DNA of 64,000 nucleotides, from sequence record PZ496580.1; one strand, given 5' to 3'. How positions within the stretch are numbered: the stretch's first letter is position 1; each line of letters starts with the position of its first letter. The stretch comes from a phage. Of this stretch, positions 1 through 64,000 are shown piece by piece. A program made the translations under genes and the position numbers. The notes below the pieces were generated by a model. The model made no database searches and was not told the origin of the DNA. It saw only the letters and a program-made list of their open reading frames with translations.

Positions 1-392
1 GATATCTCGTCGGTCATGTCTTCTTCCCCTAAGAGAGCACCATTTACCCATTCGTATTGTTCAGACACATAATCACAGATTGCATTATATTCTGCTGGGG
101 TTATGTTGTTATGTTTGTAATGTTTGAATACATTATCTCCAAAGTCTTCGGAGTGTACTTCATACATCACATTAATGATTTTCTTGACAAATCCATAATC
201 TTGCGTCTCACGCTCAAGGAAGCGAATAACCTTCACGTAATCATCAAAGTTAATCTGATCGCTGATCATCTCAGTGATCATGTAACCATTAATCCCCTCA
301 ATGCCATATGTTTCGATGTAATTATCCATACGTTCCATCATTGATTCGCGTGATTCTTCTGAAAGACGAAAATCCTGTAATTGTTTGAACAT
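1..392 (-). CDS. hypothetical protein, 5' part only (gene continues past window start)
   Basis: ATG at 392 preceded by GGGAGGT SD; frame open to position 1 (MFKQLQDFRLSEE...); absent from ORF track because no stop in window. Confidence 0.4.
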   Translation of the reverse strand, partial: MFKQLQDFRLSEESRESMMERMDNYIETYGIEGINGYMITEMISDQINFDDYVKVIRFLERETQDYGFVKKIINVMYEVHSEDFGDNVFKHYKHNNITPAEYNAICDYVSEQYEWVNGALLGEEDMTDEI

Positions 393-414
393 TTTAAACC
401 TCCCATATAACAGA

Positions 415-446
415 AAACGGGGCTAGTATAAAACTAGTCCCCGTTT
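415..446 (-). terminator. intrinsic terminator downstream of alt
   Basis: approx coords; GC-rich inverted repeat AAACGGGG..CCCCGTTT with 5-nt loop, followed on minus strand by U-rich run. Confidence 0.5.
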
Positions 447-470
447 GAGTCAACCATTATTTCTTAAAAA

Positions 471-2522
471 TTACATTTTAAATTTATCTGGCATTGCGTC
501 TACAGATACCAGATCAGCGATAAGCTGACGTAGAGTTGCCTTATCTGCTTTCTTACGTTCGGTTTTAGCTTCGGTAATGAAGCTGGAGAAAGAAAGGTCA
601 GAAGCAGGTTTAACAACACCTTCACGGATGAATGCATCACCGTCCGCGATCATCTCGCCAGATTCTTGTAATGCTGCCAGTTCATTTTTGTTCATAATAT
701 GTGCCTCAATGTAATAAGTTTCTTGTGAATCCGTTGATGCCGTAGCACGAGTTACCGTATCAAAGGATAACACAACACCGCGAGGAAGTAAAATCTCGCA
801 TTCTTTGTAAGCAAATGCCTTGTTACCTACTGGCAATACAGGGATGTTTTCCGCGCCAGCGATAGAGAAAGCAACATTAGCGCCACCTTCACCGCGAGAT
901 CCCGCCATAGAATCAACACCAGCAACGGCACTAGCCACGTTTGCATTCCACCCACCAAAAATATTAGGTGCAAGGGAAGTGCTCACATAGTTTTTAAAGT
1001 AAAACGCTTTTTGCTTACGTGCAGTTTCCCACATTTGAGACCGGAAGTCCATACCACGATACAGAATAGTACCAGGATCAAGTTTAACGCCATAGTTAGA
1101 GAAGGCATTATCCAGTGCATCACACATCTTGACCAATTCTTCTGGGTCTGCGATGCCATCAAACTCTTCCAGCTTACGATCGGTTAGGAAGTTGTTCATA
1201 TTGATGTATGCTGCATCGGCATATTCGCTCAACACAAAACCTTCCGCGCCAGGCAGGTCAAGATCAATATCTGCCATCATTTCACCCATGTTGCTAGCAA
1301 TTGCTTCAAACATACCGGAAGCAACATTACGCAGGGCATCGGTTTTAATCTGCGTGATGTGACTACGAAGCATTTCAGCTTTTACATCTGCTGGCATAGA
1401 CTGGTCTACTCGATCCATTGCTAAGGCAGTGATCTTGTTTTCGAATACTTCCTCGTTCATGATTTCTTTTAAGCGTTTGATTGATGCTGCGATAACTTCC
1501 GCAGACAACGGATCATATTGATCCTGAACTTTTACCAGTTCGCTTACTGCGTATTTTGCATCGGCCTCGCTTTCAAAAATAGTACGCATGAAACCATAGC
1601 GAGTGATAATATCACTTGTCCAATCATTCAGAGAACGCGCGGTTGAACGTTCTAAGGCTTGACGGTCAATCAGAGTATTAAACTGTTTCTTAGGTTCGGC
1701 TTCGGTGATATCTTCTTCCGGTTTAAGATTAATTTTTTCTGGATGATTCACATAGTCGCTGTTATAGGTCGCTTGAGTTTTCAGCATTTCTTCTTTAGTC
1801 AAACGAGATTTAGCCGCTACGCGTTGTTCTGCTTCCGCGTTTCGTTCTTCTTCTGACACAAGACTAGCCGCATACGCTTCATCTTTAGTCAGAGATTCGC
1901 CAGTAGCCTTAGATACCCAGCGATCACCTAAATCACTTTCTACTTTAGTGAACAAGGATTCATCAAGTTTAATCCCTTTAATCTTATCAATCGCCATCCC
2001 GCGACGTTTGACAACAACTAAAGCGATCTTTTTGCTGGTCATTACTTCCTGCTGGAATACTTCAAACTTCGGTGTACGACGCACCAAACGCTCTATAACG
2101 CGCTTAACCAGTTCGGTCTTACCTTTCATGCGGGATACGTTAAAACGGAACATAACAGCGTCTAATTGCGCTTTACGGGCTGTTTCCATAACCACATCAA
2201 AAGCACTTGCCATAACTGCAATCGGGTTATCGCCTAGACCATTTTTAAGCTGTACAATACGACCGCTTTTGTTCATTTCGCACAGTACAACATGTGCGGT
2301 CTTGTCACCCATACGAATGATTTTAGGTGTTTTGTTGGTGAAGTTACAAAGACGGACAATCACATCTTTATCGCGTGTCTGTACTGCAAAAAGCTGTTTA
2401 GGATTCTGCTTAGGCTTTAAGCACTGTACCGGGGCAATACTGCCAAAGTTTTCTTCCTCTTCTGTCAACAGCCATTTCTCGAAAGATTCAATCATTAGAT
2501 CGTCGATTTCTAAGTTAAACAT
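471..2522 (-). CDS. alt: Alt-like ADP-ribosyltransferase (virion-packaged RNAP-modifying enzyme)
   Basis: 683 aa (T4 Alt ~682 aa); C-terminal region has R (LYRGM), STS (YVSTSL) and ExE (KECEI) ART signature; sits after gene 30 as in T4. Confidence 0.7.
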   Translation of the reverse strand: MFNLEIDDLMIESFEKWLLTEEEENFGSIAPVQCLKPKQNPKQLFAVQTRDKDVIVRLCNFTNKTPKIIRMGDKTAHVVLCEMNKSGRIVQLKNGLGDNPIAVMASAFDVVMETARKAQLDAVMFRFNVSRMKGKTELVKRVIERLVRRTPKFEVFQQEVMTSKKIALVVVKRRGMAIDKIKGIKLDESLFTKVESDLGDRWVSKATGESLTKDEAYAASLVSEEERNAEAEQRVAAKSRLTKEEMLKTQATYNSDYVNHPEKINLKPEEDITEAEPKKQFNTLIDRQALERSTARSLNDWTSDIITRYGFMRTIFESEADAKYAVSELVKVQDQYDPLSAEVIAASIKRLKEIMNEEVFENKITALAMDRVDQSMPADVKAEMLRSHITQIKTDALRNVASGMFEAIASNMGEMMADIDLDLPGAEGFVLSEYADAAYINMNNFLTDRKLEEFDGIADPEELVKMCDALDNAFSNYGVKLDPGTILYRGMDFRSQMWETARKQKAFYFKNYVSTSLAPNIFGGWNANVASAVAGVDSMAGSRGEGGANVAFSIAGAENIPVLPVGNKAFAYKECEILLPRGVVLSFDTVTRATASTDSQETYYIEAHIMNKNELAALQESGEMIADGDAFIREGVVKPASDLSFSSFITEAKTERKKADKATLRQLIADLVSVDAMPDKFKM

Positions 2523-2563
2523 TTTATATCCTCTAGTTGATAACCTATAAACCTATATTTATG

Positions 2564-2588
2564 AAAAAGGGGCTTAACGCCCCTTTTA
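2564..2588. terminator. bidirectional hairpin terminator
   Basis: approx; AAAAGGGGC-loop-GCCCCTTTT with A-tract on one side and T-tract on the other. Confidence 0.45.
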
Positions 2589-2801
2589 TTATAATGCACC
2601 ATCAAGCAATTGCTCTAAGGTGTATCCTGAATAGTCTTTTTCAATCAGGATATATTTTCCTACTCGTTTAATCCAACCGCGCATTTCAACGTATTCTGCG
2701 TAGTTGATGGTACGAGTTGTTCCATCTTCCAGTAATGCAGTACCGATTTCGTTGATGCGGTCATAAGTTACGTCGGTAATGATGATTTCGATGTTAGCCA
2801 T
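2589..2801 (-). CDS. hypothetical small protein (70 aa)
   Basis: track ORF 2589..2852 trimmed to internal ATG (MANIEII...) because the upstream part overlaps the promoter -10; TAAGGAG SD. Confidence 0.5.
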   Translation of the reverse strand: MANIEIIITDVTYDRINEIGTALLEDGTTRTINYAEYVEMRGWIKRVGKYILIEKDYSGYTLEQLLDGAL

Positions 2802-2837
2802 TTGATACTCCTTAGTAGTTCGTTTCGGTATGTGTGC

Positions 2838-2866
2838 ATTATAGGGGATCACCGATCCCCTGTCAA
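2838..2866 (-). promoter_or_regulatory. sigma70-type early promoter cassette (PeSL-like)
   Basis: approx; TTGACA-17-TATAAT with palindromic spacer GGGGATCGGTGATCCCC, then conserved leader and SD. Confidence 0.6.
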
Positions 2867-2874
2867 CAACTTTT

Positions 2875-3393
2875 TTAGTTATTTTTTAATTGCTCATCTT
2901 GCAATAGGGCAATCACATGCTGGCGATGTTCTTCCGATTGAGGCACACCGAAAAAGTTTGTTTTGTAGAAATACTCTAATCGGTCTTCTCGTGTGCTCTC
3001 TTCCATCATGATCGCTGGTAGACCAAGATTGCGGAAACGTCGCTTTTCTGCTGGCGTAAAATCGCTGTAATACAGCATAGAATCATCATTACCAGCAATG
3101 CTAAACTCATCCTTCATGAAGGAGAATATTGCGTTTAAACGCTGTTTACCGTCCACGATTTCGATCTCATAGCGAGAGCCATCATCAATCTTAGCCATTG
3201 CGATAGCGCCTACCGGAAAATCATTAATCAGGTTTTCGATAAACATACGTTTGTTTTCTGTGTCCCATACCAAAGGACGCTGATAATCTGGGTTCATGTT
3301 GATATAGCCATCTTCTAACCATGCTTCGTAAACAGAGATGACAAAGTTTTTAGTATTGGTATAGTAACGGCGTTTAGGCGTTAAACGGTTCAT
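2875..3393 (-). CDS. DUF262 / ParB-Srx-like nuclease-NTPase domain protein
   Basis: 172 aa; DYQRPLVW ... DGKQRL motifs match the DUF262 N-terminal signature; ATGA overlap with upstream small ORF. Confidence 0.5.
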   Translation of the reverse strand: MNRLTPKRRYYTNTKNFVISVYEAWLEDGYINMNPDYQRPLVWDTENKRMFIENLINDFPVGAIAMAKIDDGSRYEIEIVDGKQRLNAIFSFMKDEFSIAGNDDSMLYYSDFTPAEKRRFRNLGLPAIMMEESTREDRLEYFYKTNFFGVPQSEEHRQHVIALLQDEQLKNN

Positions 3394-3569
3394 AATGTGC
3401 TTACCTTTTCAATATATGCGTCCGCATACTGGCGAATGCTCATTTCTTCTCGTACTGCTGCTACAAATTCTTTCATGGATTCAAACCATTTGTAGGTGTC
3501 GCGATACATGACCAACTCTTCCCAAGTAAGATCGCAAATCTCTTTACCGTGTAGTTGTGGTGTTATCAT
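3390..3569 (-). CDS. hypothetical small protein (59 aa, below ORF-track cutoff)
   Basis: ATG overlaps stop of zinc-ribbon gene (ATGA) and its stop overlaps the DUF262 ATG (ATGA); AGGAGAA SD. Confidence 0.4.
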   Translation of the reverse strand: MITPQLHGKEICDLTWEELVMYRDTYKWFESMKEFVAAVREEMSIRQYADAYIEKVSTL

Positions 3570-3901
3570 AATATAGTTCTCCTGAATGGATCATCACGTA
3601 AATCAATATCTTTTAAGAACTCATCCCATGAATGGCGGATATTGTTCTTAATTCTCCAGATAAGCGCAGGGATTGAACGCTCACCCATCTGGAAGTAAGG
3701 ATCATATGATCCGTATGCCCAATATGCTACTACAATTCCACAATCAGCGCAATAGTATTCTATCTCGCTTGCTGGCGACCAAAGTCCATCAATATGATCG
3801 GTGATCTTGCTTTCAATGTTATGACTATGGCAATTAGGGCAACGTATGCAATGACCTTGTTTATCGTAATTTGACGTTAGAGAATACTTAAACAATCTCA
3901 T
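3566..3901 (-). CDS. zinc-ribbon protein (CxxC..CxxC)
   Basis: 111 aa with CIRCPNCH and CADCG cysteine pairs; translationally coupled to the upstream methyltransferase-like gene. Confidence 0.45.
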   Translation of the reverse strand: MRLFKYSLTSNYDKQGHCIRCPNCHSHNIESKITDHIDGLWSPASEIEYYCADCGIVVAYWAYGSYDPYFQMGERSIPALIWRIKNNIRHSWDEFLKDIDLRDDPFRRTIL

Positions 3902-4617
3902 TATAGATCCTTATTGGCTTCAAATACTGCCTTTGCGAATCCTCGCGGGGTAAGTGACCTGATAGTCTTTGTTCTGGTTCCTTTCCCGCCTAGCTTAGAA
4001 TGCTGTTTGCTGTACCCTTTATTAATCGGCAACGGTTTCTTTTCTGGCATTATAAAGCCTTGTCCGGTCCACAAGCAAGTCTTTTTCGGGTACATATCAC
4101 GGGAGGCAATATACTCAGGAAACGTAGGATGTATATCATCTTCCGGCAAATAACCGCCATATTCCCACGGATGGAACATGTAATCAGGCTTACGCCACAT
4201 GCTAGAGATAACGCTTACAGGATTCTCTATCATGTAGGGAACTCCTAGCCATTCACCCAAATAAGCGGTTATTTTAGCTGCCCTTACATCATGAATTTGA
4301 ATTAATGGTCCTTGCTCTCGTTTCTTTCGTTCAAAGTGTGCAGCGCCACTAACAGCTAAATTGGTGCATGGTGGGAATGCAAATATAATATCCGGTTTCC
4401 CCCATTCAAGGTCCATTGCTCTTTCCAGCCAGTTCAAATCAATCCATGTGTTTACATAGGTAATGTTTGGATGTTCAAATCGGGTATTATATTTTTTGTA
4501 TGTACCGTGGTCGCCATCGTCAGCATTAAAGCAGATCACCTTATGACCTGCTTTAGCCCATTCTAGCCCCATTATCCCCGATCCGTCAAAGTTGCAGAAT
4601 ATTAATTTTTGTTTCAT
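3901..4617 (-). CDS. minimal C5-cytosine methyltransferase-like protein (no target-recognition domain)
   Basis: 238 aa; motif I-like FCNFDGSG, motif IV-like FPPCT (Pro-Cys nucleophile), motif VI-like ENP; much shorter than canonical DNA C5-MTases. Confidence 0.4.
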   Translation of the reverse strand: MKQKLIFCNFDGSGIMGLEWAKAGHKVICFNADDGDHGTYKKYNTRFEHPNITYVNTWIDLNWLERAMDLEWGKPDIIFAFPPCTNLAVSGAAHFERKKREQGPLIQIHDVRAAKITAYLGEWLGVPYMIENPVSVISSMWRKPDYMFHPWEYGGYLPEDDIHPTFPEYIASRDMYPKKTCLWTGQGFIMPEKKPLPINKGYSKQHSKLGGKGTRTKTIRSLTPRGFAKAVFEANKDL

Positions 4618-4859
4618 ATACGCCCCTTTAACCCAACACAGATTTTAGAAGGTTCTTTACCGTGCCACATTAAGTAAAGTCCGTTAGTGCGGCCTTGTTT
4701 TGTATATGATTCTTTTCTAATCTTCTTATAGTGTCGTGCTTCCTCAACCGATTGTTTAGAATACCAATCATAAAGGAAGATGAACAAAGGCCAACCATTA
4801 GCGGCCTTAATGCAGTTATTAAGAAATTCCTTATTGCGTTTAATTAATTTTCTTTTCAC
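4614..4859 (-). CDS. hypothetical protein (81 aa, basic)
   Basis: ORF track; overlaps neighbours by 4 nt at both ends (coupled). Confidence 0.4.
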   Translation of the reverse strand: MKRKLIKRNKEFLNNCIKAANGWPLFIFLYDWYSKQSVEEARHYKKIRKESYTKQGRTNGLYLMWHGKEPSKICVGLKGRI

Positions 4860-5107
4860 GCTGCCCCCGTTGGTTTGATAGTAACAGAATCTAAAAGACC
4901 TTTGTTAGCCAGTTCGCGGCAAGTTTTCAGATCCGCAACTTCCCAGCCAGCCGCAATCAGGTTATCAATCAGGCTGTTAGCAACTTCTTCGCTCATGAAA
5001 GAGCACTGTTTGCCGATGGTGTAGCGTACACGCTGTAATTTCAGTTTACGGAAGCCTTTAACGTTCAGGTCTTTAGCGATTTTCTTTGCGGTTTCGATGT
5101 TAGCCAT
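4856..5107 (-). CDS. hypothetical protein (83 aa)
   Basis: ORF track; ATG follows conserved leader and AGGAGAATC SD downstream of promoter cassette. Confidence 0.5.
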   Translation of the reverse strand: MANIETAKKIAKDLNVKGFRKLKLQRVRYTIGKQCSFMSEEVANSLIDNLIAAGWEVADLKTCRELANKGLLDSVTIKPTGAA

Positions 5108-5147
5108 TGTTTGATTCTCCTAAGTAGTATCTCGTCTTGATGTGTGT

Positions 5148-5176
5148 ATTATAGGGGATGGTGTCTCCCCTGTCAA
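5148..5176 (-). promoter_or_regulatory. sigma70-type early promoter cassette
   Basis: approx; TTGACA-17-TATAAT, GGGGA..TCCCC palindromic spacer. Confidence 0.55.
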
Positions 5177-5190
5177 CACTTTTTATAAAA

Positions 5191-5358
5191 TTATTTGTTA
5201 ATTTCCGGTGCGTTGCTCGGATAGTAACCTTCTTTAACTCCGAGGTATTTCGCAACCATCCCTACAATCTTCTGTGCTACTACAATGTCAAATTTCAGAT
5301 AATCTTCGCCGTGGGTTTCAATGATATATGCTTCACATGCTGCTTTAGTCTCGAACAT
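5191..5358 (-). CDS. hypothetical small protein (55 aa), copy 1 of duplicated gene
   Basis: MFETKAACEAYI...YYPSNAPEINK; about 90 percent nt identity to second copy at 8945..9112; follows conserved leader and SD. Confidence 0.45.
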   Translation of the reverse strand: MFETKAACEAYIIETHGEDYLKFDIVVAQKIVGMVAKYLGVKEGYYPSNAPEINK

Positions 5359-5391
5359 TTTGATTCTCCTATTTCGTTTCGGTATGTGTGT

Positions 5392-5420
5392 ATTATAGGG
5401 GATCTCCCGATCCCCGTCAA
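5392..5420 (-). promoter_or_regulatory. sigma70-type early promoter cassette
   Basis: approx; TTGACG-17-TATAAT. Confidence 0.5.
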
Positions 5421-5434
5421 CAACTTTTTTAAAA

Positions 5435-5716
5435 TTATTCGTGATTAGTTTCGATATTGTACATTTTGCACCAGTTCAGCCAATCGCCCAGATCTTGATA
5501 GTTGATGCTTTTATCTGCTGCCATAGTTTTTGTCTTGATACCCATATGTGCGTTATGAGTAAGCATTTTTACAGTGAACTCGATTTTATCGCCTTTAGCT
5601 TTAACATCAACCAGTTTGGTCCACTGGCTACCAGCGCCGCGAATGTTCATACCAACGATGTTTCCGATGTATGCTTCTTTGTTTTTCAGGATTTCGGTTG
5701 CTTTGATGAATTTCAT
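5435..5716 (-). CDS. hypothetical protein (93 aa)
   Basis: ORF track; conserved leader and SD upstream. Confidence 0.5.
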   Translation of the reverse strand: MKFIKATEILKNKEAYIGNIVGMNIRGAGSQWTKLVDVKAKGDKIEFTVKMLTHNAHMGIKTKTMAADKSINYQDLGDWLNWCKMYNIETNHE

Positions 5717-5749
5717 TTTTGATTCTCCAGTTCGTTTCGGTATGTGTGT

Positions 5750-5778
5750 ATTATGCTATGTTCTTACTTTGGTGTCAA
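5750..5778 (-). promoter_or_regulatory. sigma70-type early promoter cassette
   Basis: approx; TTGACA-17-CATAAT. Confidence 0.5.
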
Positions 5779-5786
5779 CAACTTTT

Positions 5787-6056
5787 TTAGATATTTTCAG
5801 AAATAAATTTTAAAACTTGACGTAAATGTTTCTCATCTTTGATAGTCGCCGGAAGTTCTTCTTTTACTTCCTGTGCAAGATAGATATTTCCGTTCCAAGT
5901 GAAAGATCCGTCTTCGTTTACGCGATAGCTGAACATCCACTCGCAATCATTTTCGATTTCATATACACACAGAAGGGTGTAATCATTAAAGCTGTTGATT
6001 TCAAGGTCGAGGCCGTGACGTTTTGCAAAGTTGGTAGTGGTTTTAGTCAATGCCAT
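5787..6056 (-). CDS. hypothetical protein (89 aa)
   Basis: ORF track; conserved leader and SD. Confidence 0.5.
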   Translation of the reverse strand: MALTKTTTNFAKRHGLDLEINSFNDYTLLCVYEIENDCEWMFSYRVNEDGSFTWNGNIYLAQEVKEELPATIKDEKHLRQVLKFISENI

Positions 6057-6096
6057 TGTTTGATTCTCCTAAGTGGTATCTCGTTTCGATAGGTGT

Positions 6097-6125
6097 ATTA
6101 TGATATAGGCGTGATCTGGTGTCAA
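6097..6125 (-). promoter_or_regulatory. sigma70-type early promoter cassette
   Basis: approx; TTGACA-17-CATAAT. Confidence 0.5.
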
Positions 6126-6146
6126 CAACTTTTTTAAAATTTAGGC

Positions 6147-6172
6147 AATAAAAAGCCGACACTAAGGTCGGC
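6147..6172 (-). terminator. intrinsic terminator (copy 1 of duplicated module)
   Basis: approx; GCCGAC-loop-GTCGGC followed on minus strand by TTTTTATTGCC; near-identical copy at ~6655..6680. Confidence 0.5.
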
Positions 6173-6177
6173 ACATT

Positions 6178-6495
6178 TTAAAAATTCTTGCTATATATGC
6201 AAGCCTCATAATCTAGAGGATGACCGCCAATCCTACCAGGCTTAATATTCCAACCGCATCGATATTTGCTGACCATGCTAACCGTTTCGGTTCTTAGAGC
6301 ATTTCTTTGCAAATCATACCCCCTAAATTCTTGTCTATAAGGACAGTCCGCTTTGCAAGTTGGCGGTTCTACGTCATTTAGCGGGTCAGAAGCAGTTGGC
6401 TTTATTATCAATTCTTTGTTTGCAATAATCATAAGCACATCCCATTGAAGGCAATTTAACATCTTCGCAATAAGTGTTGAATCCGTCAAATACAA
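6178..6495 (-). CDS. hypothetical Cys-containing protein (start uncertain)
   Basis: ORF track 105 aa; overlaps 6386..6565 in another frame; likely internal start (MIIANKEL...). Confidence 0.3.
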   Translation of the reverse strand: MYLTDSTLIAKMLNCLQWDVLMIIANKELIIKPTASDPLNDVEPPTCKADCPYRQEFRGYDLQRNALRTETVSMVSKYRCGWNIKPGRIGGHPLDYEACIYSKNF

Positions 6496-6565
6496 TCACT
6501 TCGTATTTGACTCCATCGGCGATAGCTTTTACTTTATACCATCCATGCTTGTATAAAATCTTCAT
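6386..6565 (-). CDS. hypothetical small protein (~59 aa)
   Basis: track ORF trimmed to ATG after GAGGGA SD in conserved leader. Confidence 0.35.
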   Translation of the reverse strand: MKILYKHGWYKVKAIADGVKYEVIVFDGFNTYCEDVKLPSMGCAYDYCKQRIDNKANCF

Positions 6566-6599
6566 CTTTATTTCCCTCAATCTCGTTTCGATGGGTGTA

Positions 6600-6628
6600 T
6601 TATGCTATAGGCGTGATCTGGTGTCAAT
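6600..6628 (-). promoter_or_regulatory. sigma70-type early promoter cassette
   Basis: approx; TTGACA-17-CATAAT. Confidence 0.5.
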
Positions 6629-6654
6629 GCCTTTTTTTTTAAAAATTTTATGCA

Positions 6655-6680
6655 ATAAAAAGCCGACACTAAGGTCGGCT
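6655..6680 (-). terminator. intrinsic terminator (copy 2 of duplicated module)
   Basis: approx; same GCCGACACTAAGGTCGGC hairpin plus T-tract as at ~6147..6172. Confidence 0.5.
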
Positions 6681-6687
6681 AATAAAA

Positions 6688-6996
6688 TCATTTAGACAAA
6701 TAATCATTCTGTGCAATCCGGTCGGCGTATGCTGGTGTTATGTCAATCGCCAGCACTTTAACGCGTGCTTTCTTGCGACCTGAGTTTTCTCGTAACCAGT
6801 GCTCATGACCGTGAACATTTTTATACTTTGATGCTGTTTCGAAAGTACGGATCGGACCTGGGTAATCAGCGTAAAGGATCTCTAGGTCTTCGGTGATGTA
6901 AAAATATACATCATAATTACTGTTCTCTAGTTTAAGCAGAGAGTTGCGTAATTGTGGTAAATTCTCGCGGGTAAATTCAACTACAAGATTTTTCAT
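6688..6996 (-). CDS. paralog family member A (HxHW / VLAxDV motif family)
   Basis: track ORF trimmed to ATG with GAGGAT SD; shares YFYI..D, H.HW and VLAIDI motifs with five neighbouring ORFs. Confidence 0.5.
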   Translation of the reverse strand: MKNLVVEFTRENLPQLRNSLLKLENSNYDVYFYITEDLEILYADYPGPIRTFETASKYKNVHGHEHWLRENSGRKKARVKVLAIDITPAYADRIAQNDYLSK

Positions 6997-7021
6997 AGTG
7001 ATATCCTCATTCAGATAGATT

Positions 7022-7040
7022 AAAAGGGGCTTAACGCCCC
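7022..7040 (-). terminator. hairpin terminator
   Basis: approx; GGGGC-TTAA-GCCCC with flanking A/T runs. Confidence 0.4.
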
Positions 7041-7045
7041 ATATA

Positions 7046-7333
7046 TTAAAACAGTCCTTCCTGTACACCGTAGTAGAGTTCATCGCTGATAATTTCATTA
7101 ATGCGACGGTGTGCATATTCCTGATTTGCGAAGTTGTCAGCAAGTTCTACTTTAGTTTCGCCGTCATGAGTCCATTTAGTGATAACTTTACCATCTGCAA
7201 ATTTGAAGTTGAACTCTTTAGCTACTGCATCGCGTACCAGACGTGCAAACTTGTTGTTACGGATTGCATTATCGGTCTCGTGTGCAGCGTGAGCAAATTT
7301 GTTAACTTTCAGCGTGATAGTGATGTATGCCAT
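7046..7333 (-). CDS. hypothetical protein (95 aa)
   Basis: ORF track; conserved leader and SD. Confidence 0.5.
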   Translation of the reverse strand: MAYITITLKVNKFAHAAHETDNAIRNNKFARLVRDAVAKEFNFKFADGKVITKWTHDGETKVELADNFANQEYAHRRINEIISDELYYGVQEGLF

Positions 7334-7373
7334 TGTTTGATTCTCCTAAGTGGTATCTCGTTTCGATGGGTGT

Positions 7374-7402
7374 ATTATGCTATACACCCGATCTTATGTC
7401 AA
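7374..7402 (-). promoter_or_regulatory. sigma70-type early promoter cassette
   Basis: approx; TTGACA-17-CATAAT. Confidence 0.5.
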
Positions 7403-7407
7403 CACTT

Positions 7408-7686
7408 TTATAAAATAATTTTTTGATATTTTTCTATGATGTTTGAGTAGGTCACATCAACCGCTAGCACCGTTGCTTCGAATCCACCGTCTAGCCAATG
7501 GCTATGGTCATGATCGTGAAAGAAACCAAGACCAGTACGAAGACCTTCTTTATATTCGGCGCGTACATTCAGTTTGTCGTCGATAAACAGATAAAACCAT
7601 GAATTTTTACTAGGATTGATGATACAACCTTTCAGATTAGGGAGAATATCACGACTAAGAATAAACTTATCACCTACTTTGAACAT
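7408..7686 (-). CDS. paralog family member B
   Basis: trimmed to MFKVGD start with GTGAGGA SD; motifs WFYLFIDD, HDHSHWL, VLAVDV. Confidence 0.5.
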   Translation of the reverse strand: MFKVGDKFILSRDILPNLKGCIINPSKNSWFYLFIDDKLNVRAEYKEGLRTGLGFFHDHDHSHWLDGGFEATVLAVDVTYSNIIEKYQKIIL

Positions 7687-7709
7687 AATATTGTCCTCAC
7701 TTATAAAGT

Positions 7710-8009
7710 TTAACTGTTGTTTTTCTCGTAATGCTGCATACGTGCTTGATCTGCTTCCGCTGGTGATAGATTCCATGCGATCACTACAACTTCTGACGCA
7801 TCATGATCATTATCACTTACCCAATGATTATGATTCATACAATTGTTTGCTATCGCGTGAGCAAATGATCTCATTACAGGAGACGTATAATCATAGTAAC
7901 GGATTTTCAGATTTTCATCAACGTACAAATAGATCGTATAAGGTTTATATTCAGTAACCAGTAACAGACAGTTACGCAATTCTGGGAAAATCTTTTTAGT
8001 TAATTTCAT
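7710..8009 (-). CDS. paralog family member C
   Basis: ORF track; motifs IYLYVDE, NHNHW, VVVIAWN. Confidence 0.45.
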   Translation of the reverse strand: MKLTKKIFPELRNCLLLVTEYKPYTIYLYVDENLKIRYYDYTSPVMRSFAHAIANNCMNHNHWVSDNDHDASEVVVIAWNLSPAEADQARMQHYEKNNS

Positions 8010-8211
8010 ATTCTAGTTCTCCGTAATACACGGTAATCCATTTTTCTTCATACTTTGTATCTTTCCAGCACACAATCCCGTTTACTGCGCAATCTTTGGA
8101 ATTGACGAATGATTCATATTGTTCTGCATCTTCCATCATTGCATGAGCGGTCTTTTCATCGAATATATCGCAGATCGCTTTATATGCTCGATAATCTTTA
8201 AATTTGCTCAT
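7996..8211 (-). CDS. hypothetical protein, MSKFKDY tandem duplicate 1
   Basis: trimmed to MSKFKDYRAY; paralogous to adjacent 8214..8423 (shared MSKFKDY..AY...MMEDA..W(K)(D/E)T.Y). Confidence 0.4.
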   Translation of the reverse strand: MSKFKDYRAYKAICDIFDEKTAHAMMEDAEQYESFVNSKDCAVNGIVCWKDTKYEEKWITVYYGELEYEIN

Positions 8212-8213
8212 AA

Positions 8214-8423
8214 TTAACACCATTCAAGAGTTTTTGAAAACACGTCTATCCATTGTTGAGTGTAGCATGTTTCTTTCCATGATACAATACGAGTAGAATA
8301 ATGGTTTTTGTTTCCAGAAAAGGACGGGCATTTTGATGCATCTTCCATCATCTTTTCGGCGAACTCTGGTTCGTATACCCGCAGGATCTGTTGATATGCT
8401 TTATAATCTTTAAATTTGCTCAT
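8214..8423 (-). CDS. hypothetical protein, MSKFKDY tandem duplicate 2
   Basis: ORF track; same N-terminal nucleotide motif as neighbour. Confidence 0.45.
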   Translation of the reverse strand: MSKFKDYKAYQQILRVYEPEFAEKMMEDASKCPSFSGNKNHYSTRIVSWKETCYTQQWIDVFSKTLEWC

Positions 8424-8688
8424 AATTGTTAACTACCTTATCAGCTTCTTTTATTGTTTTTACATCAACTGCGATAATCCGTAAAGGTTCGTCGAAGGTC
8501 CACCAATGATCGTGAATATCAGCTTGTGATTTATCACCAAAGGAATCACGAATATCATTTTTACATTTATAGCTAATATGGCCTTCATAGTCAACATAAA
8601 GGTAATTATCGAAAATCGGCGTTTTTAAGATCATACCGAAAAATCTTTCTTTGTGTGTCTTATCCAGCGTTGCAGTAATTCGCATCAT
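8410..8688 (-). CDS. paralog family member D
   Basis: ORF track; motifs NYLYVDYEG, HDHWW, IIAVDV; GAGGAA SD. Confidence 0.5.
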   Translation of the reverse strand: MMRITATLDKTHKERFFGMILKTPIFDNYLYVDYEGHISYKCKNDIRDSFGDKSQADIHDHWWTFDEPLRIIAVDVKTIKEADKVVNNYEQI

Positions 8689-8700
8689 AATATATTCCTC

Positions 8701-8880
8701 TTAGAAAGGGATGGTCATTTCTTGAGCTTGTACATTCTCATTAGGATTAAACTTCATCCAGCCGATATTGTCTACCAGCATATGCACATTTTTATCATAT
8801 CCTACGTGGGTAGTCAATACTGTATGTGCTTTACCTTCAATTATGAGTTCCATGTACTTCTGAACTTCGATAGCTTTCAT
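8701..8880 (-). CDS. hypothetical small protein (59 aa, below ORF-track cutoff)
   Basis: ATG directly after conserved leader and SD (cat tttgattctcc on plus strand); MKAIEVQKYMELIIEGKAH... Confidence 0.4.
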   Translation of the reverse strand: MKAIEVQKYMELIIEGKAHTVLTTHVGYDKNVHMLVDNIGWMKFNPNENVQAQEMTIPF

Positions 8881-8912
8881 TTTGATTCTCCGTTTGTTGT
8901 CTTGATGGGAGT

Positions 8913-8941
8913 ATCTTACTACTCCCTTTAATCATTGTCAA
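8913..8941 (-). promoter_or_regulatory. sigma70-type early promoter cassette
   Basis: approx; TTGACA-17-TAAGAT; -10 embedded in GGGAGTAGTAAGATACTCCC palindrome. Confidence 0.45.
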
Positions 8942-8944
8942 CTA

Positions 8945-9112
8945 TTATTTGTTAATTTCTGGTGCGTTGCTCGGATAGTAACCTTCTTTAACACCCAGAT
9001 ATTTTGCAACCATTCCGGTGATCTTCTGTGCTACTACGATATCGAATTTCAGGTAGTCTTCACCGTGGTTTGCTACAATGTATGCTTCGCATTCTGCTTT
9101 AGTCTGGAACAT
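8945..9112 (-). CDS. hypothetical small protein (55 aa), copy 2 of duplicated gene
   Basis: MFQTKAECEAYIVANHGEDYLKFDIVVAQK...; near-identical to 5191..5358. Confidence 0.45.
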   Translation of the reverse strand: MFQTKAECEAYIVANHGEDYLKFDIVVAQKITGMVAKYLGVKEGYYPSNAPEINK

Positions 9113-9147
9113 TTTTTGATTCTCCTATATCTCGTTGGTATGTGTGC

Positions 9148-9176
9148 ATTATAGGGGATCACCGATCCCCTGTCAA
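9148..9176 (-). promoter_or_regulatory. sigma70-type early promoter cassette
   Basis: approx; TTGACA-17-TATAAT, spacer GGGGATCGGTGATCCCC identical to cassette at 2838..2866. Confidence 0.6.
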
Positions 9177-9181
9177 CAACT

Positions 9182-9475
9182 TTATAATGCTTTATATGCG
9201 TATTTCATAAATTTGTCTGCCACTTCATTGGCATGTTCAGCTTCTACGCCTGATTCGAGAACAATAGCTAGGTCGGTTTCGTCATTCCCGCCGTACCAAT
9301 GATTTGATGTTCGATTTTTTTCAATTGGAAATTGGTCACTTTTATCTGTGCGACAAAATACATCTAAATGCTCGTCGATGTAAAAGATCCAATCTTCATA
9401 AAGAATAACGGTATTAGCCAGATTTTTATTGCCTTCAACGAAAGGTTCGGCTACAAACAAATTAGTATGTTCCAT
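9182..9475 (-). CDS. paralog family member E (divergent)
   Basis: trimmed to MEHTNLF start with GAGGAA SD; motifs IFYIDEHLDV, SNHW, AIVLESG. Confidence 0.4.
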   Translation of the reverse strand: MEHTNLFVAEPFVEGNKNLANTVILYEDWIFYIDEHLDVFCRTDKSDQFPIEKNRTSNHWYGGNDETDLAIVLESGVEAEHANEVADKFMKYAYKAL

Positions 9476-9491
9476 AACAATTTCCTCAAAA

Positions 9492-9683
9492 TTATACAAC
9501 TTCGTAAACTTCCCAATGTTCAGCGCCAGCACGCTTAACGAAAAGGTTTTCTTTGATGTTATTCATAAACGTATGAATGGATTTAATGCGGTTGGAAGGT
9601 TTCCAGTCTTCGTTAGCATTGCGGCGATACATTATAACATTACCAGATCGCTTATATTCAGCAACCATTTTAAGACCACACAT
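9492..9683 (-). CDS. hypothetical protein (63 aa)
   Basis: ORF track; GAGGAT SD. Confidence 0.4.
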   Translation of the reverse strand: MCGLKMVAEYKRSGNVIMYRRNANEDWKPSNRIKSIHTFMNNIKENLFVKRAGAEHWEVYEVV

Positions 9684-9732
9684 AATATTATCCTCAATTT
9701 GTGGGAGAGTATTACCCCTCCCGATGTTTGTT

Positions 9733-9761
9733 ATATTACATTACACAAAATGGCGTGTCAA
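9733..9761 (-). promoter_or_regulatory. sigma70-type early promoter
   Basis: approx; TTGACA-17-TAATAT, -35 lies inside 3' end of upstream ORF. Confidence 0.4.
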
Positions 9762-10061
9762 TGCTTCTTTTGCTGTTCCGCTAAGACTTTCGATCTCGCC
9801 TGGCATAACATCAACTGCCAGAACTTCTACAACATCCTCGGACCCTAACCAGTGAGTATGACCTTTGTAGAACTTGATGACCAGACTACCTTCCTCGTCC
9901 CATTTAACGCTATCGCTAGCCCACCACACATCACCGTCGATAAAGTTGATGTAAAGCACACTACGCCACATTGAATTAATTACTTTCAATACTGCGCCTT
10001 TCATCTCTTCCACGGTATGGTCTTCCATTTTGAAGACCTCACCTACCTGAACTTTTGCCAT
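9741..10061 (-). CDS. paralog family member F
   Basis: ORF track; motifs LYINFIDGD, GHTHWL, VLAVDVM; GAGAGG SD. Confidence 0.5.
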   Translation of the reverse strand: MAKVQVGEVFKMEDHTVEEMKGAVLKVINSMWRSVLYINFIDGDVWWASDSVKWDEEGSLVIKFYKGHTHWLGSEDVVEVLAVDVMPGEIESLSGTAKEALTRHFV

Positions 10062-10081
10062 TTAGTTTTACCTCTCGTTAA

Positions 10082-10261
10082 TTACATTACGATCACGCCA
10101 GCCGTTGAAAGTTGATGTTTCAACTGAGCATTTTCTGCTACCGTCAAATCAATGATTTCTTGTGACGCTGCAATCATATAGCCATTGGTGATATTGTTTT
10201 GCATCAGTTCAATGGTTTCTTCGTTGTAGCGGATTTTAGCGATGATTTCGTTGAAGTTCAT
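10082..10261 (-). CDS. hypothetical small protein (59 aa)
   Basis: track ORF 10082..10327 trimmed to MNFNEII start; upstream part is the promoter/leader itself. Confidence 0.45.
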   Translation of the reverse strand: MNFNEIIAKIRYNEETIELMQNNITNGYMIAASQEIIDLTVAENAQLKHQLSTAGVIVM

Positions 10262-10295
10262 AATTGATTCTCCTAGTTCGTTTCGGTATGTGTGT

Positions 10296-10324
10296 AGTAT
10301 AGGGGATCGGTGATCCCCTGTCAA
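10296..10324 (-). promoter_or_regulatory. sigma70-type early promoter cassette
   Basis: approx; TTGACA-17-TATACT; GGGGATCACCGATCCCC spacer. Confidence 0.5.
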
Positions 10325-10337
10325 CAACTTTTTTGAA

Positions 10338-10814
10338 TTATTTTTCTTGATGCTCGCGCTCGTACTTTTCGAAATAAAATTCTACTGGCTGGTCGTGGAT
10401 TGAAAGCAAGCCAAAGCGTTTAGCCGCTCGTAATCCCATATTGCGCTGAATGTACTTCTGGAAGTTCTCGCGTATACACTTACGCCAGTATTCTAAGCCC
10501 ATACAGCTTTTATAAAGATTGCATTGCACACATGCCGGATTCATGTTATCAAGTATATCATGCTCCGGTTTATGCATTCCTACAACCTTATACTTCCACG
10601 ATCCATCATCGTTACGGGAAATGCGCCCATTTTCATCATAGACTACTTTTGAGCGTCGTAATACTGGTTTGATATGATCCGCGTGCCAGCGTTCTCCTAG
10701 TACCTCTCCGCAATAGGCACAACGTCCACCGTATTTCATTTTCAGGATCTGGCGTTGCTCTTTCTTTGACAATTTTTTAGGTTTAGGGGCTTTCGCCCCT
10801 TCATTATCACACAT
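10338..10814 (-). CDS. HNH endonuclease (free-standing, candidate homing endonuclease)
   Basis: 158 aa; CAYCGEV...HADHIKP...C..CN motif typical of HNH; start overlaps 3' end of ligase gene by 8 nt. Confidence 0.6.
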   Translation of the reverse strand: MCDNEGAKAPKPKKLSKKEQRQILKMKYGGRCAYCGEVLGERWHADHIKPVLRRSKVVYDENGRISRNDDGSWKYKVVGMHKPEHDILDNMNPACVQCNLYKSCMGLEYWRKCIRENFQKYIQRNMGLRAAKRFGLLSIHDQPVEFYFEKYEREHQEK

Positions 10815-12303
10815 CGAATACCTCTTTTACTGTATTTGCAGTGGTCTTGTCGTAGCGAATACGTTTGATGATCGGGAGAAATAAAGAGAACTCCGGTTCA
10901 TCTTCTTTACGTGATTTGCTGCGGATATACCCGTTGCATGTCATCTCAATGACTTTTCCGATCAGGTTATGACGGTCAGCCCATAACATTTCTCGGTCAA
11001 GTTCATTTCGACGATCGAACGGAATTACACGTTCAATACCATCATCACCTTTTTCGGTTGTGGTGTCGGTCAATCCCGATCCGGTGTTAGTCATCATTCG
11101 TCCGCACGCACTACGGACAGTAAAACCGCCTACCTTATTAGGATCTTTACTATGCGGATATACATCAACAATTTCCGCGTCGAAGTCAATCACTTCTTTA
11201 AATTTAACCTGATCTTTACTGCGACGATCTTCAAATACACCATGTAAATTTTTAAGGATAATACCTTCTAAGCCCATGTTTACATAGCGATGATATACTT
11301 CGCGAGCTTCATCTATATTGTTAACTACAGTGTTTTCGATTATCTGAACACGAGGATCGTTAAGTTCTTCAACAATCTGTTTTAGTTCTTCGAATCGATC
11401 TTTATATTGCTTCGTTGCTTTCTCGTTTCCGTAATACACATCACGGTCGATAACATCCCAGACAGTGTAAACAATACATTGGGCTTCTTCTTTTGGAATA
11501 GTTCCTTTCAGTGATTTGTTGAGGATGCCATTTCCGGTCTGACGATCTGCAACAACGGATTCTTTCACTGCTTCCGCTACTGGCGTTAATGGCATTTCCT
11601 CTTCTTCAAATATCCATGACAGAGTACCGTCATAAACGCTCTCAACGAAGTTCTGCGCTGGTGTTTGCGAAAGGGTAGGCATATATACCAATTCGCCATC
11701 TAGAACAATTCCACGTCCTCGTAGACGCTCTAAAACCGCAAACAAATCATCAAGCCCCTGATAGGTATTACCTGAACGGGTATAGATTGCTAATGTTTCC
11801 CCGTCAATATCAGCCATACCACGAGCGCCATCGCTTTTAAGTTGTGCATATGCAGGATATTTGATATTAGCAATGGCCTTATCAGAATATGACGATGCAA
11901 GGTGGCACGGTTGCTGGGGGATCAGTTTCTTCCATACCTTGTTTGCAGTGGTAGCGGAACAACCGCATTCCAGGTCACGATTCAGGACCATCATTGCAAC
12001 TTTAGCATCATCTTCTGACAAGCAAGTCAGAGTATCGGTAACTAGCTGTAATGCTGCATTGCCAGTTACTTGACGTGTGGCAAGTTTATTTTTAAAGACT
12101 TGTAATGCACCGGATAAAGACAATACAGACGAATATCGCGATGGTTTATCGTATTTCTTTACGCCAAACGTAACCTGTTTGCAATATGCCAGATAAAAGC
12201 ATTCTTTCAGAGTGTCATTGCTTGCTGATTCTTTCAGGATCTTTTCTTTCAGCGATGTTTTGTCTGTTGCTGCAAGCTGATTAATGATATTAAGAATTGA
12301 CAT
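10807..12303 (-). CDS. 30: ATP-dependent DNA ligase
   Basis: ~498 aa; collinear with T4 gp30 from memory (KADGARC-type adenylation Lys region LKSDGARG, GLEGIILKN, C-terminal IKRIRYDKT); track start is GTG, likely true ATG 6 nt downstream. Confidence 0.85.
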   Translation of the reverse strand: MSILNIINQLAATDKTSLKEKILKESASNDTLKECFYLAYCKQVTFGVKKYDKPSRYSSVLSLSGALQVFKNKLATRQVTGNAALQLVTDTLTCLSEDDAKVAMMVLNRDLECGCSATTANKVWKKLIPQQPCHLASSYSDKAIANIKYPAYAQLKSDGARGMADIDGETLAIYTRSGNTYQGLDDLFAVLERLRGRGIVLDGELVYMPTLSQTPAQNFVESVYDGTLSWIFEEEEMPLTPVAEAVKESVVADRQTGNGILNKSLKGTIPKEEAQCIVYTVWDVIDRDVYYGNEKATKQYKDRFEELKQIVEELNDPRVQIIENTVVNNIDEAREVYHRYVNMGLEGIILKNLHGVFEDRRSKDQVKFKEVIDFDAEIVDVYPHSKDPNKVGGFTVRSACGRMMTNTGSGLTDTTTEKGDDGIERVIPFDRRNELDREMLWADRHNLIGKVIEMTCNGYIRSKSRKEDEPEFSLFLPIIKRIRYDKTTANTVKEVFDV

Positions 12304-12769
12304 TTTCACCTCGTTTTGTTAAACGTTCACGAATATCATTGAGGATACTACAAAATTCTGATTCGGTCAATATGGTCTTTAACGGATCAGTTCCACCTAT
12401 GCTATGACGTAATTTCTTATTTCCGGTAGCGAGTAACGCTTTACAAAATTCCGGGTTATTCCTTGCCATCGTAACAAATGCCAGATGTACCAGTCTGTAA
12501 TAATGCTCACTCATTCGATGAATCGGGCGACCCTGAAAATATAACATGTGATTCTCTATCTTTTCAGTCCTTCCGGTTCTTTTTGCTTTGCCACCGTACA
12601 TCAAAAAGATTTCTCTTTGTCTCTGAGGGTTCTTAAATCTTAGCCCCTGTAAAAATCCTTCTGTGCTGTTAATATCGCAACCAAATAGACGGAATGGTCT
12701 TTTATTGAAATTACTCAATTCACCAGATGGATAAGGTCCACCCGCATAGATATCAATTTCAGAAGTCAT
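12290..12769 (-). CDS. NADAR (YbiA/DUF1768)-like protein, candidate ADP-ribose-processing glycohydrolase
   Basis: 159 aa; GELSNF, STEGFLQGLRF and KALLATGNKKL motifs resemble NADAR family signatures. Confidence 0.5.
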   Translation of the reverse strand: MTSEIDIYAGGPYPSGELSNFNKRPFRLFGCDINSTEGFLQGLRFKNPQRQREIFLMYGGKAKRTGRTEKIENHMLYFQGRPIHRMSEHYYRLVHLAFVTMARNNPEFCKALLATGNKKLRHSIGGTDPLKTILTESEFCSILNDIRERLTKRGENVNS

Positions 12770-12923
12770 TGAAACTAATCTCGCTAATCAGAGAGAACGG
12801 ATCATAATCGTCATGAGGAATATCGATAGTAATCGAATGAGGATTTACCCATACACCAAACTGGTCTTCTTCGGTGAATACTTCGGTATGGATTTCGTGG
12901 ATGTTTACATTCATAGTTTTCAT
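12759..12923 (-). CDS. hypothetical small protein (54 aa, below cutoff)
   Basis: stop overlaps ATG of NADAR gene; weak AAGGAA SD. Confidence 0.3.
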   Translation of the reverse strand: MKTMNVNIHEIHTEVFTEEDQFGVWVNPHSITIDIPHDDYDPFSLISEISFNDF

Positions 12924-12977
12924 AATAAAAATTCCTTAATAATCAATAACTTACAAAATCATATAGCCAAAATATAG

Positions 12978-12998
12978 GCGGGATTATTACCCGCCGTT
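12978..12998 (-). terminator. intrinsic terminator after gene 31
   Basis: approx; GGCGGG-loop-CCCGCC then U-rich tail on minus strand. Confidence 0.45.
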
Positions 12999-13006
12999 TA
13001 AAATCA

Positions 13007-13330
13007 TTAACCGTAAACTACCACAATATTCTGTTTGTGCGTTACAGTCCATTTCAGGTCGATCTCTTCTTCCTTCTTAACGCCGTTAATAACGTCTGGA
13101 TGAGGAACTTTATTCATCTTTCCATGTGGCAGTAGAACAGTTTTACCCAGCAATTCTTTATCTACCGTTTCACCAATATCAATAATCTTACCTACCAGCG
13201 GAATCTCGCCCATAGTGCGCTTTTGCTCAATAATGATCCCCATAGAGCTTTTTACTTCGGTCCCTGCGCTTTCTGCTTTAGCTTCGATAATTACATAATC
13301 ACCAAGTGCTTTAGGAGTTTTAACGGTCAT
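13007..13330 (-). CDS. 31: GroES-like co-chaperonin
   Basis: 107 aa; position between cd and 30 and weak similarity to T4 gp31 (GxYV...E...G.I). Confidence 0.5.
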   Translation of the reverse strand: MTVKTPKALGDYVIIEAKAESAGTEVKSSMGIIIEQKRTMGEIPLVGKIIDIGETVDKELLGKTVLLPHGKMNKVPHPDVINGVKKEEEIDLKWTVTHKQNIVVVYG

Positions 13331-13371
13331 AATTTTATTACCTCTTCAAATCAATACAGTTTAATGATGAA

Positions 13372-13692
13372 TTATTTATAAATTTCGACGATCTGCGCTG
13401 GCGTCAATCCGTCTACATGAATCAGGCTATCAAGACCAAAACTACGAAAACCTTCAACTGCAATTTCATATACTGGCAAAGATGTTTCTGATTCTTTACG
13501 CGGTTTTTCAACATTCGGAACTAACCATTTTTCGTATGTTTCGAAAGGCATCAGTGCCGGATCTCGCGTGGCGATCATCTCGCGGACAGTACCATCTTTC
13601 TTAGTAAACTGCAAAGAGTGAGTACCGACCGAAAACATTTTCTTTAGTGCTTCACGAAGTGCGATATTATCAATTTGTTCAGTCATTATCAA
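13372..13692 (-). CDS. hypothetical protein (106 aa)
   Basis: ORF track; overlaps cd by 14 nt. Confidence 0.4.
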   Translation of the reverse strand: MIMTEQIDNIALREALKKMFSVGTHSLQFTKKDGTVREMIATRDPALMPFETYEKWLVPNVEKPRKESETSLPVYEIAVEGFRSFGLDSLIHVDGLTPAQIVEIYK

Positions 13693-14185
13693 TACCCTTC
13701 AAATCAGTCAATAATGCTTTTGGAATACGCGTGATCGTAATATCTGCATTATTCAGAATATCAGCCCAATCACGCCCACCATTTCGATCATATGTGTCGC
13801 AATAGTATAGATGTTTAATTCCACTGTTTGCAATTGCTTTAGCGCAATCTGGACACGGTGAAGCAGTACACCACATACTAGCGCCTTCAATCGATACACC
13901 GCTACGGGCAGCAAACAAAATAGCATTTAATTCAGCATGGATCTCGTTTTTCTGTGACCATGCACTATGTTCTGGTCGTTTTTCTGGGATCATTTTGCCG
14001 TCATCATCCAGCCAACCGCTTTTATGTGCATGACAGCTACAATTTACTTGCCCTGCTGGAGTGCCGTTAAATCCAGTAGAAATGATTCGCCCGTCTTTTT
14101 CAATTAGTGCGCCTACCTTCCACGAAACGCATTTAGAGTTCTTTGCGATTAGATAGGCGATCTGCATGTAAGTTTGTGACAACAT
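13679..14185 (-). CDS. cd: dCMP deaminase
   Basis: 168 aa; zinc-binding HAELNAI and PCPDCA motifs of the cytidine/dCMP deaminase family. Confidence 0.8.
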   Translation of the reverse strand: MLSQTYMQIAYLIAKNSKCVSWKVGALIEKDGRIISTGFNGTPAGQVNCSCHAHKSGWLDDDGKMIPEKRPEHSAWSQKNEIHAELNAILFAARSGVSIEGASMWCTASPCPDCAKAIANSGIKHLYYCDTYDRNGGRDWADILNNADITITRIPKALLTDLKGIDND

Positions 14186-14206
14186 AATATAATCCTCACA
14201 TATTAA

Positions 14207-14410
14207 TTAACCGTATACGCGAAAGTATTCTACCGATCCGTCGCTATACTGTTTTACATTGAATGTATTCACACCATGATCATTGCTCATAATGACATAT
14301 ACACTGCGACGCTCATCACCAAACGGGTTAACTGGTGCGGGTTCAATTTCAACATTAAAACCACGTTTAGCAAGTGCTTCGCCTAATTGCTTGAGTTTAT
14401 CGGTAAACAT
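14207..14410 (-). CDS. hypothetical protein (67 aa)
   Basis: ORF track; immediately downstream of pseT. Confidence 0.4.
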   Translation of the reverse strand: MFTDKLKQLGEALAKRGFNVEIEPAPVNPFGDERRSVYVIMSNDHGVNTFNVKQYSDGSVEYFRVYG

Positions 14411-15288
14411 TAAAAGTCTCCGTAGTTAACCTGAAAACATTCTACACCAATTGAGCGGTACATGTCAACCACTTGATCACGGTCATCTACTGCCAAAACA
14501 ACATGATAACGCGGTGCAATTTCAGAGAAGAAAATCTCTTTCTTTACTTCATGATCAGGACGACGATCATTAGTTTCACGCTGGAAGTGATCGCTAGGTT
14601 CAATACCCTGTTCACGCAGCCATTGCAGAGTATCTTCTTCGCAAACATCCTCACGCCCTGAGCATGTAATGATACGATAACCATTATCACGATACAGTTT
14701 AAGCATTTCGATCACTTGCGGACGCGGTTTATCTTCTTTGACCTTTGTCCAGTCAAACGGATGACGACCGCCCTTATCCGCTAATGTACCATCAATATCA
14801 AAGATCACTGCCTTTGGCAGCATGGTATTAGGTTTGTATACTTCTTGACCCATATATTCCTGCATCAGATAAAATTGGTTACGCAAATGAGATAGCGGAA
14901 TTGCTTTCTCTCCGCGATAGAAATTACGTTTCTTTAGTGTCTCAAACGGTTCATTGAACACTTGTTCAGTATACACCGCGTTAAATTCTTTTGCAAGTTC
15001 TTTGTAGAATACACGATGTTTTTCTTTCAGGTTGGTATCAGAGATAATGATACTCAATCCGCGTGATAGAGTCTCACGAGCAATCATTCTCTGAATAGAC
15101 TCTACCAGCTTTTCTTTTTCCTTAGTATACTTGTATTTCAAAAGTGAGTCAACACCAAACAACATAAGACGAAGATCATCACGATTCACATTACGATAAT
15201 TACTAAACCGTTTACATGTTTCCATAGCCCATGTAGTTTTACCGGACCCAGAACAACCAACGGTTAAAATCACTTCACATTTCGGCAT
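14410..15288 (-). CDS. pseT: polynucleotide 5'-kinase / 3'-phosphatase
   Basis: trimmed to MPKCEV start (GAAGGAGA SD); Walker A GCSGSGKTT, HAD motif DIDGT, C-terminal WQV..GDF as in T4 Pnk. Confidence 0.85.
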   Translation of the reverse strand: MPKCEVILTVGCSGSGKTTWAMETCKRFSNYRNVNRDDLRLMLFGVDSLLKYKYTKEKEKLVESIQRMIARETLSRGLSIIISDTNLKEKHRVFYKELAKEFNAVYTEQVFNEPFETLKKRNFYRGEKAIPLSHLRNQFYLMQEYMGQEVYKPNTMLPKAVIFDIDGTLADKGGRHPFDWTKVKEDKPRPQVIEMLKLYRDNGYRIITCSGREDVCEEDTLQWLREQGIEPSDHFQRETNDRRPDHEVKKEIFFSEIAPRYHVVLAVDDRDQVVDMYRSIGVECFQVNYGDF

Positions 15289-15740
15289 TATTTCTCCTTC
15301 GGTTTGCACCTTTCCTCATTAAGTTCTTTGCGATAATAACACATGATCATCTTACTTTCAAGTGTATATCTCTTAATATCCGCAAGCCAGACTCTGAATT
15401 TTTGGGAGTCCTCCCACGACATAGAAACTCTAGGTTTACCGTCTATTGTATCCACTTTCAGGTCAATGTCAACTTTTTCTATTGGTGCTGGTAGTGGTGG
15501 ATGTAATTTCGGTTCCTGTGAATAATGGTCCATTGTACACGAAGAAAGAGCAAATACAATAGGTACAGCGAAGACATGGATTATGGCGGTCTGAAAATTC
15601 TTATGTGCTTTCTTAAACATCCAGTGTATCACGAAAATTGAAAACACCATCAGGATAATAATGCTTGCACCTATCCCCAGATAATCAACCAGATTAAAAT
15701 TGCTTATCTGCTCTTGCGTAGGCAATATTTCTATGCTCAT
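15288..15740 (-). CDS. membrane protein, possible o-spanin (internal lipobox LSSC)
   Basis: 150 aa; ATG overlaps i-spanin stop (ATGA) with AAAGGAGG SD; N-terminal TM, second hydrophobic segment ending in LSSC, Pro-rich Cys-containing tail. Confidence 0.35.
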   Translation of the reverse strand: MSIEILPTQEQISNFNLVDYLGIGASIIILMVFSIFVIHWMFKKAHKNFQTAIIHVFAVPIVFALSSCTMDHYSQEPKLHPPLPAPIEKVDIDLKVDTIDGKPRVSMSWEDSQKFRVWLADIKRYTLESKMIMCYYRKELNEERCKPKEK

Positions 15741-16060
15741 TTAGTCGCCTCCTTTAATTCTTCGGTAAACTCCTTAAATGAATCATTAAGCTGTTTCTCT
15801 ACCAACTTGGGTTTTTGTGCTACTACATAGCCTCGTGTAGCGTCTTTCATTGCTTTGTTTTGTTCTTCTGCAAACTTAGTTCTTATTCCGTACATCTCCT
15901 TTTGCAGCGAGTCTACAATCTTCATCTTCTCATCTGTCTTTTTCTTATATTCTGTAAATTCCTGATTCAGTCGATCTACCTCCTTTTTATTTTCCCACCA
16001 CATATTGCCACCTACCCCCAGCAACACAGATATGATAACAATGTATATCAGCTTTGACAT
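15737..16060 (-). CDS. i-spanin-like protein (N-terminal TM plus coiled coil)
   Basis: track ORF (TTG start) trimmed to MSKLIYIVII; single N-terminal TM then charged helical region; next to pseT where T4 spanins lie. Confidence 0.45.
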   Translation of the reverse strand: MSKLIYIVIISVLLGVGGNMWWENKKEVDRLNQEFTEYKKKTDEKMKIVDSLQKEMYGIRTKFAEEQNKAMKDATRGYVVAQKPKLVEKQLNDSFKEFTEELKEATK

Positions 16061-16075
16061 ATTACCCCCAACGAC

Positions 16076-16098
16076 AAAAGGCGGGGAACTAGCCCCGC
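16076..16098 (-). terminator. intrinsic terminator after rnlA
   Basis: approx; GCGGGG-loop-CCCCGC followed by TTTTGT on minus strand. Confidence 0.4.
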
Positions 16099-16104
16099 TT
16101 ATTA

Positions 16105-17274
16105 TTACCAATCAATCTTATCAGCCGGAATCAGTTTCTTATAATTCCGTAGATAGTAAGTTTTCATTGAAGCCAGAATACGGTCATAATCAAGACCATC
16201 AAATGCAATCATCAGACACATGAAAATATATGCTTGTGCATCACCATGTTTACGTGATTCGATAGTCGCATTGGATGCATATGTCTTTCTGTCTTCTCCC
16301 GCGTGCGCGTTATAAAATTCTGTTGCTGTCGTAAAGGCATTGCGAAGAATGGACCTGAATGCTTCCTCGAATAGCTCGATTCGTTCCAGTGCTTCCGGTT
16401 CGCCTTCATATGCAGCACGCAAATCATCGGTTTCACTTTCTACGACATAGTAGATCAGGTTATTAGGAAACATCGATGTGTTTTTAATGTTATGCACACC
16501 AATATACCATTCACTCTTCACCTTGAACATTTGACCGTCTTTAGTGCGTGCAACAATTCCTTCGATACCTTCTGCGGTCCGAACTTCATCAAGAATATTG
16601 CTAAACCGCGCTGAATCAACCTGTAACGCGTTTACCAGATGAGGACGTAGGATTGCATCGGCGAATAGCATTTGATGCGGTACATACTCTCCTGTGACGT
16701 TATGGCGTACATTCAGAAGTGTTAGCGACGGTTCAGAATATTCTACAACAATTCGGTTGCTGGGTGCTGTATATTCAAAGTTGAAAGTATAATCAGATCC
16801 AATATCGGCGATCTTAGCGCGTAGATCCGCATACTTCTCGGAATACAGAAGACCGTTTGCTCTCTCTGCCTGGCTTGAGTACAAGGCCGCTTTAGACTTC
16901 AACTGAACATAGCCGTTATCAATGTATGTGCTTACTAGACTACCGTCCATTTTGTCCATGACCATTTCCACATCTTCCGGCTTAAAGCGAGCGCGATCAT
17001 TCTCACCTAAATTAAAAAACTTCTCCATAGGACGAGATGCAATGCGGACAGGTCGGTCTTTATCATCGATTTCAAACATGATCCCTCGACACTCTAACGC
17101 GTCTGGTTTATTCCACATTTCCGGTTTGCTCAAGTACAGATAACTAAAAATGCGCATACGGGTTTGCATCGCCGTAATTTCATCTTTGTAATAGAACGTA
17201 TCAGATCCGTTACATAGTGCCATCAGATTTTTGAACAATGCTAAAACTTTTTTGTTGTTTTCTTTTGTTGACAT
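16105..17274 (-). CDS. rnlA: RNA ligase 1
   Basis: 389 aa; ALECRGIMFE...PVRIASRPMEKFFNL...KMDGSLVSTY matches T4 Rnl1 including the catalytic Lys motif. Confidence 0.85.
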   Translation of the reverse strand: MSTKENNKKVLALFKNLMALCNGSDTFYYKDEITAMQTRMRIFSYLYLSKPEMWNKPDALECRGIMFEIDDKDRPVRIASRPMEKFFNLGENDRARFKPEDVEMVMDKMDGSLVSTYIDNGYVQLKSKAALYSSQAERANGLLYSEKYADLRAKIADIGSDYTFNFEYTAPSNRIVVEYSEPSLTLLNVRHNVTGEYVPHQMLFADAILRPHLVNALQVDSARFSNILDEVRTAEGIEGIVARTKDGQMFKVKSEWYIGVHNIKNTSMFPNNLIYYVVESETDDLRAAYEGEPEALERIELFEEAFRSILRNAFTTATEFYNAHAGEDRKTYASNATIESRKHGDAQAYIFMCLMIAFDGLDYDRILASMKTYYLRNYKKLIPADKIDW

Positions 17275-17671
17275 AATTTGTGTTCCATTCTGGTTTAAAT
17301 TTGGTGATCAAAACAGGTTCTTCGATATCGGCAGTGCTTATAATATCCTTACCCGTTGGATTCTCGATGTACAACTCAAAGCACTGGCGGTAATAGAATG
17401 TTACTGTCTTACCTTCCTCTAGCGCCTTATGAATATTCTTACTCTTGCGAGTATCCGCCGTTGGTGTTTGTCTGTTAATGCTAGTCCGGTAATAATTGAT
17501 CCGCTTTCTGAGATTAACAGTCTGACCAATGTATACCAGTTCATCATCAACCGCAATAGCGTAAAGAACATTTAAACGGTTCTTCTGAGGCGGTAGAATC
17601 ACATCACCATCTTTACACTCTAAACATGAATATTTAACGAATCCATAGTTTTCTATTAGCTCATTAATCAT
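17210..17671 (-). CDS. denA: GIY-YIG endonuclease II
   Basis: 153 aa; NVLYAIAVDDELVYIGQT..NLRKRINYYRT matches T4 DenA GIY-YIG core; C-terminus overlaps rnlA start. Confidence 0.7.
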   Translation of the reverse strand: MINELIENYGFVKYSCLECKDGDVILPPQKNRLNVLYAIAVDDELVYIGQTVNLRKRINYYRTSINRQTPTADTRKSKNIHKALEEGKTVTFYYRQCFELYIENPTGKDIISTADIEEPVLITKFKPEWNTNYVNKRKQQKSFSIVQKSDGTM

Positions 17672-17696
17672 TATCCTTTCCTCACGTCACAACAAA

Positions 17697-17716
17697 GGCG
17701 GGATTTCTCCCGCCCG
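17697..17716 (-). terminator. intrinsic terminator
   Basis: approx; GGCGGGA-loop-TCCCGCC then TTTGTTGT on minus strand. Confidence 0.4.
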
Positions 17717-17721
17717 CCTTA

Positions 17722-18120
17722 TTAACTTTCCAGAATATCTCGAGCTTCGTTACGCTCCTTGATGATTTTCAGGACAAATTCCAGTTTTTCTTTGTTCAGT
17801 GTTCCGTTTTCCATTGCTTCTTTGACGGTAAACACTCCGCCACCTTGCCCGTATACAGTGACAGTGATTTCACCTAACATCGTGGTATGAAAACCGCCAA
17901 TTTTCGGTGATTCGAAAGAAACAATTACCTCGCGGACAGTATTACCGTCGTTGATTTCTGAGAGGGTAATGTCGTTTTTGTAGGCGGTTGCTTTAACCAT
18001 ACGGATCAGCATAGTCTGATCTGGGGAGATGGTCATTTTGTCCATTGCATGTTGCAATGCAGCGTAACCGAAAACTTTAACGAAGTCCAGAACGTCTTTG
18101 CGAGTTTGAAATTTAATCAT
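17722..18120 (-). CDS. hypothetical protein (132 aa)
   Basis: ORF track; TAAGGAG SD. Confidence 0.45.
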   Translation of the reverse strand: MIKFQTRKDVLDFVKVFGYAALQHAMDKMTISPDQTMLIRMVKATAYKNDITLSEINDGNTVREVIVSFESPKIGGFHTTMLGEITVTVYGQGGGVFTVKEAMENGTLNKEKLEFVLKIIKERNEARDILES

Positions 18121-18161
18121 CTTGATACTCCTTAGTAAGTGTGTTTCGTTTCGATGGGGGT

Positions 18162-18190
18162 ATATTACTACCCCCGTTTCATGCTGTCAA
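18162..18190 (-). promoter_or_regulatory. sigma70-type early promoter cassette
   Basis: approx; TTGACA-17-TAATAT with GGGGGTAGTAATATACCCCC palindrome over -10. Confidence 0.45.
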
Positions 18191-18409
18191 CTACTTTTTA
18201 ATGACAAGTTCGAATTTTGCTACCTTACGTCCTCGTTTATTGAAAGCAACCCACGGACGGTTTTCAATGTAGAACAATTCTTCACCAATAATGAATACTG
18301 GCTGATTGTAAAGGCGACCCATCAGGTCACGCTGGCGAATGGTAGTAGATTCGTATACTTCGCCTACTACAAAGTGTTTGCTGATAGAGTCGGTGCAGAT
18401 AAATTTCAT
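18191..18409 (-). CDS. hypothetical protein, MK..C small-protein family
   Basis: 72 aa MKFICTDSI...; related ORFs at 20787..20954 and 45516..45722. Confidence 0.45.
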   Translation of the reverse strand: MKFICTDSISKHFVVGEVYESTTIRQRDLMGRLYNQPVFIIGEELFYIENRPWVAFNKRGRKVAKFELVIKK

Positions 18410-18442
18410 TTTGATTCTCCTTTGTTTCGTTTCGATGGGAGT

Positions 18443-18471
18443 ATCTTACTACCCCCGTTATTCAGTGTCAA
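18443..18471 (-). promoter_or_regulatory. sigma70-type early promoter cassette
   Basis: approx; TTGACA-17-TAAGAT. Confidence 0.45.
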
Positions 18472-18478
18472 CTACTTT

Positions 18479-18697
18479 TTACTTGTTGTATTCATTCCAC
18501 CATTGGGTTAACTTATCAATTATTTTTGTGTTTCTATCCAACTTATCCCACCGTTTTCGAGGGTTTATCAACCGGAATAGGTAAGGTGTACTTGTTAAGT
18601 GAACTCGGTCAATATAGTGATTGATGTACTGCTTTTCGATTCTAAGTTTCATCTTTTTACGATGAAAATATGCAATGACTTGTTCTTCTGTTTCCAT
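18479..18697 (-). CDS. hypothetical protein (72 aa)
   Basis: ORF track; GGAGG SD. Confidence 0.4.
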   Translation of the reverse strand: METEEQVIAYFHRKKMKLRIEKQYINHYIDRVHLTSTPYLFRLINPRKRWDKLDRNTKIIDKLTQWWNEYNK

Positions 18698-18721
18698 ATG
18701 TTCCTCCGTTTCGATGTGCGT

Positions 18722-18750
18722 ATTATGCTATGGCAAGATCCGATTGTCAA
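18722..18750 (-). promoter_or_regulatory. sigma70-type early promoter cassette
   Basis: approx; TTGACA-17-CATAAT. Confidence 0.45.
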
Positions 18751-18797
18751 CACCCAATAACAAAAAAGTCGCCACTATGGGCGACTTTGAACAAACA

Positions 18798-19274
18798 TTA
18801 ATCATGACCGTGATTTGCAATATCCGCTCGCGTCTTATCTTTGTGATTTCCTACGTCAAAGACACGATAACCATTTTCACGCAAAACTTTAATCACTTCT
18901 GGGTTATCCTCAAAGACTCCCACCACTTCATCTTTATCAAAGGATTTAATTACCTCTAATTTGATGTGATAGTCTTTACGAGAATCGGTACGGCCTCTCA
19001 TAAAGATTTTATCAAAACACACCCCGTTAGAAATTAACCAATCAATTGTTTCCATGTAAGCATGTGAACTTCGTCCGGTGAGGATGTAAATCAAATGCCC
19101 GTTGTCGGAAAGAGCATTAATAACACGAATTACATCGTAAATGGGGGAATCTCCCCCACATGCCTTGTTATATTCGATCCATGACTCGACTTTATCAAGA
19201 TTTTCGGTTGGCATCTTTGCTAGTCGATGTGTTGGATCTGTGATCGTAAAATCTAAATCGACAAAATATATCAT
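18798..19274 (-). CDS. HAD-superfamily phosphatase
   Basis: 158 aa; N-terminal DLDFT (DxDxT) motif and GNHKD-type downstream motifs. Confidence 0.5.
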   Translation of the reverse strand: MIYFVDLDFTITDPTHRLAKMPTENLDKVESWIEYNKACGGDSPIYDVIRVINALSDNGHLIYILTGRSSHAYMETIDWLISNGVCFDKIFMRGRTDSRKDYHIKLEVIKSFDKDEVVGVFEDNPEVIKVLRENGYRVFDVGNHKDKTRADIANHGHD

Positions 19275-20431
19275 AGATATTTCCCGAATCGGTTGTAGTC
19301 ATCGTCTGTTAAATCGGTATTAACCTGAGATACCAGATACATGATCTCTACTTCTTGCGCCGCGTTTTGAACTTCGTCAGAGTTTAACCACTTACGCATC
19401 CACGGTAAAGGATGACGACGAACACTAAACGGGCTTTTCAGTCCGGCAGCACGCATACGGGAATCTGCCAAATATTCTACATAGGTTTTCAGAATTTCCG
19501 GTGATAGGTTAGGAATTGCCCCCATTGCGAATAGGTGGTCTACCCATTCTTTTTCTTGCTCGACAACATCCAGAAAGATTTTCGTTGCTTCGTCTTCAAG
19601 TTCTTCCGCAATCTGTTTCCACTCATCACCATCAGCCCCCGTTTGCCATTGACGAATAATGTATTGTGTGCCTTTTAAGTGAAGTTGTTCATCACGCGCA
19701 ATAAATTTCATGATCTTCGCGTTACCTTCCAGTAAACCACGTTCGGCAAAGCTGAAAGTACATGCAAAGGACACATAAAAACGGATTGCTTCCAGTGCAT
19801 TAACGCAGTGTGCACACAGATAAATCGAAGCCATCAGATCTCGTTTTGTATCTTCAAAAAATCTTCTTGCATCATCTAATGCTGTCTGGTCGTCTCGTTC
19901 TTCCCAATAGCGGAGATCTTCTTTTGCATTCTCATACTTACGAATCCAATAGAGAACATCATCATAATATTGCCCGATAGATTCCGCTCGCTTCATGATA
20001 GCAGGGTTATCGATGATCTGGTCAAACTCACTAGCCGGATCAATGAAACAGTTACGCATGATGTGTGTATAGCTTCGGCTATGAATCGTTTCGCTGAATG
20101 TCCATGTTTGCAACCATGTATCAAGAGTTGGATCAGATACAATTGGACCAAATGCTGCGGACGGTGCGCGACCTTGAATAGAATCAAGTAATGTCTGATA
20201 CTTCAAGTTTTCTGTAAAGAAACGTTTTTCAACATCGCCCATATTCAGATATTGAATGCGGTCGGTTGCAAGTGAAATCTCTTCTGGACGCCAGAAAAAT
20301 GACAATTGCTTTTCGATCAGTTCTTCAAATACTTGATGACGCTGAATATCATAGCGAGCGATACCCAACCCACTACCCAGAAACATCGGTTCGTTCATAA
20401 TATCAACATGTTCGCGGTTAAATACGCTCAT
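19271..20431 (-). CDS. nrdB: ribonucleotide reductase beta subunit
   Basis: 386 aa (T4 NrdB ~388); ferritin-like fold motifs; ORF uninterrupted (no intron). Confidence 0.85.
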   Translation of the reverse strand: MSVFNREHVDIMNEPMFLGSGLGIARYDIQRHQVFEELIEKQLSFFWRPEEISLATDRIQYLNMGDVEKRFFTENLKYQTLLDSIQGRAPSAAFGPIVSDPTLDTWLQTWTFSETIHSRSYTHIMRNCFIDPASEFDQIIDNPAIMKRAESIGQYYDDVLYWIRKYENAKEDLRYWEERDDQTALDDARRFFEDTKRDLMASIYLCAHCVNALEAIRFYVSFACTFSFAERGLLEGNAKIMKFIARDEQLHLKGTQYIIRQWQTGADGDEWKQIAEELEDEATKIFLDVVEQEKEWVDHLFAMGAIPNLSPEILKTYVEYLADSRMRAAGLKSPFSVRRHPLPWMRKWLNSDEVQNAAQEVEIMYLVSQVNTDLTDDDYNRFGKYL

Positions 20432-20446
20432 TAATTCACCTCACTA

Positions 20447-20614
20447 TCACTTTTTAACACAAAAGAACTTAGTATTTCTGTTTATTTCGTTATCCTGTTG
20501 CAATTCCTGCACGGCTTCAAAACAACTTTGATGTGATGAAAACTCCACGCTGGTAACAGTTCCTTTATTATATGATCCTACGCTAACGGAAAGCAATAAC
20601 CATATTGTAGCCAT
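20447..20614 (-). CDS. hypothetical small hydrophobic-N-terminus protein (55 aa)
   Basis: MATIWLLLSVSVGSYNKG...; TAATG coupling to upstream paralog; below ORF-track cutoff. Confidence 0.35.
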   Translation of the reverse strand: MATIWLLLSVSVGSYNKGTVTSVEFSSHQSCFEAVQELQQDNEINRNTKFFCVKK

Positions 20615-20787
20615 TAGTTCACCTTCTGCTTTTCAATGCAATACAGATTCATAAAGCGTTTATTGTCTTCGCGGATAATCTCGCGAGCTTTAACGCAATC
20701 CTGCTTTGTTGCAAATTCAATGCTTGACATATTTCCGTAATTATACATTGAATTGCTTATTGCAATCAATAACCATACAGTAGCCAT
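20614..20787 (-). CDS. hypothetical small hydrophobic-N-terminus protein (57 aa)
   Basis: MATVWLLIAISNSMYNYG...; TAATG coupling with gene above; paralog of 20447..20614. Confidence 0.35.
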   Translation of the reverse strand: MATVWLLIAISNSMYNYGNMSSIEFATKQDCVKAREIIREDNKRFMNLYCIEKQKVN

Positions 20788-20954
20788 TATCCGACAACCT
20801 CAAAACATTTATCATCAGGAAGAATAGCCCATTCTACGCCGTATTCATCCTCAACGTAGTAGCAAGTCCCATCATGTCGAGCATCATATACATCACCGAC
20901 AACAAAGCTATCAGCTAGTTCAAAATCTACAGCAACACATTTTAATTTGGTCAT
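20787..20954 (-). CDS. hypothetical protein, MK..C small-protein family
   Basis: track ORF trimmed to MTKLKCVAVDF (promoter sits in the discarded part). Confidence 0.4.
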   Translation of the reverse strand: MTKLKCVAVDFELADSFVVGDVYDARHDGTCYYVEDEYGVEWAILPDDKCFEVVG

Positions 20955-20985
20955 AATAAAATCCTCACTTGTTTTTGATGGTTGA

Positions 20986-21014
20986 ATTATAGCGGGGATT
21001 TCTCCCCGCGTCAA
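20986..21014 (-). promoter_or_regulatory. sigma70-type early promoter with hairpin in spacer
   Basis: approx; TTGACG-17-TATAAT, spacer GCGGGGAGAAATCCCCGC doubles as terminator-like hairpin after nrdA. Confidence 0.5.
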
Positions 21015-21022
21015 CACTTATT

Positions 21023-23266
21023 TTACAGTTTACAAGATGAACATTCACTAGAGTCTTCCGTACCATCAGCACCATCACGCACGTTAGCGTAATACAGTGT
21101 CTTGAGGCCGTAATATTGAGCAAACAACATATCATCTAATACATCAGCAATATCGACTTTACCAGTCTTATAAGTGCTTGGATCATAGGATGTGTTGGAA
21201 CTAATCGCCTGATCTACAAACTTCTGCATGATCGCTGCCAGTGTCAGATAAGGCTTGTTACCTTTCTTGATCAGTGTCCAAAGCAGGTCAATAACATCAG
21301 CATTATTCTCTACGTTCGGAATAACCTGATTAAATTGCCCTTCTTTCGATCCTTTAACCGATACAATCCCGCGAGGCGGTTCAATACCGTTTGTGCTGTT
21401 AGATACCTGAGAAGACGACTCACAAGGCATCAGAGCCGAAAGCGTACTGTTACGAATGCCATATTTTTTCAGGTCTTCGCGCAGTTCCTCCCAATCCATC
21501 TCATACACCGGATCAACCAGTTCATCTACTGTCTTTTTGTACCAGTCGATAGGAAGTTCACCGCGACCATAACGTGTTTCGTGCATCAGTTCGCAAGCAC
21601 CCTTCTCTTTAGCCAGTTGCACACTAGCCTTAATCAGAGCATATTGCAAGCGTTCAAACGTTTTATGCGTAAACTCGTTAGCGTCTTCATATGTGAAGAA
21701 ATTATCCGCGAGATACGATGCAAAGTTAGTCACACCAACACCCAGAGATCGACGTTTTTTGGCTGTCAGAGCTTGTTCTACAGGATAATCCTGGTAATCT
21801 AACAAGTTGTCAAGTGCACGCACCATAACCATAGCAATGCGTTCTACTTCTTCCATATTTTCGATATCGAAATTACCTAAAACATATGCTGCCAAAGTAC
21901 ATAGGCTGATCTCTGAATCATCACGACCCATCGGTTTAGTAGGCAGTGCAATTTCACAACACAGGTTAGATTGTTTAATCGGTGCTACATTACGAATAAA
22001 CGCCCCGTGATTGTTCATGTTGTCTGTGAACGCTGGATAGATTCGACCAGTGTTAAAACGTTCAATTGCCACCGCTAAAAACAGGTCTTCGGCTTTAACA
22101 CGAGTTTTACGAACACTCGGATCTTTTTCCAGTTTTTCGTAAAGCTGGCGGAAACCTTCCTCATCTCGGAAGTACAGATCCCACAACAAGCCACCTGCAA
22201 CATCTGGACTAAACAGAGTAATGTAATCCCGTTTAAGGAATCGCTCTACCATCAGGTTATTAATCTGTACGCCGTAATCAAGATGGCGAATGCGGTTATC
22301 TTCTACCCCTTTGTTGTTCTTCAACACAATAAGACTTTCAAACTCTAAATGCCACATTGGGTAATAGAGAGTCGCCGCCCCGCCACGAATACCGCCTTGT
22401 GAGCATGACTTAACGGCAGTCTGAAAATGTTTCCAGAATGGGATAACGCCAGTATGACGAACTTCACCATGCCCGATCTTAGATCCTTCCGCGCGAATCA
22501 TGCCAGCGTTGATACCGATGCCAGCACGCTTACTAATATACTTGATGATTGCATTTGCTGTTTCGTTGATGCCCTGCAATGAGTCATCAGATTCGATCAC
22601 CACACACGAACTAAATTGGCGTGTTGGAGTACGCACACCAGCCATAATCGGAGTAGGAAGAGAAATTTGCTTATTAGCAACAGCATTATAAAAATCAATC
22701 ACATGTTCAAGTCGATTTTCTGTCTCTTCTTGATGTAAACACATACCGATCAGCATATACGCAAATTGCGGTGTTTCGATGATTTTCTTAGTGCTGCGAT
22801 CCTGAACAAGATATTTCTCTTTTAATTGCATCGCACCAGCATAGGTCATTTTAAAATCAAGTTTATGATCGATGAATTTCTCCAGATATTCCACTTCTTC
22901 ACGGGAATACTTTTGCAGAATTTCACGATCATATTTTCCGGTTGCAATATTACGCTCAATGTGGCTATAAAAATCAATAGGTTGGAATTGACCGTATACT
23001 GATTTACGAAGCGCGAACATTGCAAGGTTACTTGCTACATATTGATAATCTGGTGTTTCTACAGTAATGTTATCTGCTGCGACCTTAATCAATACTTTCT
23101 GGATATCATTGGTAGACATACCTTCTGTCAGAAGTGGTTCAACCATATCAAACAATTCATATGGATCAACGTTATGACCTTCGGCTGCCGCTTCCAGAAT
23201 TTTCATTACTTTTTCTTTTTCAAACGGAACAGTCAGACCGGAAGACTTAACAACATTTTTAATCAT
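21023..23266 (-). CDS. nrdA: ribonucleotide reductase alpha subunit
   Basis: 747 aa (T4 NrdA ~754); ATP-cone N-terminus, catalytic NLCCEI and C-terminal CSSCKL-type tail. Confidence 0.9.
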   Translation of the reverse strand: MIKNVVKSSGLTVPFEKEKVMKILEAAAEGHNVDPYELFDMVEPLLTEGMSTNDIQKVLIKVAADNITVETPDYQYVASNLAMFALRKSVYGQFQPIDFYSHIERNIATGKYDREILQKYSREEVEYLEKFIDHKLDFKMTYAGAMQLKEKYLVQDRSTKKIIETPQFAYMLIGMCLHQEETENRLEHVIDFYNAVANKQISLPTPIMAGVRTPTRQFSSCVVIESDDSLQGINETANAIIKYISKRAGIGINAGMIRAEGSKIGHGEVRHTGVIPFWKHFQTAVKSCSQGGIRGGAATLYYPMWHLEFESLIVLKNNKGVEDNRIRHLDYGVQINNLMVERFLKRDYITLFSPDVAGGLLWDLYFRDEEGFRQLYEKLEKDPSVRKTRVKAEDLFLAVAIERFNTGRIYPAFTDNMNNHGAFIRNVAPIKQSNLCCEIALPTKPMGRDDSEISLCTLAAYVLGNFDIENMEEVERIAMVMVRALDNLLDYQDYPVEQALTAKKRRSLGVGVTNFASYLADNFFTYEDANEFTHKTFERLQYALIKASVQLAKEKGACELMHETRYGRGELPIDWYKKTVDELVDPVYEMDWEELREDLKKYGIRNSTLSALMPCESSSQVSNSTNGIEPPRGIVSVKGSKEGQFNQVIPNVENNADVIDLLWTLIKKGNKPYLTLAAIMQKFVDQAISSNTSYDPSTYKTGKVDIADVLDDMLFAQYYGLKTLYYANVRDGADGTEDSSECSSCKL

Positions 23267-23313
23267 ATTACCTCACTTCATATTTTAGCAGGAACAAGTT
23301 TATCCTCCATAAC

Positions 23314-23330
23314 GGGGGCTTTCGCCCCCT
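23314..23330 (-). other. GC-rich hairpin in td-nrdA spacer
   Basis: approx; GGGGGC-TTTC-GCCCCC, no clear U-tract on minus strand. Confidence 0.3.
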
Positions 23331-23334
23331 TTGT

Positions 23335-24567
23335 TTATACTGCCATTTGAGCGGTGATTGCTGGATGGCTTTGATAGTTGTGAATTTTAAAGTCTTTCGG
23401 AGTCTTTGTCAATACCTCATCTAAAGATTTAAATTCCGGCAACTCGATTGTTGGTTTATCAAACGGAACACGGCTTAACTGTTCCATAACTTGATCAAAA
23501 TGGTTTTTGTAAATGTGAGTATCTCCACCAGAGAAAATCAGTTCTCCTACCTCAAGATCACACATTTTCGCTATGATGTGAGTTAACAGCGCATAGCTGG
23601 CAACATTAAAGGGCAAGCCCAAAAAGCTGTCTACGCTTCGCTGAAACCACATACAAGACAGTTTACCTTCATTGACATAGAATTGTACGAACGGATGACA
23701 TACACCCAATACAGCATTATGTGTTCCTTGTACGTTCCATGAGTCAATGATGATACGTCGATCCGTTGGATTGTTTTTAATTTGTTCAATCACGTTTTGT
23801 AACTGGTCTTCCCAAATCTTCGGGCGATAGACATATTCTTCATCGTCTTTAGTGCTCGATGTGTCTACGTCCATACTAGCAAAGATCGTGGTATCTGGCG
23901 CTAAAATATCCCCGCCCAGATAATCACTATCAAGCAGATAACCGAAATAACCATCATCTACCCATTCCTGGAATCCCCACAAGCAATATGCATCATTAAC
24001 AAAATTAGATTGAGTCTTCCAGTGGTCTGCTACTAAGAATAGATTATATTCAGAATCAAACTCTTCATAACGCATACCACGCCAGATAGCACATAAACGG
24101 TCTTCTGTTTCATTGGTTGGCGTAAAGTCTTCTACCCACGGGTGCTTAAATGTATGTGTATATTTGCTCTTAACGCGCTTAATTTTGATTTCACCGTGTG
24201 GATGAATCGGTTTGCGTCGCCACGCCATACCATACATATTGCCGACATTATAACCATTGAATCGCAAAGGATTCTTTTCTTTCATATCAAGACAGTTGCC
24301 GCGCCAAATGTCGAAGGCTTCTTCGTCAAACTGACCGCGTGTAATTTCCTGTAAGCGACGGCGGTCAAGTGATCCCTCCATAAACCATAGCAACTCGCCA
24401 ATTACAGAGGCTGTAGCCATCTTTTTAGTGGTCAGTAATGGGAAACCCTTGTTTAAATCGATTCGCATCTCTGCGCCGAATTTAGAGAGCGTACCTACCC
24501 CCGTGCGGTCTTCACGAGGCCAGCCATTATCAAGAACATCACGCAACAGTTTCAAATATTCTTTCAT
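23335..24567 (-). CDS. td: thymidylate synthase with large internal insertion
   Basis: 410 aa; ThyA motifs (DRTGVGT, CHPFVQFYV, GLPFNVASYALL, GGDTHIYKNH) flank a ~130-aa in-frame insert after the YGMAWR segment. Confidence 0.8.
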   Translation of the reverse strand: MKEYLKLLRDVLDNGWPREDRTGVGTLSKFGAEMRIDLNKGFPLLTTKKMATASVIGELLWFMEGSLDRRRLQEITRGQFDEEAFDIWRGNCLDMKEKNPLRFNGYNVGNMYGMAWRRKPIHPHGEIKIKRVKSKYTHTFKHPWVEDFTPTNETEDRLCAIWRGMRYEEFDSEYNLFLVADHWKTQSNFVNDAYCLWGFQEWVDDGYFGYLLDSDYLGGDILAPDTTIFASMDVDTSSTKDDEEYVYRPKIWEDQLQNVIEQIKNNPTDRRIIIDSWNVQGTHNAVLGVCHPFVQFYVNEGKLSCMWFQRSVDSFLGLPFNVASYALLTHIIAKMCDLEVGELIFSGGDTHIYKNHFDQVMEQLSRVPFDKPTIELPEFKSLDEVLTKTPKDFKIHNYQSHPAITAQMAV

Positions 24568-24835
24568 CCCACATCACCTTTTTCTTGTTGATTGCTTTCT
24601 TACGCAGTTTTGCTACTGTCTCGTCAATATTGATAAAGACAACGCCCGGATCGAATACAGTAACAGGTCTTGAAATATCGCTATTTTCCTGTACTGGAAG
24701 CCATGATGCTTTAGCTTCATCATAGAGATATTGTAAACCGTAATAATCTACGGCTACTGCGTAGTTTTCACTGGTAGCTGACCATAATTGAATAATGGTT
24801 ATTTTCATTATTGTTCCCGTCCACAATGTAAACAC
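24539..24835 (-). CDS. hypothetical protein (start uncertain)
   Basis: ORF track; overlaps td start; likely internal start MKITIIQ. Confidence 0.35.
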   Translation of the reverse strand: MFTLWTGTIMKITIIQLWSATSENYAVAVDYYGLQYLYDEAKASWLPVQENSDISRPVTVFDPGVVFINIDETVAKLRKKAINKKKVMWDERIFETVA

Positions 24836-24901
24836 CGACTACCAGCAAACATCAAAGATTCACCACAATGTTTGCACTCATAATCTGTCAGAATTTTCAT
24901 G

Positions 24902-25471
24902 TTACGCCTTCTTACGTTCCAAAATTTGCTCACTGATCAGGTAATCATCAAGGAAGTAATTATGTTCTTCTTTTGTTGCAAAGTCAAAATATAATTCCTG
25001 AATCATTTCCTTAGAGATACCAACATCATATTCGAACGGATCGTTGATTCCTGAACGTTGAACATACGTTAACACAATACGGTCCGCAAAGTCAACCGCT
25101 TTTTCAATCAGGGAAGGTCCGCCGATAACACTTACCAAACCTTGCGTTTTCTCTAGGGCTTTTAACAGATCCTTCAATTCAATTCCAGTGTACACATCTG
25201 GTTGGTCGCCGTTTTTTGTTTTCGGTTCTGGCTTGCTGGTATCGGTACTAACAACCACATTCAAACGTCCCCAAAGTGCTTTAGGCAGACTTTCAAAGGT
25301 ATTACGTCCCATTACTACCGCAGCAAAATCAACCTCGCCAATAGTGCGAATTTTAAAGTTTTCCATATCCTTTTTGATTGGACGACCCCACGGTAAACCG
25401 CCTTTAAAACCAAACGCCCAATTTTCATCTGACATTTTAGTGTCACCAATCGCAAATACACATTGAATCAT
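24902..25471 (-). CDS. frd: dihydrofolate reductase
   Basis: 189 aa; MIQCVFAIG...GLPW...MGRNTFESLP matches DHFR fold motifs and T4 Frd start. Confidence 0.8.
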   Translation of the reverse strand: MIQCVFAIGDTKMSDENWAFGFKGGLPWGRPIKKDMENFKIRTIGEVDFAAVVMGRNTFESLPKALWGRLNVVVSTDTSKPEPKTKNGDQPDVYTGIELKDLLKALEKTQGLVSVIGGPSLIEKAVDFADRIVLTYVQRSGINDPFEYDVGISKEMIQELYFDFATKEEHNYFLDDYLISEQILERKKA

Positions 25472-25485
25472 AATATAATCTCCTA

Positions 25486-25815
25486 TTAAATCAGTTTAAA
25501 GAAGTTTTCGTTTACATTTTCTTCGGTGATTGCTGTCTTAAATTCTTGACCGTTATCCGGTGTGATGAAATAACGGTCAGAATAATCACGAAAACGTTTT
25601 AAGTGAGATACTCCAACATTAACACCATTTTCCCAGAAACGAAAGGTAATCATTTTTGGTTCATATCGATAGTCGCTGGTTAACACAGTACCATCACCGC
25701 GACGGGCTTCATAAACCGTAATACACTCACGATTAGCGGCTTTAAGGCATTCTTCAATAGTGCCGCACGAGATAATACTTACTGTTTCATCTACGATTTG
25801 TTCTACTGTCCACAT
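25486..25815 (-). CDS. hypothetical protein (109 aa)
   Basis: ORF track; frd-32 spacer as T4 frd.x genes. Confidence 0.45.
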   Translation of the reverse strand: MWTVEQIVDETVSIISCGTIEECLKAANRECITVYEARRGDGTVLTSDYRYEPKMITFRFWENGVNVGVSHLKRFRDYSDRYFITPDNGQEFKTAITEENVNENFFKLI

Positions 25816-25846
25816 AATATAATCCTCTCTTTGTTTCGATGTTTGT

Positions 25847-25874
25847 ATTATACATCATCTGTATTCGGTGTCAA
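25847..25874 (-). promoter_or_regulatory. sigma70-type early promoter cassette
   Basis: approx; TTGACA-16-TATAAT. Confidence 0.45.
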
Positions 25875-26200
25875 CCTTTTTGTTCCATGAAAAGCGGTGC
25901 TGTTTCTTCTTTCAGTTTGATAACTAGCGCGGAAACTTCATCAAGAAAATCTTTTTCCATATGAGCAAGCATTGATTTAGAATCTTTGATGACTTTCAAA
26001 GAATATTCACTTAGATTTCCTTTTCCTAACAATAATGCGGGATACACACTATGTGGGATCTCGATTTCGTGATATTCGCTCATAGTATAATATTTGTGAA
26101 TTTTTAAATCTATATTTCTTCGTTGTACGTCTACATCAGCAATGACATACAGAAGTTCGATTTTATCACTTTTCTGGGAAAGGGTAGCATTCAAAAACAT
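25871..26200 (-). CDS. hypothetical protein (109 aa)
   Basis: ORF track. Confidence 0.45.
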   Translation of the reverse strand: MFLNATLSQKSDKIELLYVIADVDVQRRNIDLKIHKYYTMSEYHEIEIPHSVYPALLLGKGNLSEYSLKVIKDSKSMLAHMEKDFLDEVSALVIKLKEETAPLFMEQKG

Positions 26201-26229
26201 TGTTAATCCTCCGTTGTTTCGATGCTTGT

Positions 26230-26258
26230 ATTATACAACCTCATCTCAGCATGTCAAT
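26230..26258 (-). promoter_or_regulatory. sigma70-type early promoter cassette
   Basis: approx; TTGACA-17-TATAAT. Confidence 0.45.
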
Positions 26259-26283
26259 ATCTTTTTCATAAAATTTTAGGCAA

Positions 26284-26308
26284 TAAAAAAGCCTCCCCGA
26301 AGGGAGGC
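26284..26308 (-). terminator. intrinsic terminator after gene 32
   Basis: approx; GCCTCCC-CGAA-GGGAGGC followed on minus strand by TTTTTTATTGCC. Confidence 0.6.
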
Positions 26309-26319
26309 TGTAAAATTCA

Positions 26320-27288
26320 TTACATCGCTAACAGAGAGTCCAGGTCATCCAGATCAGAAGCGGAGGAAGTACCGCCACCCAGATCCAGTGATGCCATCAG
26401 GTCATCAGCGGAAGAATCTGACGCCGTGCTAGCTGCGTTAATACCAACTACAGTGCTAGCTGCGGTAATACCAGAATCGAATGCATTTAAAGCAGCGTCA
26501 AAATCGTCAAGCTGGCTGTTAATCGCTGCCGCAGCACTGGAAGCCGCAGCACCAGCTACCATAGAAACACCCATAGTTTTCTTAAATTTGGTTTCCAGTT
26601 CGTCAAACGGTTTAAACTGGCTAGGCGCTACAATCTCGCCCAGATCAACCATGTTTTCCATCAGATATTTCTGATATGCTTCGTCTTCAATTTTCGGAAG
26701 CTGTGATTGCTGCATGAAACGAGAATCATCATAGTTCTGGTGTTTATCAACTTTCTTAGCTTTCAGGAGGAAGTTAGAACCGGAGAACACACAAGTTACA
26801 TCTACCGGAACTTCGCCCATGTCGGTATTCACGTTCACCATTGCAACGATCTTATCATAAATTTTCTGACCGAAGCGGAATTTGAATACCTTACCTTCAT
26901 TTTCTGGTGCTTGAGGATCTTTCAGTACCAGAATATTTGCGTAGTAAGACGCTTTACGCTTAATCAGTTGCCATTCGGTTTTATCGGTATTGTACAGGTC
27001 TTTTTCGTTAATATATTTGCACACAGGGCAAGAATCAAAATCACCGTGGGTGCTGGAGCAGTTTTCCCAATACCATTTACCATTAACTTTGAAGGAATGG
27101 TTTACCAGTTTCACAATCGGCAGACCGTCTTCTGTCTTAGACGGCAGGAAGCGAATCAGGGCTTCACCGTTACCCGCTGCATCAGTCTTAATCTTCCACT
27201 CTTTCGGATCTTCTTTGGAGAAACCGTTGCCACCTTTCAGTGCGGCCAGTTGAGCTTGCAGTTTGGAAGAATCTTGGCGTTTAAACAT
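26320..27288 (-). CDS. 32: single-stranded DNA-binding protein
   Basis: track ORF trimmed to MFKRQ; collinear with T4 gp32 incl. zinc site [14 protein letters not shown] and acidic Ser/Asp-rich C-terminus. Confidence 0.9.
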
Positions 27289-27348
27289 ATTCACTATTCC
27301 TTCTTTTGATTAATTTACTAGACTATTATACAGATTTAAATTTACTTG

Positions 27349-28029
27349 TCAACTATTTGTTTCGGCTTTTAATTGAGATATTTCTTTACACTCTTTAACT
27401 ACTTTAACAAATAATGCTCTTGCTTTTGCGGCGTCAATAACAAGTAGTTTCTTGTACGCCTTCATTTTAACACTATAAGTTTGCCAAATCAAGTCTTTGG
27501 CTACCTTGTCGTGTTCGTCGATTATATTTAGAAAGCTATCTAACAACATAAACGACTCAAACGATATAATCCGATTTTGCAGTAGTTTAAAGATACCGCT
27601 AGTTTCGGTTGCGGGATTGTATGTAATTAGCTCTTTAAGAGTAACCCCGCGTTTCTCGGAGAAGTATACCAGACTTTTAATGTCATCGTCAAATCTTGTT
27701 GCTGCATCGGTTATCTTTCCTATGTATTCCATATAAAAGCCGTATGCGTCAACATCAGTGATTTCACCTACCCATGCATCGGTATTAGCTACCAGATTGC
27801 TTAGGAATAGGAAGTATAATTCTCTTAGATTGTACTTTTCCGCTAATTTCGCGAAATAATACTTATCTCTGCGTTTATTGAATGCGGCATCAGACAACCG
27901 CATCCTCCAATTGTATTTTACGCAATCATAACGCCCGTTCATATGAGCTTTCATCATGCAATATAACATATACACAGATTTAGCATTAATTCGCATATCT
28001 GGATCTGGAGGAAGACGGTTTCTGATCAT
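27349..28029 (-). CDS. 59: helicase loader
   Basis: 226 aa; KSVY.LY.M.K.HMNG.YD..KYNW.MR.SDAA..KRRDKY.F.KL matches T4 gp59. Confidence 0.85.
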   Translation of the reverse strand: MIRNRLPPDPDMRINAKSVYMLYCMMKAHMNGRYDCVKYNWRMRLSDAAFNKRRDKYYFAKLAEKYNLRELYFLFLSNLVANTDAWVGEITDVDAYGFYMEYIGKITDAATRFDDDIKSLVYFSEKRGVTLKELITYNPATETSGIFKLLQNRIISFESFMLLDSFLNIIDEHDKVAKDLIWQTYSVKMKAYKKLLVIDAAKARALFVKVVKECKEISQLKAETNS

Positions 28030-28038
28030 ACATACCCC

Positions 28039-28308
28039 TTAAATATCGAGAGTGTTGGTCGGTTCGTCGATCACTCCCTTCCTGAGCGTTCTATTTACTA
28101 TACATTCTTGTGTGATCTTGTCAATAATGGACACCGGAATATACTTCTGATAGTGACCATATTCGATAGAGTTTTCCTCTACAAACTGCGTTGTCGCTTC
28201 AAGATAAGTCAATCCCTCTTCAACAACCAGTTTTTCGATTGCAAGACCGTTTGCTGTTTTGTTCGCGGCTTTTACCGCATGTTCATTAAGCATTGAACAC
28301 CCGATCAT
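28039..28308 (-). CDS. 33: late-transcription accessory protein
   Basis: 89 aa; YLEATTQFVEENSI matches T4 gp33 core; true start may be the internal MLNEH. Confidence 0.65.
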   Translation of the reverse strand: MIGCSMLNEHAVKAANKTANGLAIEKLVVEEGLTYLEATTQFVEENSIEYGHYQKYIPVSIIDKITQECIVNRTLRKGVIDEPTNTLDI

Positions 28309-28561
28309 AGAGTTCTACTGCCTCGTCGCGTTCTGCTTCGAAAGTTTCGCGCTGTTGTTGGTGATACAGTTTAAACAGAATGCCCCACATTTTACCGTCT
28401 ACGCCTAATTCTTCTTTAGCACGCTGCTTGATCTCTTTGATCTTATCGCCATATGCTTCTTGAATGGTTTTCTGATCGCTGGCTTCTTTAATCAGTTGTG
28501 CCAGGGTATTTCCGTGCACTGCTTCGTCAAATACTACTTTTTCTTTTTTCTGTTCAGTCAT
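28286..28561 (-). CDS. hypothetical protein at dsbA position
   Basis: 91 aa charged protein between 33 and rnh side; assignment by position only. Confidence 0.35.
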   Translation of the reverse strand: MTEQKKEKVVFDEAVHGNTLAQLIKEASDQKTIQEAYGDKIKEIKQRAKEELGVDGKMWGILFKLYHQQQRETFEAERDEAVELYDRVFNA

Positions 28562-28565
28562 AATA

Positions 28566-29165
28566 TTAACCCTCTTTAGTCATTAATTGAAAACCACGTT
28601 CAGCTTTTGAGATTTCGCTAGGACTTAAATCGTCACCCACATATTCTAGCATCATTTCTCGGATAATGTCAAGTGCTTTTTCATCACCTGATTTTAACTC
28701 GAACTCAAGTTCATAGTGAGCAACATCACCAATTGATTCACCAAATTTGCCATAGTAGAACGTGTCTTTGCACATTTCAACTATACCACATCCCATATCT
28801 AGAGTCAATGCCTTGCGATATGTCAATACTTGCAATCGAGGAATGACATGGTCTGAGTTTACGCCTAGACTATCAACATAATGATCAAAATCATCCCATT
28901 TTGAAAATGTCATCTCCTCTCGGTTGAATAGCCCAGATTCAGCACTTCCTACTTTGACCATGACCAATGATCTGTTAAAGTCAAGTCGTGCATAAATTCC
29001 TTTTTGACGTAACGCATGATCTTCGGTATCATAATAAAATTCGTGTTTTAATATGTTATCTCGGTCTACGAGATTGTACCCGTCATACATTGCTACCCAC
29101 AAATCACAGATGGTTTCGACGCCAATTTGTGAGTGTGCATAGTATTTTAATTCAAGTTCTTTCAT
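28566..29165 (-). CDS. CYTH-domain (triphosphate tunnel metalloenzyme) protein
   Basis: 199 aa; N-terminal ELELKY (ExExK), FYYDTEDHALRQKG.YARL and C-terminal YELEFELK acidic strand motifs typical of CYTH. Confidence 0.5.
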   Translation of the reverse strand: MKELELKYYAHSQIGVETICDLWVAMYDGYNLVDRDNILKHEFYYDTEDHALRQKGIYARLDFNRSLVMVKVGSAESGLFNREEMTFSKWDDFDHYVDSLGVNSDHVIPRLQVLTYRKALTLDMGCGIVEMCKDTFYYGKFGESIGDVAHYELEFELKSGDEKALDIIREMMLEYVGDDLSPSEISKAERGFQLMTKEG

Positions 29166-29175
29166 ATGTCAACCC

Positions 29176-30123
29176 TTAGAACTCACCAATTTTCTGCAAC
29201 ATTTTAACTAACGCATTTGTTACAAAATAGTTATAAATTTTACCGCGTGGTGCTGGTTTAGATTTTTCCCATGCTAACAAAATTTCATATTCGATGTTAT
29301 CGGGAATAAATTCAAAATCAATAAGTTCGCGGTTTTCGTCAAAACGTCGTGCTTCTTCCTCTGTCATCAAAGACTTTGGATCTTCGGCATCGAAAATTTG
29401 CTCTAACCATTTGGTTGCAATTGGTTTAGCTCGTTCCCCTTCCAGTCGTGAGATAATGAAATCACTACGGCACTTGATAGAAGCTACACCGTCTTTTGCG
29501 TCACCCTTAACACATTTTACCATAAGGTCTTTGTAAGGGCTACCATATTTGCATTTCTTCCATGCTTTCTGTACTGGCGCCCACTGTTTCACGTTTTTGT
29601 ATTTGTGCAACTGTGTGTAGTCACCATCGCCGGAGTTGATCAGCACCTGACGACCTTCTACAGAAAACTTTTTAGTTAGCACAGCGATTATATCATCCGC
29701 TTCAACTTTGTCAACCTTAATAACGTGATAAGGCATGTTCTCTTTAAACTCTTCGGTGATCTTATTGATCGCAGCAAAGATCATCTCCCAATCACGCGGA
29801 TCTGCGTCTCGTTTTTCCTTACGGTTGCGTTTATAGTAAGGTGCGATATCACGTCGCCAGTAACCTTTGCTTGAATCAAAAGCAAGTACAGTAATCGGGT
29901 ATTGCTCTTTGAATTTTGTCATATTATAACGCATGGTGTCAAGAATAAGATGACGGATCATGCCTTCACTAATAGGATCTTCCGGTTTAAAGGTATGAGA
30001 GATAGTAGCAATCATAAGTTGAGACATATCAATCAAATGCACACCTTCCGGTAGTTTATCTTCTGGATCATCAAAAAAATCATTAAGTGTAGCGGTAGTT
30101 TTTGTAAACGGGTTATACGTCAT
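29176..30123 (-). CDS. rnh: RNase H / 5'-3' flap exonuclease
   Basis: 315 aa; FEN-family acidic clusters (VLAFDS, EADDIIAVL, SGDGDYTQL); position before tail-fibre genes as in T4. Confidence 0.8.
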   Translation of the reverse strand: MTYNPFTKTTATLNDFFDDPEDKLPEGVHLIDMSQLMIATISHTFKPEDPISEGMIRHLILDTMRYNMTKFKEQYPITVLAFDSSKGYWRRDIAPYYKRNRKEKRDADPRDWEMIFAAINKITEEFKENMPYHVIKVDKVEADDIIAVLTKKFSVEGRQVLINSGDGDYTQLHKYKNVKQWAPVQKAWKKCKYGSPYKDLMVKCVKGDAKDGVASIKCRSDFIISRLEGERAKPIATKWLEQIFDAEDPKSLMTEEEARRFDENRELIDFEFIPDNIEYEILLAWEKSKPAPRGKIYNYFVTNALVKMLQKIGEF

Positions 30124-30125
30124 AA

Positions 30126-30311
30126 TTAAGTTCTCTCCACTCTCACAACAACATATTCGCCAAACGAGTTAGATACTTCACGATCATACCCGTATTTCTC
30201 CATAACTCGCAGAATTGCATTGTTTAATTCGGCACGGAAATAATTGTAATCCTTATCTGGGATTCTGTCAACTATCCATTTTGCACCGTCTGACAAATCA
30301 ACTTTAACCAT
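30126..30311 (-). CDS. hypothetical protein (61 aa)
   Basis: ORF track. Confidence 0.35.
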   Translation of the reverse strand: MVKVDLSDGAKWIVDRIPDKDYNYFRAELNNAILRVMEKYGYDREVSNSFGEYVVVRVERT

Positions 30312-30350
30312 AATATATCATCCTCTTTTGTTTCTATCAAGCCTTATTTT

Positions 30351-30358
30351 ATAAATAT
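30351..30358 (+). promoter_or_regulatory. T4-type late promoter
   Basis: exact TATAAATA about 28 nt upstream of gp34 ATG. Confidence 0.7.
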
Positions 30359-30385
30359 GAACATACTATAAAAGGAGACCCAATA

Positions 30386-33300
30386 ATGGCAGATTTTTCT
30401 CAACATTTCAAGGCCACATTTGGCTTTGACGCTGGTAATGAAAAGGTCGTCAATGTAGCATTGGCTGATAAGAATGTCAACACCGATGCGGTCAACGTTG
30501 AATTTTTCAATTACCATAATGGTATTACTCAGTATGACACAACTCGCGGTTATGATCAATACGGAACTACAATCTATCAAAACCGCCCGTATTATGCAAA
30601 AGAAGATATCACAAAGCCAGCAGGTGATTTTGACCCGACTAAATGGCAAGCACTGCGCACGGACCCACGTTGGGATTATATTGCAGCAACTTCCGGTGAT
30701 ACTCCTTTAAAGTCTGGTGATTATATCGCAGCAGATGGTCAATTTGCAAACTTGACTTTCTCTATGCCAAATAAACCAGCAGAGGGAGACACTATAACAG
30801 TAAAAGATATCGGTGGCAAGTGTGGTGTTAACGAATTATCGTTCTTGAGTTCAGGACATGAGTTTTACCATAACGGTAATGTGTATAACCGCAAATGGTA
30901 TTGCACTACCCCGTATGCAATGAACTATTTCATCTTTGTTCGTAATCGTTGGCATGTTTATCAGACGGGAACAGAGCCACGCGGTGTGTACGCACAACCA
31001 GCGATTGATGCTATTCAAATGCAGAATGGTGATCAGGTATTTCGTCGTAGTTCGTTGGGTAATATTACCTTAGTGCTTCCTAAGTTTGCCAACAATGGCG
31101 ACATGATCCAAACTACAGATCTTGACGGGTTAACCGCAACCAACCACGTTACGGTTAAAGTTCATGAGCACGCAGAAGAACAATCAATTGGCACGTTCGG
31201 TCTAAAAGAGATTATCGGTAAGCGTAGCGGTCATGGTGTATTCATCTTTGACAAGCCGGAAAACTTATGGCGTGTGTGGGATGGTGATCAGTCTGTTCGT
31301 CTTAAACCGATCATCGATGACACTCGCTTGCAACCTAATAGCTATGTTGCTGTATTTGGTGATCATGATGTTACTCTGACGCTGCCGACCAATGTCGAGC
31401 CGGGTGATCGTATTCAAGTTTCTATGCAGTATATGCACGGAAACCAGAATTGCCGTATTATCACCGCCGCAGAGGATACAAAAATCCTTATGCAGAAAAA
31501 TATGGTTCAGTTTCCTAAGCGTAGCGAGTACCCATTCAACGGGACCGAGACATGGAAGGAAGTGTCTGAATTGTCGTTCAATGCGGCTAGTGATTATGTA
31601 CCTTATCTGGAGTTCTCTTATTCAGAAGGTGATGATGGTAAGAAACATTGGCTGGTAGCACACTCTCATCCGATCGTCGAACGAGTAGACCCTACTCGTA
31701 AAGAGCGTGTTGGTGTAATTGCACTGGCTACCCAGACTGAAACGAATAAAAACCATGAAGAGAATCCTAGCGACGAAGTTGCAGTAACACCAAAAATGCT
31801 GGCTAATAAAACCGCCAACGAAACTCGACGCGGTATTGCTCGTATTGCTACTCAGGCGGAAACGCATCAAGATACTGGTTCCAGCTTCCTGGATGATGTT
31901 ATCGTTACACCTAAAAAGTTAAATGACTGTGTTGCTACCGAAGCCCGTCGTGGTGTGATGGAAATTGCAACCCAGCACGAAACCAATGAAGGTTTAGATG
32001 ATACCCGCGCTATTACTCCTAAGAAATTAGAAGAACGTCGAGCGTCCGAGGATCTTGCTGGTATTGCTGAAATTGTTCAGGTTGGCGGTCGTGCTGCCGC
32101 TCGACGTGGCGAAGCTGGTACAGGGATCTATAACATCAACGACCATGCTAAAATTGTTACGCCACAAAACATCAACGAAGTTAAGGCGACAGAAACTTCC
32201 CGTGGTGTTGGCTATCTGGCAACTGACGCGGAAGTGCAAGGGGCTACAGAATCAACCCCGCAAGATGCTTTACTAATCACGACTCGCACGCTAACGAAAC
32301 GTACTGCTACCGAATCGCGTACTGGTATCGCTGAAATTGCAACTCAGGAAGAAACAAACTTAGGTCAAAGTGATAACCATATCATCACGCCTAAAAAGCT
32401 GCATACTCGCCGCGCAACGGAAACTTTACACGGTTTAGCAGAAATTGCAACTCAGCCGGAATTTGACGCAGGTCGTGACGATGCTCGCATTTCTACCCCA
32501 TTGAAGATTAAAACCTTCTTTGAGAATGCACAGCGCTTGAAAGTAGATCCGACTCAGGGGCTTAACCTTACTGGTGATTTGTGGCAAGGTATCATGATCA
32601 GCGGTCTGGATGCAACCGAAGACACAAAAGGTGTCGCTAAAGTTGCTACTACTCAGCTTACGGATGCTGGTCAAGATGATACTACAATCATTACTCCTAA
32701 AAAGCTGCAAGGCAAAAAGGCAACCGAAGGTAAAGAAGGTATTATCCGAGTTGGTACTCAAGCCGAAACCGTGGCTGGTACACTGGCTAATGTAGCAATT
32801 TCTCCGAAGAACTTCAAATATGTTGTTCAGACAGAGGATACATGGAAAGCAACCGAAGCGCGTCGTGGTTTCTTGAAAGTTGCTACTCAGGAAAACTGTT
32901 TTGTTGGTGACAATCTGCAAGGTTCTACTCAAGAACTAGTAAACTACCCGCATGACGGAATTGCTGTTACCCCGAAAGGATTAAACTATGCACTTGCTAA
33001 TTTCTTACCTAAGATGGCAACCGCTCAGAATAGTTTGAAATTGGGTAACGTAGAGGCCGCTAAATGGGCGCGTAGAGACATTGACCAGACCATTGAGAGC
33101 AATTACACGTTTAATAAAAACGTTAACGTGAAGGGCGATTTAGAGTGCTTAAAATCAGGTTCCTTTGAAACTCTGTATGTGACTAAGAACTCTACTGATG
33201 ATCCGAGTAATGGTCATCTGGTGTTGGGTGAGCGTGGAGTTGACGGTCACACCGGAATTACTCTGCATGGCACAACAGAATCGGAAGGTATGGAAAACTC

Positions 33301-34126
33301 ATGGTCTATTATCGTTGGTGGTACTGGTACGGCGCAAGTAGTTGATGGTGATGCGATCGCTTTCGGTAAAATTAATGATGGTGGATTCGTCGAGCATTAC
33401 GCCTTTGCTATGGAACACAATGGCGACGCGGCAGCATATCGAGACTTTATTGCAGGTCGTAACCTGTATGCGAAACAAGGCGGTTTATACATTGTTGACC
33501 AGTCTAATCCGGCAATGACTCGTTCCCCGGATGGTATGCTGAATATCGGTCACGGTGGAAGTGTTAACATCAAGGCAGGTTATCAAACGTTAACTACAGA
33601 GATCGCCGGACAGAAATATCAGATCGTACACGCAGGAAACGCTGACGAAGTTCTTAACCGTCAGTTTGTTAAGAATGCTGGCGATACAATGGTCGGTAAG
33701 CTGATTATGGATAATGCGCCTATTGTTTCTGTTAAGCATGAAGCTAGCGCAGCAACCGCTCCGGCAATCGGTAACATCGGTTTCTGGAATATGCGCGTTA
33801 CTACCCAGAACATCAAAGAAACTTATCCAGAGAAGAAAAACGGTACTCTGATGCAATGGGGTACTGACGAGGACGGGCTTACCCAGCTTTGGTCCCCTGA
33901 TGGTACTCATAAACATTATATCCGTTCCGGTACTGGTGGTCAATGGACCGCATGGGGTGAAATTTACACCAAACAGAATAAGCCTACCGCTCAGGAAATC
34001 GGGGCAGTAGTTGCAGAAGGTGGTTTAATGAACTCTATGACGGTTCGTGATTGGATCAAAGTTGGTAATGTTAAAATCATCGCCAATAATCTGACTCGTA
34101 CCGTAGACTTTATCTGGGAAGACTAA
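30386..34126 (+). CDS. 34: long tail fibre proximal subunit
   Basis: 1246 aa; strong collinearity with T4 gp34 incl. repeated ATE.RRG.A.IATQ.E...ITPKKL units and C-terminal NVKIIAN...DFIWED. Confidence 0.9.
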   Translation: MADFSQHFKATFGFDAGNEKVVNVALADKNVNTDAVNVEFFNYHNGITQYDTTRGYDQYGTTIYQNRPYYAKEDITKPAGDFDPTKWQALRTDPRWDYIAATSGDTPLKSGDYIAADGQFANLTFSMPNKPAEGDTITVKDIGGKCGVNELSFLSSGHEFYHNGNVYNRKWYCTTPYAMNYFIFVRNRWHVYQTGTEPRGVYAQPAIDAIQMQNGDQVFRRSSLGNITLVLPKFANNGDMIQTTDLDGLTATNHVTVKVHEHAEEQSIGTFGLKEIIGKRSGHGVFIFDKPENLWRVWDGDQSVRLKPIIDDTRLQPNSYVAVFGDHDVTLTLPTNVEPGDRIQVSMQYMHGNQNCRIITAAEDTKILMQKNMVQFPKRSEYPFNGTETWKEVSELSFNAASDYVPYLEFSYSEGDDGKKHWLVAHSHPIVERVDPTRKERVGVIALATQTETNKNHEENPSDEVAVTPKMLANKTANETRRGIARIATQAETHQDTGSSFLDDVIVTPKKLNDCVATEARRGVMEIATQHETNEGLDDTRAITPKKLEERRASEDLAGIAEIVQVGGRAAARRGEAGTGIYNINDHAKIVTPQNINEVKATETSRGVGYLATDAEVQGATESTPQDALLITTRTLTKRTATESRTGIAEIATQEETNLGQSDNHIITPKKLHTRRATETLHGLAEIATQPEFDAGRDDARISTPLKIKTFFENAQRLKVDPTQGLNLTGDLWQGIMISGLDATEDTKGVAKVATTQLTDAGQDDTTIITPKKLQGKKATEGKEGIIRVGTQAETVAGTLANVAISPKNFKYVVQTEDTWKATEARRGFLKVATQENCFVGDNLQGSTQELVNYPHDGIAVTPKGLNYALANFLPKMATAQNSLKLGNVEAAKWARRDIDQTIESNYTFNKNVNVKGDLECLKSGSFETLYVTKNSTDDPSNGHLVLGERGVDGHTGITLHGTTESEGMENSWSIIVGGTGTAQVVDGDAIAFGKINDGGFVEHYAFAMEHNGDAAAYRDFIAGRNLYAKQGGLYIVDQSNPAMTRSPDGMLNIGHGGSVNIKAGYQTLTTEIAGQKYQIVHAGNADEVLNRQFVKNAGDTMVGKLIMDNAPIVSVKHEASAATAPAIGNIGFWNMRVTTQNIKETYPEKKNGTLMQWGTDEDGLTQLWSPDGTHKHYIRSGTGGQWTAWGEIYTKQNKPTAQEIGAVVAEGGLMNSMTVRDWIKVGNVKIIANNLTRTVDFIWED

Positions 34127-34129
34127 TTA

Positions 34130-34150
34130 AAGGGGGGCGAAAGCCCCCTA
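34130..34150 (+). other. GC-rich hairpin between genes 34 and 35
   Basis: approx; GGGGGGC-GAAA-GCCCCCC, no T-tract; possible attenuator or processing site. Confidence 0.3.
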
Positions 34151-34160
34151 TGGGGTTATT

Positions 34161-35300
34161 ATGACACAAGAGATAGAATTACGCAATACTGGAATTAAGT
34201 TTGCGCATTTCGATGAGGACTCCGCGACATTTACCAGCATTTCAGAAAATAACTCTGTAATGTATAAACTTGAGGTTAGAGGATCTAATGCGGATTCTAC
34301 CAAACCAGCAAGGATTAGATTTAATGGAGTGGAGATCGTTGGCACTGGTTATGAAAATGGCCTAAATTTTAAAGTTCTTACTCCAACTGGACAATTACAC
34401 GAAGAAAAGGTATTCTATGGTCGAGGTGCTGTTTTGGCAATGCGTGATTATCTTTCTTTGCTGAAAGGTGATTATATCATTGCGATGGCAACGCATGGAG
34501 AATTGTTTGCAGATCCGGTAAGTGATGATGTATTTTCTAAGCTGGGATCGGTATCATTCCCGAATCACATTTTGCTACAGCAAATGCCTCGTGTATCATA
34601 TGCAGCAATTTATTCTACGAAAATGGGTAAAATTGTTTGTGAAGGTATGCAAGCGACCCACGGGGAAGGACAAGATTCATCTATACAAATTGAGAAGGTT
34701 TATGATACTATAGATGATCTTGCTATAACAGGAACACCACAACGATTTTTAGATTATCCGGTTGAATATGTTAGCGAAGATGCCGAACATTTCGAGCTAG
34801 TACAATGGCCTCATGATGAGATCAGCGCACCACTTGAATATTTTAACATAAAGGCAGGTGACAAACTATCAATATCTTTTGAATTGTTCCGTGATAGTGC
34901 CGCAGCCGCAGCCAACGTAACAGCGCGTTTCTATCACAACTACTTCACCGATGGACAATATAAAACTGGTGTTCGATACAATGCCAGCAAAAAAGATCAA
35001 TGGGAAAAGTTTGAAGCCGTCTATACCGTACCGGAAGGAGTTGATAGTGTAGTAACTGGTTGCGTTAGATATCCAACCAACTCCAATGAAGGTATTGTTA
35101 AAGTTAGAAACATACTAATAACGCCGATCAGTGGAGTCGTCAAAACTACTGGTCCTACTTCATTTGGTGTTAATGGTGTTAGAACAACTCATATTCAGGA
35201 TAACGGTGATTTTACTAACCCTGTAATGAGTCTTCTTAAACTACCCAGAGACAATAAACATATCACATCCAACAACTTTAAAGAGTTCGATGTTGATTAA
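34161..35300 (+). CDS. 35: long tail fibre hinge connector
   Basis: 379 aa (T4 gp35 ~372) located between 34 and 36. Confidence 0.7.
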   Translation: MTQEIELRNTGIKFAHFDEDSATFTSISENNSVMYKLEVRGSNADSTKPARIRFNGVEIVGTGYENGLNFKVLTPTGQLHEEKVFYGRGAVLAMRDYLSLLKGDYIIAMATHGELFADPVSDDVFSKLGSVSFPNHILLQQMPRVSYAAIYSTKMGKIVCEGMQATHGEGQDSSIQIEKVYDTIDDLAITGTPQRFLDYPVEYVSEDAEHFELVQWPHDEISAPLEYFNIKAGDKLSISFELFRDSAAAAANVTARFYHNYFTDGQYKTGVRYNASKKDQWEKFEAVYTVPEGVDSVVTGCVRYPTNSNEGIVKVRNILITPISGVVKTTGPTSFGVNGVRTTHIQDNGDFTNPVMSLLKLPRDNKHITSNNFKEFDVD

Positions 35301-35310
35301 CATTTTTAAC

Positions 35311-35340
35311 AAGCCGATCCATGTGGTCGGCTTTATTTTT
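35311..35340 (+). terminator. intrinsic terminator after gene 35
   Basis: approx; AAGCCGA-loop-TCGGCTT followed by TTTATTTTT. Confidence 0.6.
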
Positions 35341-35461
35341 ATACAGTTGGTTAAATTATAACCAAAACGAAGAAAGATCTTTAGAATATAGAAAAGTTTG
35401 TTTCGGTTAAAAATTAGTCAGTGCCTACGGCACGTCGCGAAGCGATATTTTGTTAACATTC

Positions 35462-35469
35462 TATAAATA
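35462..35469 (+). promoter_or_regulatory. T4-type late promoter
   Basis: exact TATAAATA ~34 nt upstream of gp36 ATG. Confidence 0.7.
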
Positions 35470-35502
35470 CTCGGAACTATAACTAATTTTTGAGGTTACT
35501 TT

Positions 35503-36993
35503 ATGGCAGATTTGAAACATGGATCTACTGTAGGCGGATCTCCCATTTGGACGCAAGGAAACTTGACGATCCAGCCAGCGGGAGATCAGCTTTTCTACAA
35601 AGGTCATAAAATCTATACCGCTTTTGATAGACCTTCGGCTACCGATTTTGATGCTGTTAGTGCATCCGAAGGTGGCACATTTCAAAAGCAAGTTCATTTC
35701 GAGGAAGGTTTAAGCGTAGGTAGCGCATCGGCTGGAGAAACCAAAAAGAATGGTATCTTTAAAGGCCAGAGTGATGCTGCTAATTTTGACGGCGTAAGCT
35801 GGGGTTTGCATTCATGGAAGTCAATCGGCTTTGTTAATGCCCGTGATGGCGTTATCATGGCGTATATTGACACCACAACGGGCGAATTTAAGTCTAAAGG
35901 GACTATCGAAGGGACAACCATTAAAGACACAGGTCAACGCGTCTACAGCCCTGTTAATAAACCGACGAATAATGATTTGGATTTGGTTTCCCGTCGCGGT
36001 GATACTCTCACAGGAACATATAATTTAAACACTGTCACTGTTAAACTATCGGTTGATTCGAAATTAATTGCAAGGGAACGTGATTTAATTAATTTTGATG
36101 CGACTAAGATCTATTATGGTAACGTTCTTGATACGTTGGTCTTCCGAAGTAAAGATGAGCCTACCATTTTTGTTAATGGCAAAGAAGGTCGTTTTTATCA
36201 CACCAACAATAAACCAACTAAAGCCGATGTTGGACTAGGCAATGTCACCAATGATGCACAGGTTAAACGTGCTGGTGATATTATGGAAGGTAACTTGCAA
36301 GCGCCTAGAATGTTGGCGACAAACGATCCTGCTGGTCCTAATGAATTGGTTCGTTTGAGCTACTTTGAGAAAAAATCAATGGTAGCAAATCCAACCATCA
36401 TTGGAAACGTTGATTGGAACACTCTTATTAATCGCGGTATCTATCGTGTGGAAAATGCTGGGTCAGGTACTAACAAACCGTCTGATAGCTATTATAACGG
36501 CGTTTTGATGGTATATCGCCCAGAAGATGCGGTCGGTACTCGTCGAATTGTTCAGGTTTATTATCCTGAATCTATTGACCATCCGATGTGCTGGCGTTCT
36601 TGTTCTAATGAATCATGGACTGCATGGAACTATGTAGATCACCGTAAATTAGCCGATATTCGCTATGTTAACGTAACTGGCGATACCATGACAGGACAGT
36701 TAACTGTTCCGGCTGCAAATGGCGTTAAAACGGCTAGAGGTGCATATAATGGTGATAACTACTATGCTGGGTTAAATAGTGCTGATGGCACGGCTATGAT
36801 TCACCGTATCAGCGATATTAAAGCCACCGAAAAATTGGGTATTACGCACGATTCTAAAGCTGTTTTCATTAAAGCGCGTGGAAATACTCAAGACACAGAC
36901 CGCTATGAACTTTACCACGAAGGCCATAAACCGACACCCGCAGAGGTTGGCGCGGTTCCACTTAATGCGGTGATTGATTTTGGTACTTTCTAA
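35503..36993 (+). CDS. 36: long tail fibre distal connector (enlarged)
   Basis: 496 aa; N-terminus MADLKHGSTVGGSPIW matches T4 gp36 (MADLKVGSTTGGSVIW) but protein is >2x longer. Confidence 0.8.
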   Translation: MADLKHGSTVGGSPIWTQGNLTIQPAGDQLFYKGHKIYTAFDRPSATDFDAVSASEGGTFQKQVHFEEGLSVGSASAGETKKNGIFKGQSDAANFDGVSWGLHSWKSIGFVNARDGVIMAYIDTTTGEFKSKGTIEGTTIKDTGQRVYSPVNKPTNNDLDLVSRRGDTLTGTYNLNTVTVKLSVDSKLIARERDLINFDATKIYYGNVLDTLVFRSKDEPTIFVNGKEGRFYHTNNKPTKADVGLGNVTNDAQVKRAGDIMEGNLQAPRMLATNDPAGPNELVRLSYFEKKSMVANPTIIGNVDWNTLINRGIYRVENAGSGTNKPSDSYYNGVLMVYRPEDAVGTRRIVQVYYPESIDHPMCWRSCSNESWTAWNYVDHRKLADIRYVNVTGDTMTGQLTVPAANGVKTARGAYNGDNYYAGLNSADGTAMIHRISDIKATEKLGITHDSKAVFIKARGNTQDTDRYELYHEGHKPTPAEVGAVPLNAVIDFGTF

Positions 36994-36997
36994 TTTT

Positions 36998-37024
36998 AGC
37001 GGGGAGATAATCCCCGCTTTTCTA
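36998..37024 (+). terminator. intrinsic terminator after gene 36
   Basis: approx; AGCGGGGA-GATAA-TCCCCGCT followed by TTTTCT. Confidence 0.5.
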
Positions 37025-37028
37025 AATA
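37021..37028 (+). promoter_or_regulatory. possible late promoter variant
   Basis: approx; TCTAAATA (one mismatch to TATAAATA) ~36 nt upstream of gp37 ATG. Confidence 0.25.
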
Positions 37029-37063
37029 ATATTATTCTAATAACCGTTTAAGGATTTTATAAA

Positions 37064-39976
37064 ATGGCAGATTTAAGCAGAATCCAATTTAAACGCACTA
37101 GCACTAAAGGTCGTCGACCTGATGCTGGTACGATGAATCCGGGGGAATTGGCAATCAACCTTGCGGATCAATATCTTCTTACTAAAAATGATTCCGGTGC
37201 TATTATCAATTTAAGTTGTCCTCCGGTTTATGACCGCGATGTTACAATGGCTGGTAAAGTTAAAGGTAATAATTATATCTTAAGTAAAACCGCTAACTAT
37301 TTGGAAGACCAGACAGCGAGAGACCTTAACTACTTTGGTGCTTTCCGTACCAATGGTCTTGATGGCTTTCTCGAACTCACGCTAAACGTTCCTCATTCTT
37401 CTGGTGTTCAGCATGGTCGAGGATTTACTTTCCAGTATGGACACACTGGATCACGAGTAGAAACCTATGGCTATAATAGAGAAGGTCAAAAAGCATTTAG
37501 CTATAAAATGTATCACGAAGGTGATAAACCAACTCCTGGAGAATTGAACGTTTACAGCAAACAAGAAGTTGACCGTATGTTTGTTAAAAACGTTAAACTT
37601 GCTACAGTTCCTGTTGATACCGTTGAAGGCTATTTTAAATTAGCAACTGCAATGATTCCACAAAACGGTCGTAGCGTATTTTTCCGTATTCATGGCGGCA
37701 ACGGATATAATGTTACTGCATACGATCAAGTTGATATTGTAGAAATTGTTATTCGCAGTGGAAATAATCGCCCTAAAAGTGTTAACGTTATTGCATATCG
37801 CCGAAATACAAACAAATCATTTGATGTTTTGGCTGTTAATACTTCTGGTGATAACTATGATATCTATGTGAAATATCAGCGTTACACTGATAACGTTATT
37901 GTTGAATTTGGTAAAAGTGTTGATGTTAATCTGGTAGTTCATGACGTTCCAGACTTTGTTGCTGACCGTCCTGCTGGCGATAATGTTATTGGCGGTCGCG
38001 CGGTAACTCTTTTCAACACCGAAAACAAACGCGGTGTATTGAGTTTTGACGATAACACACAAAATAGTTATGATATTGTTCACTTGAGTAATGATAAAGG
38101 TACTGGACGAAAATATATTCGTAAATTCCGTAGCAACTATAACGAAATGATCTGGCATGAGACTGTTCAAGGTAATACATATCGATTGGCAACCGGAACG
38201 ACTGATGCATCGGAAGTTTTTAGAATTACTAGTCGCACCATGTTTACTGGTAAAGGTGTATTTGATGCCGGACAAAACGTTCTTAGATTAGAGCGTCCTA
38301 GTAACCAATCAAACTATATTGAATGGCAAGATCGCCGAAATGGTGCTGATGCTCGTCAAGGTTGGATCGGTTTTGGTAGTGCTGAAACAAATAACTTCCA
38401 ATGGTATAGCGATCACGGAAAAAACTCATTCCAGTTGGATGCTAATGGTCAATGCTCTATTACTACTGGTGCGACCAAAATTGTATATACCAACGGACAA
38501 TATTATTCCGCTAACTCTGATGCATATCGTATGATCTATGGCAATTACGGTGCATTCTGGCGCAATGACGGGACTAAAGTTTATCTTCTTTCCACCAAAG
38601 AAAATGACCGTTTTGGTGGATGGAACGGCAACCGACCATTCATTTACGATTTGACGACTGGTAAAGTTACTTTAGGTGGTGACGGTAACGAAGGTGCATT
38701 AGTTCTTGAAAGAGATAGCCGTGCGGCTAGATTTGCTGGCGACATTTACGTTGGCAAAGGGATGTTAACATTTGATGCCGGACGATTAAATTCTCGTGAT
38801 TACTTCCGGTTTAACCATTGGGGCGATAGCAATAACGCGCGTGATAACATCCTACAGCTTGACGATAGCAAAGGTGCACACTTCACCACTGAACGTACTT
38901 TAGCAACTGGTGCGATTAAAACTAAATTCTTCGGTGATTTGGAATCTGCTGGTCAGATTAAATGGGGTAAAGGGACCGCCACATCTACGTTTACTATACG
39001 TGTTTGGGGTGCTGATGCTCGTAAACAAATATTTGAATGCGGCGATGAAAGCGGGTGGCATTGGTATACACAGCGTGCTGGTGGACCGGGAACTCCCGCA
39101 ATTGATTTTAGTATTAACGGTACTGTAAGGCCGCAAACTATGGATTGTGGCGGTAATATCACCCTTCGTGGTGCTGATATTGAATTTAAACGAAGCGGTA
39201 ACAAGCATTTATGGTTTAGAGATCCAAACGGATTAGAATTGGGTTTGATTTATTGTGATGATGCTGGTGTTATTCGTGTCCGTGGTGAGAAGTCGACCGA
39301 AGTATGGAAATTCTCGGCAAAACAGATTCATTTAGAAACGGGTACTGCCGGAAATGGTGTAGGCTTGCTTCGTGGTGCTGTAGGTGGTGGCGCATGGACT
39401 CAATGGAGAGATCGTGGTACTGGTTTGCAGGTTGACTGTCAGCAATCAGAAAACTCAGCACACAACATATGGCGAGCGACTCATCAAGGCAAATACCATC
39501 TTGCAGCAATGGGTGTTCATGCATCCGGTGGTAGTGTTGCTAATACCGTTGTTAGATTACATGTCCATGACTCAAACTATGATTTCACTGCGGTTGGTGA
39601 CTTCACCGCAGGTCGTAACGGTTCGTTTAACGATGTGTACATTCGTTCTGATGCTCGCCTTAAAATCAACAAGGAAGAGTATAAGGAGAATGCCACCGAT
39701 AAAGTTAATCGCTTGACGGTATATACCTATGACAAGGTTAAATCTTTAACCGACCGTACTGTCATTGCTCATGAAGTTGGTATTATTGCTCAGGATCTTG
39801 AGAAAGAATTGCCAGAAGCAGTAACAACCTCGAAGATCGGCGACGGTGATACACCAGAAGAGATCTTAACAATTTCTAACTCTGCTGTCAACGCTCTTTT
39901 AATTAAGGCGTTTCAGGAAATGAGCGAAGAATTGAAAGCCGTTAAAGCTGAACTAGCGGAACTTAAAAAGAATTAA
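37064..39976 (+). CDS. 37: long tail fibre distal subunit with C-terminal intramolecular chaperone domain
   Basis: 970 aa; N-terminus MADLSRIQFKRTSTKGRRP..GELAINL matches T4 gp37; C-terminal ~110 aa has SDARLK...GIIAQDL...coiled coil typical of S74-type auto-cleaving chaperone. Confidence 0.85.
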   Translation: MADLSRIQFKRTSTKGRRPDAGTMNPGELAINLADQYLLTKNDSGAIINLSCPPVYDRDVTMAGKVKGNNYILSKTANYLEDQTARDLNYFGAFRTNGLDGFLELTLNVPHSSGVQHGRGFTFQYGHTGSRVETYGYNREGQKAFSYKMYHEGDKPTPGELNVYSKQEVDRMFVKNVKLATVPVDTVEGYFKLATAMIPQNGRSVFFRIHGGNGYNVTAYDQVDIVEIVIRSGNNRPKSVNVIAYRRNTNKSFDVLAVNTSGDNYDIYVKYQRYTDNVIVEFGKSVDVNLVVHDVPDFVADRPAGDNVIGGRAVTLFNTENKRGVLSFDDNTQNSYDIVHLSNDKGTGRKYIRKFRSNYNEMIWHETVQGNTYRLATGTTDASEVFRITSRTMFTGKGVFDAGQNVLRLERPSNQSNYIEWQDRRNGADARQGWIGFGSAETNNFQWYSDHGKNSFQLDANGQCSITTGATKIVYTNGQYYSANSDAYRMIYGNYGAFWRNDGTKVYLLSTKENDRFGGWNGNRPFIYDLTTGKVTLGGDGNEGALVLERDSRAARFAGDIYVGKGMLTFDAGRLNSRDYFRFNHWGDSNNARDNILQLDDSKGAHFTTERTLATGAIKTKFFGDLESAGQIKWGKGTATSTFTIRVWGADARKQIFECGDESGWHWYTQRAGGPGTPAIDFSINGTVRPQTMDCGGNITLRGADIEFKRSGNKHLWFRDPNGLELGLIYCDDAGVIRVRGEKSTEVWKFSAKQIHLETGTAGNGVGLLRGAVGGGAWTQWRDRGTGLQVDCQQSENSAHNIWRATHQGKYHLAAMGVHASGGSVANTVVRLHVHDSNYDFTAVGDFTAGRNGSFNDVYIRSDARLKINKEEYKENATDKVNRLTVYTYDKVKSLTDRTVIAHEVGIIAQDLEKELPEAVTTSKIGDGDTPEEILTISNSAVNALLIKAFQEMSEELKAVKAELAELKKN

Positions 39977-40018
39977 GGAAAACTCCCAGGGAAGGGAAAC
40001 TACTAAGGAGAAACGGCT

Positions 40019-40258
40019 ATGGTCTATAATATCGTCATTGGTGCTTTGTCTAGTTTCGGAATGAAACTATTGTCAAAGTTAATTAGTGAAAAGATGCTCA
40101 CTAAAATTTTCTTCTATTGCGCTCGTCGTCTTGCGGCTTATACCAATACGCCAATTGATGATCGTTTTGTGGAAGAACTTTATAAGGAGTTTAATAAAGA
40201 TCAGTCAGAAGATAGTAACGAGCAAGATAAACCTAGTGATAGTCAACTACCTAAATAA
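40019..40258 (+). CDS. hypothetical small membrane-associated protein
   Basis: 79 aa; hydrophobic N-terminus; AAGGAGA SD; occupies the slot where gp38 would be expected but is unrelated in size. Confidence 0.45.
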   Translation: MVYNIVIGALSSFGMKLLSKLISEKMLTKIFFYCARRLAAYTNTPIDDRFVEELYKEFNKDQSEDSNEQDKPSDSQLPK

Positions 40259-40291
40259 GAGTACACTGTCATAGTTATCTTAGGGCATTAT

Positions 40292-40948
40292 ATGCAAGTT
40301 TCTGAAAAAGAGAAAGACTTTGCTATCTCAAATGTCCTGCGCGCTATTTTCACAACTAAAAGCACGGAGTTGCTCGTACTTCGTGTTTTTGCTGCCGTCG
40401 TGTTGTCCATATTAGCATTTGTCGTTTATAGTAAAAACGAGTTATTTGCGCTTTATAAAGAGACTCGTTATGAGACTTATGCTCACGTTCTCCAGGTAGA
40501 GAAAGACCGCAATTTTGATAATGCAGCACAGGAGCAGTTACAGATAGTTCATGTGTCGGCTGATGCCGATTTTTCTGCTGTTTTTAGTTTTCGTCCGAAA
40601 AACCTAAACTATTTTGTTGATTTGGTGGCATATGAAGGAAAGCTACCGCATACGATCGATGAAAAGAATTTAGGCGGATTCCCTATCAATAAAACGAGTG
40701 AAGAATATCGTAGGCATCTTTTAGGTAAATCCTATTTTACTGATAAAGATTTCCAGTATATTCCATCGAGGGAGAAAAAATTAGAGAATATCGATATAGG
40801 ATTCATGTATTCTTGTCCTATATTCAATCTCGATAATGTCTATTCTGGTAGTATCGCCATTGCATGGAAGAATAAACCGGATATTGACATTGAGAATTTA
40901 GATACTCTTTGCAATCAATCTGCCAGAATCCTCGGAAGGATTAGATAA
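40292..40948 (+). CDS. t: holin
   Basis: 218 aa; collinear with T4 holin T (LEQLQIVH.S.EADFSAVYSFRPKNLNYFVD..AYEGKLP...ARILGR). Confidence 0.9.
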   Translation: MQVSEKEKDFAISNVLRAIFTTKSTELLVLRVFAAVVLSILAFVVYSKNELFALYKETRYETYAHVLQVEKDRNFDNAAQEQLQIVHVSADADFSAVFSFRPKNLNYFVDLVAYEGKLPHTIDEKNLGGFPINKTSEEYRRHLLGKSYFTDKDFQYIPSREKKLENIDIGFMYSCPIFNLDNVYSGSIAIAWKNKPDIDIENLDTLCNQSARILGRIR

Positions 40949-40951
40949 CTT

Positions 40952-40988
40952 AAAGGGGAAGCCTTTCGGCCTCCCCTTCTTTTTTATT
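40952..40988. terminator. bidirectional intrinsic terminator between t and convergent minus-strand genes
   Basis: approx; GGGGAAGCC-TTTC-GGCCTCCCC followed by TTCTTTTTTATT. Confidence 0.6.
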
Positions 40989-41232
40989 GGTGCATAGAAG
41001 CCCCTGAATCACATTTTGACGCTGTATGATGAAAACAGGTAGCGTACCAGTCATCGGCTTGTTTGTCTTCGTCAGAAAACGCGTAATTTCGTTGTATACC
41101 GTTTTCTACTTTGACCAGTGCAATAGCTGTTTCTGGAAGATCAATCAATCGAACAAAATCACCATCTTCCCACTCTACACGAGCAATATCATAGCCCATC
41201 TCAAAATAAACAATCGCTTGTTCTAATTTCAT
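40984..41232 (-). CDS. hypothetical protein (82 aa)
   Basis: ORF track. Confidence 0.4.
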   Translation of the reverse strand: MKLEQAIVYFEMGYDIARVEWEDGDFVRLIDLPETAIALVKVENGIQRNYAFSDEDKQADDWYATCFHHTASKCDSGASMHQ

Positions 41233-41576
41233 TCTGGAAACTTCCCGTAAATGTTCTCTGCCAGCTTACGTGCATCGCTAATAATATCTTTCATGTGATG
41301 GTCGTATTGCTTTGCCATAATAAGAATACAATCAATGAAGAATGAATAACGTCTAGAATTTACTAAAAAGTTTTTACCTAGTGAATCAAACGGATCTAGA
41401 TCATCAAGTTCGATAGATTCTCTAACTTTAGACAATTCTTTCATTACAAGGTTTACATCGTTTATAATATCTTTTGATTTATATGCGCCTTTCTTTAACA
41501 ATATGGCGGTCAATTCTGACGCAGTTTCTTGAAATTCTTTCTGATAAGCTGAGTTTACATCATCGATATTAAACAT
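41229..41576 (-). CDS. hypothetical protein, tandem paralog 1 (MFN..D ... ENIYG)
   Basis: 115 aa; shares N- and C-terminal motifs with 41586..41918. Confidence 0.45.
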   Translation of the reverse strand: MFNIDDVNSAYQKEFQETASELTAILLKKGAYKSKDIINDVNLVMKELSKVRESIELDDLDPFDSLGKNFLVNSRRYSFFIDCILIMAKQYDHHMKDIISDARKLAENIYGKFPE

Positions 41577-41585
41577 AATCGCCTC

Positions 41586-41918
41586 TCAAATATTGCCGTA
41601 AATGTTTTCAGTCATGGTTCTTGCTTCTTCCAGCATTTTGGTCATGCTCATGGTGTAGTTGTTATCTCGTACAGACTTAATAACGACAAGCAAGGAATCT
41701 AGGAAAACTTTATATACTCTCCATTTTACGCTATTGTTGAATAGTTTTATATCTTCTACTTTATCGATCAGATAACCTAAAACAGATAGCGCCTCGTTCA
41801 CTTCTTCCGTTACTTTACTGCCACTAAACCAGATGGGGTAAAGCTGGATTGACAGCGACCGTGCTGCCTCTTTCAGTTCGGTCGCCTTCCATGATTCATA
41901 TTGATCAAAGTTAAACAT
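41586..41918 (-). CDS. hypothetical protein, tandem paralog 2
   Basis: 110 aa; MFNFDQYESW...TENIYGNI. Confidence 0.45.
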   Translation of the reverse strand: MFNFDQYESWKATELKEAARSLSIQLYPIWFSGSKVTEEVNEALSVLGYLIDKVEDIKLFNNSVKWRVYKVFLDSLLVVIKSVRDNNYTMSMTKMLEEARTMTENIYGNI

Positions 41919-41930
41919 TATAGAATACCC

Positions 41931-42263
41931 TTACAGATGAAAACCTGTTACGATCACCGCGTCGATCATACCGCTAGGGATAAACGGTTCACCCTCTTTT
42001 ATCTCAACTTTGAATTGATGCCATTTCGCTAATACTTCTTCCGGTACACCCAGCGATTCGGCATCTGCTTTAGTTTCATCCATAATCCAACTAGGCTGCA
42101 TGAGAGCATAGTTTACATAGTCCATTTCTGGGGTCATGTCATCAATGTTAATATATTTGCAGTTGACGCGTTTCAGAATTTCAAATTCTTTATCATCAAC
42201 CTGTACCATGTACAATTCGGTAGTTTCTGGAATCAGTTCCCATACAATCAGTACATTTTTCAT
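41931..42263 (-). CDS. hypothetical protein (110 aa)
   Basis: ORF track. Confidence 0.4.
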   Translation of the reverse strand: MKNVLIVWELIPETTELYMVQVDDKEFEILKRVNCKYINIDDMTPEMDYVNYALMQPSWIMDETKADAESLGVPEEVLAKWHQFKVEIKEGEPFIPSGMIDAVIVTGFHL

Positions 42264-42271
42264 AGGTCACC

Positions 42272-42640
42272 TCACTTAACAAAGATTTTCTTTAATGCTT
42301 TCAGGATCGTTGCTTCCGGCGCTTCTTCCGGTGGAGGAAGCAATTCTACCACTTCCTCTTCCAACTCGATATAGTCTACCAGATATTCTACATAGAATGC
42401 AAGTGCTTCCATGAAATTAAATGCTACATCCGATTCACCACACGCTCCTACATGCATTGTATAAACATCACTGCGATCAAGTTTGTGGATACTGCCTAGA
42501 TAGTTCCGGTTATACCAGACTTCCCACACTTTCAGCTTTCCGGTTTTGGTTGCTGTTTTATAATCGGTTTCGTAGTGGTGCAATTGACGTTGCAGATCAT
42601 TGATAATAACACATTTTTCGTAATTGTTTTGAATTTCCAT
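42272..42640 (-). CDS. hypothetical protein (122 aa)
   Basis: ORF track. Confidence 0.4.
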   Translation of the reverse strand: MEIQNNYEKCVIINDLQRQLHHYETDYKTATKTGKLKVWEVWYNRNYLGSIHKLDRSDVYTMHVGACGESDVAFNFMEALAFYVEYLVDYIELEEEVVELLPPPEEAPEATILKALKKIFVK

Positions 42641-42650
42641 GATGTAATCC

Positions 42651-42842
42651 TCACTTATCGTTAAGAAGTTCTAAAACTTTCTGTCGTACTTTGTCAATAT
42701 TAGTTGATTCAAAAACTGTACGGTATCCCCAGCTTTGACCGTATGACCGCGAGCAATCCCCATATCCCCATTGTTCAACCTGATAGTATTCAAGGAATGG
42801 ATGTTGCCGAACTATTATACCATCGCGATTAAAAATTACCAT
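42651..42842 (-). CDS. hypothetical protein (63 aa)
   Basis: ORF track. Confidence 0.35.
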   Translation of the reverse strand: MVIFNRDGIIVRQHPFLEYYQVEQWGYGDCSRSYGQSWGYRTVFESTNIDKVRQKVLELLNDK

Positions 42843-42864
42843 AATATAATCCTCACGTCAAAAC

Positions 42865-43164
42865 TTATTTTCGGTTGTGGTCACGATATGTTTTAAAATA
42901 TCCCTCGTACCACGGTAAAACATCTGGATTTTTACCACTATACAGACTTTTAACCATCATGTCAATAAGACCGTCCGGTGTTTGATAATTACCAGCTTTT
43001 ATAAGCTCTCTGATTAAAATCTCTCTGTATATGTCTTTAGGATCTTCGTAATCAACTTGTATTGTGGTTGTTGTCTCGCTTAATTTGGTTTCTGGGGTAT
43101 CTTGCATCGCCTTCCACCAATCTTTTGTAATCTTCATGCTGTTGAATTTCATAATTATCTGCAC
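42865..43164 (-). CDS. hypothetical protein (99 aa)
   Basis: ORF track; overlaps upstream gene by 10 nt. Confidence 0.4.
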   Translation of the reverse strand: MQIIMKFNSMKITKDWWKAMQDTPETKLSETTTTIQVDYEDPKDIYREILIRELIKAGNYQTPDGLIDMMVKSLYSGKNPDVLPWYEGYFKTYRDHNRK

Positions 43165-43925
43165 CCGTACTGGTCAACATAGATTTTAGAGTATCCTTGT
43201 TCGCGGACTTCTAAGCGAATGATATCGCTATCCTGTTCACGCCACACATAATACTTTTTATTTTCTTTCCAGCCGCTAAAAACGATCATTCCGTTGTCAT
43301 CAACTACTCGTTTTGTGTTTGCCTTATGCACATCATTATTGTCGATGTATGTAAAATGGATAATCTGACCATCTTTTACTTTCAGAGTCAATTCACCTGG
43401 ATTGTACTCTTTATAAAATGGCTGTGCTTTCGGCTTAGTGTTTGCTCCGTCGATATTTTTCCATTTAAAGTGAGATTCACATTGCAAGGTAAACTCGCTG
43501 GTTTGTGGTTTCTTTTCTTTCTTCGGTTGCTCTACCACTTTTTCTTCCTGTTTCGGTTGTTGTTCTTCGTCAACCTTAACGGAAGTCTCTGAATCGCTTT
43601 CTGACGCGGTTTCTTCTTTAGGTAATACATTCATCAAGTTTTGAATTTGAGCGTTATATACAGCCTCCAGTGGCTGAATCTGCCCGATATTGATCATAGT
43701 ATCACGAACAGTTTTATTCCAGTTGCGTTGCTCTTGTTTCAGAGACGGATCAATCTTAACAGCCTTAACATACACCTCATGAAGTTTCGAATCCAGTGCG
43801 GAGATTGACTCATTAGCACAAATAAACTTCTCTGATTTGGTAGTAGCTTTAGCGCAATCAAAGGACGCAGCATTGGCACCGAAAGCAGTAGCGGAAAGAA
43901 CGATAGCAGCGATAATGTTTTTCAT
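43155..43925 (-). CDS. secreted protein with LprI/DUF1311-like N-terminal domain
   Basis: 256 aa; signal peptide MKNIIAAIVLSATAFGANA; FDCAKATT.EK.IC....ALD..L...Y......EQRNWNK.VRD resembles lysozyme-inhibitor LprI family; Lys/Glu-rich linker. Confidence 0.45.
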   Translation of the reverse strand: MKNIIAAIVLSATAFGANAASFDCAKATTKSEKFICANESISALDSKLHEVYVKAVKIDPSLKQEQRNWNKTVRDTMINIGQIQPLEAVYNAQIQNLMNVLPKEETASESDSETSVKVDEEQQPKQEEKVVEQPKKEKKPQTSEFTLQCESHFKWKNIDGANTKPKAQPFYKEYNPGELTLKVKDGQIIHFTYIDNNDVHKANTKRVVDDNGMIVFSGWKENKKYYVWREQDSDIIRLEVREQGYSKIYVDQYGCR

Positions 43926-43959
43926 AATATATTCCTCAATGTTTTGTCTTGATGGGAGT

Positions 43960-43988
43960 ATCTTACTACTCCCTTAATCCGGTGTCAA
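43960..43988 (-). promoter_or_regulatory. sigma70-type early promoter cassette
   Basis: approx; TTGACA-17-TAAGAT. Confidence 0.45.
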
Positions 43989-43995
43989 CTACTTT

Positions 43996-44151
43996 TTAAA
44001 TTTCTTCTACAGTAAAGTCTTCAATGTTGTTGTGCTCTGCGAACGTTGCCAGACCAGCATCCCACGCATCATCCTCAGAGAAGAATACACCGTAACGTTC
44101 ATATCCTTTAGCGCCTTCAAATTTAACCATTAATTTGTGAGTATGTTTCAT
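43996..44151 (-). CDS. hypothetical small protein (51 aa)
   Basis: track ORF trimmed to MKHTHKL (upstream part is promoter/leader). Confidence 0.4.
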   Translation of the reverse strand: MKHTHKLMVKFEGAKGYERYGVFFSEDDAWDAGLATFAEHNNIEDFTVEEI

Positions 44152-44182
44152 TTTGATTCTCCTTCGTTGTCTTGATGAGTTC

Positions 44183-44211
44183 ATTATAGGGGATCTGCGA
44201 TCCCCTGTCAA
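44183..44211 (-). promoter_or_regulatory. sigma70-type early promoter cassette
   Basis: approx; TTGACA-17-TATAAT, GGGGATCGCAGATCCCC spacer. Confidence 0.55.
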
Positions 44212-44220
44212 TAACTATTT

Positions 44221-44433
44221 TTAATTTTTACCCGCTCGTGCATTAATACGCATTTTCTGCATAGCCATGATCTGGCTTACTGCTTCTTCTTTACGTTCTT
44301 GCGTGATAACGTGACCAGATTCCGCAAACTCTCCCGCAACTTCTTCTACGATCTCGCGAACTTGAGAACGTCCAAAGATGCGGTTTCCTTCGTAGCTCAT
44401 AAACTCTGTTACTACTTGCTCGATAGATTTCAT
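44221..44433 (-). CDS. hypothetical protein (70 aa)
   Basis: ORF track; leader and SD. Confidence 0.45.
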   Translation of the reverse strand: MKSIEQVVTEFMSYEGNRIFGRSQVREIVEEVAGEFAESGHVITQERKEEAVSQIMAMQKMRINARAGKN

Positions 44434-44462
44434 GTGATTCTCCTTTTGTTTGGTATGGGAGT

Positions 44463-44491
44463 ATGTTACTACTCCCTTATCTTTACGTCAA
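44463..44491 (-). promoter_or_regulatory. sigma70-type early promoter cassette
   Basis: approx; TTGACG-17-TAACAT. Confidence 0.4.
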
Positions 44492-44498
44492 CTAGTTT

Positions 44499-44741
44499 TT
44501 AGAAATTTTTCGCTTCTTCTTCGGTCATCATAACCGCGCATTCGTGCATAACTTTGAAAACCGGATCAATCATGTCGAATGCTTCGCGAGACAATTTACG
44601 AGAAGCGATTTTGATTGCTTCATCGTCTTCGACTACAGGAACAAAAACAGTTTTCAGTTCATCGAGAATGGCAGCTTCTTTTTCATTCAGGAAGATACCA
44701 GCGTCATACAGTGCAACTTCGATAACATTAACTTTAACCAT
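44499..44741 (-). CDS. hypothetical acidic protein (80 aa)
   Basis: ORF track. Confidence 0.45.
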   Translation of the reverse strand: MVKVNVIEVALYDAGIFLNEKEAAILDELKTVFVPVVEDDEAIKIASRKLSREAFDMIDPVFKVMHECAVMMTEEEAKNF

Positions 44742-44774
44742 TTTAATTCCTCCAGTTCGTTTCGGTATGGGAGT

Positions 44775-44803
44775 ATAATACTACCGATGACCTTTGGCGT
44801 CAA
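44775..44803 (-). promoter_or_regulatory. sigma70-type early promoter cassette
   Basis: approx; TTGACG-17-TATTAT. Confidence 0.4.
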
Positions 44804-45005
44804 CTGCTTTTTTATTATTTTCGTGAAAATTTTTCGTCGCCTCATGTGCTTTTCGCTGGGCTTCTTGTTGTGCTTGCTGGCGTGCTGCCTCTTGCGATGC
44901 CATAACAGACGCATTTGCAGCAGTTACAGCCGCGACCATCGCTGCGGTATTGGCATTTACAGTACATGCGCTCGCCAACAAAGCAATCGCAATCATTTTC
45001 TTCAT
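44781..45005 (-). CDS. small secreted protein (signal peptide, Ala/Gln-rich)
   Basis: 74 aa; MKKMIAIALLASACTVNA signal-like N-terminus. Confidence 0.4.
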   Translation of the reverse strand: MKKMIAIALLASACTVNANTAAMVAAVTAANASVMASQEAARQQAQQEAQRKAHEATKNFHENNKKAVDAKGHR

Positions 45006-45172
45006 AGTTTCCCCTTTATGTTATCTTCGACCTTCATCCATTCCGCGTATTCTTGCGCGGCTACTTTCGGATTTAGTCCGTCTTCGTACATTGCTTCAAG
45101 TAATTCTTCGTCGGTGGGCTTATACCCTAGATAAGCCTCCACCTGATTTTTCCAAATTTTATACCAGTTCAT
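45002..45172 (-). CDS. hypothetical protein
   Basis: track ORF trimmed to MNWYKIW. Confidence 0.35.
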   Translation of the reverse strand: MNWYKIWKNQVEAYLGYKPTDEELLEAMYEDGLNPKVAAQEYAEWMKVEDNIKGKL

Positions 45173-45176
45173 ATTA

Positions 45177-45449
45177 TCACCAGTCAAGAGCGCGTGTCTC
45201 TGCGTCTTCCCATGCTTGATCCATAACAGCCTTAAAAACATATTCTAAGGTATCATCTTTCGAGAATCCGAAGACCTTAGACGGAATATCTTCAATTGCT
45301 ACTCCAGCAACTTCCGCATTACGAGCCTGACAATAATGCAACTCTAAGTTATCGAGATAGCGACCGCCTAATTTCTCCATATCATCCCAACATTTCCAGT
45401 AACCTACTTTATCGGCAATTGCTAACACTTTGCTGTTTTCGTTGCTCAT
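45177..45449 (-). CDS. hypothetical protein
   Basis: track ORF trimmed to MSNENSKVL below the promoter. Confidence 0.4.
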   Translation of the reverse strand: MSNENSKVLAIADKVGYWKCWDDMEKLGGRYLDNLELHYCQARNAEVAGVAIEDIPSKVFGFSKDDTLEYVFKAVMDQAWEDAETRALDW

Positions 45450-45480
45450 CTTTGATTCTCCTTTCGTTTGGTGTGGGAGT

Positions 45481-45510
45481 ATGTTACTACTCCCATTATT
45501 CAGTGTCAAT
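45481..45510 (-). promoter_or_regulatory. sigma70-type early promoter cassette
   Basis: approx; TTGACA-18-TAACAT. Confidence 0.35.
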
Positions 45511-45515
45511 AGATT

Positions 45516-45722
45516 TTATTCGATTATTTCAAATTTTGCTACCGGATCACCGTTTCGTTTGGTTGCGGTAAGTTGTTGTTTGTCAAAGTAAAACCAAATA
45601 TAGTCACCATGAACTACATCAAATGTGTTTCCGTTATTGTTCGTGAATACATCAACATCATAATCACACCCGACACTAAAGCTATAATTGATGTGATCGG
45701 TTTCAATGCAACGTACTTTCAT
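45516..45722 (-). CDS. hypothetical protein, MK..C small-protein family
   Basis: trimmed to MKVRCIETDHI. Confidence 0.4.
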   Translation of the reverse strand: MKVRCIETDHINYSFSVGCDYDVDVFTNNNGNTFDVVHGDYIWFYFDKQQLTATKRNGDPVAKFEIIE

Positions 45723-45753
45723 TTTTGAATCTCCTTTTTGTTTCACTGTGTGT

Positions 45754-45782
45754 ATTATGCGGTGCTGGATTATGGAAGTCAA
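45754..45782 (-). promoter_or_regulatory. sigma70-type early promoter cassette
   Basis: approx; TTGACT-17-CATAAT. Confidence 0.4.
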
Positions 45783-45792
45783 CAACTTTTTA

Positions 45793-45823
45793 AAATAAAA
45801 AAGCCGACCACAAGGATCGGCTT
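45793..45823 (-). terminator. intrinsic terminator
   Basis: approx; AAGCCGA-loop-TCGGCTT followed by TTTTTTATTTT on minus strand. Confidence 0.5.
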
Positions 45824-45832
45824 AATAATCAG

Positions 45833-46228
45833 TTACTTACTAAATTTCTTTTTGGCTTCGTCTACTGCATGAGATGCCAGTACCGCCGCCGCATGTGCAT
45901 TTTTATCTGTGTTGCAGAGAACACCCAGATAAACATCACGCCAAAGTTTAATCATCTCGTAGATCATATCAATATCATTTTCTTGTTTGTTGGCGATGCT
46001 ATTCGTCGTTATCTGGTAAGGTAACGGCTTGATCTGTACTGGTTCCGCCATCGGGCTAATAGGTTTCGGATCGGTCATAATAGGTGCTGTTGTCGGTGAT
46101 GTTTTCCATACGTCATTATTCCACGGTTTAACGGTTGTACCGTATATTTTATAAGGATTTTTGTCTGGATCAACCATCCATGTATGATGAATACCTAAAC
46201 CATTTGAAGTAATGCGTCGCTCAGTCAT
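45833..46228 (-). CDS. hypothetical protein (131 aa)
   Basis: ORF track. Confidence 0.45.
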   Translation of the reverse strand: MTERRITSNGLGIHHTWMVDPDKNPYKIYGTTVKPWNNDVWKTSPTTAPIMTDPKPISPMAEPVQIKPLPYQITTNSIANKQENDIDMIYEMIKLWRDVYLGVLCNTDKNAHAAAVLASHAVDEAKKKFSK

Positions 46229-46433
46229 GTTTTACCCCCTCTGATAATTCTTTCATCCAATAATCTATCGTTGCTCTGTGTTCTGGTGTGTTTGTTATCC
46301 CTGCGAACTTGTTCAGAGATTCAATATTGATCCGGTTGGCTTCTTCCATAGTCTCAACGACCATTGGTACAATCTTTTCATTGTTGTACACGAAAGCCAC
46401 ATAACCACCTACGGGATATTCTTTCATAATCAA
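46221..46433 (-). CDS. hypothetical protein (70 aa)
   Basis: ORF track; coupled overlaps with both neighbours. Confidence 0.4.
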   Translation of the reverse strand: MIMKEYPVGGYVAFVYNNEKIVPMVVETMEEANRINIESLNKFAGITNTPEHRATIDYWMKELSEGVKHD

Positions 46434-47791
46434 CCCTTCTTAAGTTCTTTAAGATCCTTCTTATATTCCTTCATTGCGGTCGTCTTTGTCCAATACTCAT
46501 ATTCACTATGATGTTTATCGGCATCTTTGACCAGTCGATCATACTCTTCTTGAGTAACGCTATACAATGGCATAGAAACGAGCTTATCGGCGTATGAACG
46601 CAGTTTTTCATGTCCATTGATGGATTGCATTACCTCGGCCTTTTTCTTTCCCTGTAGCTCGATTTCGCCCTTAATTACGCGATCGATAAATTCGGCTTTA
46701 GCCATTGCATAATTGTATGCTTCCAGCGTTTCCGCTTGCATCAATTCAATGCGTTTATCGACATACCATAAGCGGATTTCGACGAATCGACGAATCAGGT
46801 CGCTAGCTTTCTCGAATACTTCAACTAAACCACGTTCATTAACCACTACGATATTCTGGGCTACTAACTGCGTTAGTTTAAAATCCTTCATGATTTGCTC
46901 ATGTCGAGCGGATTCATCTTCGCTTTTGAAATAATCGCGTTTCAGTGTTACTTCAAATCTAAATCCATCCTTAGAGCAACGGTCATTATATGAGACAATC
47001 AGATCTTTTTCTTCCAGTGCATCCAGTACCGCTACATATTCTTCACGGTCGAACTTATAAGGAACTTCTGATATTGTCAGTTTAGTCTTGCCGTTTAGTT
47101 CATATGTACCCTCAAGAATGACACCATCGCGGTCATCACGCGGGATAACTTTACCGGTGAATTTTGGGAATTGAACACTAGGTTCTTTATCCAGTTTTCC
47201 GGCAAGTGCTAGCTCTGTGCATTCAATGAGGCTTTCCAGTGAATGCGGTAAAATGTCAGTTTTATACCCTGTAGCAATACCACTAATACCATTAGCCAAT
47301 ACCATTGGCACAACTGGCAAGTAGAACGCTGGCGGGATGTGTTCCAGATCTTCGTGCTTAGGTGCGCAATTCATATCTTTATAGATTTTAAAGAAGTTTT
47401 CATGCACACGAGCAAAGATATAACGTGCCGCGCCTGCTTTCTGGACTAAACGCGAACCGAAGTTACCTTGACCGTCAAGCAGTGGAGTATTATTGCTCCA
47501 TGTATTCGCCATGAGTGATCCGGCTTCTACGGCATTAGTTTCGCCGTGGTGATACCCCAATTCAGCAACACCAGATCCAATATCTGCCATCTTACGGAAT
47601 TTCTTACGGTCGCCTTTACTCTTTTGCAAAGCACATTCCATAACAAAGCGTTGCACTGGTTTAAGCCCATCCACTAATTGAGGAATCCCGCGTTCCTCGG
47701 CAGAATAGATCGCATATTCCTTAGCTTCATTATGTACAATGCTTTCAAGGCTGCGGTAAGTAACTGATTTATTCATCTTCACCTCATACAC
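46430..47791 (-). CDS. 52: DNA topoisomerase II medium subunit
   Basis: 453 aa; GyrA-like DGLKPVQR motif and catalytic Tyr region. Confidence 0.85.
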   Translation of the reverse strand: MYEVKMNKSVTYRSLESIVHNEAKEYAIYSAEERGIPQLVDGLKPVQRFVMECALQKSKGDRKKFRKMADIGSGVAELGYHHGETNAVEAGSLMANTWSNNTPLLDGQGNFGSRLVQKAGAARYIFARVHENFFKIYKDMNCAPKHEDLEHIPPAFYLPVVPMVLANGISGIATGYKTDILPHSLESLIECTELALAGKLDKEPSVQFPKFTGKVIPRDDRDGVILEGTYELNGKTKLTISEVPYKFDREEYVAVLDALEEKDLIVSYNDRCSKDGFRFEVTLKRDYFKSEDESARHEQIMKDFKLTQLVAQNIVVVNERGLVEVFEKASDLIRRFVEIRLWYVDKRIELMQAETLEAYNYAMAKAEFIDRVIKGEIELQGKKKAEVMQSINGHEKLRSYADKLVSMPLYSVTQEEYDRLVKDADKHHSEYEYWTKTTAMKEYKKDLKELKKG

Positions 47792-48146
47792 GCTTACAAA
47801 TCACATTCTTTACTTTATCAGATTTATCAGCCCAATCCAATAGCCATTTTAACGGAAGGATTGAAACAATAAACGGGGTAGCAATCAAAGCAAACATGAT
47901 ACACCGGATAATCAGGAAAGCGCAAGTAACAAAGCTAGCGATAGCGATCCCGACAAAACAAAATACCATAGAAAACAGAGTAATGATATAGAAAGGCCAA
48001 AATACCCACTCCCGCATCTTAACGCCTTTGTATTCTCTGAATTGCTTAAAATCTACAAACAACTCTCGGATAGACGCGTACAGGACCGAAAAATCATCTT
48101 TCATTGCTCTGAATGAGCAATCTTCTATTTTAGAATGACCTAGCAT
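47784..48146 (-). CDS. hypothetical integral membrane protein
   Basis: 120 aa with 2-3 predicted TM helices. Confidence 0.45.
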   Translation of the reverse strand: MLGHSKIEDCSFRAMKDDFSVLYASIRELFVDFKQFREYKGVKMREWVFWPFYIITLFSMVFCFVGIAIASFVTCAFLIIRCIMFALIATPFIVSILPLKWLLDWADKSDKVKNVICKRV

Positions 48147-48148
48147 TA

Positions 48149-48442
48149 TTAACCGCCTTTCATCATTGATACTGGAATTGTTTTCTGATTTGTGTATAAT
48201 TGGCCTACTTCAATTTTTTCTTGAATCACCACAACGTTACAATAACCACTGTCTTTAAGTTTTCTGATAATGACTCTCTTTTGTTCGTCGGTGATAGGAT
48301 TGACTGTTCTCACCAATTCACCGCAAATAATAGCACCATCTTTACAATTACCAGTAACTTTCATGCTACGACCGTGAACAACAACCACATCACCGTAAAT
48401 CACATTTTCGTCGTCGTATTTGGTAATAATCGTGACCGTCAT
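48149..48442 (-). CDS. hypothetical protein (97 aa)
   Basis: ORF track. Confidence 0.4.
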   Translation of the reverse strand: MTVTIITKYDDENVIYGDVVVVHGRSMKVTGNCKDGAIICGELVRTVNPITDEQKRVIIRKLKDSGYCNVVVIQEKIEVGQLYTNQKTIPVSMMKGG

Positions 48443-48487
48443 AATGTATTCCCTCTAAGAAAGGCCGCGCAAAGCGGCCTATGTTGA

Positions 48488-48814
48488 TTATTGTTCTACA
48501 GTATAACCGTTGTTTTCAAGCCATGCAATAACAATCTTTTCGCCAATTTCATCGAGCATTTCATCAGAGCCATATTCTTTGATGAAAATCGATGGGTCAT
48601 TATTGCTTACTACGTGCTGGATCACAACATGTTCAGGAATTGCGTCTAGCAGTTCGCTATGATCATACTCATTAACGATATCTTCAACACTAACATTATT
48701 AACCAAATCAACATCATCCATAGTCACAGTAACGCGACCGGACGGACGCAATGAATATTGGCTACTTTCAACTTCAACATGTGCACTTTCGCAAGTAACT
48801 TTCATATCAACCAT
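48488..48814 (-). CDS. hypothetical acidic protein (108 aa)
   Basis: ORF track. Confidence 0.4.
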   Translation of the reverse strand: MVDMKVTCESAHVEVESSQYSLRPSGRVTVTMDDVDLVNNVSVEDIVNEYDHSELLDAIPEHVVIQHVVSNNDPSIFIKEYGSDEMLDEIGEKIVIAWLENNGYTVEQ

Positions 48815-48828
48815 AATTAATTCCTCTG

Positions 48829-49830
48829 TTAGTAATGGCTAAAACCTTCGGTTACATCTTCAACCACATAGTAACGATGACAGCGCATTTTGGCATTCGC
48901 ATAATCTTTCGGGATACTTACAACGTGACGCGGATCAACTTTACATTTAATGATTCGGCCTCGTCCACCGCCATAGTGCGGAATATAGTGTTTCGCTGCA
49001 ACGTGGAGGCCATTAGAGCAAGTACGGTCATCATCGGGGTCCACGTCTTTACGCTTCATTTTAACCGTGCGCCCTGGGCTATTATCAAACGTATGCGTAA
49101 AGAAATCTTTATAATCAACATCAACACGTTTCCATGCATAGAAACAACCATCTTCCCCGATCTCAATGTCGTTGTGCTCTAAGAAGTCAAACAGACGATC
49201 TACCGCCTTACGGCTAGGGTTTTTCTTGCACTTCTCAAAGAAGTTCAGATAGTGCGTATATGGCTTATTCTCTTTAATCGACTCCACAACTCGACGAGTC
49301 AGATTATTATCAAGAACAATATTATGATAATACACAATACCATTTTCGATACGGAAAGCGCCGTGATAATATACTTCAACCGCTTTCTTAATGTCAATCA
49401 GCGTAATTGCTTTAATGAAATCATTCTGCTTAACTGCCTCCAGTGCTTCATTAAAGTTAACATGCGACGGATCAGCAGTATAAACAATGTCACCACATGT
49501 AATAGTAATAAATTTAGATGAGGCTATTGCTACGATTTTTGAGGAAGTAGTCACGGGCTTTTTTGCGCGTTCACCGCCTTTTCCTTTACTGGTTTTACGT
49601 CGTGCTTTACGTTTTTCTAGTGCCTTGCGACCTTCCGCTACTGCGTCTTTCTGAATCAGTAATACACGGGAGGCAGTACGACGAGATACACCAAATGCTG
49701 CCGCAAGTGCTTCGCGGGTAGTAAACTTACCCTCACCCCACTGTTTAGCCAGTTTGATTTGTTTTGCAGAGTCCAGACATTGAACGTTACGGTCAGAGAC
49801 GGTGATTTTTGCTTTAGTCATAGTATTCAT
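48829..49830 (-). CDS. rIIB: rIIB protein
   Basis: 333 aa; C-terminal two-thirds collinear with T4 rIIB as recalled (NPS.KAV.RLFDFL..NDIEI.EDG.FYAWK, TFDNSPG..VKM.R..V..DD...CS.GLHV, PRDVVSIP.DY.DAKMR). Confidence 0.85.
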   Translation of the reverse strand: MNTMTKAKITVSDRNVQCLDSAKQIKLAKQWGEGKFTTREALAAAFGVSRRTASRVLLIQKDAVAEGRKALEKRKARRKTSKGKGGERAKKPVTTSSKIVAIASSKFITITCGDIVYTADPSHVNFNEALEAVKQNDFIKAITLIDIKKAVEVYYHGAFRIENGIVYYHNIVLDNNLTRRVVESIKENKPYTHYLNFFEKCKKNPSRKAVDRLFDFLEHNDIEIGEDGCFYAWKRVDVDYKDFFTHTFDNSPGRTVKMKRKDVDPDDDRTCSNGLHVAAKHYIPHYGGGRGRIIKCKVDPRHVVSIPKDYANAKMRCHRYYVVEDVTEGFSHY

Positions 49831-49882
49831 TCCTCTATTAGTGGGCGACTCTCGCCGCCCGATTCACATCATTATACCAGAA

Positions 49883-50014
49883 TTATTTTGCTTCTACAAC
49901 CTTGCGGATTGTGCGGTCTGATACATTATAGATTCGTGCCAGTTCGCCTTTAGTCAAGCCGCGAGCGTATTGTTTACGGATGGTTTCTTTCTGGATAGCG
50001 GTCAGTTTAGTCAT
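49883..50014 (-). CDS. HTH mini-protein (43 aa) resembling rIIB N-terminus
   Basis: MTKLTAIQKETIRKQYARGLTKGELARIYNVSDRTIRKVVEAK; GAGGTGA SD; fills rIIA-rIIB spacer; below ORF-track cutoff. Confidence 0.45.
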   Translation of the reverse strand: MTKLTAIQKETIRKQYARGLTKGELARIYNVSDRTIRKVVEAK

Positions 50015-50025
50015 AATATCACCTC

Positions 50026-52134
50026 TTAAAATTTAACATTCTTAACCAGTTTCATAAAGTCTTGTGCGCGTTTGTCGTTATGCAGAATACGATACCAGTT
50101 ATCTACAATATCATACAGTAACGGGCTATTCTCTTTAAACTTCGCACAAACTGCTTTAATTCGTTCGTTTGCTGCCGTGAATTTTTCGTCACAGATCTTT
50201 TTAGTTTCTTCGTCCATAATCCAACGAGTACGAAGGAGTAACTTGGAAACCTCTTTATTATAATGACGACCGTACAGTCTGTCAACAAATTCTGGAATAC
50301 AGCGTTCTAATTCATCGTCATGATACAACATAGTGATCACACCCAGATATTCGCCATACCCCAGATGATTGGTCTTAACCTTCTTAGCCAGACCAGCCAG
50401 CTTACCGCGAACAAATTCTAGCGCACATTCCAATTGTTCGTCAACGAGATATTTTTGTGTCTCATTACGGGTAATAATATACTTTGTTACCCCGAAGTAG
50501 TCAAGCGCCGTGTGTAATGTATTTTCATTATAGATCGATTGACGGCTACGGCTTTCGAATGCATCACCCACGCGGAACATGTGCAAGCCTGATAACTCGC
50601 GAATCTCTGCCGCTTTCATGTGATGGCTGGTTTTATGCCAACTGTCACCAATCTTTTCCATAATATACACGTTAGGTAGCTTAGGAGTCGCTTCACGCTG
50701 TGTACGTTCGGTCTTCTCCGGTTTAACTGCTTTAGCACGCAGATCATCGGCCTCAGATACCTTAATCACGGTCATTTCAGATTCATCATAATACTGTTTG
50801 ATGTACTCGAAAGTCTCCATATGTTTTTCGTTGCGCTGACGGAACACCAGTACCTTTTTATTGATGCCGTATTCCTGGACCATGCCGTTAAGAGTCAGTG
50901 CACGCAGTTTCGGTTTATCGGTATCATCAATAAGACACGTAATATCTTCTTTATGCATCCATACAAAATGCGTAATGTTGTATTGACTGCTAACGAAAGC
51001 AGGGCGCAATTTACTGATTGTGTGTCGAGTACGATACAGAGTATACACTTGACCTTCTACGTCATTAGGCGAATCTTTACCAGCATTAACAAACTTATTA
51101 TAGATTTCTACCGGATCATCCCATTGTCCGATCTTACCCATCTTGCTAATAATATTGCGTTGAGTCGATGAATACTCGCTCATAAATTGCGCAAGTTTAC
51201 GCTCTGTTTTAATGTTGGCGATCTTCTCTTTGACCTTTTCCAACATCATTTCATTGATTTCTGCAATACGTTTTTCGATGTTCGCTTTAGTCTCAATTGA
51301 CAAGTGAACTTCTTCACGCGATGGCATCAGGTCCAGATCACCCAAATCAAAATTAATGTAAATGGTCTGGTGCTGACGGTTTACAGCTTCTAACCATGTT
51401 CCGCGAACGTATTCATACGGGATCGGATACTGGATCTTACCCATGATTGCATATACTACATAGGAATCGTTATCACGCCCATTACAAACATAATAATTAT
51501 CAAAGCTAGGGAAATAATTAATTTCGATTGCATTGATATTAGGTTTGTGTTCCCCAAAATGACGCAGTACAAATTGTGCTTCTCTATGCCATGTCTGAAT
51601 ATCTTTCTCTTTCACTGGAATAGTGATTTTCAGACCATTGTCTTCATAGGTCGGTTCGTCGAAAATCTGCACCATTTTCGGCATAGAGTTTTGCACAAAT
51701 GCCGTAAAGCCATAAGCGCGACCATTGTAATAGTTTACGATTGTAAAGGTGTCGGTATAGCTATAAGCAGACTTCGCACCCAAACCAAAAGATCCGATAT
51801 AATCATTAGTTTGGTCTTTTGTTGATTCAAAGTAAACCGTAAACAGTTGTTCTAATTCTTTCTTAGACGGAATACCAGTACCATAATCACGCACAGAAAA
51901 ATACGGTTCGATTGCAGTCGGTAAATGAATATCAAACGGACGATCTAAGGTTCCGGCTTCTTTGTGGGTGTCGGTAGCATTACATGAATACTCACGGACG
52001 CAAGCACGCTCACAATATTGATAAGTGTTCTTAGAAAGCACCATAAAAGCCTTGCTACTTGCTTTCAGAGAAAAATCAACCGCACCGCTCAAGTCACTGC
52101 CAAATACTTCTTCATTATCAATATGCATTTTCAT
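50026..52134 (-). CDS. rIIA: rIIA protein
   Basis: 702 aa (T4 rIIA ~725); GHKL-ATPase-like GSFGLGAKSAYSYTDTF region; directly upstream of rIIB. Confidence 0.8.
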   Translation of the reverse strand: MKMHIDNEEVFGSDLSGAVDFSLKASSKAFMVLSKNTYQYCERACVREYSCNATDTHKEAGTLDRPFDIHLPTAIEPYFSVRDYGTGIPSKKELEQLFTVYFESTKDQTNDYIGSFGLGAKSAYSYTDTFTIVNYYNGRAYGFTAFVQNSMPKMVQIFDEPTYEDNGLKITIPVKEKDIQTWHREAQFVLRHFGEHKPNINAIEINYFPSFDNYYVCNGRDNDSYVVYAIMGKIQYPIPYEYVRGTWLEAVNRQHQTIYINFDLGDLDLMPSREEVHLSIETKANIEKRIAEINEMMLEKVKEKIANIKTERKLAQFMSEYSSTQRNIISKMGKIGQWDDPVEIYNKFVNAGKDSPNDVEGQVYTLYRTRHTISKLRPAFVSSQYNITHFVWMHKEDITCLIDDTDKPKLRALTLNGMVQEYGINKKVLVFRQRNEKHMETFEYIKQYYDESEMTVIKVSEADDLRAKAVKPEKTERTQREATPKLPNVYIMEKIGDSWHKTSHHMKAAEIRELSGLHMFRVGDAFESRSRQSIYNENTLHTALDYFGVTKYIITRNETQKYLVDEQLECALEFVRGKLAGLAKKVKTNHLGYGEYLGVITMLYHDDELERCIPEFVDRLYGRHYNKEVSKLLLRTRWIMDEETKKICDEKFTAANERIKAVCAKFKENSPLLYDIVDNWYRILHNDKRAQDFMKLVKNVKF

Positions 52135-52148
52135 AATATAATCCTCAC

Positions 52149-52406
52149 TTAATTAAAATCTTCTTTTTCCATCTCTGCGTAGATTACATCCCACGCCCAT
52201 AAATCAATAAACGCATTATATGTTATGGTGCAATCGTTATCAATCACTTCTTTCGCATATTTCTTGATGTTTTCGTAGGAAACTTGCGGATTAATTTTGT
52301 TCTTCCGAAGGTGCGCATATTCATACCTCAAACATTTCATAAACAGGTCCATCGATTTCTTTTCTCGATGACACTTGGCGATCATAAAATCAAAACTTCG
52401 ACTCAT
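52149..52406 (-). CDS. hypothetical protein (85 aa)
   Basis: ORF track. Confidence 0.4.
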   Translation of the reverse strand: MSRSFDFMIAKCHREKKSMDLFMKCLRYEYAHLRKNKINPQVSYENIKKYAKEVIDNDCTITYNAFIDLWAWDVIYAEMEKEDFN

Positions 52407-52417
52407 TTTTCTACTCC

Positions 52418-52612
52418 TTATACATTTTCAATTACCCATTGCAGATGGGCTTCTGCGTCAACCAGTTCAGCGCGGCTTTTCTCTAAGCACTTGCTGTATT
52501 CTTTACGTTCCCAATCAGCAATTTCGTTTTTCAGGACTTCTTCATAGTAAGCAATTACGCCTTTCAGGTCTGAAACTTTACGGCTTGCCAATTCGATGTA
52601 ATGGTTACGCAT
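52418..52612 (-). CDS. hypothetical protein (64 aa)
   Basis: ORF track; leader and SD. Confidence 0.4.
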   Translation of the reverse strand: MRNHYIELASRKVSDLKGVIAYYEEVLKNEIADWERKEYSKCLEKSRAELVDAEAHLQWVIENV

Positions 52613-52650
52613 TTTGATTCTCCTAAGTGGTATCTCGTTTCGATGGGGAC

Positions 52651-52679
52651 ATTATGATATATCCCCGATCCAGTGTCAA
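52651..52679 (-). promoter_or_regulatory. sigma70-type early promoter cassette
   Basis: approx; TTGACA-17-CATAAT. Confidence 0.45.
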
Positions 52680-52687
52680 CAACTTTT

Positions 52688-52987
52688 TTAATCTTTTTTC
52701 AGTGCGTCCATTACTCGCTCTGCGATCAGTTCTCGTAAGCACTGATAACCATGATATTTGATGGCAATGTCACGCAGATCATTAACCAGTTCCCGTACTT
52801 CATGGTCTTTCAGATCGTCTCTGTATTTCGATTTAATCGTATCTTTAGGTTGATTGCGGATAACCTGAAAACCTTGTTCTGCAATCACTGCGGCTTCTCG
52901 CTGGCGTTCATGCTGTACTGTATTTTTGATCAGGTTTGCTTCCATGAACTTTGCCATACTCATCATCATGTTATTCTTTTTGCTCAT
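52688..52987 (-). CDS. hypothetical protein (99 aa)
   Basis: ORF track. Confidence 0.4.
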   Translation of the reverse strand: MSKKNNMMMSMAKFMEANLIKNTVQHERQREAAVIAEQGFQVIRNQPKDTIKSKYRDDLKDHEVRELVNDLRDIAIKYHGYQCLRELIAERVMDALKKD

Positions 52988-53053
52988 CGTTAAATCCTCA
53001 TAAAAAGAAAAGGGAGACTCCCATTATAGAGAATCTCCCTTGTATGTCAAGTG

Positions 53054-54877
53054 TTATGATTGCATCCAAATTTTGCGTTGATCTGCATCTTCACTATAGA
53101 GCAAATCGAATAGCTCTTTATAGTTTTCCGGCAACGTGATGATCTCCATTACAGGATCGTTGATCACGCGATGATAGTCTGATTCTGTGAGCGATGCTAA
53201 ACCTTTGATATATCGAATGTTGTAACCTTTGATATTATCGCGATCGTTCTCAAAATCTTCTAGGTCATAATACCATCGAACATCATCACCTTTCTTTGGT
53301 TCCGCAATGATAATAGGTGTTTTGATAAACCGGATTCGACCATCTTCGAACAATTCAGGCCAACGTGCAAAGAAAGAGATCAGACTAGGCTTAATAGACC
53401 CGATCCCGTCAGTATCAGCGTCTGTCATAATCGCAATATTTTTGTATTGCATAACTTCCAATGCATCAACACCAAATTGCAAGCCAGTGATCGCCATGAT
53501 GTTAAAAATTTCGGCGTTCTTAACGATCTTTGCCTCCGGTTGTTCCCACGTTGTAAGAGTTTTGCCTCGCAACGGGAAACCGCCATGTAAATCTTGATCA
53601 CGTACAGAGATCAGATAGTTGATCGCGGAATCACCTTCCGTCAAAAACAGGGTAGTTTCTGCGTCAGTTCCAATAAGGTTAGCTTTAACGTGCTTTGCTA
53701 CCTTAGCCCGTTTTGCTGCCTTTGCTGCCTTAGTCGCTGCCGCTTTATCTGCTGCCTCTTTGCGTGCCAGGACTACAGCAATAATAGGCATGATAATGTT
53801 TTCTTTCTTCGCAATGATTTTAGCCAGTTTTTTAAAATCCAGATCAATGTGTCGCTTGATATCACCAGTTGGATTAGTCAAGCGTTCTTTTGTCTGTGAA
53901 TCAAAACGAAGGTTAGGCAATTCACGAACAATAAGAATACAGGTCAATCCAGACTTAACCGCAGCTTTAGTAACATCAACCTTATATTCTTTCTTGATTC
54001 GTTTTACAATCTCTTCACAAAGATCATCTGTCACGTAGTCTACGTGTGTTCCCCCGTTTTTGGTAAACAGACCATTAGCAAAGGATACTGATTTAAAACC
54101 TTCTCCCTCGACCGCAGGAACTAGGGCAAGTGAAAAGTTTTTATCTTCAATGACAAACGGATCATCATTGTATAGTTTAGCATAATCCTTGAACTTACTA
54201 ACAATACGTTTACCATTAAACTTAAACGTGATCTTAGGAAAGATTACGCTCAATGATTGCAGACGATCATGAACAATATCTAAAACAGAGTTGTCCATCA
54301 TATAACCTTCGAAGTGGTCGAAGTCTGGGCAAAATGTAACCTTTGTTCCCTTCAATTTTGATGGTTTCGATGACCATGTGATATTTTCAGCACCATTTGT
54401 ACACTGTACGGTCATTTCTGTTTCACCGTCACATGTCACACCAGTAAACCAATCGCTAAAGAAATTTGACAACGACGACCCTACACCGTTCATCCCTTGC
54501 GTTAATCGATTGGTATCATCAAAGTTAGACCCTGCTTTTGTTCGTGTCCATGCGGCTACAGGTTGCGGAATCTGCGTACCCTCTGGGGTAGTGACCATAT
54601 GTTGAGGAATACCGCGACCATTGTCTGTTACCGTAACAATATTGTTTTGGATATCGACGCTAATCACATTGGCAAATTCAAAATTAGTGCGAATCGCCTC
54701 GTCTACAGAGTTGTCGATGATCTCATCAATGATTTTAACCAGTCCGGGAACGTATGAAATTTTTGTCCACTTACCGAACAGGAAACGTTGATGTTCTTCG
54801 TATGTAGTTGACCCTATGTACATCCCAGCACGCTTAAGGACATGTTCACGATCAGATAAAATGCGGAACTCACTCAT
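53054..54877 (-). CDS. 39: DNA topoisomerase II large (ATPase) subunit, unsplit
   Basis: 607 aa; GyrB-like ATPase N-terminus (VDEAI, DNGRGIP) continuous through the region that is split into genes 39 and 60 in T4. Confidence 0.85.
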   Translation of the reverse strand: MSEFRILSDREHVLKRAGMYIGSTTYEEHQRFLFGKWTKISYVPGLVKIIDEIIDNSVDEAIRTNFEFANVISVDIQNNIVTVTDNGRGIPQHMVTTPEGTQIPQPVAAWTRTKAGSNFDDTNRLTQGMNGVGSSLSNFFSDWFTGVTCDGETEMTVQCTNGAENITWSSKPSKLKGTKVTFCPDFDHFEGYMMDNSVLDIVHDRLQSLSVIFPKITFKFNGKRIVSKFKDYAKLYNDDPFVIEDKNFSLALVPAVEGEGFKSVSFANGLFTKNGGTHVDYVTDDLCEEIVKRIKKEYKVDVTKAAVKSGLTCILIVRELPNLRFDSQTKERLTNPTGDIKRHIDLDFKKLAKIIAKKENIIMPIIAVVLARKEAADKAAATKAAKAAKRAKVAKHVKANLIGTDAETTLFLTEGDSAINYLISVRDQDLHGGFPLRGKTLTTWEQPEAKIVKNAEIFNIMAITGLQFGVDALEVMQYKNIAIMTDADTDGIGSIKPSLISFFARWPELFEDGRIRFIKTPIIIAEPKKGDDVRWYYDLEDFENDRDNIKGYNIRYIKGLASLTESDYHRVINDPVMEIITLPENYKELFDLLYSEDADQRKIWMQS

Positions 54878-54980
54878 TATTAAACCTCTTCATAACATAA
54901 CCATAACTTACTGCAACCGCCACAAAGACGGCTGCAACAATCATATTAAAAATTGAGTGATTGTCAAGTATATGACTCAT
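54870..54980 (-). CDS. hypothetical single-TM peptide (36 aa)
   Basis: ATGA overlap with upstream zinc-ribbon gene and 8-nt overlap with gene 39 start; hydrophobic core MIVAAVFVAVAV. Confidence 0.3.
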   Translation of the reverse strand: MSHILDNHSIFNMIVAAVFVAVAVSYGYVMKRFNNE

Positions 54981-55150
54981 GACACGCGCACATTTTTATC
55001 GTAATACCCGCCATTAATCCCGCGCGGGGCAGTCAATCCCTGTTTGCATTCTTTACCACATTCAGGGCATTCTGCCTTTTCACGCTCGGAAATTTTGCGG
55101 ATTTTCTGAAATTGACCGTGTTCTTCACAAGAATAATCATATAATGGCAT
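54977..55150 (-). CDS. FmdB-family zinc-ribbon protein
   Basis: track ORF trimmed to MPLYDYSCEEHG...CPECG (characteristic FmdB N-terminus and CxxC pairs). Confidence 0.5.
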   Translation of the reverse strand: MPLYDYSCEEHGQFQKIRKISEREKAECPECGKECKQGLTAPRGINGGYYDKNVRVS

Positions 55151-55151
55151 A

Positions 55152-55820
55152 TTATCCCCTTTGTTTCTTAACTGAATTTGGATCTGGATTTTCTGGCAAG
55201 TCTTCCAGACCCATAGCATAACGTTGTGCATAGATTAGCATAAGAATATCGCGAGCGCAATCATGAATTGCATCATGCGCGATAAATCCGTCTAGCGTAC
55301 CCATTGGTAACGGGCATTCACACATACCACGATGCATCAATGTACGCTCAATGGCGGTGCGAACATCTCGGATGTTCCAGAATCGCACAGGTTCAAGGCT
55401 GAACGTCTCTCGTGTATTGTGTGCACGTCGAATCATATCAACTAGTAACGGAATATCAAACGCATTACCGCGTGACCACATTACGGATTTAACCGGATCT
55501 ACTCCTACGGATTCACAGAATGCGTTAAAACGCGCTAAACCTTCTTTAGTTGATACTTCCGTACCATTTGTGATTAATTGCTTTCTCATGCCTTCTGAGG
55601 CGGTATTCTTCCACCATTCAACCACACCATGATCAAACACTCTTACACCTTTCTGGGAAGGAATATCAAATTTTACCAGAAAGGAATTGTCAACCAGTTC
55701 TTTAAATGTAGGTGGATTGTGCGGATCTTCTTTAAATCCGATTGCCGCCATATTGATAACCGCCCCATCAGGCGGATAACCTAAACTTTCAAAGTCAATC
55801 ATTAAATCCACTGGAAGCAT
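55152..55820 (-). CDS. dexA: 3'-5' exonuclease A
   Basis: track ORF trimmed to MLPVDLMIDFESLG; DnaQ-like exo motifs and C-terminal GTLDGF.AHD.IHDCA.DILM..YA.RYAMGLED as in T4 DexA. Confidence 0.8.
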   Translation of the reverse strand: MLPVDLMIDFESLGYPPDGAVINMAAIGFKEDPHNPPTFKELVDNSFLVKFDIPSQKGVRVFDHGVVEWWKNTASEGMRKQLITNGTEVSTKEGLARFNAFCESVGVDPVKSVMWSRGNAFDIPLLVDMIRRAHNTRETFSLEPVRFWNIRDVRTAIERTLMHRGMCECPLPMGTLDGFIAHDAIHDCARDILMLIYAQRYAMGLEDLPENPDPNSVKKQRG

Positions 55821-55821
55821 T

Positions 55822-56064
55822 TTAAATATCCTCCGCGATATGCCGGAACAACTCCAGATCGTTTTTATCCAGAATGAAACCGCTACAATCAATAATCCCT
55901 TTACCGTAATTATCGGTTAACAGTCGGTCCGTTGCCATGTATGCGCGTACTTTGTTGTTAAAATTCATTACATGTTGTGCATAGTCACAATGAATCTTTT
56001 GACGGTTCCACGCGACAATTGATTGTAGATGTATTACATTAGCCATATCATTAATAACAACCAT
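55822..56064 (-). CDS. hypothetical protein (80 aa)
   Basis: ORF track. Confidence 0.4.
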   Translation of the reverse strand: MVVINDMANVIHLQSIVAWNRQKIHCDYAQHVMNFNNKVRAYMATDRLLTDNYGKGIIDCSGFILDKNDLELFRHIAEDI

Positions 56065-56243
56065 ATCAAAACCCTCGCTTAGTGAAATGCTCGATCATTT
56101 TATTGATACATGCAGCTTCACTATCGCCGGACACATTCCAGCCATATAGACCCCATCTAAAACACATGGTAACAGTTCCATTGTGACGGCTTACCGTCAC
56201 ATCATTAAATTCTGGGATACTTCGCATAATCATAATAATTTCC

Positions 56244-57635
56244 TCAAATATAGTCTACTCGATACCGCGCACGGGTAACACCCACATATAATAACTGCAT
56301 TGCCAATTCAAAGTCAACATTGTCTGTACACATGCAAGGAGTATACAGGAACACGCGGTCTACGCTGATCCCTTGTGACTTATGAATGGTGCAAGCTGGT
56401 AATGCTTTTACATTCAAGAACATACGTTTCATCGTCCAGAAGGAATCCCAATCTGGTTTAAATTTTGGATTCTCTTTCTTCATTTCGCGATATTGTCCGG
56501 CGACCGTATTCAGATAGATAGAGAAAATGTTCTTCTGACGTTGTTCTGTCAGAATGTTGATTTCTACTAAATCCGGTTTATCTGTAGTGATTCCGACTGC
56601 ATCTAAACCAACTTTCTGATTTAGGATTTCTTTGTCTTCGTCATCATCGACGCTTTCCACTTTCAGAGTATAGCCTAAAACTGGTTGCGGATCTACCCCC
56701 GTGCAACGTAATGTAAATTCACGCGGGATGACCTCTTTAACTCGGATCATCTCACCATTGTTAAAAATAACATTGGGAATCTTCTTCCCGCGTTCATCTC
56801 GCAGATATTCGATCAATGGTTCCTGAGTAACCAGAATTTCATCTATAATCACTGGTTCATCGGTGTTATAAACGCGCTTACGTACAATTTCATTGAGTTT
56901 TTCGACGCTCTTGTTAGTGTAGGCCAGAATACGGTTTTCTAGAAGGTCTTCCGGCGTTTTAACGGTTTCGAAATAATGCTTCATAAACTCCGGCAGAGTT
57001 GAGCTATGGAATACACCCTCGTTACCGCACTGCTTTTCGAATACCCATTTACCATTACGAACAGCGGTCGCCACATCAATGATCGGTGCATTAGATCGTT
57101 TAATTTCTGTCAACTCCACGTTTTGAAAATTTTCATCCGTGAAGAAAGGAGAAATTGACGTTGCACCACTCGGATCAACTGGTCGTAACTGGTGCGGATC
57201 GCCAACTGCAATAACAACAATTCGACCGTTGATACTCTTCATGAGAATATCAAATAGTTTCTTATCGACCATACTCGCTTCATCAACAATGATGATCTGA
57301 ACATCATCTAGTTTAGGAGTATCTTTTTGCTCAAATACTTGAGTATCTTCATAGTTGGTCGGGTTAAGACGCAATAAAGCATGTAAAGTAAATGCTTGAC
57401 GACCTACCGCTTTACTCAAAACTTTTTTAGCCTGGTGGGTAGGCGTTGCCAAAACCACACCAGTCACACCCCGGCGGACCATTTCCTGAACAATGAATTT
57501 CATCATTGCGGTTTTACCAGTACCAGCCGCACCACGGACAGTTGTATGCTTCTTTTGTTCAATGCGTTTCATTAGAACATCAAAAGCATGTTTTTGTCCG
57601 TCTGTCAACATATCGAAAGTTAATACTCTGCTCAT
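56244..57635 (-). CDS. dda: Dda 5'-3' DNA helicase (SF1B)
   Basis: 463 aa; LT.GQK.AF..VMK.I..KKH....G.AGTGKT and AAPTH.AKK.L, C-terminal LYVGVTR.RY.V collinear with T4 Dda. Confidence 0.9.
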   Translation of the reverse strand: MSRVLTFDMLTDGQKHAFDVLMKRIEQKKHTTVRGAAGTGKTAMMKFIVQEMVRRGVTGVVLATPTHQAKKVLSKAVGRQAFTLHALLRLNPTNYEDTQVFEQKDTPKLDDVQIIIVDEASMVDKKLFDILMKSINGRIVVIAVGDPHQLRPVDPSGATSISPFFTDENFQNVELTEIKRSNAPIIDVATAVRNGKWVFEKQCGNEGVFHSSTLPEFMKHYFETVKTPEDLLENRILAYTNKSVEKLNEIVRKRVYNTDEPVIIDEILVTQEPLIEYLRDERGKKIPNVIFNNGEMIRVKEVIPREFTLRCTGVDPQPVLGYTLKVESVDDDEDKEILNQKVGLDAVGITTDKPDLVEINILTEQRQKNIFSIYLNTVAGQYREMKKENPKFKPDWDSFWTMKRMFLNVKALPACTIHKSQGISVDRVFLYTPCMCTDNVDFELAMQLLYVGVTRARYRVDYI

Positions 57636-57949
57636 TATCCTAAAATCCTCACCTTGCGAACACAGATAGTATTGAGTTCTCGCCGTACCCGTTCTTTTTC
57701 ATATTCAGGAATTTTGTATTCTATACCATCCCGAACAATTTCAGAAGATCGGATTATACCAAATTTTCGTTTAGGCACAACCTTGTATTTCGGTTCACCT
57801 GCCAATAGACTCTCACAATAATCTATCTGATCACACATTGACGCTAACGCTGCATCATGTGTTTCGCAAGTTAGGACGCGACCCTTCGCGTCCACTGAGT
57901 ATTGAAAGAATCCGTCTTTATCACGATAACATACAGCAAATACATGCAT
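57635..57949 (-). CDS. hypothetical protein (104 aa)
   Basis: ORF track; coupled to dda start. Confidence 0.4.
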   Translation of the reverse strand: MHVFAVCYRDKDGFFQYSVDAKGRVLTCETHDAALASMCDQIDYCESLLAGEPKYKVVPKRKFGIIRSSEIVRDGIEYKIPEYEKERVRRELNTICVRKVRILG

Positions 57950-58704
57950 TATAAACCTACCTTCGCTTTCATCAATTCAATCCACGACGCATCAATCGGA
58001 AGCCCGTATTTCACGCGTTCTTTTTGTGCTGGCGTTAAGTTCTCATACTTAGAAAGAGATTCAATCAAAACGCTGGTATATTTTAGCACGATTTCGGTAT
58101 TGTTTGCAATAGCCTTAAGTTTTTCTTCTTTCTTGTTGATTTCGCTAAGGGCTTGCTTGAGATCTGCAATTTTCTGATAACGTTCTTCCATACGGAAGAG
58201 AGTATTTTTAATCGCTCGCTCGGCTGCCTCTGCTTTCTCCGGTTCGTTGTGCTTTTTGTGGCGCTCGATTGCTAATTTCTTTTCTTCGATTGCCATTTCC
58301 TGATTTTTGATGCGATTCTCGTTAAGTTCGATCCACTCGATGTACTTCGCACGTAGGGCAATTTCATCATCAGAAAGTTTACCGTTAGTTCCTAGTTCCT
58401 GGATCTCTTTAAGAGATTCGATAGTGTGATTGCCACGGAAAGAATTGTATTTCAGTTTAACCGGAATTACATTGCCATCAACATATCCCAGATTGCAATC
58501 AATGCGCTCTAAGGAGAGTCCGTCATCACCTTCACCGAAAGCCTCACCTGAATAGGCGCAATGAGTCTGACGGTAAATGTTACGCACAGTGACTAAGCTC
58601 ATAGAGAAGTCTTTGTTGCGACGTGAAGCGCCAGCCATGATAGAGTTCAGACGGAAAACAACCAGCGCCAATTCTTCGTTAGATTTAAAAGCAAACAGTT
58701 TCAT
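57949..58704 (-). CDS. hypothetical protein with degenerate HNH-like segment and C-terminal coiled coil (srd position)
   Basis: 251 aa; CAYSGE...LSLERID.N.GYVDGNV resembles an HNH-type motif; rest Lys/Glu-rich helical. Confidence 0.35.
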   Translation of the reverse strand: MKLFAFKSNEELALVVFRLNSIMAGASRRNKDFSMSLVTVRNIYRQTHCAYSGEAFGEGDDGLSLERIDCNLGYVDGNVIPVKLKYNSFRGNHTIESLKEIQELGTNGKLSDDEIALRAKYIEWIELNENRIKNQEMAIEEKKLAIERHKKHNEPEKAEAAERAIKNTLFRMEERYQKIADLKQALSEINKKEEKLKAIANNTEIVLKYTSVLIESLSKYENLTPAQKERVKYGLPIDASWIELMKAKVGL

Positions 58705-58733
58705 AATTGATTCTCCTTAGTTGGTATGTGTGT

Positions 58734-58762
58734 ATTATTGTCTATCTGGTTTGTGCTGTCAA
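58734..58762 (-). promoter_or_regulatory. sigma70-type early promoter cassette
   Basis: approx; TTGACA-17-AATAAT. Confidence 0.35.
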
Positions 58763-58765
58763 CAC

Positions 58766-59269
58766 TTAAATTAAAGAAAATTTGTAAATCTCTATCAGAT
58801 CGCCGTTACATGCGTAAACTTCCTCGATCTCATCAAGGATCATGGTCGTCCCTGTCTTGTATATGCACTCGCGCTCATCCGCCAACATAGCATACAAAGA
58901 CAGTCGAGTAGTCGGATTGTCATACTCTTTAGACACCACTCGATCAATAGCATGTTCGTAATAATTCATGCAAGGCTTGGTAGGTTTTATTGCAATAATC
59001 TTTCCTGTTGCATAAACATCGGTTGCAAAGTCCTCTGCTGTTGATTGCAGTGGCGTAAAGCTCATAGGACGCTCTACAACGAAAGAATCACCTACAATTA
59101 AGGTATCCAGCTTACGGCCTTCTCTTTTGCTCACACCGCGATACAAGGCTTCATGATGCACTAACCGTTCAGTCTTTTCAATCAATCCATTAAGGATCGA
59201 CATATCGATATTTTCTTTAGAGTTCATCACTTCATCAATGATGTTAAGTTCTTCTGGTGTAAATTGCAT
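58766..59269 (-). CDS. ModA/ModB-like ADP-ribosyltransferase
   Basis: 167 aa; ordered R (ALYRG), ST (QSTAED) and ExE (DERECI) motifs with spacing typical of R-S-E ARTs; lies between dda side and gene 56 as T4 mod genes do. Confidence 0.5.
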   Translation of the reverse strand: MQFTPEELNIIDEVMNSKENIDMSILNGLIEKTERLVHHEALYRGVSKREGRKLDTLIVGDSFVVERPMSFTPLQSTAEDFATDVYATGKIIAIKPTKPCMNYYEHAIDRVVSKEYDNPTTRLSLYAMLADERECIYKTGTTMILDEIEEVYACNGDLIEIYKFSLI

Positions 59270-59272
59270 AAT

Positions 59273-59302
59273 AAAAAAGCCTCCAATCTTTCGACGGGAG
59301 GC
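59273..59302 (-). terminator. hairpin plus U-tract that also sequesters the downstream SD
   Basis: approx; GCCTCC-12nt loop-GGAGGC followed by TTTTTTATT ATG; 3' arm contains the GGAGG SD of the ART-like gene. Confidence 0.45.
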
Positions 59303-59331
59303 ATAATAAAACCATTATAGAGTAGTGTCAA
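59303..59331 (-). promoter_or_regulatory. sigma70-type early promoter overlapping hairpin
   Basis: approx; TTGACA-17-TATTAT; predicted start site falls inside hairpin 5' arm. Confidence 0.4.
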
Positions 59332-59338
59332 CTAATTT

Positions 59339-59863
59339 TTAGTAGCCGCGTTCTTGACGGGCGAAGTTTTCAGCATTTTTCAGATAGTACAGCTTGAAGA
59401 TATCCTTAGCGGTTAAACCTAAGCCCAGCATTTTAATCAGCACAAAATGCCAGATATCGATCAATTCCATCGCAATTTCGGTTTTATCGTCATCTGACAG
59501 ATCAGCAAATTTACGCGCTCGTGCTTCGCCGTGGTTCTTCTTCCACACTTTAGTAATTGCGCTTGCATCTTTGCCATTTGACATGCCACCCAGGGCAACA
59601 TAAAGTTCTCGTGTCTCGTCGTCGATTGCGTCATCCCACAACTTCATCCAGTCAAGGATCTCCCCGCAAGTTTCCAGCTTATCAGGATGCGGCACCCACT
59701 CAAATTTATCAGCTAGTGCGACCTGTAAGCCTTTTTGCATATCTAACATTACTTGCAGCGGATCTTTGCCGCTAGTGATTGCCTCGGAATACGCAATACC
59801 AGCTTTAGACATAGTTTCGTCGCTAACCAGACCAGCACAAGAATTAAATTCTGACATATTCAC
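59339..59863 (-). CDS. 56: dCTP pyrophosphatase-like NTP pyrophosphohydrolase
   Basis: 174 aa (T4 gp56 ~171) all-alpha MazG-like features (ELIDIWHFVL), position between mod region and gene 61. Confidence 0.45.
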   Translation of the reverse strand: MNMSEFNSCAGLVSDETMSKAGIAYSEAITSGKDPLQVMLDMQKGLQVALADKFEWVPHPDKLETCGEILDWMKLWDDAIDDETRELYVALGGMSNGKDASAITKVWKKNHGEARARKFADLSDDDKTEIAMELIDIWHFVLIKMLGLGLTAKDIFKLYYLKNAENFARQERGY

Positions 59864-59871
59864 CTCATTAA

Positions 59872-60900
59872 TTAAAATTTACAATATTTCATAAACCGCA
59901 TTTTAGCCATCAGACCTTGTACGGTGTTCTCTTTGATGTATTCCATGATCTGGTCGCGTGTAGCGCCCTCGTCCTGAATCATGGCGTTAACGTCTTTAGA
60001 ATGCCACGGGCAACGATCCCACAAAACAATCTTTTCCCCTGCATTGATAAACTTTTCCAGTCGGTGCATTGTATCGGCTGACCGTGGTTCCGCATCAAGT
60101 ACAAACACTCGCTGGTCTGGGAAAGGGATTTCATCTAATCCCAAAGTACCGCCAGTAATTGCACACCCGTTATCAATAAACAATGAATCGATCGGACCTT
60201 CTAAGAAATACACTGGCTTACTCGGATCGGCGCGTTCAAGACCATAGACCTTACTCGCTAACTCATGAGTTTTAATCGTCATATATTTGGTCTTTCCGTA
60301 ATCCTTTCTCAATGCTCTCCCCTGAATGGATTCTATCTTGTTCTCGCGGTTAAAGATAGGAATCACTAAACGCGGTTCAGGTTGTGGATTCTTGAAAGTA
60401 TCAGCTTTAATATGATTTGCTACCTTTTGCCATTCTCTCGTGAAATACAGAAGATCCCATTTATCGTGGGGAATGCAACGATCACTGACATACTTTATTA
60501 TAGGATGATTAGCCGGAAGAGTATCTAATCTCTCGCAGAAAGGCAATGTTTGCACTTTCTTAATCTCCGGCTTTTCTACCTTTTTCAGTGGCTTGAACGT
60601 GGTGTTCTTGTGGTCGCCTTGTTCCTTCCGTCGTTCCATAAGCCATTCCCTGAATAGGTCCGGCTTATATTGTTTAAGAAATTCACCTAACGGCTGATTG
60701 TAGTTACAGTTGAAACACCCGGCTCGCAAACTATCCTTATAGGTATAGATACGGAATCGCGCTTGAGTATGATTTTTCTTTGAGTCACCGCAGATCGGAC
60801 AACTACAGACCAGCGTAAATGAGCTAGTATGCAACCGTTTAAAATTTCGTTCGCCGTATATGGCTTTTTCCGCTATTTCATAATCTGCGTAGTAAATCAT
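59872..60900 (-). CDS. 61: DNA primase
   Basis: 342 aa (same as T4 gp61); N-terminal zinc ribbon CSCPICGD...CFNC and TOPRIM-like acidic core. Confidence 0.85.
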   Translation of the reverse strand: MIYYADYEIAEKAIYGERNFKRLHTSSFTLVCSCPICGDSKKNHTQARFRIYTYKDSLRAGCFNCNYNQPLGEFLKQYKPDLFREWLMERRKEQGDHKNTTFKPLKKVEKPEIKKVQTLPFCERLDTLPANHPIIKYVSDRCIPHDKWDLLYFTREWQKVANHIKADTFKNPQPEPRLVIPIFNRENKIESIQGRALRKDYGKTKYMTIKTHELASKVYGLERADPSKPVYFLEGPIDSLFIDNGCAITGGTLGLDEIPFPDQRVFVLDAEPRSADTMHRLEKFINAGEKIVLWDRCPWHSKDVNAMIQDEGATRDQIMEYIKENTVQGLMAKMRFMKYCKF

Positions 60901-60909
60901 AATAACCTC

Positions 60910-61113
60910 TTATATCTCAAATTTCATGAAAGTTCCTACACTTTCATTTTCATTCTCTCCGTTCTCATCTAAGCCAAATTTGTAGACACTACCATCTGGC
61001 GATGTGTAAGAGAATACACGAAAACGGCCTACCGGGTCAAGTTCTGTAAATTCATATTCTTTTCCGGCTTCAAACAGTGCATATGTGCTTTTAAGACATT
61101 TCATCGTAATCAT
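60910..61113 (-). CDS. hypothetical protein (67 aa)
   Basis: ORF track. Confidence 0.4.
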   Translation of the reverse strand: MITMKCLKSTYALFEAGKEYEFTELDPVGRFRVFSYTSPDGSVYKFGLDENGENENESVGTFMKFEI

Positions 61114-61268
61114 TTAAGCGCCACCGACAACAGAATGAGAACTACACCAACATACATTGTGATCTCGGATAACTTTTCTGTTTTTGTTTTGTGTCCAGAT
61201 AATCCGAAAACAACAACACCGATAATAGCGGACAGCAAGCCAACGATAAACATGATGATACTAAGCAC
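61110..61268 (-). CDS. hypothetical two-TM peptide (52 aa, GTG start)
   Basis: AGGAGA SD 6 nt before GTG; stop overlaps next ATG (ATGA); below cutoff. Confidence 0.3.
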   Translation of the reverse strand: MLSIIMFIVGLLSAIIGVVVFGLSGHKTKTEKLSEITMYVGVVLILLSVALK

Positions 61269-61437
61269 CGTCTTTCTCCTTTTTGCGTTTTTCTTTACCC
61301 GCTACACTAGGTCCACGATTGGTAATAGATCCGCTCGTTTCACCTGCTGCGATCTTCTCAGGATTGCCGCCAGCATCGCCAGCGGTCATATCTTCTTTGA
61401 GTTTATTTTCTTCAACAAACTGTTTAAAGCCAATCAT
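61261..61437 (-). CDS. hypothetical small protein (58 aa)
   Basis: ATG overlaps stop of 61434..61808 (ATGA); Gly/Lys-rich tail. Confidence 0.35.
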   Translation of the reverse strand: MIGFKQFVEENKLKEDMTAGDAGGNPEKIAAGETSGSITNRGPSVAGKEKRKKEKDGA

Positions 61438-61808
61438 AGAATAATCTCTTTCAGTAAGTCAACAATCTGGTCTTTCGTCAGTTTATCCTGATTCTCTACA
61501 ATCTTGATAACACAAGCGTTAACATCTTTTCGAGTCACGCGGGAGATCGTTTTAATACGGTTAAACGGTTCGTAGAAATACACTGCTTCATTATAGAGAG
61601 CGGATACTTTACGACGCATTTGATCTTTATCTGACAAGAAAACAAGTGCTGTTTTATGATCTACACCCGCCACGTTATATAGTTCAGCAACACCCCAGCG
61701 ACCTTCCGGTTCAATCATTCCGGCGTGTTTACCGTCGATAAAAATAAGAATATCTCCGTTGAATGCGGTTTTGAATGCTACATCTTCCGGCGTAATCATA
61801 TTTTTCAT
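61434..61808 (-). CDS. hypothetical protein (124 aa)
   Basis: ORF track. Confidence 0.45.
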   Translation of the reverse strand: MKNMITPEDVAFKTAFNGDILIFIDGKHAGMIEPEGRWGVAELYNVAGVDHKTALVFLSDKDQMRRKVSALYNEAVYFYEPFNRIKTISRVTRKDVNACVIKIVENQDKLTKDQIVDLLKEIIL

Positions 61809-61838
61809 AATATAGTCTCCTTAGAGTTTCAATATAGG

Positions 61839-62474
61839 TCAGGCGAACGTAGAAAGCAAATGTTTCGTTTCTTTCAGTTGTCGTTCAAGATCTTTTCGTT
61901 TCTCTTTAAGTTGCATTTTAGCATTATTTCGCTGTTTTTCAACATCTTTATCAATATGCTTAGTCCAATTATCAATATCAGAATAAGTTGGCATACCCAA
62001 TTCTAGACCTAATGCGGTTGGATACAGGGTAACAGTCCATAGACCGCTAATCTTCTTAAACAGGTCTGGGTTTAGTGTACTACCTACATCTTCCGGTGTC
62101 AACTCTTTTTCTTCTTTCAGTGGTGGGATCTCGTCATATGGTTCCAGTGCATTTACTTTAATATCAGATACCTCATCAAAGAATCCGCGTACATCCGCAG
62201 GAAATACACAAGCAATTTCCCAACCGTGATCACGCAGAGAAGTAATATTTTTCACTCCCCCACCATGTGTGATGATTGATGTGACATTGCCATCAAGGTC
62301 CACCGAATTTACGAGAAATGGCTTATCGTCTGTCAGATCATTATAAAACTGTGCTTCGGCTGTAGTCATCTCCAGAAACAGATCTCGGATCGGACGACCA
62401 TCAGGTGCGTTACCTTCCTTGAGAGTATAAAAACGACTTACGATCCATTTTGGCGGTAAAGCATTAGCGATCAT
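61839..62474 (-). CDS. hypothetical protein (211 aa)
   Basis: ORF track; between genes 41 and 61. Confidence 0.45.
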   Translation of the reverse strand: MIANALPPKWIVSRFYTLKEGNAPDGRPIRDLFLEMTTAEAQFYNDLTDDKPFLVNSVDLDGNVTSIITHGGGVKNITSLRDHGWEIACVFPADVRGFFDEVSDIKVNALEPYDEIPPLKEEKELTPEDVGSTLNPDLFKKISGLWTVTLYPTALGLELGMPTYSDIDNWTKHIDKDVEKQRNNAKMQLKEKRKDLERQLKETKHLLSTFA

Positions 62475-62524
62475 GTTATATCTCCTATCAAATCATTCAC
62501 CAGCGCCCCGCAGGGCGCATTTTA

Positions 62525-63937
62525 TTAGAAAGTCATGTTATTTGCTAGCTCGTCGAGTTTTTCTCGTTTCTCGGCTTGCTGTGCGCTTTGTGGTTTAACT
62601 TGTGCATTCTCCTGATCTGCGATCTGGTTTGGTACTTCATACCAACGCTGATTGCCTTTCTTCACACCAACGTTAAACCGTGAATAATAGTTCTTATCAC
62701 CGTAACGAGACTTGATCTGCTTCATGAGTTGAACGCCCATTTTAGCAAGGTCTTCGGTCTCGATAACACCCAACATAAAATCGGCTGTAGCCGGAAGACC
62801 TGCTGATTCAGCGGTATCACTCATGTTAAGGTCTGACGCATCCCAACCCGCGCGGGTAGTCTGTGCCGCAGTCCAACCAACAACATCCCACTTAACAAAA
62901 AAACCTCGCAGTTCTTCCGCAATCGCCTTAACTAGTGTGTAACTATTTTCAGAGTATACACGCAAGCGAGACGATGCGCAAATCCCCAGATAGTCAACAA
63001 TCACAACATCAGGTTTAAACTGTTTCTTGAGTCGCAATTCATTCATTAACGCCTCAAAGTGATTGGAGTTCGCGCCACCAGTCGGATACTGCTTGATCAT
63101 CAATTTTCCAACCGGACGATCTCCGATCTTCTTATTCTTAACACGCTTCATACGTGCGGAATATTCCGCAAAAGAAACATTACCATTATCCAATTCATCT
63201 AATGTAATGTCAAGCAAGTTTGCGTCGATACGTTTGGCTACGACATGCTCTGCCATCTCCATTGAGATATACAATACATCATAACCACATTCCATATAAT
63301 CCGCAGCAAGAGAACACAATCCAAGCGATTTACCAACATTTACACCAGCAAGCAACACATTTAGCGTTTTTCTTTCCGCACCTCCTTTCGTGATTTTATT
63401 CAACATCGGCAGCTTAAACGGGATCTTATTCGCCTTAGTCTGATATAGCAAGAATCGTTTTTCAAAGTCATTAAACCAGTCATGACCTACATCAGAATCA
63501 AACGTAATGGATAGTGCTTCCTGCATGATCTCAGGAATAGCTCCCTCGCCAGGCAATTTCTTATTCTGTTTCTCTTTTGGTAGTTGTGCGTTCGCCTGAA
63601 TCTCTAGCGCCCGTGACATTGCGTTATACATGGCACGGTCACGAATAAATTTTTCGGTTTCCTTCATTAACCAATCAAGGTCTTCCGGTGTATTCTCCAG
63701 CGAATCGAGAAGAGTTTTAGCCCCTTCATATGTTGTCTGATTGCCTCTCTCCTTGTCTAAAGCAATCTGTAATGCAGTTGGCGTAGGAATGTTGGAATAT
63801 TCGTCTACGTGCTTTTTAATCAGCTTATAAATCAGTTTTTCTTCGTCTTCGGTGAAGTAGTCCGCTTTAAGGTGAGGCCATACATTCGTAAAGAATGCGC
63901 CATTGTAAATCAACTGTGAAAAGATAGTTTTAATCAT
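62525..63937 (-). CDS. 41: replicative DnaB-like helicase
   Basis: 470 aa (T4 gp41 ~475); Walker A GVNVGKS and RecA-like core. Confidence 0.9.
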   Translation of the reverse strand: MIKTIFSQLIYNGAFFTNVWPHLKADYFTEDEEKLIYKLIKKHVDEYSNIPTPTALQIALDKERGNQTTYEGAKTLLDSLENTPEDLDWLMKETEKFIRDRAMYNAMSRALEIQANAQLPKEKQNKKLPGEGAIPEIMQEALSITFDSDVGHDWFNDFEKRFLLYQTKANKIPFKLPMLNKITKGGAERKTLNVLLAGVNVGKSLGLCSLAADYMECGYDVLYISMEMAEHVVAKRIDANLLDITLDELDNGNVSFAEYSARMKRVKNKKIGDRPVGKLMIKQYPTGGANSNHFEALMNELRLKKQFKPDVVIVDYLGICASSRLRVYSENSYTLVKAIAEELRGFFVKWDVVGWTAAQTTRAGWDASDLNMSDTAESAGLPATADFMLGVIETEDLAKMGVQLMKQIKSRYGDKNYYSRFNVGVKKGNQRWYEVPNQIADQENAQVKPQSAQQAEKREKLDELANNMTF

Positions 63938-64000
63938 ACATAGCCCCCAACTACACGCATAACAAAGGTCTTGAGTTTATACCAGAAAGTTTCTTTTTTC
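63936..64000 (-). CDS. 3' end of upstream gene (partial)
   Basis: open frame entering from window end, stop TGA overlaps gene 41 ATG (ATGA). Confidence 0.3.

Follow-up and report, generated by a model that had tools for sequence, protein, structure and literature searches.

A conserved tandem family of six small paralogous proteins in the hyperplastic region of an RB49-like Krischvirus

T4-type phages carry large hyperplastic regions given over to small early genes of unknown function, and where such a gene has been characterised, it has often proved to act in host takeover or counter-defence. The 64,000-nucleotide stretch of phage DNA analysed here (the window) raised the question of whether six small ORFs in one such region form a single family, how that family evolved, and what its members may do. 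The window was identified as an RB49-like Krischvirus: RB49 and 58 further Krischvirus-like records matched it at 93-95% nucleotide identity. All six ORFs (m1 to m6; Table 1) were confirmed at their predicted coordinates on the minus strand, each corresponding one-to-one to an annotated RB49 CDS and preceded by a GAGGA-like ribosome-binding site about 8-9 nt 5' of the ATG (6/6). The cluster was located in a hyperplastic accessory region flanked on one side by DNA ligase (gene 30) and HNH genes, and on the other by DNA methyltransferase and Alt-like ADP-ribosyltransferase genes. The start of m3 overlapped the 3' end of ORF 7996-8223, and the stop of m4 overlapped the start of ORF 8214-8423.

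Table 1. Family members, interleaved ORFs and predicted transcription signals of the cluster, from high to low coordinate.
Feature	Position	Strand	Description
Putative PeSL early promoter	10296..10324	minus	TTGACA-N17-TATACT, stem-loop in spacer; predicted to drive ORF 10082-10261, then m6
Interleaved small ORF	10082..10261	minus	59 aa; phrog_14803; directly upstream of m6
m6	9741..10061	minus	106 aa; RB49 ORF208; GHTHW; pI 4.8; phrog_16486
Weaker promoter-like site	9733..9761	minus	TTGACA-N17-TAATAT; within m6 3' end; precedes ORF 9492-9683, then m5
Interleaved small ORF	9492..9683	minus	63 aa; phrog_16334; directly upstream of m5
m5	9182..9475	minus	97 aa; RB49 ORF206; SNHW; pI 4.5; phrog_15965; most divergent member
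Putative PeSL early promoter	9148..9176	minus	perfect TTGACA-N17-TATAAT; corresponds to experimentally validated PeSL206/205; predicted to drive non-family ORF 8945-9112
Putative PeSL early promoter	8913..8941	minus	TTGACA-N17-TAAGAT; predicted unit ORF 8701-8880, m4, 8214-8423, 7996-8223, m3, m2
Interleaved small ORF	8701..8880	minus	59 aa; phrog_15082; first gene after PeSL at 8941
m4	8410..8688	minus	92 aa; RB49 ORF203; IHDHW; phrog_15972
Two small ORFs, mutually paralogous	8214-8423 and 7996-8223	minus	phrog_8471; 44% identical; between m4 and m3
m3	7710..8009	minus	99 aa; RB49 ORF200; NHNHW; phrog_9345
m2	7408..7686	minus	92 aa; RB49 ORF199; HDHSHW; phrog_17255; AlphaFold pLDDT 88
Putative PeSL early promoter	7374..7402	minus	TTGACA-N17-CATAAT; predicted to drive ORF 7046-7333, then m1
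Small ORF, unrelated to family	7046..7333	minus	95 aa; phrog_7474 (unknown function); first gene after PeSL at 7402
Terminator-like hairpin	7026..7040	minus	GGGGCGTTAAGCCCC + T-run; between ORF 7046-7333 and m1
m1	6688..6996	minus	102 aa; RB49 ORF197; HGHEHW; phrog_9345; AlphaFold pLDDT 86
Terminator-like hairpin	6661..6680	minus	with T-run; directly after m1; cluster end

The six ORFs were homologous and formed one real tandem paralog family, as the original prediction had proposed. When each member was omitted in turn from a profile HMM that was then searched against the 624 six-frame ORFs of the window, the omitted member was the top non-training match in all six runs (E = 2.7e-12 for m1, 4.7e-7 for m2, 1.1e-12 for m3, 4.3e-4 for m4, 4.6e-3 for m5 and 1.3e-7 for m6; decoys E ≥ 0.06). 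The expanded profile found exactly six members in the window (next match E = 0.17). The H.HW motif occurred five times among the 53,118 residues of the six-frame translation, every time inside the family. The leave-one-out results place the homology beyond chance. The motifs themselves were less uniform than had been described: the central H.HW was present in five members and absent from m5 (SNHW in the window vs. HNHW in most orthologs), and the C-terminal (V/I)LA(V/I)DV was replaced in m3 (VIAWNL) and m5 (IVLESGV). Among the 33 family sequences compared, no residues were invariant except one His and the Trp; one Tyr and the first His were about 90% conserved. The first His was Ser in m5 of the window and in ortholog P0070, and Asn in P0094; the Asp of YxYID was Thr or Asn in m1 and m6, and that of VLAxDV was Asn or Gly in m3 and m5. 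Identity between paralogs was 18-35%.

Each window protein matched a PHROG profile end to end (E 1e-48 to 1e-72, full coverage), and all the PHROGs concerned (9345, 17255, 15972, 15965 and 16486) are annotated as 'unknown function'. The PHROGs split the six members into five families with weak cross-matches; here those five families were joined into one. Outside RB49-type T4-like phages, the domain was found in just a few uncultured relatives. When 1.84 billion proteins (representatives) were searched with the profile, only 20 matched, and those with an examined contig were all in a T4-like phage or phage-like context. All 88 word-search matches shared 69% identity or more with one or other of the six members, and a second word-index protein search with a wider profile added only two m4 variants and no bacterial homologs. 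Scans of the 33 family sequences against Pfam, NCBIfam and PADLOC gave chance-level matches only, with none of the 33 matching a PADLOC anti-phage defence profile at E ≤ 1, and in profile searches no PDB sequence scored better than E = 0.67. Neither the family nor any function for these ORFs was mentioned in the portions of the literature covered by full-text and term searches, and term searches of PMC2839356 turned up neither a paralog family nor these ORF numbers.

Each paralog was under purifying selection. Gene-wide dN/dS was 0.10-0.22 per orthologous group (8 genomes), compared with 0.02 for ligase and 0-0.31 for neighbouring small ORFs; these values apply within orthologous groups, because synonymous sites were saturated between paralogs at their level of protein identity. 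Inside orthologous groups, variation clustered at the N-terminus, in the loop preceding HxHW and in the C-terminal tail, and the core strands and HxHW did not vary. The six-copy set was fixed in the Krischvirus loci sampled: each of the nine Krischvirus-type loci compared (the window, L001-L007 and L012) had exactly six copies in identical order; member order and number differed in the distant relatives L008 and L010, the latter a divergent T4-like contig with two members just downstream of ligase. The pairing of m6 with the phrog_14803 ORF recurred in the metagenomic locus L008. Relatives in L008, L009 and L010 paired with specific paralogs at 37-50% identity, whereas paralogs were more distant from one another, and a neighbour-joining tree agreed with this pairing. 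Because divergent metagenomic relatives group with individual paralogs, the duplications look old, appearing to predate the split from those relatives, and the copies appear stably retained. The diversifying selection that had been suggested for the cluster was not supported, given the dN/dS values; nor was a fluid copy number, given the constancy of the set and its order, or a recent expansion, given the closer similarity of metagenomic relatives to individual paralogs. The family is real and conserved, and rapid diversification found no support here. Specificity factors in an arms race do not usually show a fixed copy number together with gene-wide purifying selection.

On the minus strand, within the cluster or beside it, five composite PeSL elements with sigma-70 -35 and -10 boxes and a 17-nt spacer were recognised: four strong ones (at 10324, 9176, 8941 and 7402) and a weaker one (at 9761) that was followed by a stem-loop at about 9703-9722. 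The gene directly behind every one of these cassettes was a different, non-family small ORF. Most members had been said to have their own promoter cassette, and none of the six had one directly upstream: m6, m5, m4 and m1 ranked second in their transcription units, m3 fifth and m2 sixth, and no member was an ORF immediately downstream of, and flanked by, PeSLs. Early transcription by host sigma-70 RNA polymerase is probable, judging by the promoter sequences and a single published reporter assay in which PeSL206/205 was a strong promoter (PMC2839356). The placement of m1 behind a terminator-like hairpin counted against the early co-transcription model.

The reports on RB49 and phi1 PeSL-flanked ORFan cassettes (Arbiol et al. 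2010, PMC2839356; Comeau et al. 2014, PMC4122927) concern the same phage group and region as the window and share with it the parts of the PeSL element (AT-rich stretch, TTGACA-N17-TATAAT, G/C stem-loop, ribosome-binding site and start codon), as well as small early ORFs with no known homologs. The topic of those reports was regulatory cassettes and gene gain and loss among close relatives, as opposed to the paralog family described here. The six family genes did not come first behind PeSLs and were among the stable components of the region.

Two independent AlphaFold models, of m1 and m2, had the common topology b-a-b-b-b-loop-a(HxHW)-b-a (pTM 0.81 and 0.84; pLDDT in Table 1). The fold was thus predicted with confidence, and it had no significant known relative: Foldseek against BFVD gave significant matches (E ≤ 0.001) to coliphage proteins only, including proteins of the Krischvirus phages kvi, PHB13 and JSE, which look like the family's own members. 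One protein, P0089, was a natural fusion of two family domains; in a MAFFT alignment that included it, single-domain members were aligned half to each of its domains.

The explanation preferred, tentatively, is that six anciently duplicated genes encode a single small, soluble alpha/beta domain of about 85-110 aa whose copies act as early accessory binders of different targets. The family genes would be transcribed early, from downstream positions in short polycistronic units that begin at PeSL promoters, and each paralog would bind, stoichiometrically, a host or competitor target of its own. A conserved scaffold would be made up of the YxYID strand, the HxHW turn and the VLAxDV strand with the C-terminal helix, and the invariant His-Trp pair may serve either as a structural clamp or as a contact site common to the paralogs. 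Specificity may be seated in the variable, low-confidence loop before HxHW, the N-terminus and the surface charge (pI 4.5 to 7.9), and the two-domain fusion suggests that the domain could work as a dimer. The originally proposed part in host takeover or anti-defence, or some other accessory role, is plausible because the cluster lies in a putatively early-transcribed accessory region. Other T4-type accessory paralogs, namely alt/modA/modB and the internal proteins, are likewise multi-copy, diverged, early or accessory, and clustered in plastic regions, and PMC1524935 had noted paralogous duplications near alt in RB49. The present family had no sequence relationship to these families and no ADP-ribosyltransferase domains, and a capsid-targeting leader like that of the internal proteins was not apparent by eye.

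A bolder version of the binder explanation, speculative and rather unlikely, is an 'immunity array' in which each paralog would be dedicated to inhibiting a target of its own, be it a host anti-phage effector or toxin or a weapon of a competing phage, with all six sharing one HxHW fold not seen before and perhaps forming homo- or heterodimers. The closest known systems include small toxin-immunity and inhibitor proteins such as the Tas1 immunity protein (PDB 6ox6 chain B) and AcrIIA7 (8kbi); the hallmark of polymorphic-toxin immunity proteins (Tas1 immunity protein, Imm19, CdiI) is specific neutralisation of a cognate toxin by a family-specific fold. If the array were true, an entire phage genus would share, in fixed form, a new family of anti-defence proteins with breadth over several targets built in. 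More generally, if the paralogs neutralise different host systems, the new anti-defence family would help to explain Krischvirus host range; if they do not, the family is ordinary phage dark matter. Six proteins of about 95 aa with one invariant His-Trp pair and one variable loop make a tractable target set for functional screens, and phi1 is among the Krischvirus phages used in therapy, according to PMC2839356.

It is doubtful, to about the same degree as the array, that the family is instead a small metal-dependent enzyme or a metal- or ligand-binding protein, with HxH supplying two ligands and paralogs differing in substrate. The site would perhaps be completed across a dimer interface (four His), and the substrate might be a nucleotide, a second messenger or another small molecule. 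The invariant His is expected of such proteins as well. A conserved single-chain metal site is argued against by the natural Ser or Asn replacements of the first His, which occur despite purifying selection, and by the lack of any other invariant Asp, Glu, Cys or His, the Asp residues of YxYID and VLAxDV both being variable. Searches of Pfam, NCBIfam and PDB sequences gave no match to any enzyme family. Metallo-beta-lactamase matches were partial, with just 44-50 residues covered in proteins that exceed 200 aa; HxHxDH was absent, as was the alpha-beta/beta-alpha sandwich of more than 200 aa of that superfamily.

It is improbable that the genes are selfish PeSL-flanked cassette payloads, multiplied by PeSL-mediated recombination, so that their number reflects mobility and little or no phage-level function. 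This would be consistent with the insertion, deletion and swapping of PeSL-flanked ORFans and the PeSL mini-circles reported for the hyperplastic region in PMC2839356, with a duplicated PeSL and ORF cassette nearby (5190-5361 and 8944-9115), and with the differing order and number of members in L008 and L010; it is opposed by the lack of any member directly behind a PeSL, by the invariant set and order across the Krischvirus loci sampled and by the low dN/dS of every copy, and the paralogs are so dissimilar that no recent cassette duplication took place.

That a known fold or family was missed is the least probable explanation of all: JAB/MPN (JAMM, PROCT domain) gave a weak PROCT match, and neither the MPN fold with its E...HxHx7Sx2D metal-binding motif, nor the histidine-triad (HIT) HxHxHxx motif (x hydrophobic) on a beta-strand of the HIT alpha+beta fold, nor a KOW motif in an SH3-like beta-barrel or a Pfam KOW match was found. 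The KOW/Spt5-like lead came from a label that one database source gave to ortholog P0075.

The six minus-strand ORFs m1 to m6 form one real family. Pairwise identity of the other members to m1 was 18-35%, and pairs involving m5 were unconvincing when taken singly. The window holds 624 stop-to-stop ORFs of 40 aa or longer; when leave-one-out profile HMMs were run against all of these, the omitted member was the top non-training match in all six cases (E values tabulated), with unrelated ORFs at E ≥ 0.06. A wider profile retrieved six members and no others from the 64 kb (next match E 0.17), and all five occurrences of H.HW among the 53,118 translated residues of the window fell in the family. 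The homology proposed in the original prediction was thus borne out, as were in general the shared H-x-H-W and VLA(I/V)DV motifs, except that those of m3 and m5 were imperfect (SNHW in m5 of the window; HNHW in most m5 orthologs). All 33 diverse members compared had one His and the Trp after it in common, and one Tyr (YxYID strand) and the first His were about 90% conserved. PHROGs spread m1-m6 over five families of unknown function, and searches of Pfam, NCBIfam, PADLOC and PDB sequences gave no match for the family. A match of m2 to PROCT (MPN-like), below threshold and found in 2 of the 33 members only, was rejected.

Coordinates, RB49 counterparts, leave-one-out E values and dN/dS of features in and around the m1-m6 region; promoters are named by the start of the -35 hexamer
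Feature	Position	Strand	RB49 ORF	E	dN/dS	Remark
Alt-like ADP-ribosyltransferase gene	471-2522					
PF03235 ORF	2875-3393	minus				172 aa
ORF at RB49 DNA methyltransferase position	3901-4617					length equal to RB49 gene; placed by position and length
Direct repeat, copy 1	5190-5361					holds ORF 5191-5358 (55 aa)
Direct repeat, copy 2	8944-9115					holds ORF 8945-9112 (55 aa)
Upstream hairpin, copy 1	6130-6172					GCCGACCTTAGTGTCGGC + T-run
Upstream hairpin, copy 2	6637-6679					GCCGACCTTAGTGTCGGC + T-run
m1	6688-6996	minus	197	2.7e-12	0.22	
m2	7408-7686	minus	199	4.7e-7	0.16	
m3	7710-8009	minus	200	1.1e-12	0.17	
m4	8410-8688	minus	203	4.3e-4	0.14	
m5	9182-9475	minus	206	4.6e-3	0.20	
m6	9741-10061	minus	208	1.3e-7	0.10	
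Hairpin before m1	7026-7040	minus				GGGGCGTTAAGCCCC + TTTT
PeSL 7402	7402	minus				ORF 7046-7333, terminator-like hairpin, m1, terminator
PeSL 8941	8941	minus				ORF 8701-8880, m4, two small paralogous ORFs, m3, m2
PeSL 9176	9176-9148	minus				ORF 8945-9112
Weaker site 9761	9761	minus				ORF 9492-9683, m5
PeSL 10324	10324	minus				ORF 10082-10261 (59 aa), m6
Spacer stem-loop 1	9153-9171					centre CACCG
Spacer stem-loop 2	10301-10319					centre CGGTG
phrog_8471 paralogs	7996-8223; 8214-8423	minus				
Junction sequence	8173-8215; 8385-8427					AATTATGAGCAAATTTAAAGATTAT
HNH gene	10338-10814	minus				
DNA ligase gene	10807-12309	minus				

Window positions 6500-10300 matched 59 GenBank phage records by megablast, nearly all at 90-95% identity (RB49, 93.5%), and 58 of these were named Escherichia, Shigella, Enterobacteria or Krischvirus. 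The six ORFs corresponded one-to-one to RB49 ORFs, in a stretch annotated as hypothetical proteins only and bounded at one end by the genes for DNA ligase (gp30) and an HNH endonuclease and at the other by a DNA methyltransferase gene. The count was again exactly six, and the order unchanged, in seven of seven fetched GenBank Krischvirus loci and in a 170-kb metagenomic Krischvirus-like contig (L012); the set is fixed in the loci sampled, and the diversifying expansion originally predicted is not supported.

A word-index search gave 88 proteins, each with 69% or more identity to a member of the m1-m6 set. Only 20 of 1.84 billion cluster representatives matched in an exhaustive HMMER scan. Twelve of these were divergent metagenomic members (84-203 aa), and another, a 532-aa repeat protein, is a probable false positive. 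Neither that scan nor the wider-profile protein search returned bacterial homologs, and among GenBank phages a tblastn query with the divergent member P0093 hit no records outside the same Krischvirus-like set. The metagenomic relatives lay in phage-like contexts. In a 20-kb T4-like contig (L010), two m5-like genes closely followed 30.3, ligase and an HNH-like gene, with Alt-like genes downstream of the pair. In a 2.1-kb contig (L008), four neighbouring genes encoded five family domains in all, two of them fused in P0089 (823-1434), a 203-aa protein with HNHW in each domain and a Lys/Asp-rich linker. These relatives paired with particular paralogs (m6-like 50%, m3-like 44%, m4-like 38% and m5-like 37% identity), well above the 18-35% between paralogs and in agreement with a neighbour-joining tree; the duplications are accordingly older than the divergence of those lineages. 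L008 also kept the 59-aa ORF that precedes m6, and m6 itself, as an adjacent pair (25-213 and 229-573; 67 and 50% identity), and held a 54%-identical homolog of the 59-aa ORF upstream of m4.

A GAGGA-like ribosome-binding site preceded the ATG by about 8-9 nt in all six members, and Nei-Gojobori dN/dS (window plus seven Krischvirus genomes) was 0.10-0.22 per group, against 0.02 for ligase, 0.05 for the HNH gene and 0-0.31 for the interleaved small ORFs. Given these ribosome-binding sites and low ratios, m1-m6 are protein-coding genes under constraint, of a kind usual for accessory genes; the diversifying selection that had been suggested left no gene-wide sign in these eight genomes. In some deposited genomes m1 or m5 was frameshifted or truncated (P0065 of phage kvi, P0087 of phage JSE, and P0088), with C-termini diverging past the shift point; either these are artefacts of sequencing or single paralogs are occasionally inactivated in nature.

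The minus strand carried every gene of the m1-m6 region. Its repeated 70-90-nt elements, each a sigma-70 consensus promoter, G/C stem-loop, ribosome-binding site and start codon, belong to the PeSL class known from RB49 and phi1, and PeSL 9176, which lies between ORF 206 and ORF 205, is reported to drive strong lacZ expression (PMC2839356). Promoter cassettes had been claimed for most members, but none of the six had its own: every unit opened with a non-family ORF, and members were the second to sixth genes. From these sequences we infer early expression of m1-m6. The terminator-like hairpin separating m1 from its upstream ORF and PeSL was followed by no promoter-like site before m1, so that m1 expression would need read-through. 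Another intrinsic-terminator-like hairpin occurred twice with its flanks (91% identity), each copy just upstream of a PeSL promoter. The two spacer stem-loops shared the stem GGGGATC...GATCCCC with the 5-nt centre inverted, which makes the two stem-loops exact reverse complements.

AlphaFold2 models of m1 (pLDDT 86, pTM 0.81) and m2 (pLDDT 88, pTM 0.84) agreed in a predicted strand, short helix, three-strand meander, loop, short HxHW helix, VLAxDV strand and C-terminal helix, the loop before the HxHW helix being variable and of low confidence. Foldseek against BFVD gave significant matches (E ≤ 0.001) to coliphage proteins only, including those of Krischvirus phages kvi, PHB13 and JSE, which look like the family's own members; weak matches to YopQ and AcrIIA7 recurred in the lists for both models.

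The proteins are small, soluble and constrained, are encoded by long-retained paralogs, and would be made early. Comparison inside each orthologous group showed core strands and HxHW to be invariant, with substitutions concentrated at three places: the N-terminus, the loop preceding HxHW, and the C-terminal tail; net charge varied widely among paralogs (pI 7.9 for m1 to 4.5 for m5). This invariant core with variable N-terminus, loop and tail, together with the pI spread, looks like one scaffold with different surfaces, so that paralog-specific binding proteins are favoured. The main rival, in which a small protein uses HxH for catalysis or to bind a metal or ligand, is less likely: the first His was naturally Ser or Asn in some members, with no other invariant ligand residue, although a site could form across a dimer, and the fused P0089 hints at dimers. 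We tentatively prefer stoichiometric binding proteins with targets differing by paralog, each of which would bind its own target in host takeover or counter-defence; such an anti-defence or host-takeover role is plausible for the family.

The architecture of the region, with PeSLs and ORFans, is already published, and dozens of genomes list m1-m6 as hypothetical proteins; the literature yielded neither a description that treats them as a family nor data on their function. New are the merger of five PHROG families into a single family, the evidence for the age and fixity of the six-copy set, and a fold that is confidently predicted and has no detectable relative. The family is an uncharacterised addition to the familiar class of phage accessory ORFan families, not a new kind of system.

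The direct repeat (172 nt, 85% nt identity) holds two 55-aa ORF copies (89% aa identity; copy 2 matching phrog_8009, of unknown function), which look like a PeSL-plus-ORFan cassette duplicated 3.7 kb apart because each lies directly behind a consensus PeSL promoter. Nested between m4 and m3, the phrog_8471 paralogs (44% aa identity) had overlapping stop/start junctions with a repeated junction sequence; their homologs lay near family members in L009, L010 and L012, all metagenomic, and may be functional partners. The ORF at the methyltransferase position had no Pfam match. Between it and the Alt-like gene, the 172-aa ORF matched the N-terminal domain of the GmrSD type IV restriction enzyme (PF03235, E 4e-20) and appears to be a stand-alone phage-encoded version of that domain; L012 bears the same Pfam mark.

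Follow-up and report, generated by a model that had tools for sequence, protein, structure and literature searches.

RB49-like phages of the genus Krischvirus, which is widely used for phage therapy, carry an HNH endonuclease gene next to gene 30, the gene for DNA ligase. In RB49 this gene, ORF212c, was listed among 'putative mobile DNA elements' (Nolan 2006, PMC1524935), and a later survey gave one 'other HNH' putative homing endonuclease gene (HEG) each for RB49 and phi1 (Petrov 2010, Table 5, PMC2993671). The gene, its HNH annotation and the proposal that it is a mobile element or HEG are already known.

Several described systems invite comparison. MobA-E and I-TevIII of T4 are alike in that an HNH gene has been inserted into a T4-type genome between conserved genes or next to one. 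Small stand-alone HNH nicking enzymes are represented by the phage Gamma HNH class (Xu & Gupta 2013, PMC3592412), and T4 endonuclease VII (gp49) shares the H-N-N arrangement CxxC ... DH ... CxxCN. Homing-type nucleases can also serve the phage that encodes them: gp210, an HNH intron endonuclease of PhiPA3, harms co-infecting competitor phages (PMC11620839), and SegB is a further precedent for an HEG nuclease that benefits its phage (PMC13096335). In addition, cassettes consisting of a promoter with a stem-loop (PeSL) were described for RB49 and phi1 (Arbiol 2010, PMC2839356). Here we compare these systems with the locus found in a stretch of phage DNA of 64,000 nucleotides (PZ496580.1), which we refer to as the window.

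Results

A 3.1-kb region of the window matched 60 phage records at 95–98% nucleotide identity, all of them RB49-like Krischvirus, and on these matches we assign the window to this group of coliphages. The ORF listing of the window contains an ATG-started ORF of 158 aa at 10338..10814 on the minus strand. It is the ortholog of RB49p212 (RB49 ORF212c, NP_891783.1), which bears the RefSeq label 'HNH endonuclease'. RB49 ORF212c, phi1 ORF212 and JSE EpJSE_00219 occupy the same position and share 96–98% aa identity with it; differences are confined to the three final codons and to the gene that follows. The locus comprises the following features:

10338..10814, minus strand: gene for an HNH (H-N-N, beta-beta-alpha-Me) zinc-finger endonuclease, 158 aa (ORF, PF01844, PHROG 2118, orthologs, dN/dS, AF2)
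10807..12309, minus strand: gene 30, ATP-dependent DNA ligase, the upstream cistron (PF01068, 4e-22; PHROG 114, 1e-142)
12290..12769, minus strand: gene 30.3 (Phage_30_3 family), first conserved gene of the 30.3-30-HNH triad (PF08010, 1.5e-38)
10807..10814, minus strand: 8-nt overlap ATGTGTGA of the ligase TGA (10809..10807) and the HNH ATG (10814..10812), read from the sequence
10821..10824, minus strand: Shine-Dalgarno sequence GAGG, 6 nt 5' of the HNH ATG and within the ligase CDS, read from the sequence

The initial annotation, which gave no strand, had described a free-standing HNH nuclease gene that abuts gene 30 and starts inside its last codons. Pfam, PHROG 2118 and the ORF positions bear this out: the start codon of the 158-aa minus-strand ORF falls within the final ligase codons, and the two genes share 8 nt. 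This overlap, ATGTGTGA, is the same in RB49, where we checked it, and in one metagenomic Krischvirus, and the record of phage Ec_Makalu_001 has a ribosome-binding site annotated for the same GAGG. In a 71%-identical metagenomic relative (L006) the overlap reads TAATG, and in a 59%-identical one (L004) a gap of 16 nt separates the two genes and the HNH gene has its own Shine-Dalgarno sequence. The 8-nt overlap suggests translational coupling of the HNH gene to the ligase gene.

Most homologs start at the position of HNH codon 15 (10772..10770, minus strand), which is TTG in the window and ATG in phage ELT3. This TTG is a possible alternative start, and its use would abolish the overlap with gene 30. 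Since the upstream ATG at 10814 has a good Shine-Dalgarno sequence and the N-terminal extension upstream of codon 15 is conserved in frame, we consider the start that overlaps gene 30 the likeliest.

Pfam HNH (PF01844) matched the protein with 24.8 bits, above its gathering threshold (21.4). The match covers the N-terminal half of the profile only, because a beta-hairpin insertion of ~35 aa splits the HNH motif; homologs without the insertion are matched over the full length. PHROG 2118 ('HNH endonuclease') was matched with E=4e-54. The motif residues, C32-x2-C35, D46-H47, N90 and C95-x2-C98-N99, show no variation among 70 aligned homologs. What had been called a canonical HNH motif thus passes the Pfam threshold, but it is strictly the interrupted H-N-N variant of the Endo VII and Cas9 type, combined with a (CxxC)2 zinc site and with Asn as the last ligand. 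The C-terminal helical region of the family is also conserved and ends in the motif PVxFYFEK.

AlphaFold2, run with the family alignment, predicted one compact domain (pLDDT 94, pTM 0.81). In the model, a helix at the N-terminus is followed by a beta-hairpin core that holds the inserted hairpin, by the catalytic helix and by the C-terminal helical region; strands 44–47 and 53–57 together with helix 96–102 form the beta-beta-alpha fold. Fold matches in the PDB were weak (E above 0.01) and involved HNH cores only (Cas9 HNH, the Gme nicking HNH 4h9d, Cap5, retron PtuB, McrA and Endo VII). By sequence, the PDB returned 4h9d alone (E=0.065), and NCBIfam gave a single sub-threshold match, to a retron HNH. 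Searches of PDB sequences, PDB and BFVD folds, NCBIfam and the literature found no characterised homolog of the family.

Gme HNH, which is among the best PDB sequence and fold matches, resembles the window protein in size and in combining an HNH core with (CxxC)2 zinc binding. However, small nicking HNHs matched weakly (E 0.04–0.07, TM 0.27–0.41). The family of the window protein has the beta-hairpin insertion and the C-terminal PVxFYFEK region, and in Krischvirus its gene is not associated with cos or terminase.

Beyond the HNH, the Pfam search detected no further domain, and the model is a single compact domain; the C-terminal DNA-binding modules of the T4 Mob HEGs have no recognisable counterpart in the window HNH. 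As no extra DNA-binding domain is recognisable, the predicted protein gives no sign of the long-site specificity that targeted exclusion would require. The initial annotation also proposed marker exclusion and a target in the ligase/NADAR region; we treat both as speculation. The ORF as such is far beyond chance, because it is conserved at 95–98% aa identity in 59 phage records with a dN/dS of 0.038. We regard it as a real, intact gene for an HNH-type DNA nuclease whose activity is predicted from motif and model.

If the gene were a mobile element, presence/absence polymorphism among relatives would be a natural thing to look for, and this check had been suggested together with the mobile reading. 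A search with the ORF by itself found 59 phage records, a count that includes several GenBank/RefSeq duplicates, at 94.8–96.9% nucleotide identity and with a single piece adjoining the ligase gene in each; aa identity was 95.5–98.1% among the tblastn matches listed. The ligase gene by itself matched 60 records, and the ORF was present at the same position in 59/59 that reach its site. The sole ligase-positive, HNH-negative record, AJ550428, was the only candidate for a Krischvirus lacking the ORF; it is a 1,491-bp fragment that ends inside gene 30, short of its 3' end, and was rejected. The ORF was also found in two metagenomic Krischvirus contigs. Hence the locus polymorphism in close relatives that characterises HEGs was not seen in the 59 records or the metagenomic relatives.

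The metagenome scan for intermediate relatives yielded these two contigs and 78 aquatic T4-like loci with 32–35% ligase identity; the range of 45–95% ligase identity is thinly sampled, by three metagenomic contigs. In L004, ligase, HNH and gp30.3 are 60%, 59% and 52% identical to those of the window and the order 30.3-30-HNH is kept, and in L006 the C-terminal half of the ligase and the HNH are both 71% identical. All catalytic residues are kept in both relatives. The gene has thus diverged in step with the ligase gene (60/59% and 71/71%), at a similar dS, and the incongruence with the history of flanking genes expected of an HEG was not seen between HNH and ligase down to 59–60% identity.

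Nei-Gojobori estimates from ten genomes gave dN/dS values of 0.038 for the HNH gene, 0.039 for the ligase gene and 0.036 for gene 30.3, with a mean dS of 0.145, 0.124 and 0.118, respectively. The GC content of the HNH gene is indistinguishable from that of its neighbours. We rejected a recent horizontal arrival on GC content and dS, which match those of the neighbouring genes. Together these values bear the mark of prolonged vertical descent alongside the ligase gene, with strong purifying selection.

The initial annotation had named universal conservation at this position as an argument against mobility. Such conservation is what we found, along with synteny, co-divergence and a ligase-like dN/dS. 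Because the gene sits in the same place in every sequenced relative and is under strong purifying selection, it behaves today as a fixed, lineage-specific core gene rather than a segregating mobile element. Purifying selection is also compatible with a selfish HEG that still meets unsampled HNH-less relatives. The useful addition to earlier work is a negative one: the HNH gene does not segregate as a mobile element in the sampled lineage, and it should therefore not serve as evidence of ongoing homing.

One further metagenomic Krischvirus scaffold, L005 (~8200–8694), is window-like as far as mid-ORF in the HNH gene and then continues with unrelated, GC-richer sequence near the contig end. We considered it as a naturally shortened HNH variant and judged it probably a chimeric scaffold, given the sequence switch near the contig end.

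Among 50,697 phage records, the nearest ligases beyond Krischvirus are at most 44.6% identical. In T4, gene 30 is followed by alt.1 and not by the HNH ORF. A Raoultella phage with one of the nearest ligases beyond Krischvirus (44.6%) has an unrelated 189-aa ORF in the place of the HNH gene, and among 80 metagenomic ligase loci the HNH family occurred in the two Krischvirus contigs only (0/78 aquatic T4-like loci). Because it is absent from T4, the Raoultella phage and the 78 aquatic loci, we regard the HNH gene as a lineage-specific acquisition among the T4-like phages examined. Searched by tblastn (E<=1e-5) against the 50,697 records, the protein matched the 59 Krischvirus records and siphovirus-type records, and the organism counts leave room for short siphovirus records only. 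Among the matches listed there was no Tequatrovirus or T-even phage and no non-Krischvirus record above ~80 kb; homology to MobA-E or T4 proteins was not found.

In three of the aquatic T4-like contigs, an HNH ORF of another kind (~185 aa) lies 0.7–1 kb downstream of the ligase gene (L079, 5462–6022; L055, 4427–4984; L088, ~1963–2371). This may be an independent insertion near gene 30.

Homologs beyond Krischvirus are 49% identical or less. The wider family consists of single-domain proteins of 120–160 aa, of which 1,546 clusters (50% identity) were matched at E<=1e-10, and is hosted by siphoviruses, prophages and conjugative plasmids. Its members were located as follows:

Bas78 and ST1UNAM: upstream of terminase
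HC6: just 5' of the terminase genes
HK225: nin region
Sasha: near primase, methylase and ParB
eiAU: between DNA polymerase and helicase
Bcep176: near recombinase
Stx phages: early-left region
Temperate-phage contigs: beside RecT or integrase

Homologs of 38–45% identity were also found in 2,684 plasmid records, the majority from conjugative plasmids. In the IncF plasmids examined (L117, 3486–3905; L118, 3486–3908) the homolog lies between trbC and traN and overlaps the traN start by 4 nt, and by this location it is stably embedded in a conserved operon, like the Krischvirus HNH gene. A search for polymorphism among IncF plasmids was uninformative on empty sites.

In Skatevirus-like Salmonella siphoviruses, a 42%-identical homolog forms a clean presence/absence indel of 463 nt (ST1UNAM versus Seszw_1; L027, 1454–1916, versus L028, ~1007–1015) with 92%-identical flanks, just upstream of a small ORF and the large-terminase genes. 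For PDP46, a relative of Sasha, no HNH is annotated in the matching region (by annotation only). Judged from these sequences, the wider family behaves as an HEG-like cassette in at least one phage group, and its sporadic distribution and insertion beside conserved genes are those of HEGs. The proposal of a mobile element is therefore justified in part, by the literature on putative HEGs and by the 463-nt indel, but it does not extend to current mobility in Krischvirus.

A consensus scan gave no sigma-70-like or late (TATAAATA) promoter match 5' of the HNH ORF. Three elements frame or lie within its putative transcription unit:

12977..12995, minus strand: terminator-like hairpin 5' of the small ORF 12759..12923, which precedes gene 30.3 (consensus scan)
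10786..10799, minus strand: GNRA-tetraloop hairpin GGGGC-GAAA-GCCCC, GGGGCGAAAGCCCC, in HNH codons 6–10 (fold)
10296..10324, minus strand: strong early promoter of sigma-70 type, TTGACA-17-TATACT (11/12 match)

At the upstream end, the record of Ec_Makalu_001 has a terminator annotated at the place equivalent to 12977..12995, and this hairpin is likely the upstream limit of the unit. We infer that the HNH gene is co-transcribed as the last cistron of a 30.3-ligase transcription unit.

At the downstream end, the promoter 10324..10296 follows directly after the HNH stop, and its spacer is a GC stem-loop (GGGGATC acc GATCCCC, GGGGATCaccGATCCCC). We identify it by sequence as a PeSL-type cassette that opens the next, variable gene block and forms the 3' boundary of the HNH unit. 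The gene after the HNH gene is ORF211 in RB49 and JSE, ORF210 in phi1, Makalu_001 and TB34, and ORF209-like in the window, SSG23 and ELT3, and a recombination junction lies in the final three HNH codons (..EHQEK versus ..ENKE). The HNH gene thereby marks where a conserved operon gives way to a hyperplastic region. Shuffling mediated by PeSL is enough to account for the downstream variability.

The GGGGCGAAAGCCCC 14-mer has three exact copies in the window (10786–10799, minus; 23315–23328, minus; 34134–34147, plus) versus 0.08 expected, and one near-copy (20994–21007, minus). The two other exact copies are intercistronic, immediately 3' of stop codons. The HNH copy lies within a 24-nt in-frame insertion (DNEGAKAP) that is Krischvirus-specific and absent from the 71%-identical ortholog in L006. 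The hairpin may modulate translation or expression of the HNH gene.

Discussion

The gene is best explained, and probably so, as an HEG-like HNH cassette of ancient capture that has become a vertically inherited, selectively maintained nuclease. The cassette would have been captured once, downstream of gene 30 in the Krischvirus lineage, before those lineages parted whose ligases today share only 60% identity. From then on it has been passed down vertically together with the ligase gene, and purifying selection has acted on it as strongly as on its neighbour. The HNH gene would be co-transcribed with the ligase gene and translated from its own Shine-Dalgarno sequence, possibly tuned by the 5' hairpin. 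In the predicted protein, four Cys would bind Zn, and D46, H47 and N99 with a divalent metal would nick or cut duplex DNA.

On this explanation the nuclease would have been kept because its activity is of use to the phage. Most plausibly it would damage the genomes of co-infecting phages without the HNH, by way of interference or marker exclusion with no need for ongoing spread; alternatively, the nuclease might have a DNA-processing role alongside the ligase. PhiPA3 gp210 offers a precedent for keeping an HNH nuclease through phage-phage competition. However, gp210 is encoded by an intron of a jumbo phage and targets the RNAP gene of PhiKZ, whereas a target and a competitive role of the Krischvirus HNH are conjectural.

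A more detailed account, which we put forward tentatively, is that of a domesticated, HEG-derived core nuclease with one of two functions. It could be a weapon against co-infecting T4-like or HNH-less genomes, or a nick- or break-making partner of the 30.3-ligase operon that promotes shuffling or amplification of the downstream cassettes. In the latter case the breaks would be made beside the hyperplastic region, and the shuffled or amplified accessory genes would be anti-defence genes. If it is true that the nuclease helps the phage rather than spreading selfishly, a further homing-type endonuclease would have been turned into a tool of competition or genome plasticity.

We consider it unlikely that the gene is an active, selfish free-standing HEG that cuts HNH-less ligase regions, is copied by recombinational repair and has swept the sampled population. 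It adjoins a conserved essential gene, as the T4 seg and mob genes do, and has been listed as a putative HEG, yet there is no empty site in the 59 records or the metagenomic relatives, so that unsampled ones would be needed. Its siphovirus homologs are indel cassettes between conserved genes and the gene is lineage-specific among T4-like phages; against this stands its co-divergence with the ligase gene without incongruence. The catalytic residues are intact, but a fixed selfish HEG should decay, whereas the dN/dS equals that of the ligase gene. The variable downstream region is accounted for by the shuffling of PeSL cassettes. Unlike the T4 Mob HEGs, moreover, the window HNH is not polymorphic in close relatives and has neither a promoter of its own nor a recognisable extra DNA-binding domain.

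A structure-specific recombination or repair nuclease, Endo VII-like or of the type found in Rec modules, might act with the ligase on branched or nicked DNA. We find this improbable. The tight coupling to the ligase gene would suit such a role, but none of the homologs seen in other phages lies beside a ligase gene, although many occur in replication or recombination modules. The H-N-N active-site layout is that of T4 Endo VII, secondary PHROG matches point to 'endonuclease VII' families (6.6e-9 and 4.8e-7) and BFVD neighbours are labelled recombination endonuclease VII; however, Pfam Endonuclease_7 (PF02945) gives family members 13–15 bits against a threshold of 23.6, and the Foldseek probability to 1e7l (Endo VII) is 0.20. 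A T4 gp49 sequence used as a query against the window gave only a chance-level match (E=3), to the HNH ORF. RB49 has a bona fide gene 49 (RB49p061; L036, 11135–11608, outside the window), which leaves no gap to fill, and we reject the HNH as a substitute for Endo VII.

A packaging-associated HNH that assists terminase, like HK97 gp74, is very improbable. The closest non-Krischvirus homologs (Bas78, ST1UNAM and HC6) do lie just upstream of terminase genes, but the terminase-adjacent homolog is dispensable, since close relatives are without it, and T4-type TerL has its own nuclease. In Krischvirus, the gene belongs to an early-region operon far from genes 16/17. An hhalign comparison of gp74 with the HNH family gave a probability of 0.85%, with only the CxxC..DH core aligned; on this value and the place of the gene in the ligase operon, we reject a gp74-like packaging HNH.

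A decaying relic or non-functional ORF, for which the mid-ORF divergence of scaffold L005 might speak, can practically be dismissed, as the scaffold looks chimeric near its contig end and the dN/dS of 0.038, the invariant catalytic residues and the intact ORFs in all listed genomes argue otherwise.

Two observations concern other genes. RB49 encodes a Dam methyltransferase (L036, 11923–12735, outside the window), which bears on self/non-self discrimination by phage nucleases. Within the window, the ORF at 57949..58704 (minus strand), earlier described as containing a degenerate HNH-like segment, turned out to be a homolog of the anti-sigma factor Srd: it matched phrog_1400 (6e-74), resembles HNH PHROGs only remotely and gave no match to Pfam HNH. 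Two genes downstream of it, the long ORF 56244–57635 may encode a helicase.

Follow-up and report, generated by a model that had tools for sequence, protein, structure and literature searches.

Gene 30.3 of an RB49-like Krischvirus encodes a predicted single-domain NADAR protein, a probable orthologue of T4 AdfN

Gene 30.3 and its surroundings

The stretch of phage DNA that was analysed (the window; 64,000 nucleotides, sequence record PZ496580.1) originates from a Krischvirus, an RB49-like phage of E. coli, and has ca. 97.6% nucleotide identity to RB49. On its minus strand lies an open reading frame (12290..12769) with an ATG start and a TAA stop, which in the ORF listing of the window encodes a polypeptide of 159 amino acids and which is annotated as 30.3 in the RB49 record. 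The product is a single-domain phage NADAR protein, predicted to be an ADP-ribosyl-guanine glycohydrolase, and the gene is a putative orthologue of adfN. All three motifs on which the original prediction was built occur in the translation of this 159-residue frame: GELSNF as part of SGELSNF (res. 15-21), STEGFLQGLRF (res. 35-45) and KALLATGNKKL (res. 110-120). The frame is a true gene and not a chance ORF; tblastn retrieved homologues from 1510 phage records, and the gp30.3 family profile is matched by 1675 protein clusters at 50% identity. Purifying selection on 30.3 is strong, with dN/dS values in the range of 0.02–0.12 (0.023 against RB49 and ca. 0.12 against a metagenomic homologue of 68% identity).

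The neighbours of 30.3 are a 54-codon ORF and genes for DNA ligase, an HNH endonuclease and gp31; a DarT gene adjoining 30.3 was not found among them. The block further includes the end-repair genes for pseT polynucleotide kinase and RNA ligase 1, in addition to the DNA ligase. The latter, gene 30, is an ATP-dependent enzyme (10807..12303, minus strand; PF01068, E = 4e-22; RB49 annotation). From a GTG codon its frame would extend over 10807..12309, and the ATG annotated in RB49 at 12303, preceded by GAGG, lies within the 3′ end of 30.3. The overlap of 30.3 with the start of the ligase gene that had been pointed out earlier is thus real and measures 14 nucleotides up to the 30.3 stop. Upstream of 30.3, on the same strand, is the small ORF called 31.-1 in RB49 (12759..12923, 54 amino acids, PHROG 15277), the stop of which overlaps the 30.3 start by 11 nucleotides; translational coupling is therefore suggested. 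A counterpart with 40% identity occupies the same position in the metagenomic locus L003, and the small ORF is conserved in the RB49-like clade, yet direct comparison revealed no similarity to T4 gp30.4. A two-gene partner module that would account for the dependence of AdfN on T-even phages (see below) was rejected on these grounds. Between gene 31 and the block formed by 31.-1, 30.3 and 30, a consensus scan located a terminator-like GC hairpin followed by a T-run (12977..12995, minus strand), and a terminator is annotated there in the records of several related phages. A convincing sigma-70-type promoter was not found between the hairpin and position 12923 by a scan that overall performed at chance (15 sites against 13.2 expected).

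Elsewhere in the window two ADP-ribosyltransferases are encoded, as had been proposed: an Alt-like enzyme (471..2522, minus strand; PF03496, E = 2e-9) and a member of the Mod family (58766..59269, minus strand; PHROG 832, E = 1e-20). The label ModA-like that was given to the second protein holds for the family but not for the subtype, since T4 ModB (33% identity, E = 8e-11) is a nearer relative of the protein than T4 ModA (23%, E = 2e-6). A homologue of AdfA (gp61.2), which is the second anti-DarT factor of T4, was not found within the 64-kb window, where tblastn gave nothing below E = 0.3; a syntenic ORF of 211 amino acids, considered as a candidate, is unrelated to T4 gp61.2. AdfN may therefore be the main answer of this phage to DarT1.

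Family membership, fold and key residues

The 30.3 protein matches the Pfam model PF08010 (Phage_30_3) with 132.1 bits (cut-off 36, E = 1.5e-38) over profile positions 2-138 of 138. It also belongs to PHROG 652 (E = 4e-45), the group to which the T4 record assigns gp30.3. BLASTP aligned residues 3-150 to residues 2-152 of T4 gp30.3 with 38% identity (E = 6e-30), and within the window T4 gp30.3 and the family HMM each find 30.3 as their single match, i.e. the relation is reciprocal and single-copy. The gene order 31, 31.-1, 30.3, 30 is common to the window, RB49 and locus L003, and in the T4 record gene 31 is followed further on by 30.4, 30.3, 30.2, 30.1 and 30. Judged by sequence and by its position in the interval from gene 31 to gene 30, the gene is the orthologue of T4 gp30.3/AdfN. 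That 30.3 might be a new candidate did not hold, since it is the annotated 30.3 of RB49 and a member of a characterised family.

The score with the general NADAR model PF08719 remained below the cut-off (13.4 bits against 35.1, E = 0.092), which is to be expected because the gp30.3 branch has a Pfam model of its own. The family members P0100 and P0104 reach E values of ca. 1e-4 on PF08719, and P0008 has a precomputed match to it. A profile of 13 homologues searched against the PDB reached only YbiA (E = 0.042, 55 residues), a match that is weak alone and consistent with the fold result. As both the PF08719 and YbiA sequence matches are weak, the placement in the NADAR superfamily depends on the fold prediction and on how the family is classified in the literature. 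A search of PDB sequences with the 30.3 sequence by itself retrieved no NADAR; its top match (7vhv, E = 7e-4), to a D-alanine carrier-protein ligase, concerns an unrelated region, has no fold support and was discarded as spurious. With the NCBIfam model 'NADAR family anti-phage protein' the score stayed below the threshold (13 bits, where 240 are required), and this match was not counted as evidence.

The proposed NADAR likeness is borne out by the PF08010 match and by the predicted structure, for which a structure-based search recovered the NADAR fold and nothing else. The model has the α+β architecture of YbiA and other NADARs, in which a helical core lies between two small β-sheets. Glu37 (codon GAA, 12659..12661, minus strand), at the start of the first core helix, pairs with E36 of T4 AdfN in a pairwise alignment and with E48 of YbiA in a profile match, and it is equivalent to E43 of PnNADAR and E88 of the E. 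coli C7 NADAR; of the 170 family domains that were aligned, 162 have Glu here. In NADARs the catalytic Glu contacts the distal ribose, and mutational data are available (PMC11825919, PMC11543638). His122 (codon CAT, 12404..12406, minus strand) is the signature residue of phage (gp30.3) NADARs in the last strand and lies in the sequence KLRHSIGG (VLKHSI in T4). It is invariant in alignment A1, and His is present in 158 of the 170 family domains. At this site His marks gp30.3-type, Glu YbiA-type and Asp DarG1-type NADARs (PMC11543638, PMC11125620). DSSP assignment on the predicted model gives a C-terminal α-helix (res. 136-157; 12299..12364, minus strand). The corresponding helix is needed for full activity of T4 AdfN and is lost in a frameshifted RB69 allele, a loss that correlates with sensitivity to DarTG1 (PMC11825919). 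In the alignment the 30.3 protein pairs with T4 gp30.3 up to the C-terminus of the latter, and a frameshift and an early stop are absent.

The conserved Lys of NADARs, which binds the phosphates and the adenine of ADP-ribose, is replaced by Arg44 (codon AGA, 12638..12640, minus strand), a natural variant at the position of K43 in T4 AdfN, K50 in PnNADAR and K95 in the C7 NADAR. The residue is still basic and the spacing of seven residues after the Glu is retained. Among the 170 aligned domains the position is Lys in 159 and Arg in six, and Arg combined with both Glu and His occurs only in the RB49-like clade (the window protein, P0001 and P0002) and in P0122. In the RB49-like clade, Arg is fixed at a near-invariant phosphate-binding Lys position and maintained by selection.

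Comparison with characterised NADAR proteins

In 2012 the T4 homologue gp30.3 was assigned to the NADARs by prediction; in 2024 the protein was found to remove ADP-ribose from guanosine in vitro, and in 2025 it was named AdfN (anti-DarT factor NADAR; Johannesman et al., Nat Commun 2025, PMC11825919). Resistance to DarTG1 requires T4 AdfN, and the protein suffices to confer it (PMC11825919); its removal of ADP-ribose and the resulting resistance are described in several studies (PMC11825919, PMC11125620, bioRxiv 10.1101/2025.11.20.689424). DarTG1 modifies guanosine and DarTG2 thymidine, and T4 AdfN is ineffective against DarTG2 (PMC11825919); cytidine-linked ADP-ribose is not removed by the T4 NADAR in vitro (PMC12945103). 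T4 AdfN is fully effective only during infection by T-even phages and fails as a substitute for DarG1 in uninfected cells (PMC11825919). According to the RB49 record Krischvirus falls outside the Tevenvirinae, and a literature search for DarTG experiments on RB49 or any Krischvirus found none.

The window protein resembles T4 AdfN in its PF08010 match, its core-only size (159 vs 152 amino acids), the catalytic Glu, the signature His and the intact C-terminal helix, as well as in the location of its gene, which lies in the interval from 31 to 30 and is transcribed from the same strand. It differs in having Arg44 instead of Lys43. Furthermore, 30.3 directly abuts the ligase gene because the T4 genes 30.1 and 30.2 are absent, the small ORF upstream is unrelated to T4 30.4, and the carrier phage is a Krischvirus and not a member of the Tevenvirinae.

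Unlike the DarG1 proteins (BC4488 family; e.g. [quoted passage not shown] DarG1 proteins have a catalytic Asp in the last strand where the window protein has His122, and they carry an N-terminal extension with an electropositive DNA channel that is missing from the core-only 159-residue protein. The alignment with 8bat from the structure-based search covered 137 of 219 residues with 11% identity. [quoted passage not shown] These proteins of T5-like and Vequintavirinae phages represent other NADAR branches and independent acquisitions, and they need no T-even context (PMC11825919), whereas the window protein is of the gp30.3 branch. Co-expressed with DarT1, AdfN-Bas32 and AdfN-Bas60 also rescue uninfected cells from the toxin, which T4 AdfN does not.

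Proposed function and alternatives

We consider it likely, with a probability of roughly 80%, that 30.3 is the Krischvirus orthologue of adfN and encodes a minimal NADAR-fold N-glycosidase that counters the ADP-ribosylation of guanosines in phage DNA by DarT1. The host toxin would modify guanosines of the replicating phage DNA; the 30.3 protein would bind the ADP-ribose moiety, with Arg44 contacting the phosphates and the adenine and with Glu37 and His122 flanking the distal ribose in what would be a single pocket. Hydrolysis of the N-glycosidic bond between ribose and guanine would then restore unmodified DNA and allow replication to proceed. The protein would thus act as an orphan, antitoxin-like counter-defence factor that does not bind the toxin. 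The gene, its family, the fold, the key residues, the synteny and the selection are observations made here. Enzymatic activity, guanosine specificity and the necessity and sufficiency for DarTG1 resistance were established for T4 AdfN and would apply by analogy; we infer that the RB49-type protein, with 38% identity and Arg for the conserved Lys, probably acts like T4 AdfN in its own phage. The proposal of an anti-DarTG factor can accordingly be narrowed, by way of the T4 orthologue, to a putative function against DarTG1 and guanosine adducts; T4 AdfN does not counter DarTG2.

The Lys-to-Arg replacement is the basis of the alternative that deserves most weight, although we consider it unlikely: the enzyme would have the NADAR fold and be catalytically competent, but Arg44 would make it weak or ineffective against DarT1 in vivo, and the gene would be kept for another substrate or a DarT1 variant. 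The K95R variant of the DarG1-type C7 NADAR still hydrolyses guanosine-linked ADP-ribose (G-ADPr) in vitro but no longer rescues cells from DarT1 (PMC11543638), so that the in vivo potency of the 30.3 protein could be lower or differently tuned. The rarity of Arg at this site points in the same direction, as does the finding that the activity of NADARs in vitro can be uncoupled from protection in vivo (PMC11125620). Against this, strong purifying selection has kept Arg44 in a clade whose divergence extends to 68% identity, which argues for a protein that functions with Arg, and T4 AdfN K43A retains partial rescue (PMC11825919). Moreover, the K95R data concern a distant family and a toxicity assay in uninfected cells, which wild-type T4 AdfN fails as well. 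A related suggestion, to which we likewise give little credence, is that Arg44 alters the behaviour of the enzyme, be it the kinetics, the preference for certain adducts or nucleic acids, the action on DarT1 variants that escape T4 AdfN, or the need for a putative T-even co-factor, which would be lost.

That the main substrate is ADP-ribosylated RNA (G-ADPr in tRNA or mRNA) or the product of another toxin, and not DarT1-modified DNA, appears improbable. Every NADAR family tested, that of T4 included, removes G-ADPr from RNA in vitro (PMC11833690, PMC12945103), and polynucleotide kinase and RNA ligase 1 are encoded in the same block as 30.3 and the DNA ligase. However, the T4 enzyme is less active on RNA than a DarG1-type enzyme (PMC11833690), the only in vivo phenotype demonstrated for it concerns DarTG1, a DNA modifier (PMC11825919, bioRxiv 10.1101/2025.11.20.689424), and a guanosine-specific RNA ADP-ribosyltransferase defence of E. 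coli was not found in the literature searched. Even less probable is the degradation of soluble ADP-ribose-derived signals or by-products (cADPR-type messengers, ADPr-1″P) instead of macromolecular adducts. This was proposed in general terms for phage Macro and NADAR domains on the basis of comparative genomics (PMC9503650), but the proposal predates the biochemical work, in which T4 gp30.3 acts on DNA adducts and gives DarTG1 resistance (PMC11825919, PMC11125620, bioRxiv 10.1101/2025.11.20.689424); activity of the gp30.3 family on soluble signals was not found in the literature searched. We regard two further roles as very improbable. One is that of an eraser reversing the phage's own Alt and Mod modifications, a writer and eraser pairing that had been suggested by the presence of both transferase genes in the window. 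It finds no support: in the T4 record the targets given for ADP-ribosylation by ModA and ModB are proteins, RNA polymerase among them, whereas NADARs are known to act on guanine- and, in some families, cytosine-linked ADP-ribose in nucleic acids (PMC11543638, PMC12945103). In addition, the Alt and Mod genes lie 10-46 kb from 30.3 in separate units, and the T4 adfN phenotype requires only host DarTG1 (PMC11825919, bioRxiv 10.1101/2025.11.20.689424). The other is metabolic housekeeping, in which the protein would be an N-glycosidase of the YbiA type and process intermediates of the riboflavin pathway, as YbiA does. E. coli YbiA (2b3w) and the P. nicotianae NADAR (8bau) have cellular roles and not roles in counter-defence; they have Glu in the last strand in place of His122, and identity is ca. 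20%.

The functional reading of 30.3 as an adfN orthologue is supported, the function is already published for T4 AdfN, and the current view of the gp30.3 family is unchanged by the window gene. The Lys-to-Arg variant is a minor, testable structure-function point; if Arg44 does alter the enzyme, it would offer a natural handle on the in vivo specificity of NADARs and on the T-even requirement of T4 AdfN. The practical value lies in annotation. Most of the ca. 1500 phage records with a 30.3 homologue label the product 'hypothetical protein', and these homologues could be named adfN, anti-DarTG1 ADP-ribosylglycohydrolase. An intact adfN would predict resistance to DarTG1-bearing E. coli, which may be of use in phage therapy and in the prediction of host range.

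Assignment to the gp30.3 family of phage NADAR proteins

By its sequence, synteny and architecture alike, the product of ORF 12290..12769(-) (ATG start, 159 codons, TAA stop) is assigned to PF08010, the gp30.3 phage NADAR (AdfN) family. The original prediction of a NADAR-like gene next to DNA ligase is borne out by an ORF at this position, the translation of which contains the motifs GELSNF, STEGFLQGLRF and KALLATGNKKL. The protein matches PF08010 (Phage_30_3, 'Bacteriophage protein GP30.3') over the full model length (E = 1.5e-38) and PHROG 652 (E = 4e-45), and is 38% identical end to end to T4 gp30.3 (E = 6e-30). The ORF is the single match in the window for both the T4 gp30.3 query and the family HMM. 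The general NADAR model PF08719 scored below threshold (E = 0.092), as expected for the divergent gp30.3 branch. The family was detected by tblastn in 1510 of 50,697 phage records, with Escherichia, Klebsiella, Acinetobacter, Vibrio, Aeromonas, Sinorhizobium and Caulobacter as hosts, and a profile search yielded 1675 clusters at 50% identity.

An AlphaFold2 model obtained with 13 homologues as input (mean pLDDT 93.8, pTM 0.88) retrieved E. coli YbiA (2b3w) in a Foldseek search (E = 2e-6), and in a viral structure library the close gp30.3 homologues were followed by dozens of NADAR-annotated proteins; the NADAR fold was thus found by structure-based search. Together with the catalytic glutamate, the predicted fold places the protein in the NADAR superfamily, to which comparative genomics had assigned the T4 30.3 product (de Souza and Aravind 2012, as cited in later papers). 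The catalytic Glu is E43 in the P. nicotianae enzyme PnNADAR, E88 in the DarG1-type NADAR of E. coli C7 and E36 in T4 (PMC11825919, PMC11125620, PMC11543638), and a Lys located 7 residues further on binds the phosphates and adenine of ADP-ribose (K50, K95 and K43, respectively; PMC11543638). A residue in the last strand separates the families: YbiA-type proteins have Glu there, DarG1-type proteins Asp and phage gp30.3-type proteins His (PMC11543638, PMC11125620). Alignments showed that the corresponding residues of the window protein are E37, R44 and H122, with Arg at the Lys site. Among 170 aligned family domains, the Glu is present in 162 and the His in 158, while the second site is Lys in 159 and Arg in 6. 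Outside one other cluster, the combination of Arg with both Glu and His was confined to the RB49-like clade, represented by the window protein and the cluster representatives P0001 and P0002, the latter 68% identical. The model has a C-terminal helix (residues 136-157); in RB69 the allele is inactivated by a frameshift that removes this helix, and its deletion weakens T4 AdfN (PMC11825919).

Identity as a DarG1 antitoxin is ruled out by the absence of a DarT neighbour, the His instead of Asp and the missing N-terminal extension, and a YbiA-type identity by the replacement of the defining Glu by His. A match of residues 45-151 to a D-alanine carrier-protein ligase (7vhv, E = 7e-4) in a single-sequence phmmer search of the PDB, where E-values of about 1e-3 can arise by chance, was backed by neither fold nor profile search and was rejected.

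Six metagenomic representatives (P0069, P0100, P0157, P0103, P0129 and P0014) carry the gp30.3-family domain in fusions, with BspA-type leucine-rich repeats, D-Ala-D-Ala ligase, prolipoprotein diacylglyceryl transferase (Lgt) or an FtsW/RodA-like membrane domain as partners and one tandem case. Some of these may be gene-calling artefacts; if the fusions are real, the gp30.3 NADAR branch serves well beyond phage counter-defence.

Gene neighbourhood and selection

In a mechanical list of ORFs the ligase begins at GTG 12309, whereas the RB49 annotation uses an ATG two codons downstream (window position 12303), which has GAGG just upstream. With this ATG taken as the start, the 3' end of 30.3 overlaps the ligase gene by 14 nt. 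On the other side, the stop of a 54-aa ORF (12759..12923(-), '31.-1' in RB49; PHROG 15277, function not assigned) overlaps the adfN ATG by 11 nt, an arrangement that suggests translational coupling. Comparison showed no relation of this ORF to T4 gp30.4, which holds the equivalent place in T4. A terminator-like GC-rich hairpin (GGCGGG-7 nt-CCCGCC and then a T-run, 12977..12995(-)) directly after gene 31 separates that gene from the downstream 31.-1/adfN/ligase block. No clear sigma-70-like promoter was seen between the hairpin and the block, and adfN and ligase may therefore be transcribed by read-through or from a phage-specific promoter. Immediately downstream of ligase, and overlapping its stop by 8 nt, lies an HNH endonuclease gene (10338..10814(-), PF01844), which according to the RB49 annotation resembles a Salmonella plasmid protein and is possibly a mobile homing-type insertion.

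Over the 1.6 kb surrounding 30.3, the window shares 97-98% identity with 60 Krischvirus genomes, RB49, Phi1, JSE and GEC-3S among them. In the RB49 record the gene is labelled '30.3, hypothetical protein' and lies between gene 30 (ligase) and a small ORF, beyond which comes gene 31. The RB49 and window proteins are 99.4% identical, and their genes differ by 11 synonymous and 1 non-synonymous nucleotides (dN/dS 0.023). A more distant homologue (68% protein identity) occurs in the metagenomic locus L003, where the genes follow the window's order (rnlA, spanins, pseT, cd, 31, 54-aa ORF, 30.3, 30), the 54-aa ORF being 40% identical. Since this homologue retains Arg44 and the gene order under a dN/dS of about 0.12 (with dS close to saturation), Arg44 is, as judged from these comparisons, a stable state held under selection, as opposed to a recent lesion.

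Proposed function of the Krischvirus AdfN

Johannesman et al. mapped T-even resistance to DarTG1 to 30.3, which they renamed adfN (PMC11825919). In that study, purified T4 AdfN de-ADP-ribosylated DarT1-modified DNA without binding DarT1, rescue was lowered by E36A, K43A and C-terminal truncation, DarTG2 was unaffected, and full function was confined to T-even infections irrespective of cytosine modification. T4 gp30.3 also removes ADP-ribose in vitro from guanosine in DNA, not from thymidine, and does not rescue uninfected cells from DarT1 (PMC11125620). In the Methods of the latter paper, the construct named 'T4 phage NADAR (gp30.3)' spans residues 1-208, yet T4 gp30.3 has 152 aa; a length of 208 aa is that of T4 gp61.2. 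A typing error or tag numbering probably accounts for the discrepancy, which nevertheless bears on reliance on that in vitro result. An independent transposon screen found T4 30.3 to be essential on DarTG1 hosts only, with tk.4 (AdfM, a macrodomain protein) as the DarTG2 counterpart (bioRxiv 10.1101/2025.11.20.689424). The other anti-DarT factor of T4, AdfA (gp61.2), has no homologue in the window by tblastn (best E = 0.38). Roughly at its position, with genes 41 (helicase) and 61 (primase) on either side, lies a 211-aa ORF (61839..62474(-); PHROG 16187, function not assigned) with no detectable similarity to gp61.2.

We propose that the gene encodes a Krischvirus AdfN, a core-only NADAR N-glycosidase. 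Host DarT1 would modify guanine in phage DNA with ADP-ribose, and AdfN would most likely cleave the bond between guanine and the distal ribose, so that replication is restored. Gene, family, fold, key residues, synteny and selection are established for the window phage itself; activity, specificity and in vivo role are established for the T4 orthologue, and we infer their carry-over to a 38% identical, Arg44-bearing, non-Tevenvirinae protein. That the protein acts as T4 AdfN does has, by our estimate, a probability of about 0.8, and the anti-DarT reading made from raw sequence agrees with the published role of that orthologue.

An attenuated or retargeted enzyme as a consequence of R44 is unlikely. 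The main caveat to the proposed function is nevertheless that the K95R variant of E. coli C7 NADAR hydrolyses in vitro without rescue in vivo (PMC11543638); this enzyme comes from another branch of NADARs, and the assay is one in which wild-type T4 AdfN does not succeed either (PMC11825919). RNA would be a still less probable main substrate; T4 NADAR does take G-ADPr off RNA (PMC11833690, PMC12945103), and it leaves C-ADPr in place (PMC12945103). Hydrolysis of soluble ADP-ribose-derived signals, a generic proposal (PMC9503650), appears improbable. The window does encode the two ADP-ribosyltransferases originally noted, an Alt-like protein (471..2522(-), 683 aa; PF03496, E = 2e-9) and a Mod-family protein (58766..59269(-), 167 aa; PHROG 832), although the latter resembles T4 ModB (33% identity, E = 8e-11) more than it does ModA (23%, E = 2e-6), to which it had been likened. 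Unlike T4 with its two adjacent mod genes, the window phage apparently has this one, beside srd (57949..58704). The suggested pairing of these writers with AdfN as eraser finds no support in the available evidence and is very improbable, as host DarT1 fully explains the T4 phenotype. We give equally little weight to a metabolic N-glycosidase of the YbiA type, in view of H122.

The favoured function, anti-DarT1 hydrolysis of ADP-ribosyl-guanine, is already published, and RB49 already has the gene under the name 30.3. What is new is confined to the Lys-to-Arg substitution, specific to this clade, at a residue of the catalytic site; it merits a note.
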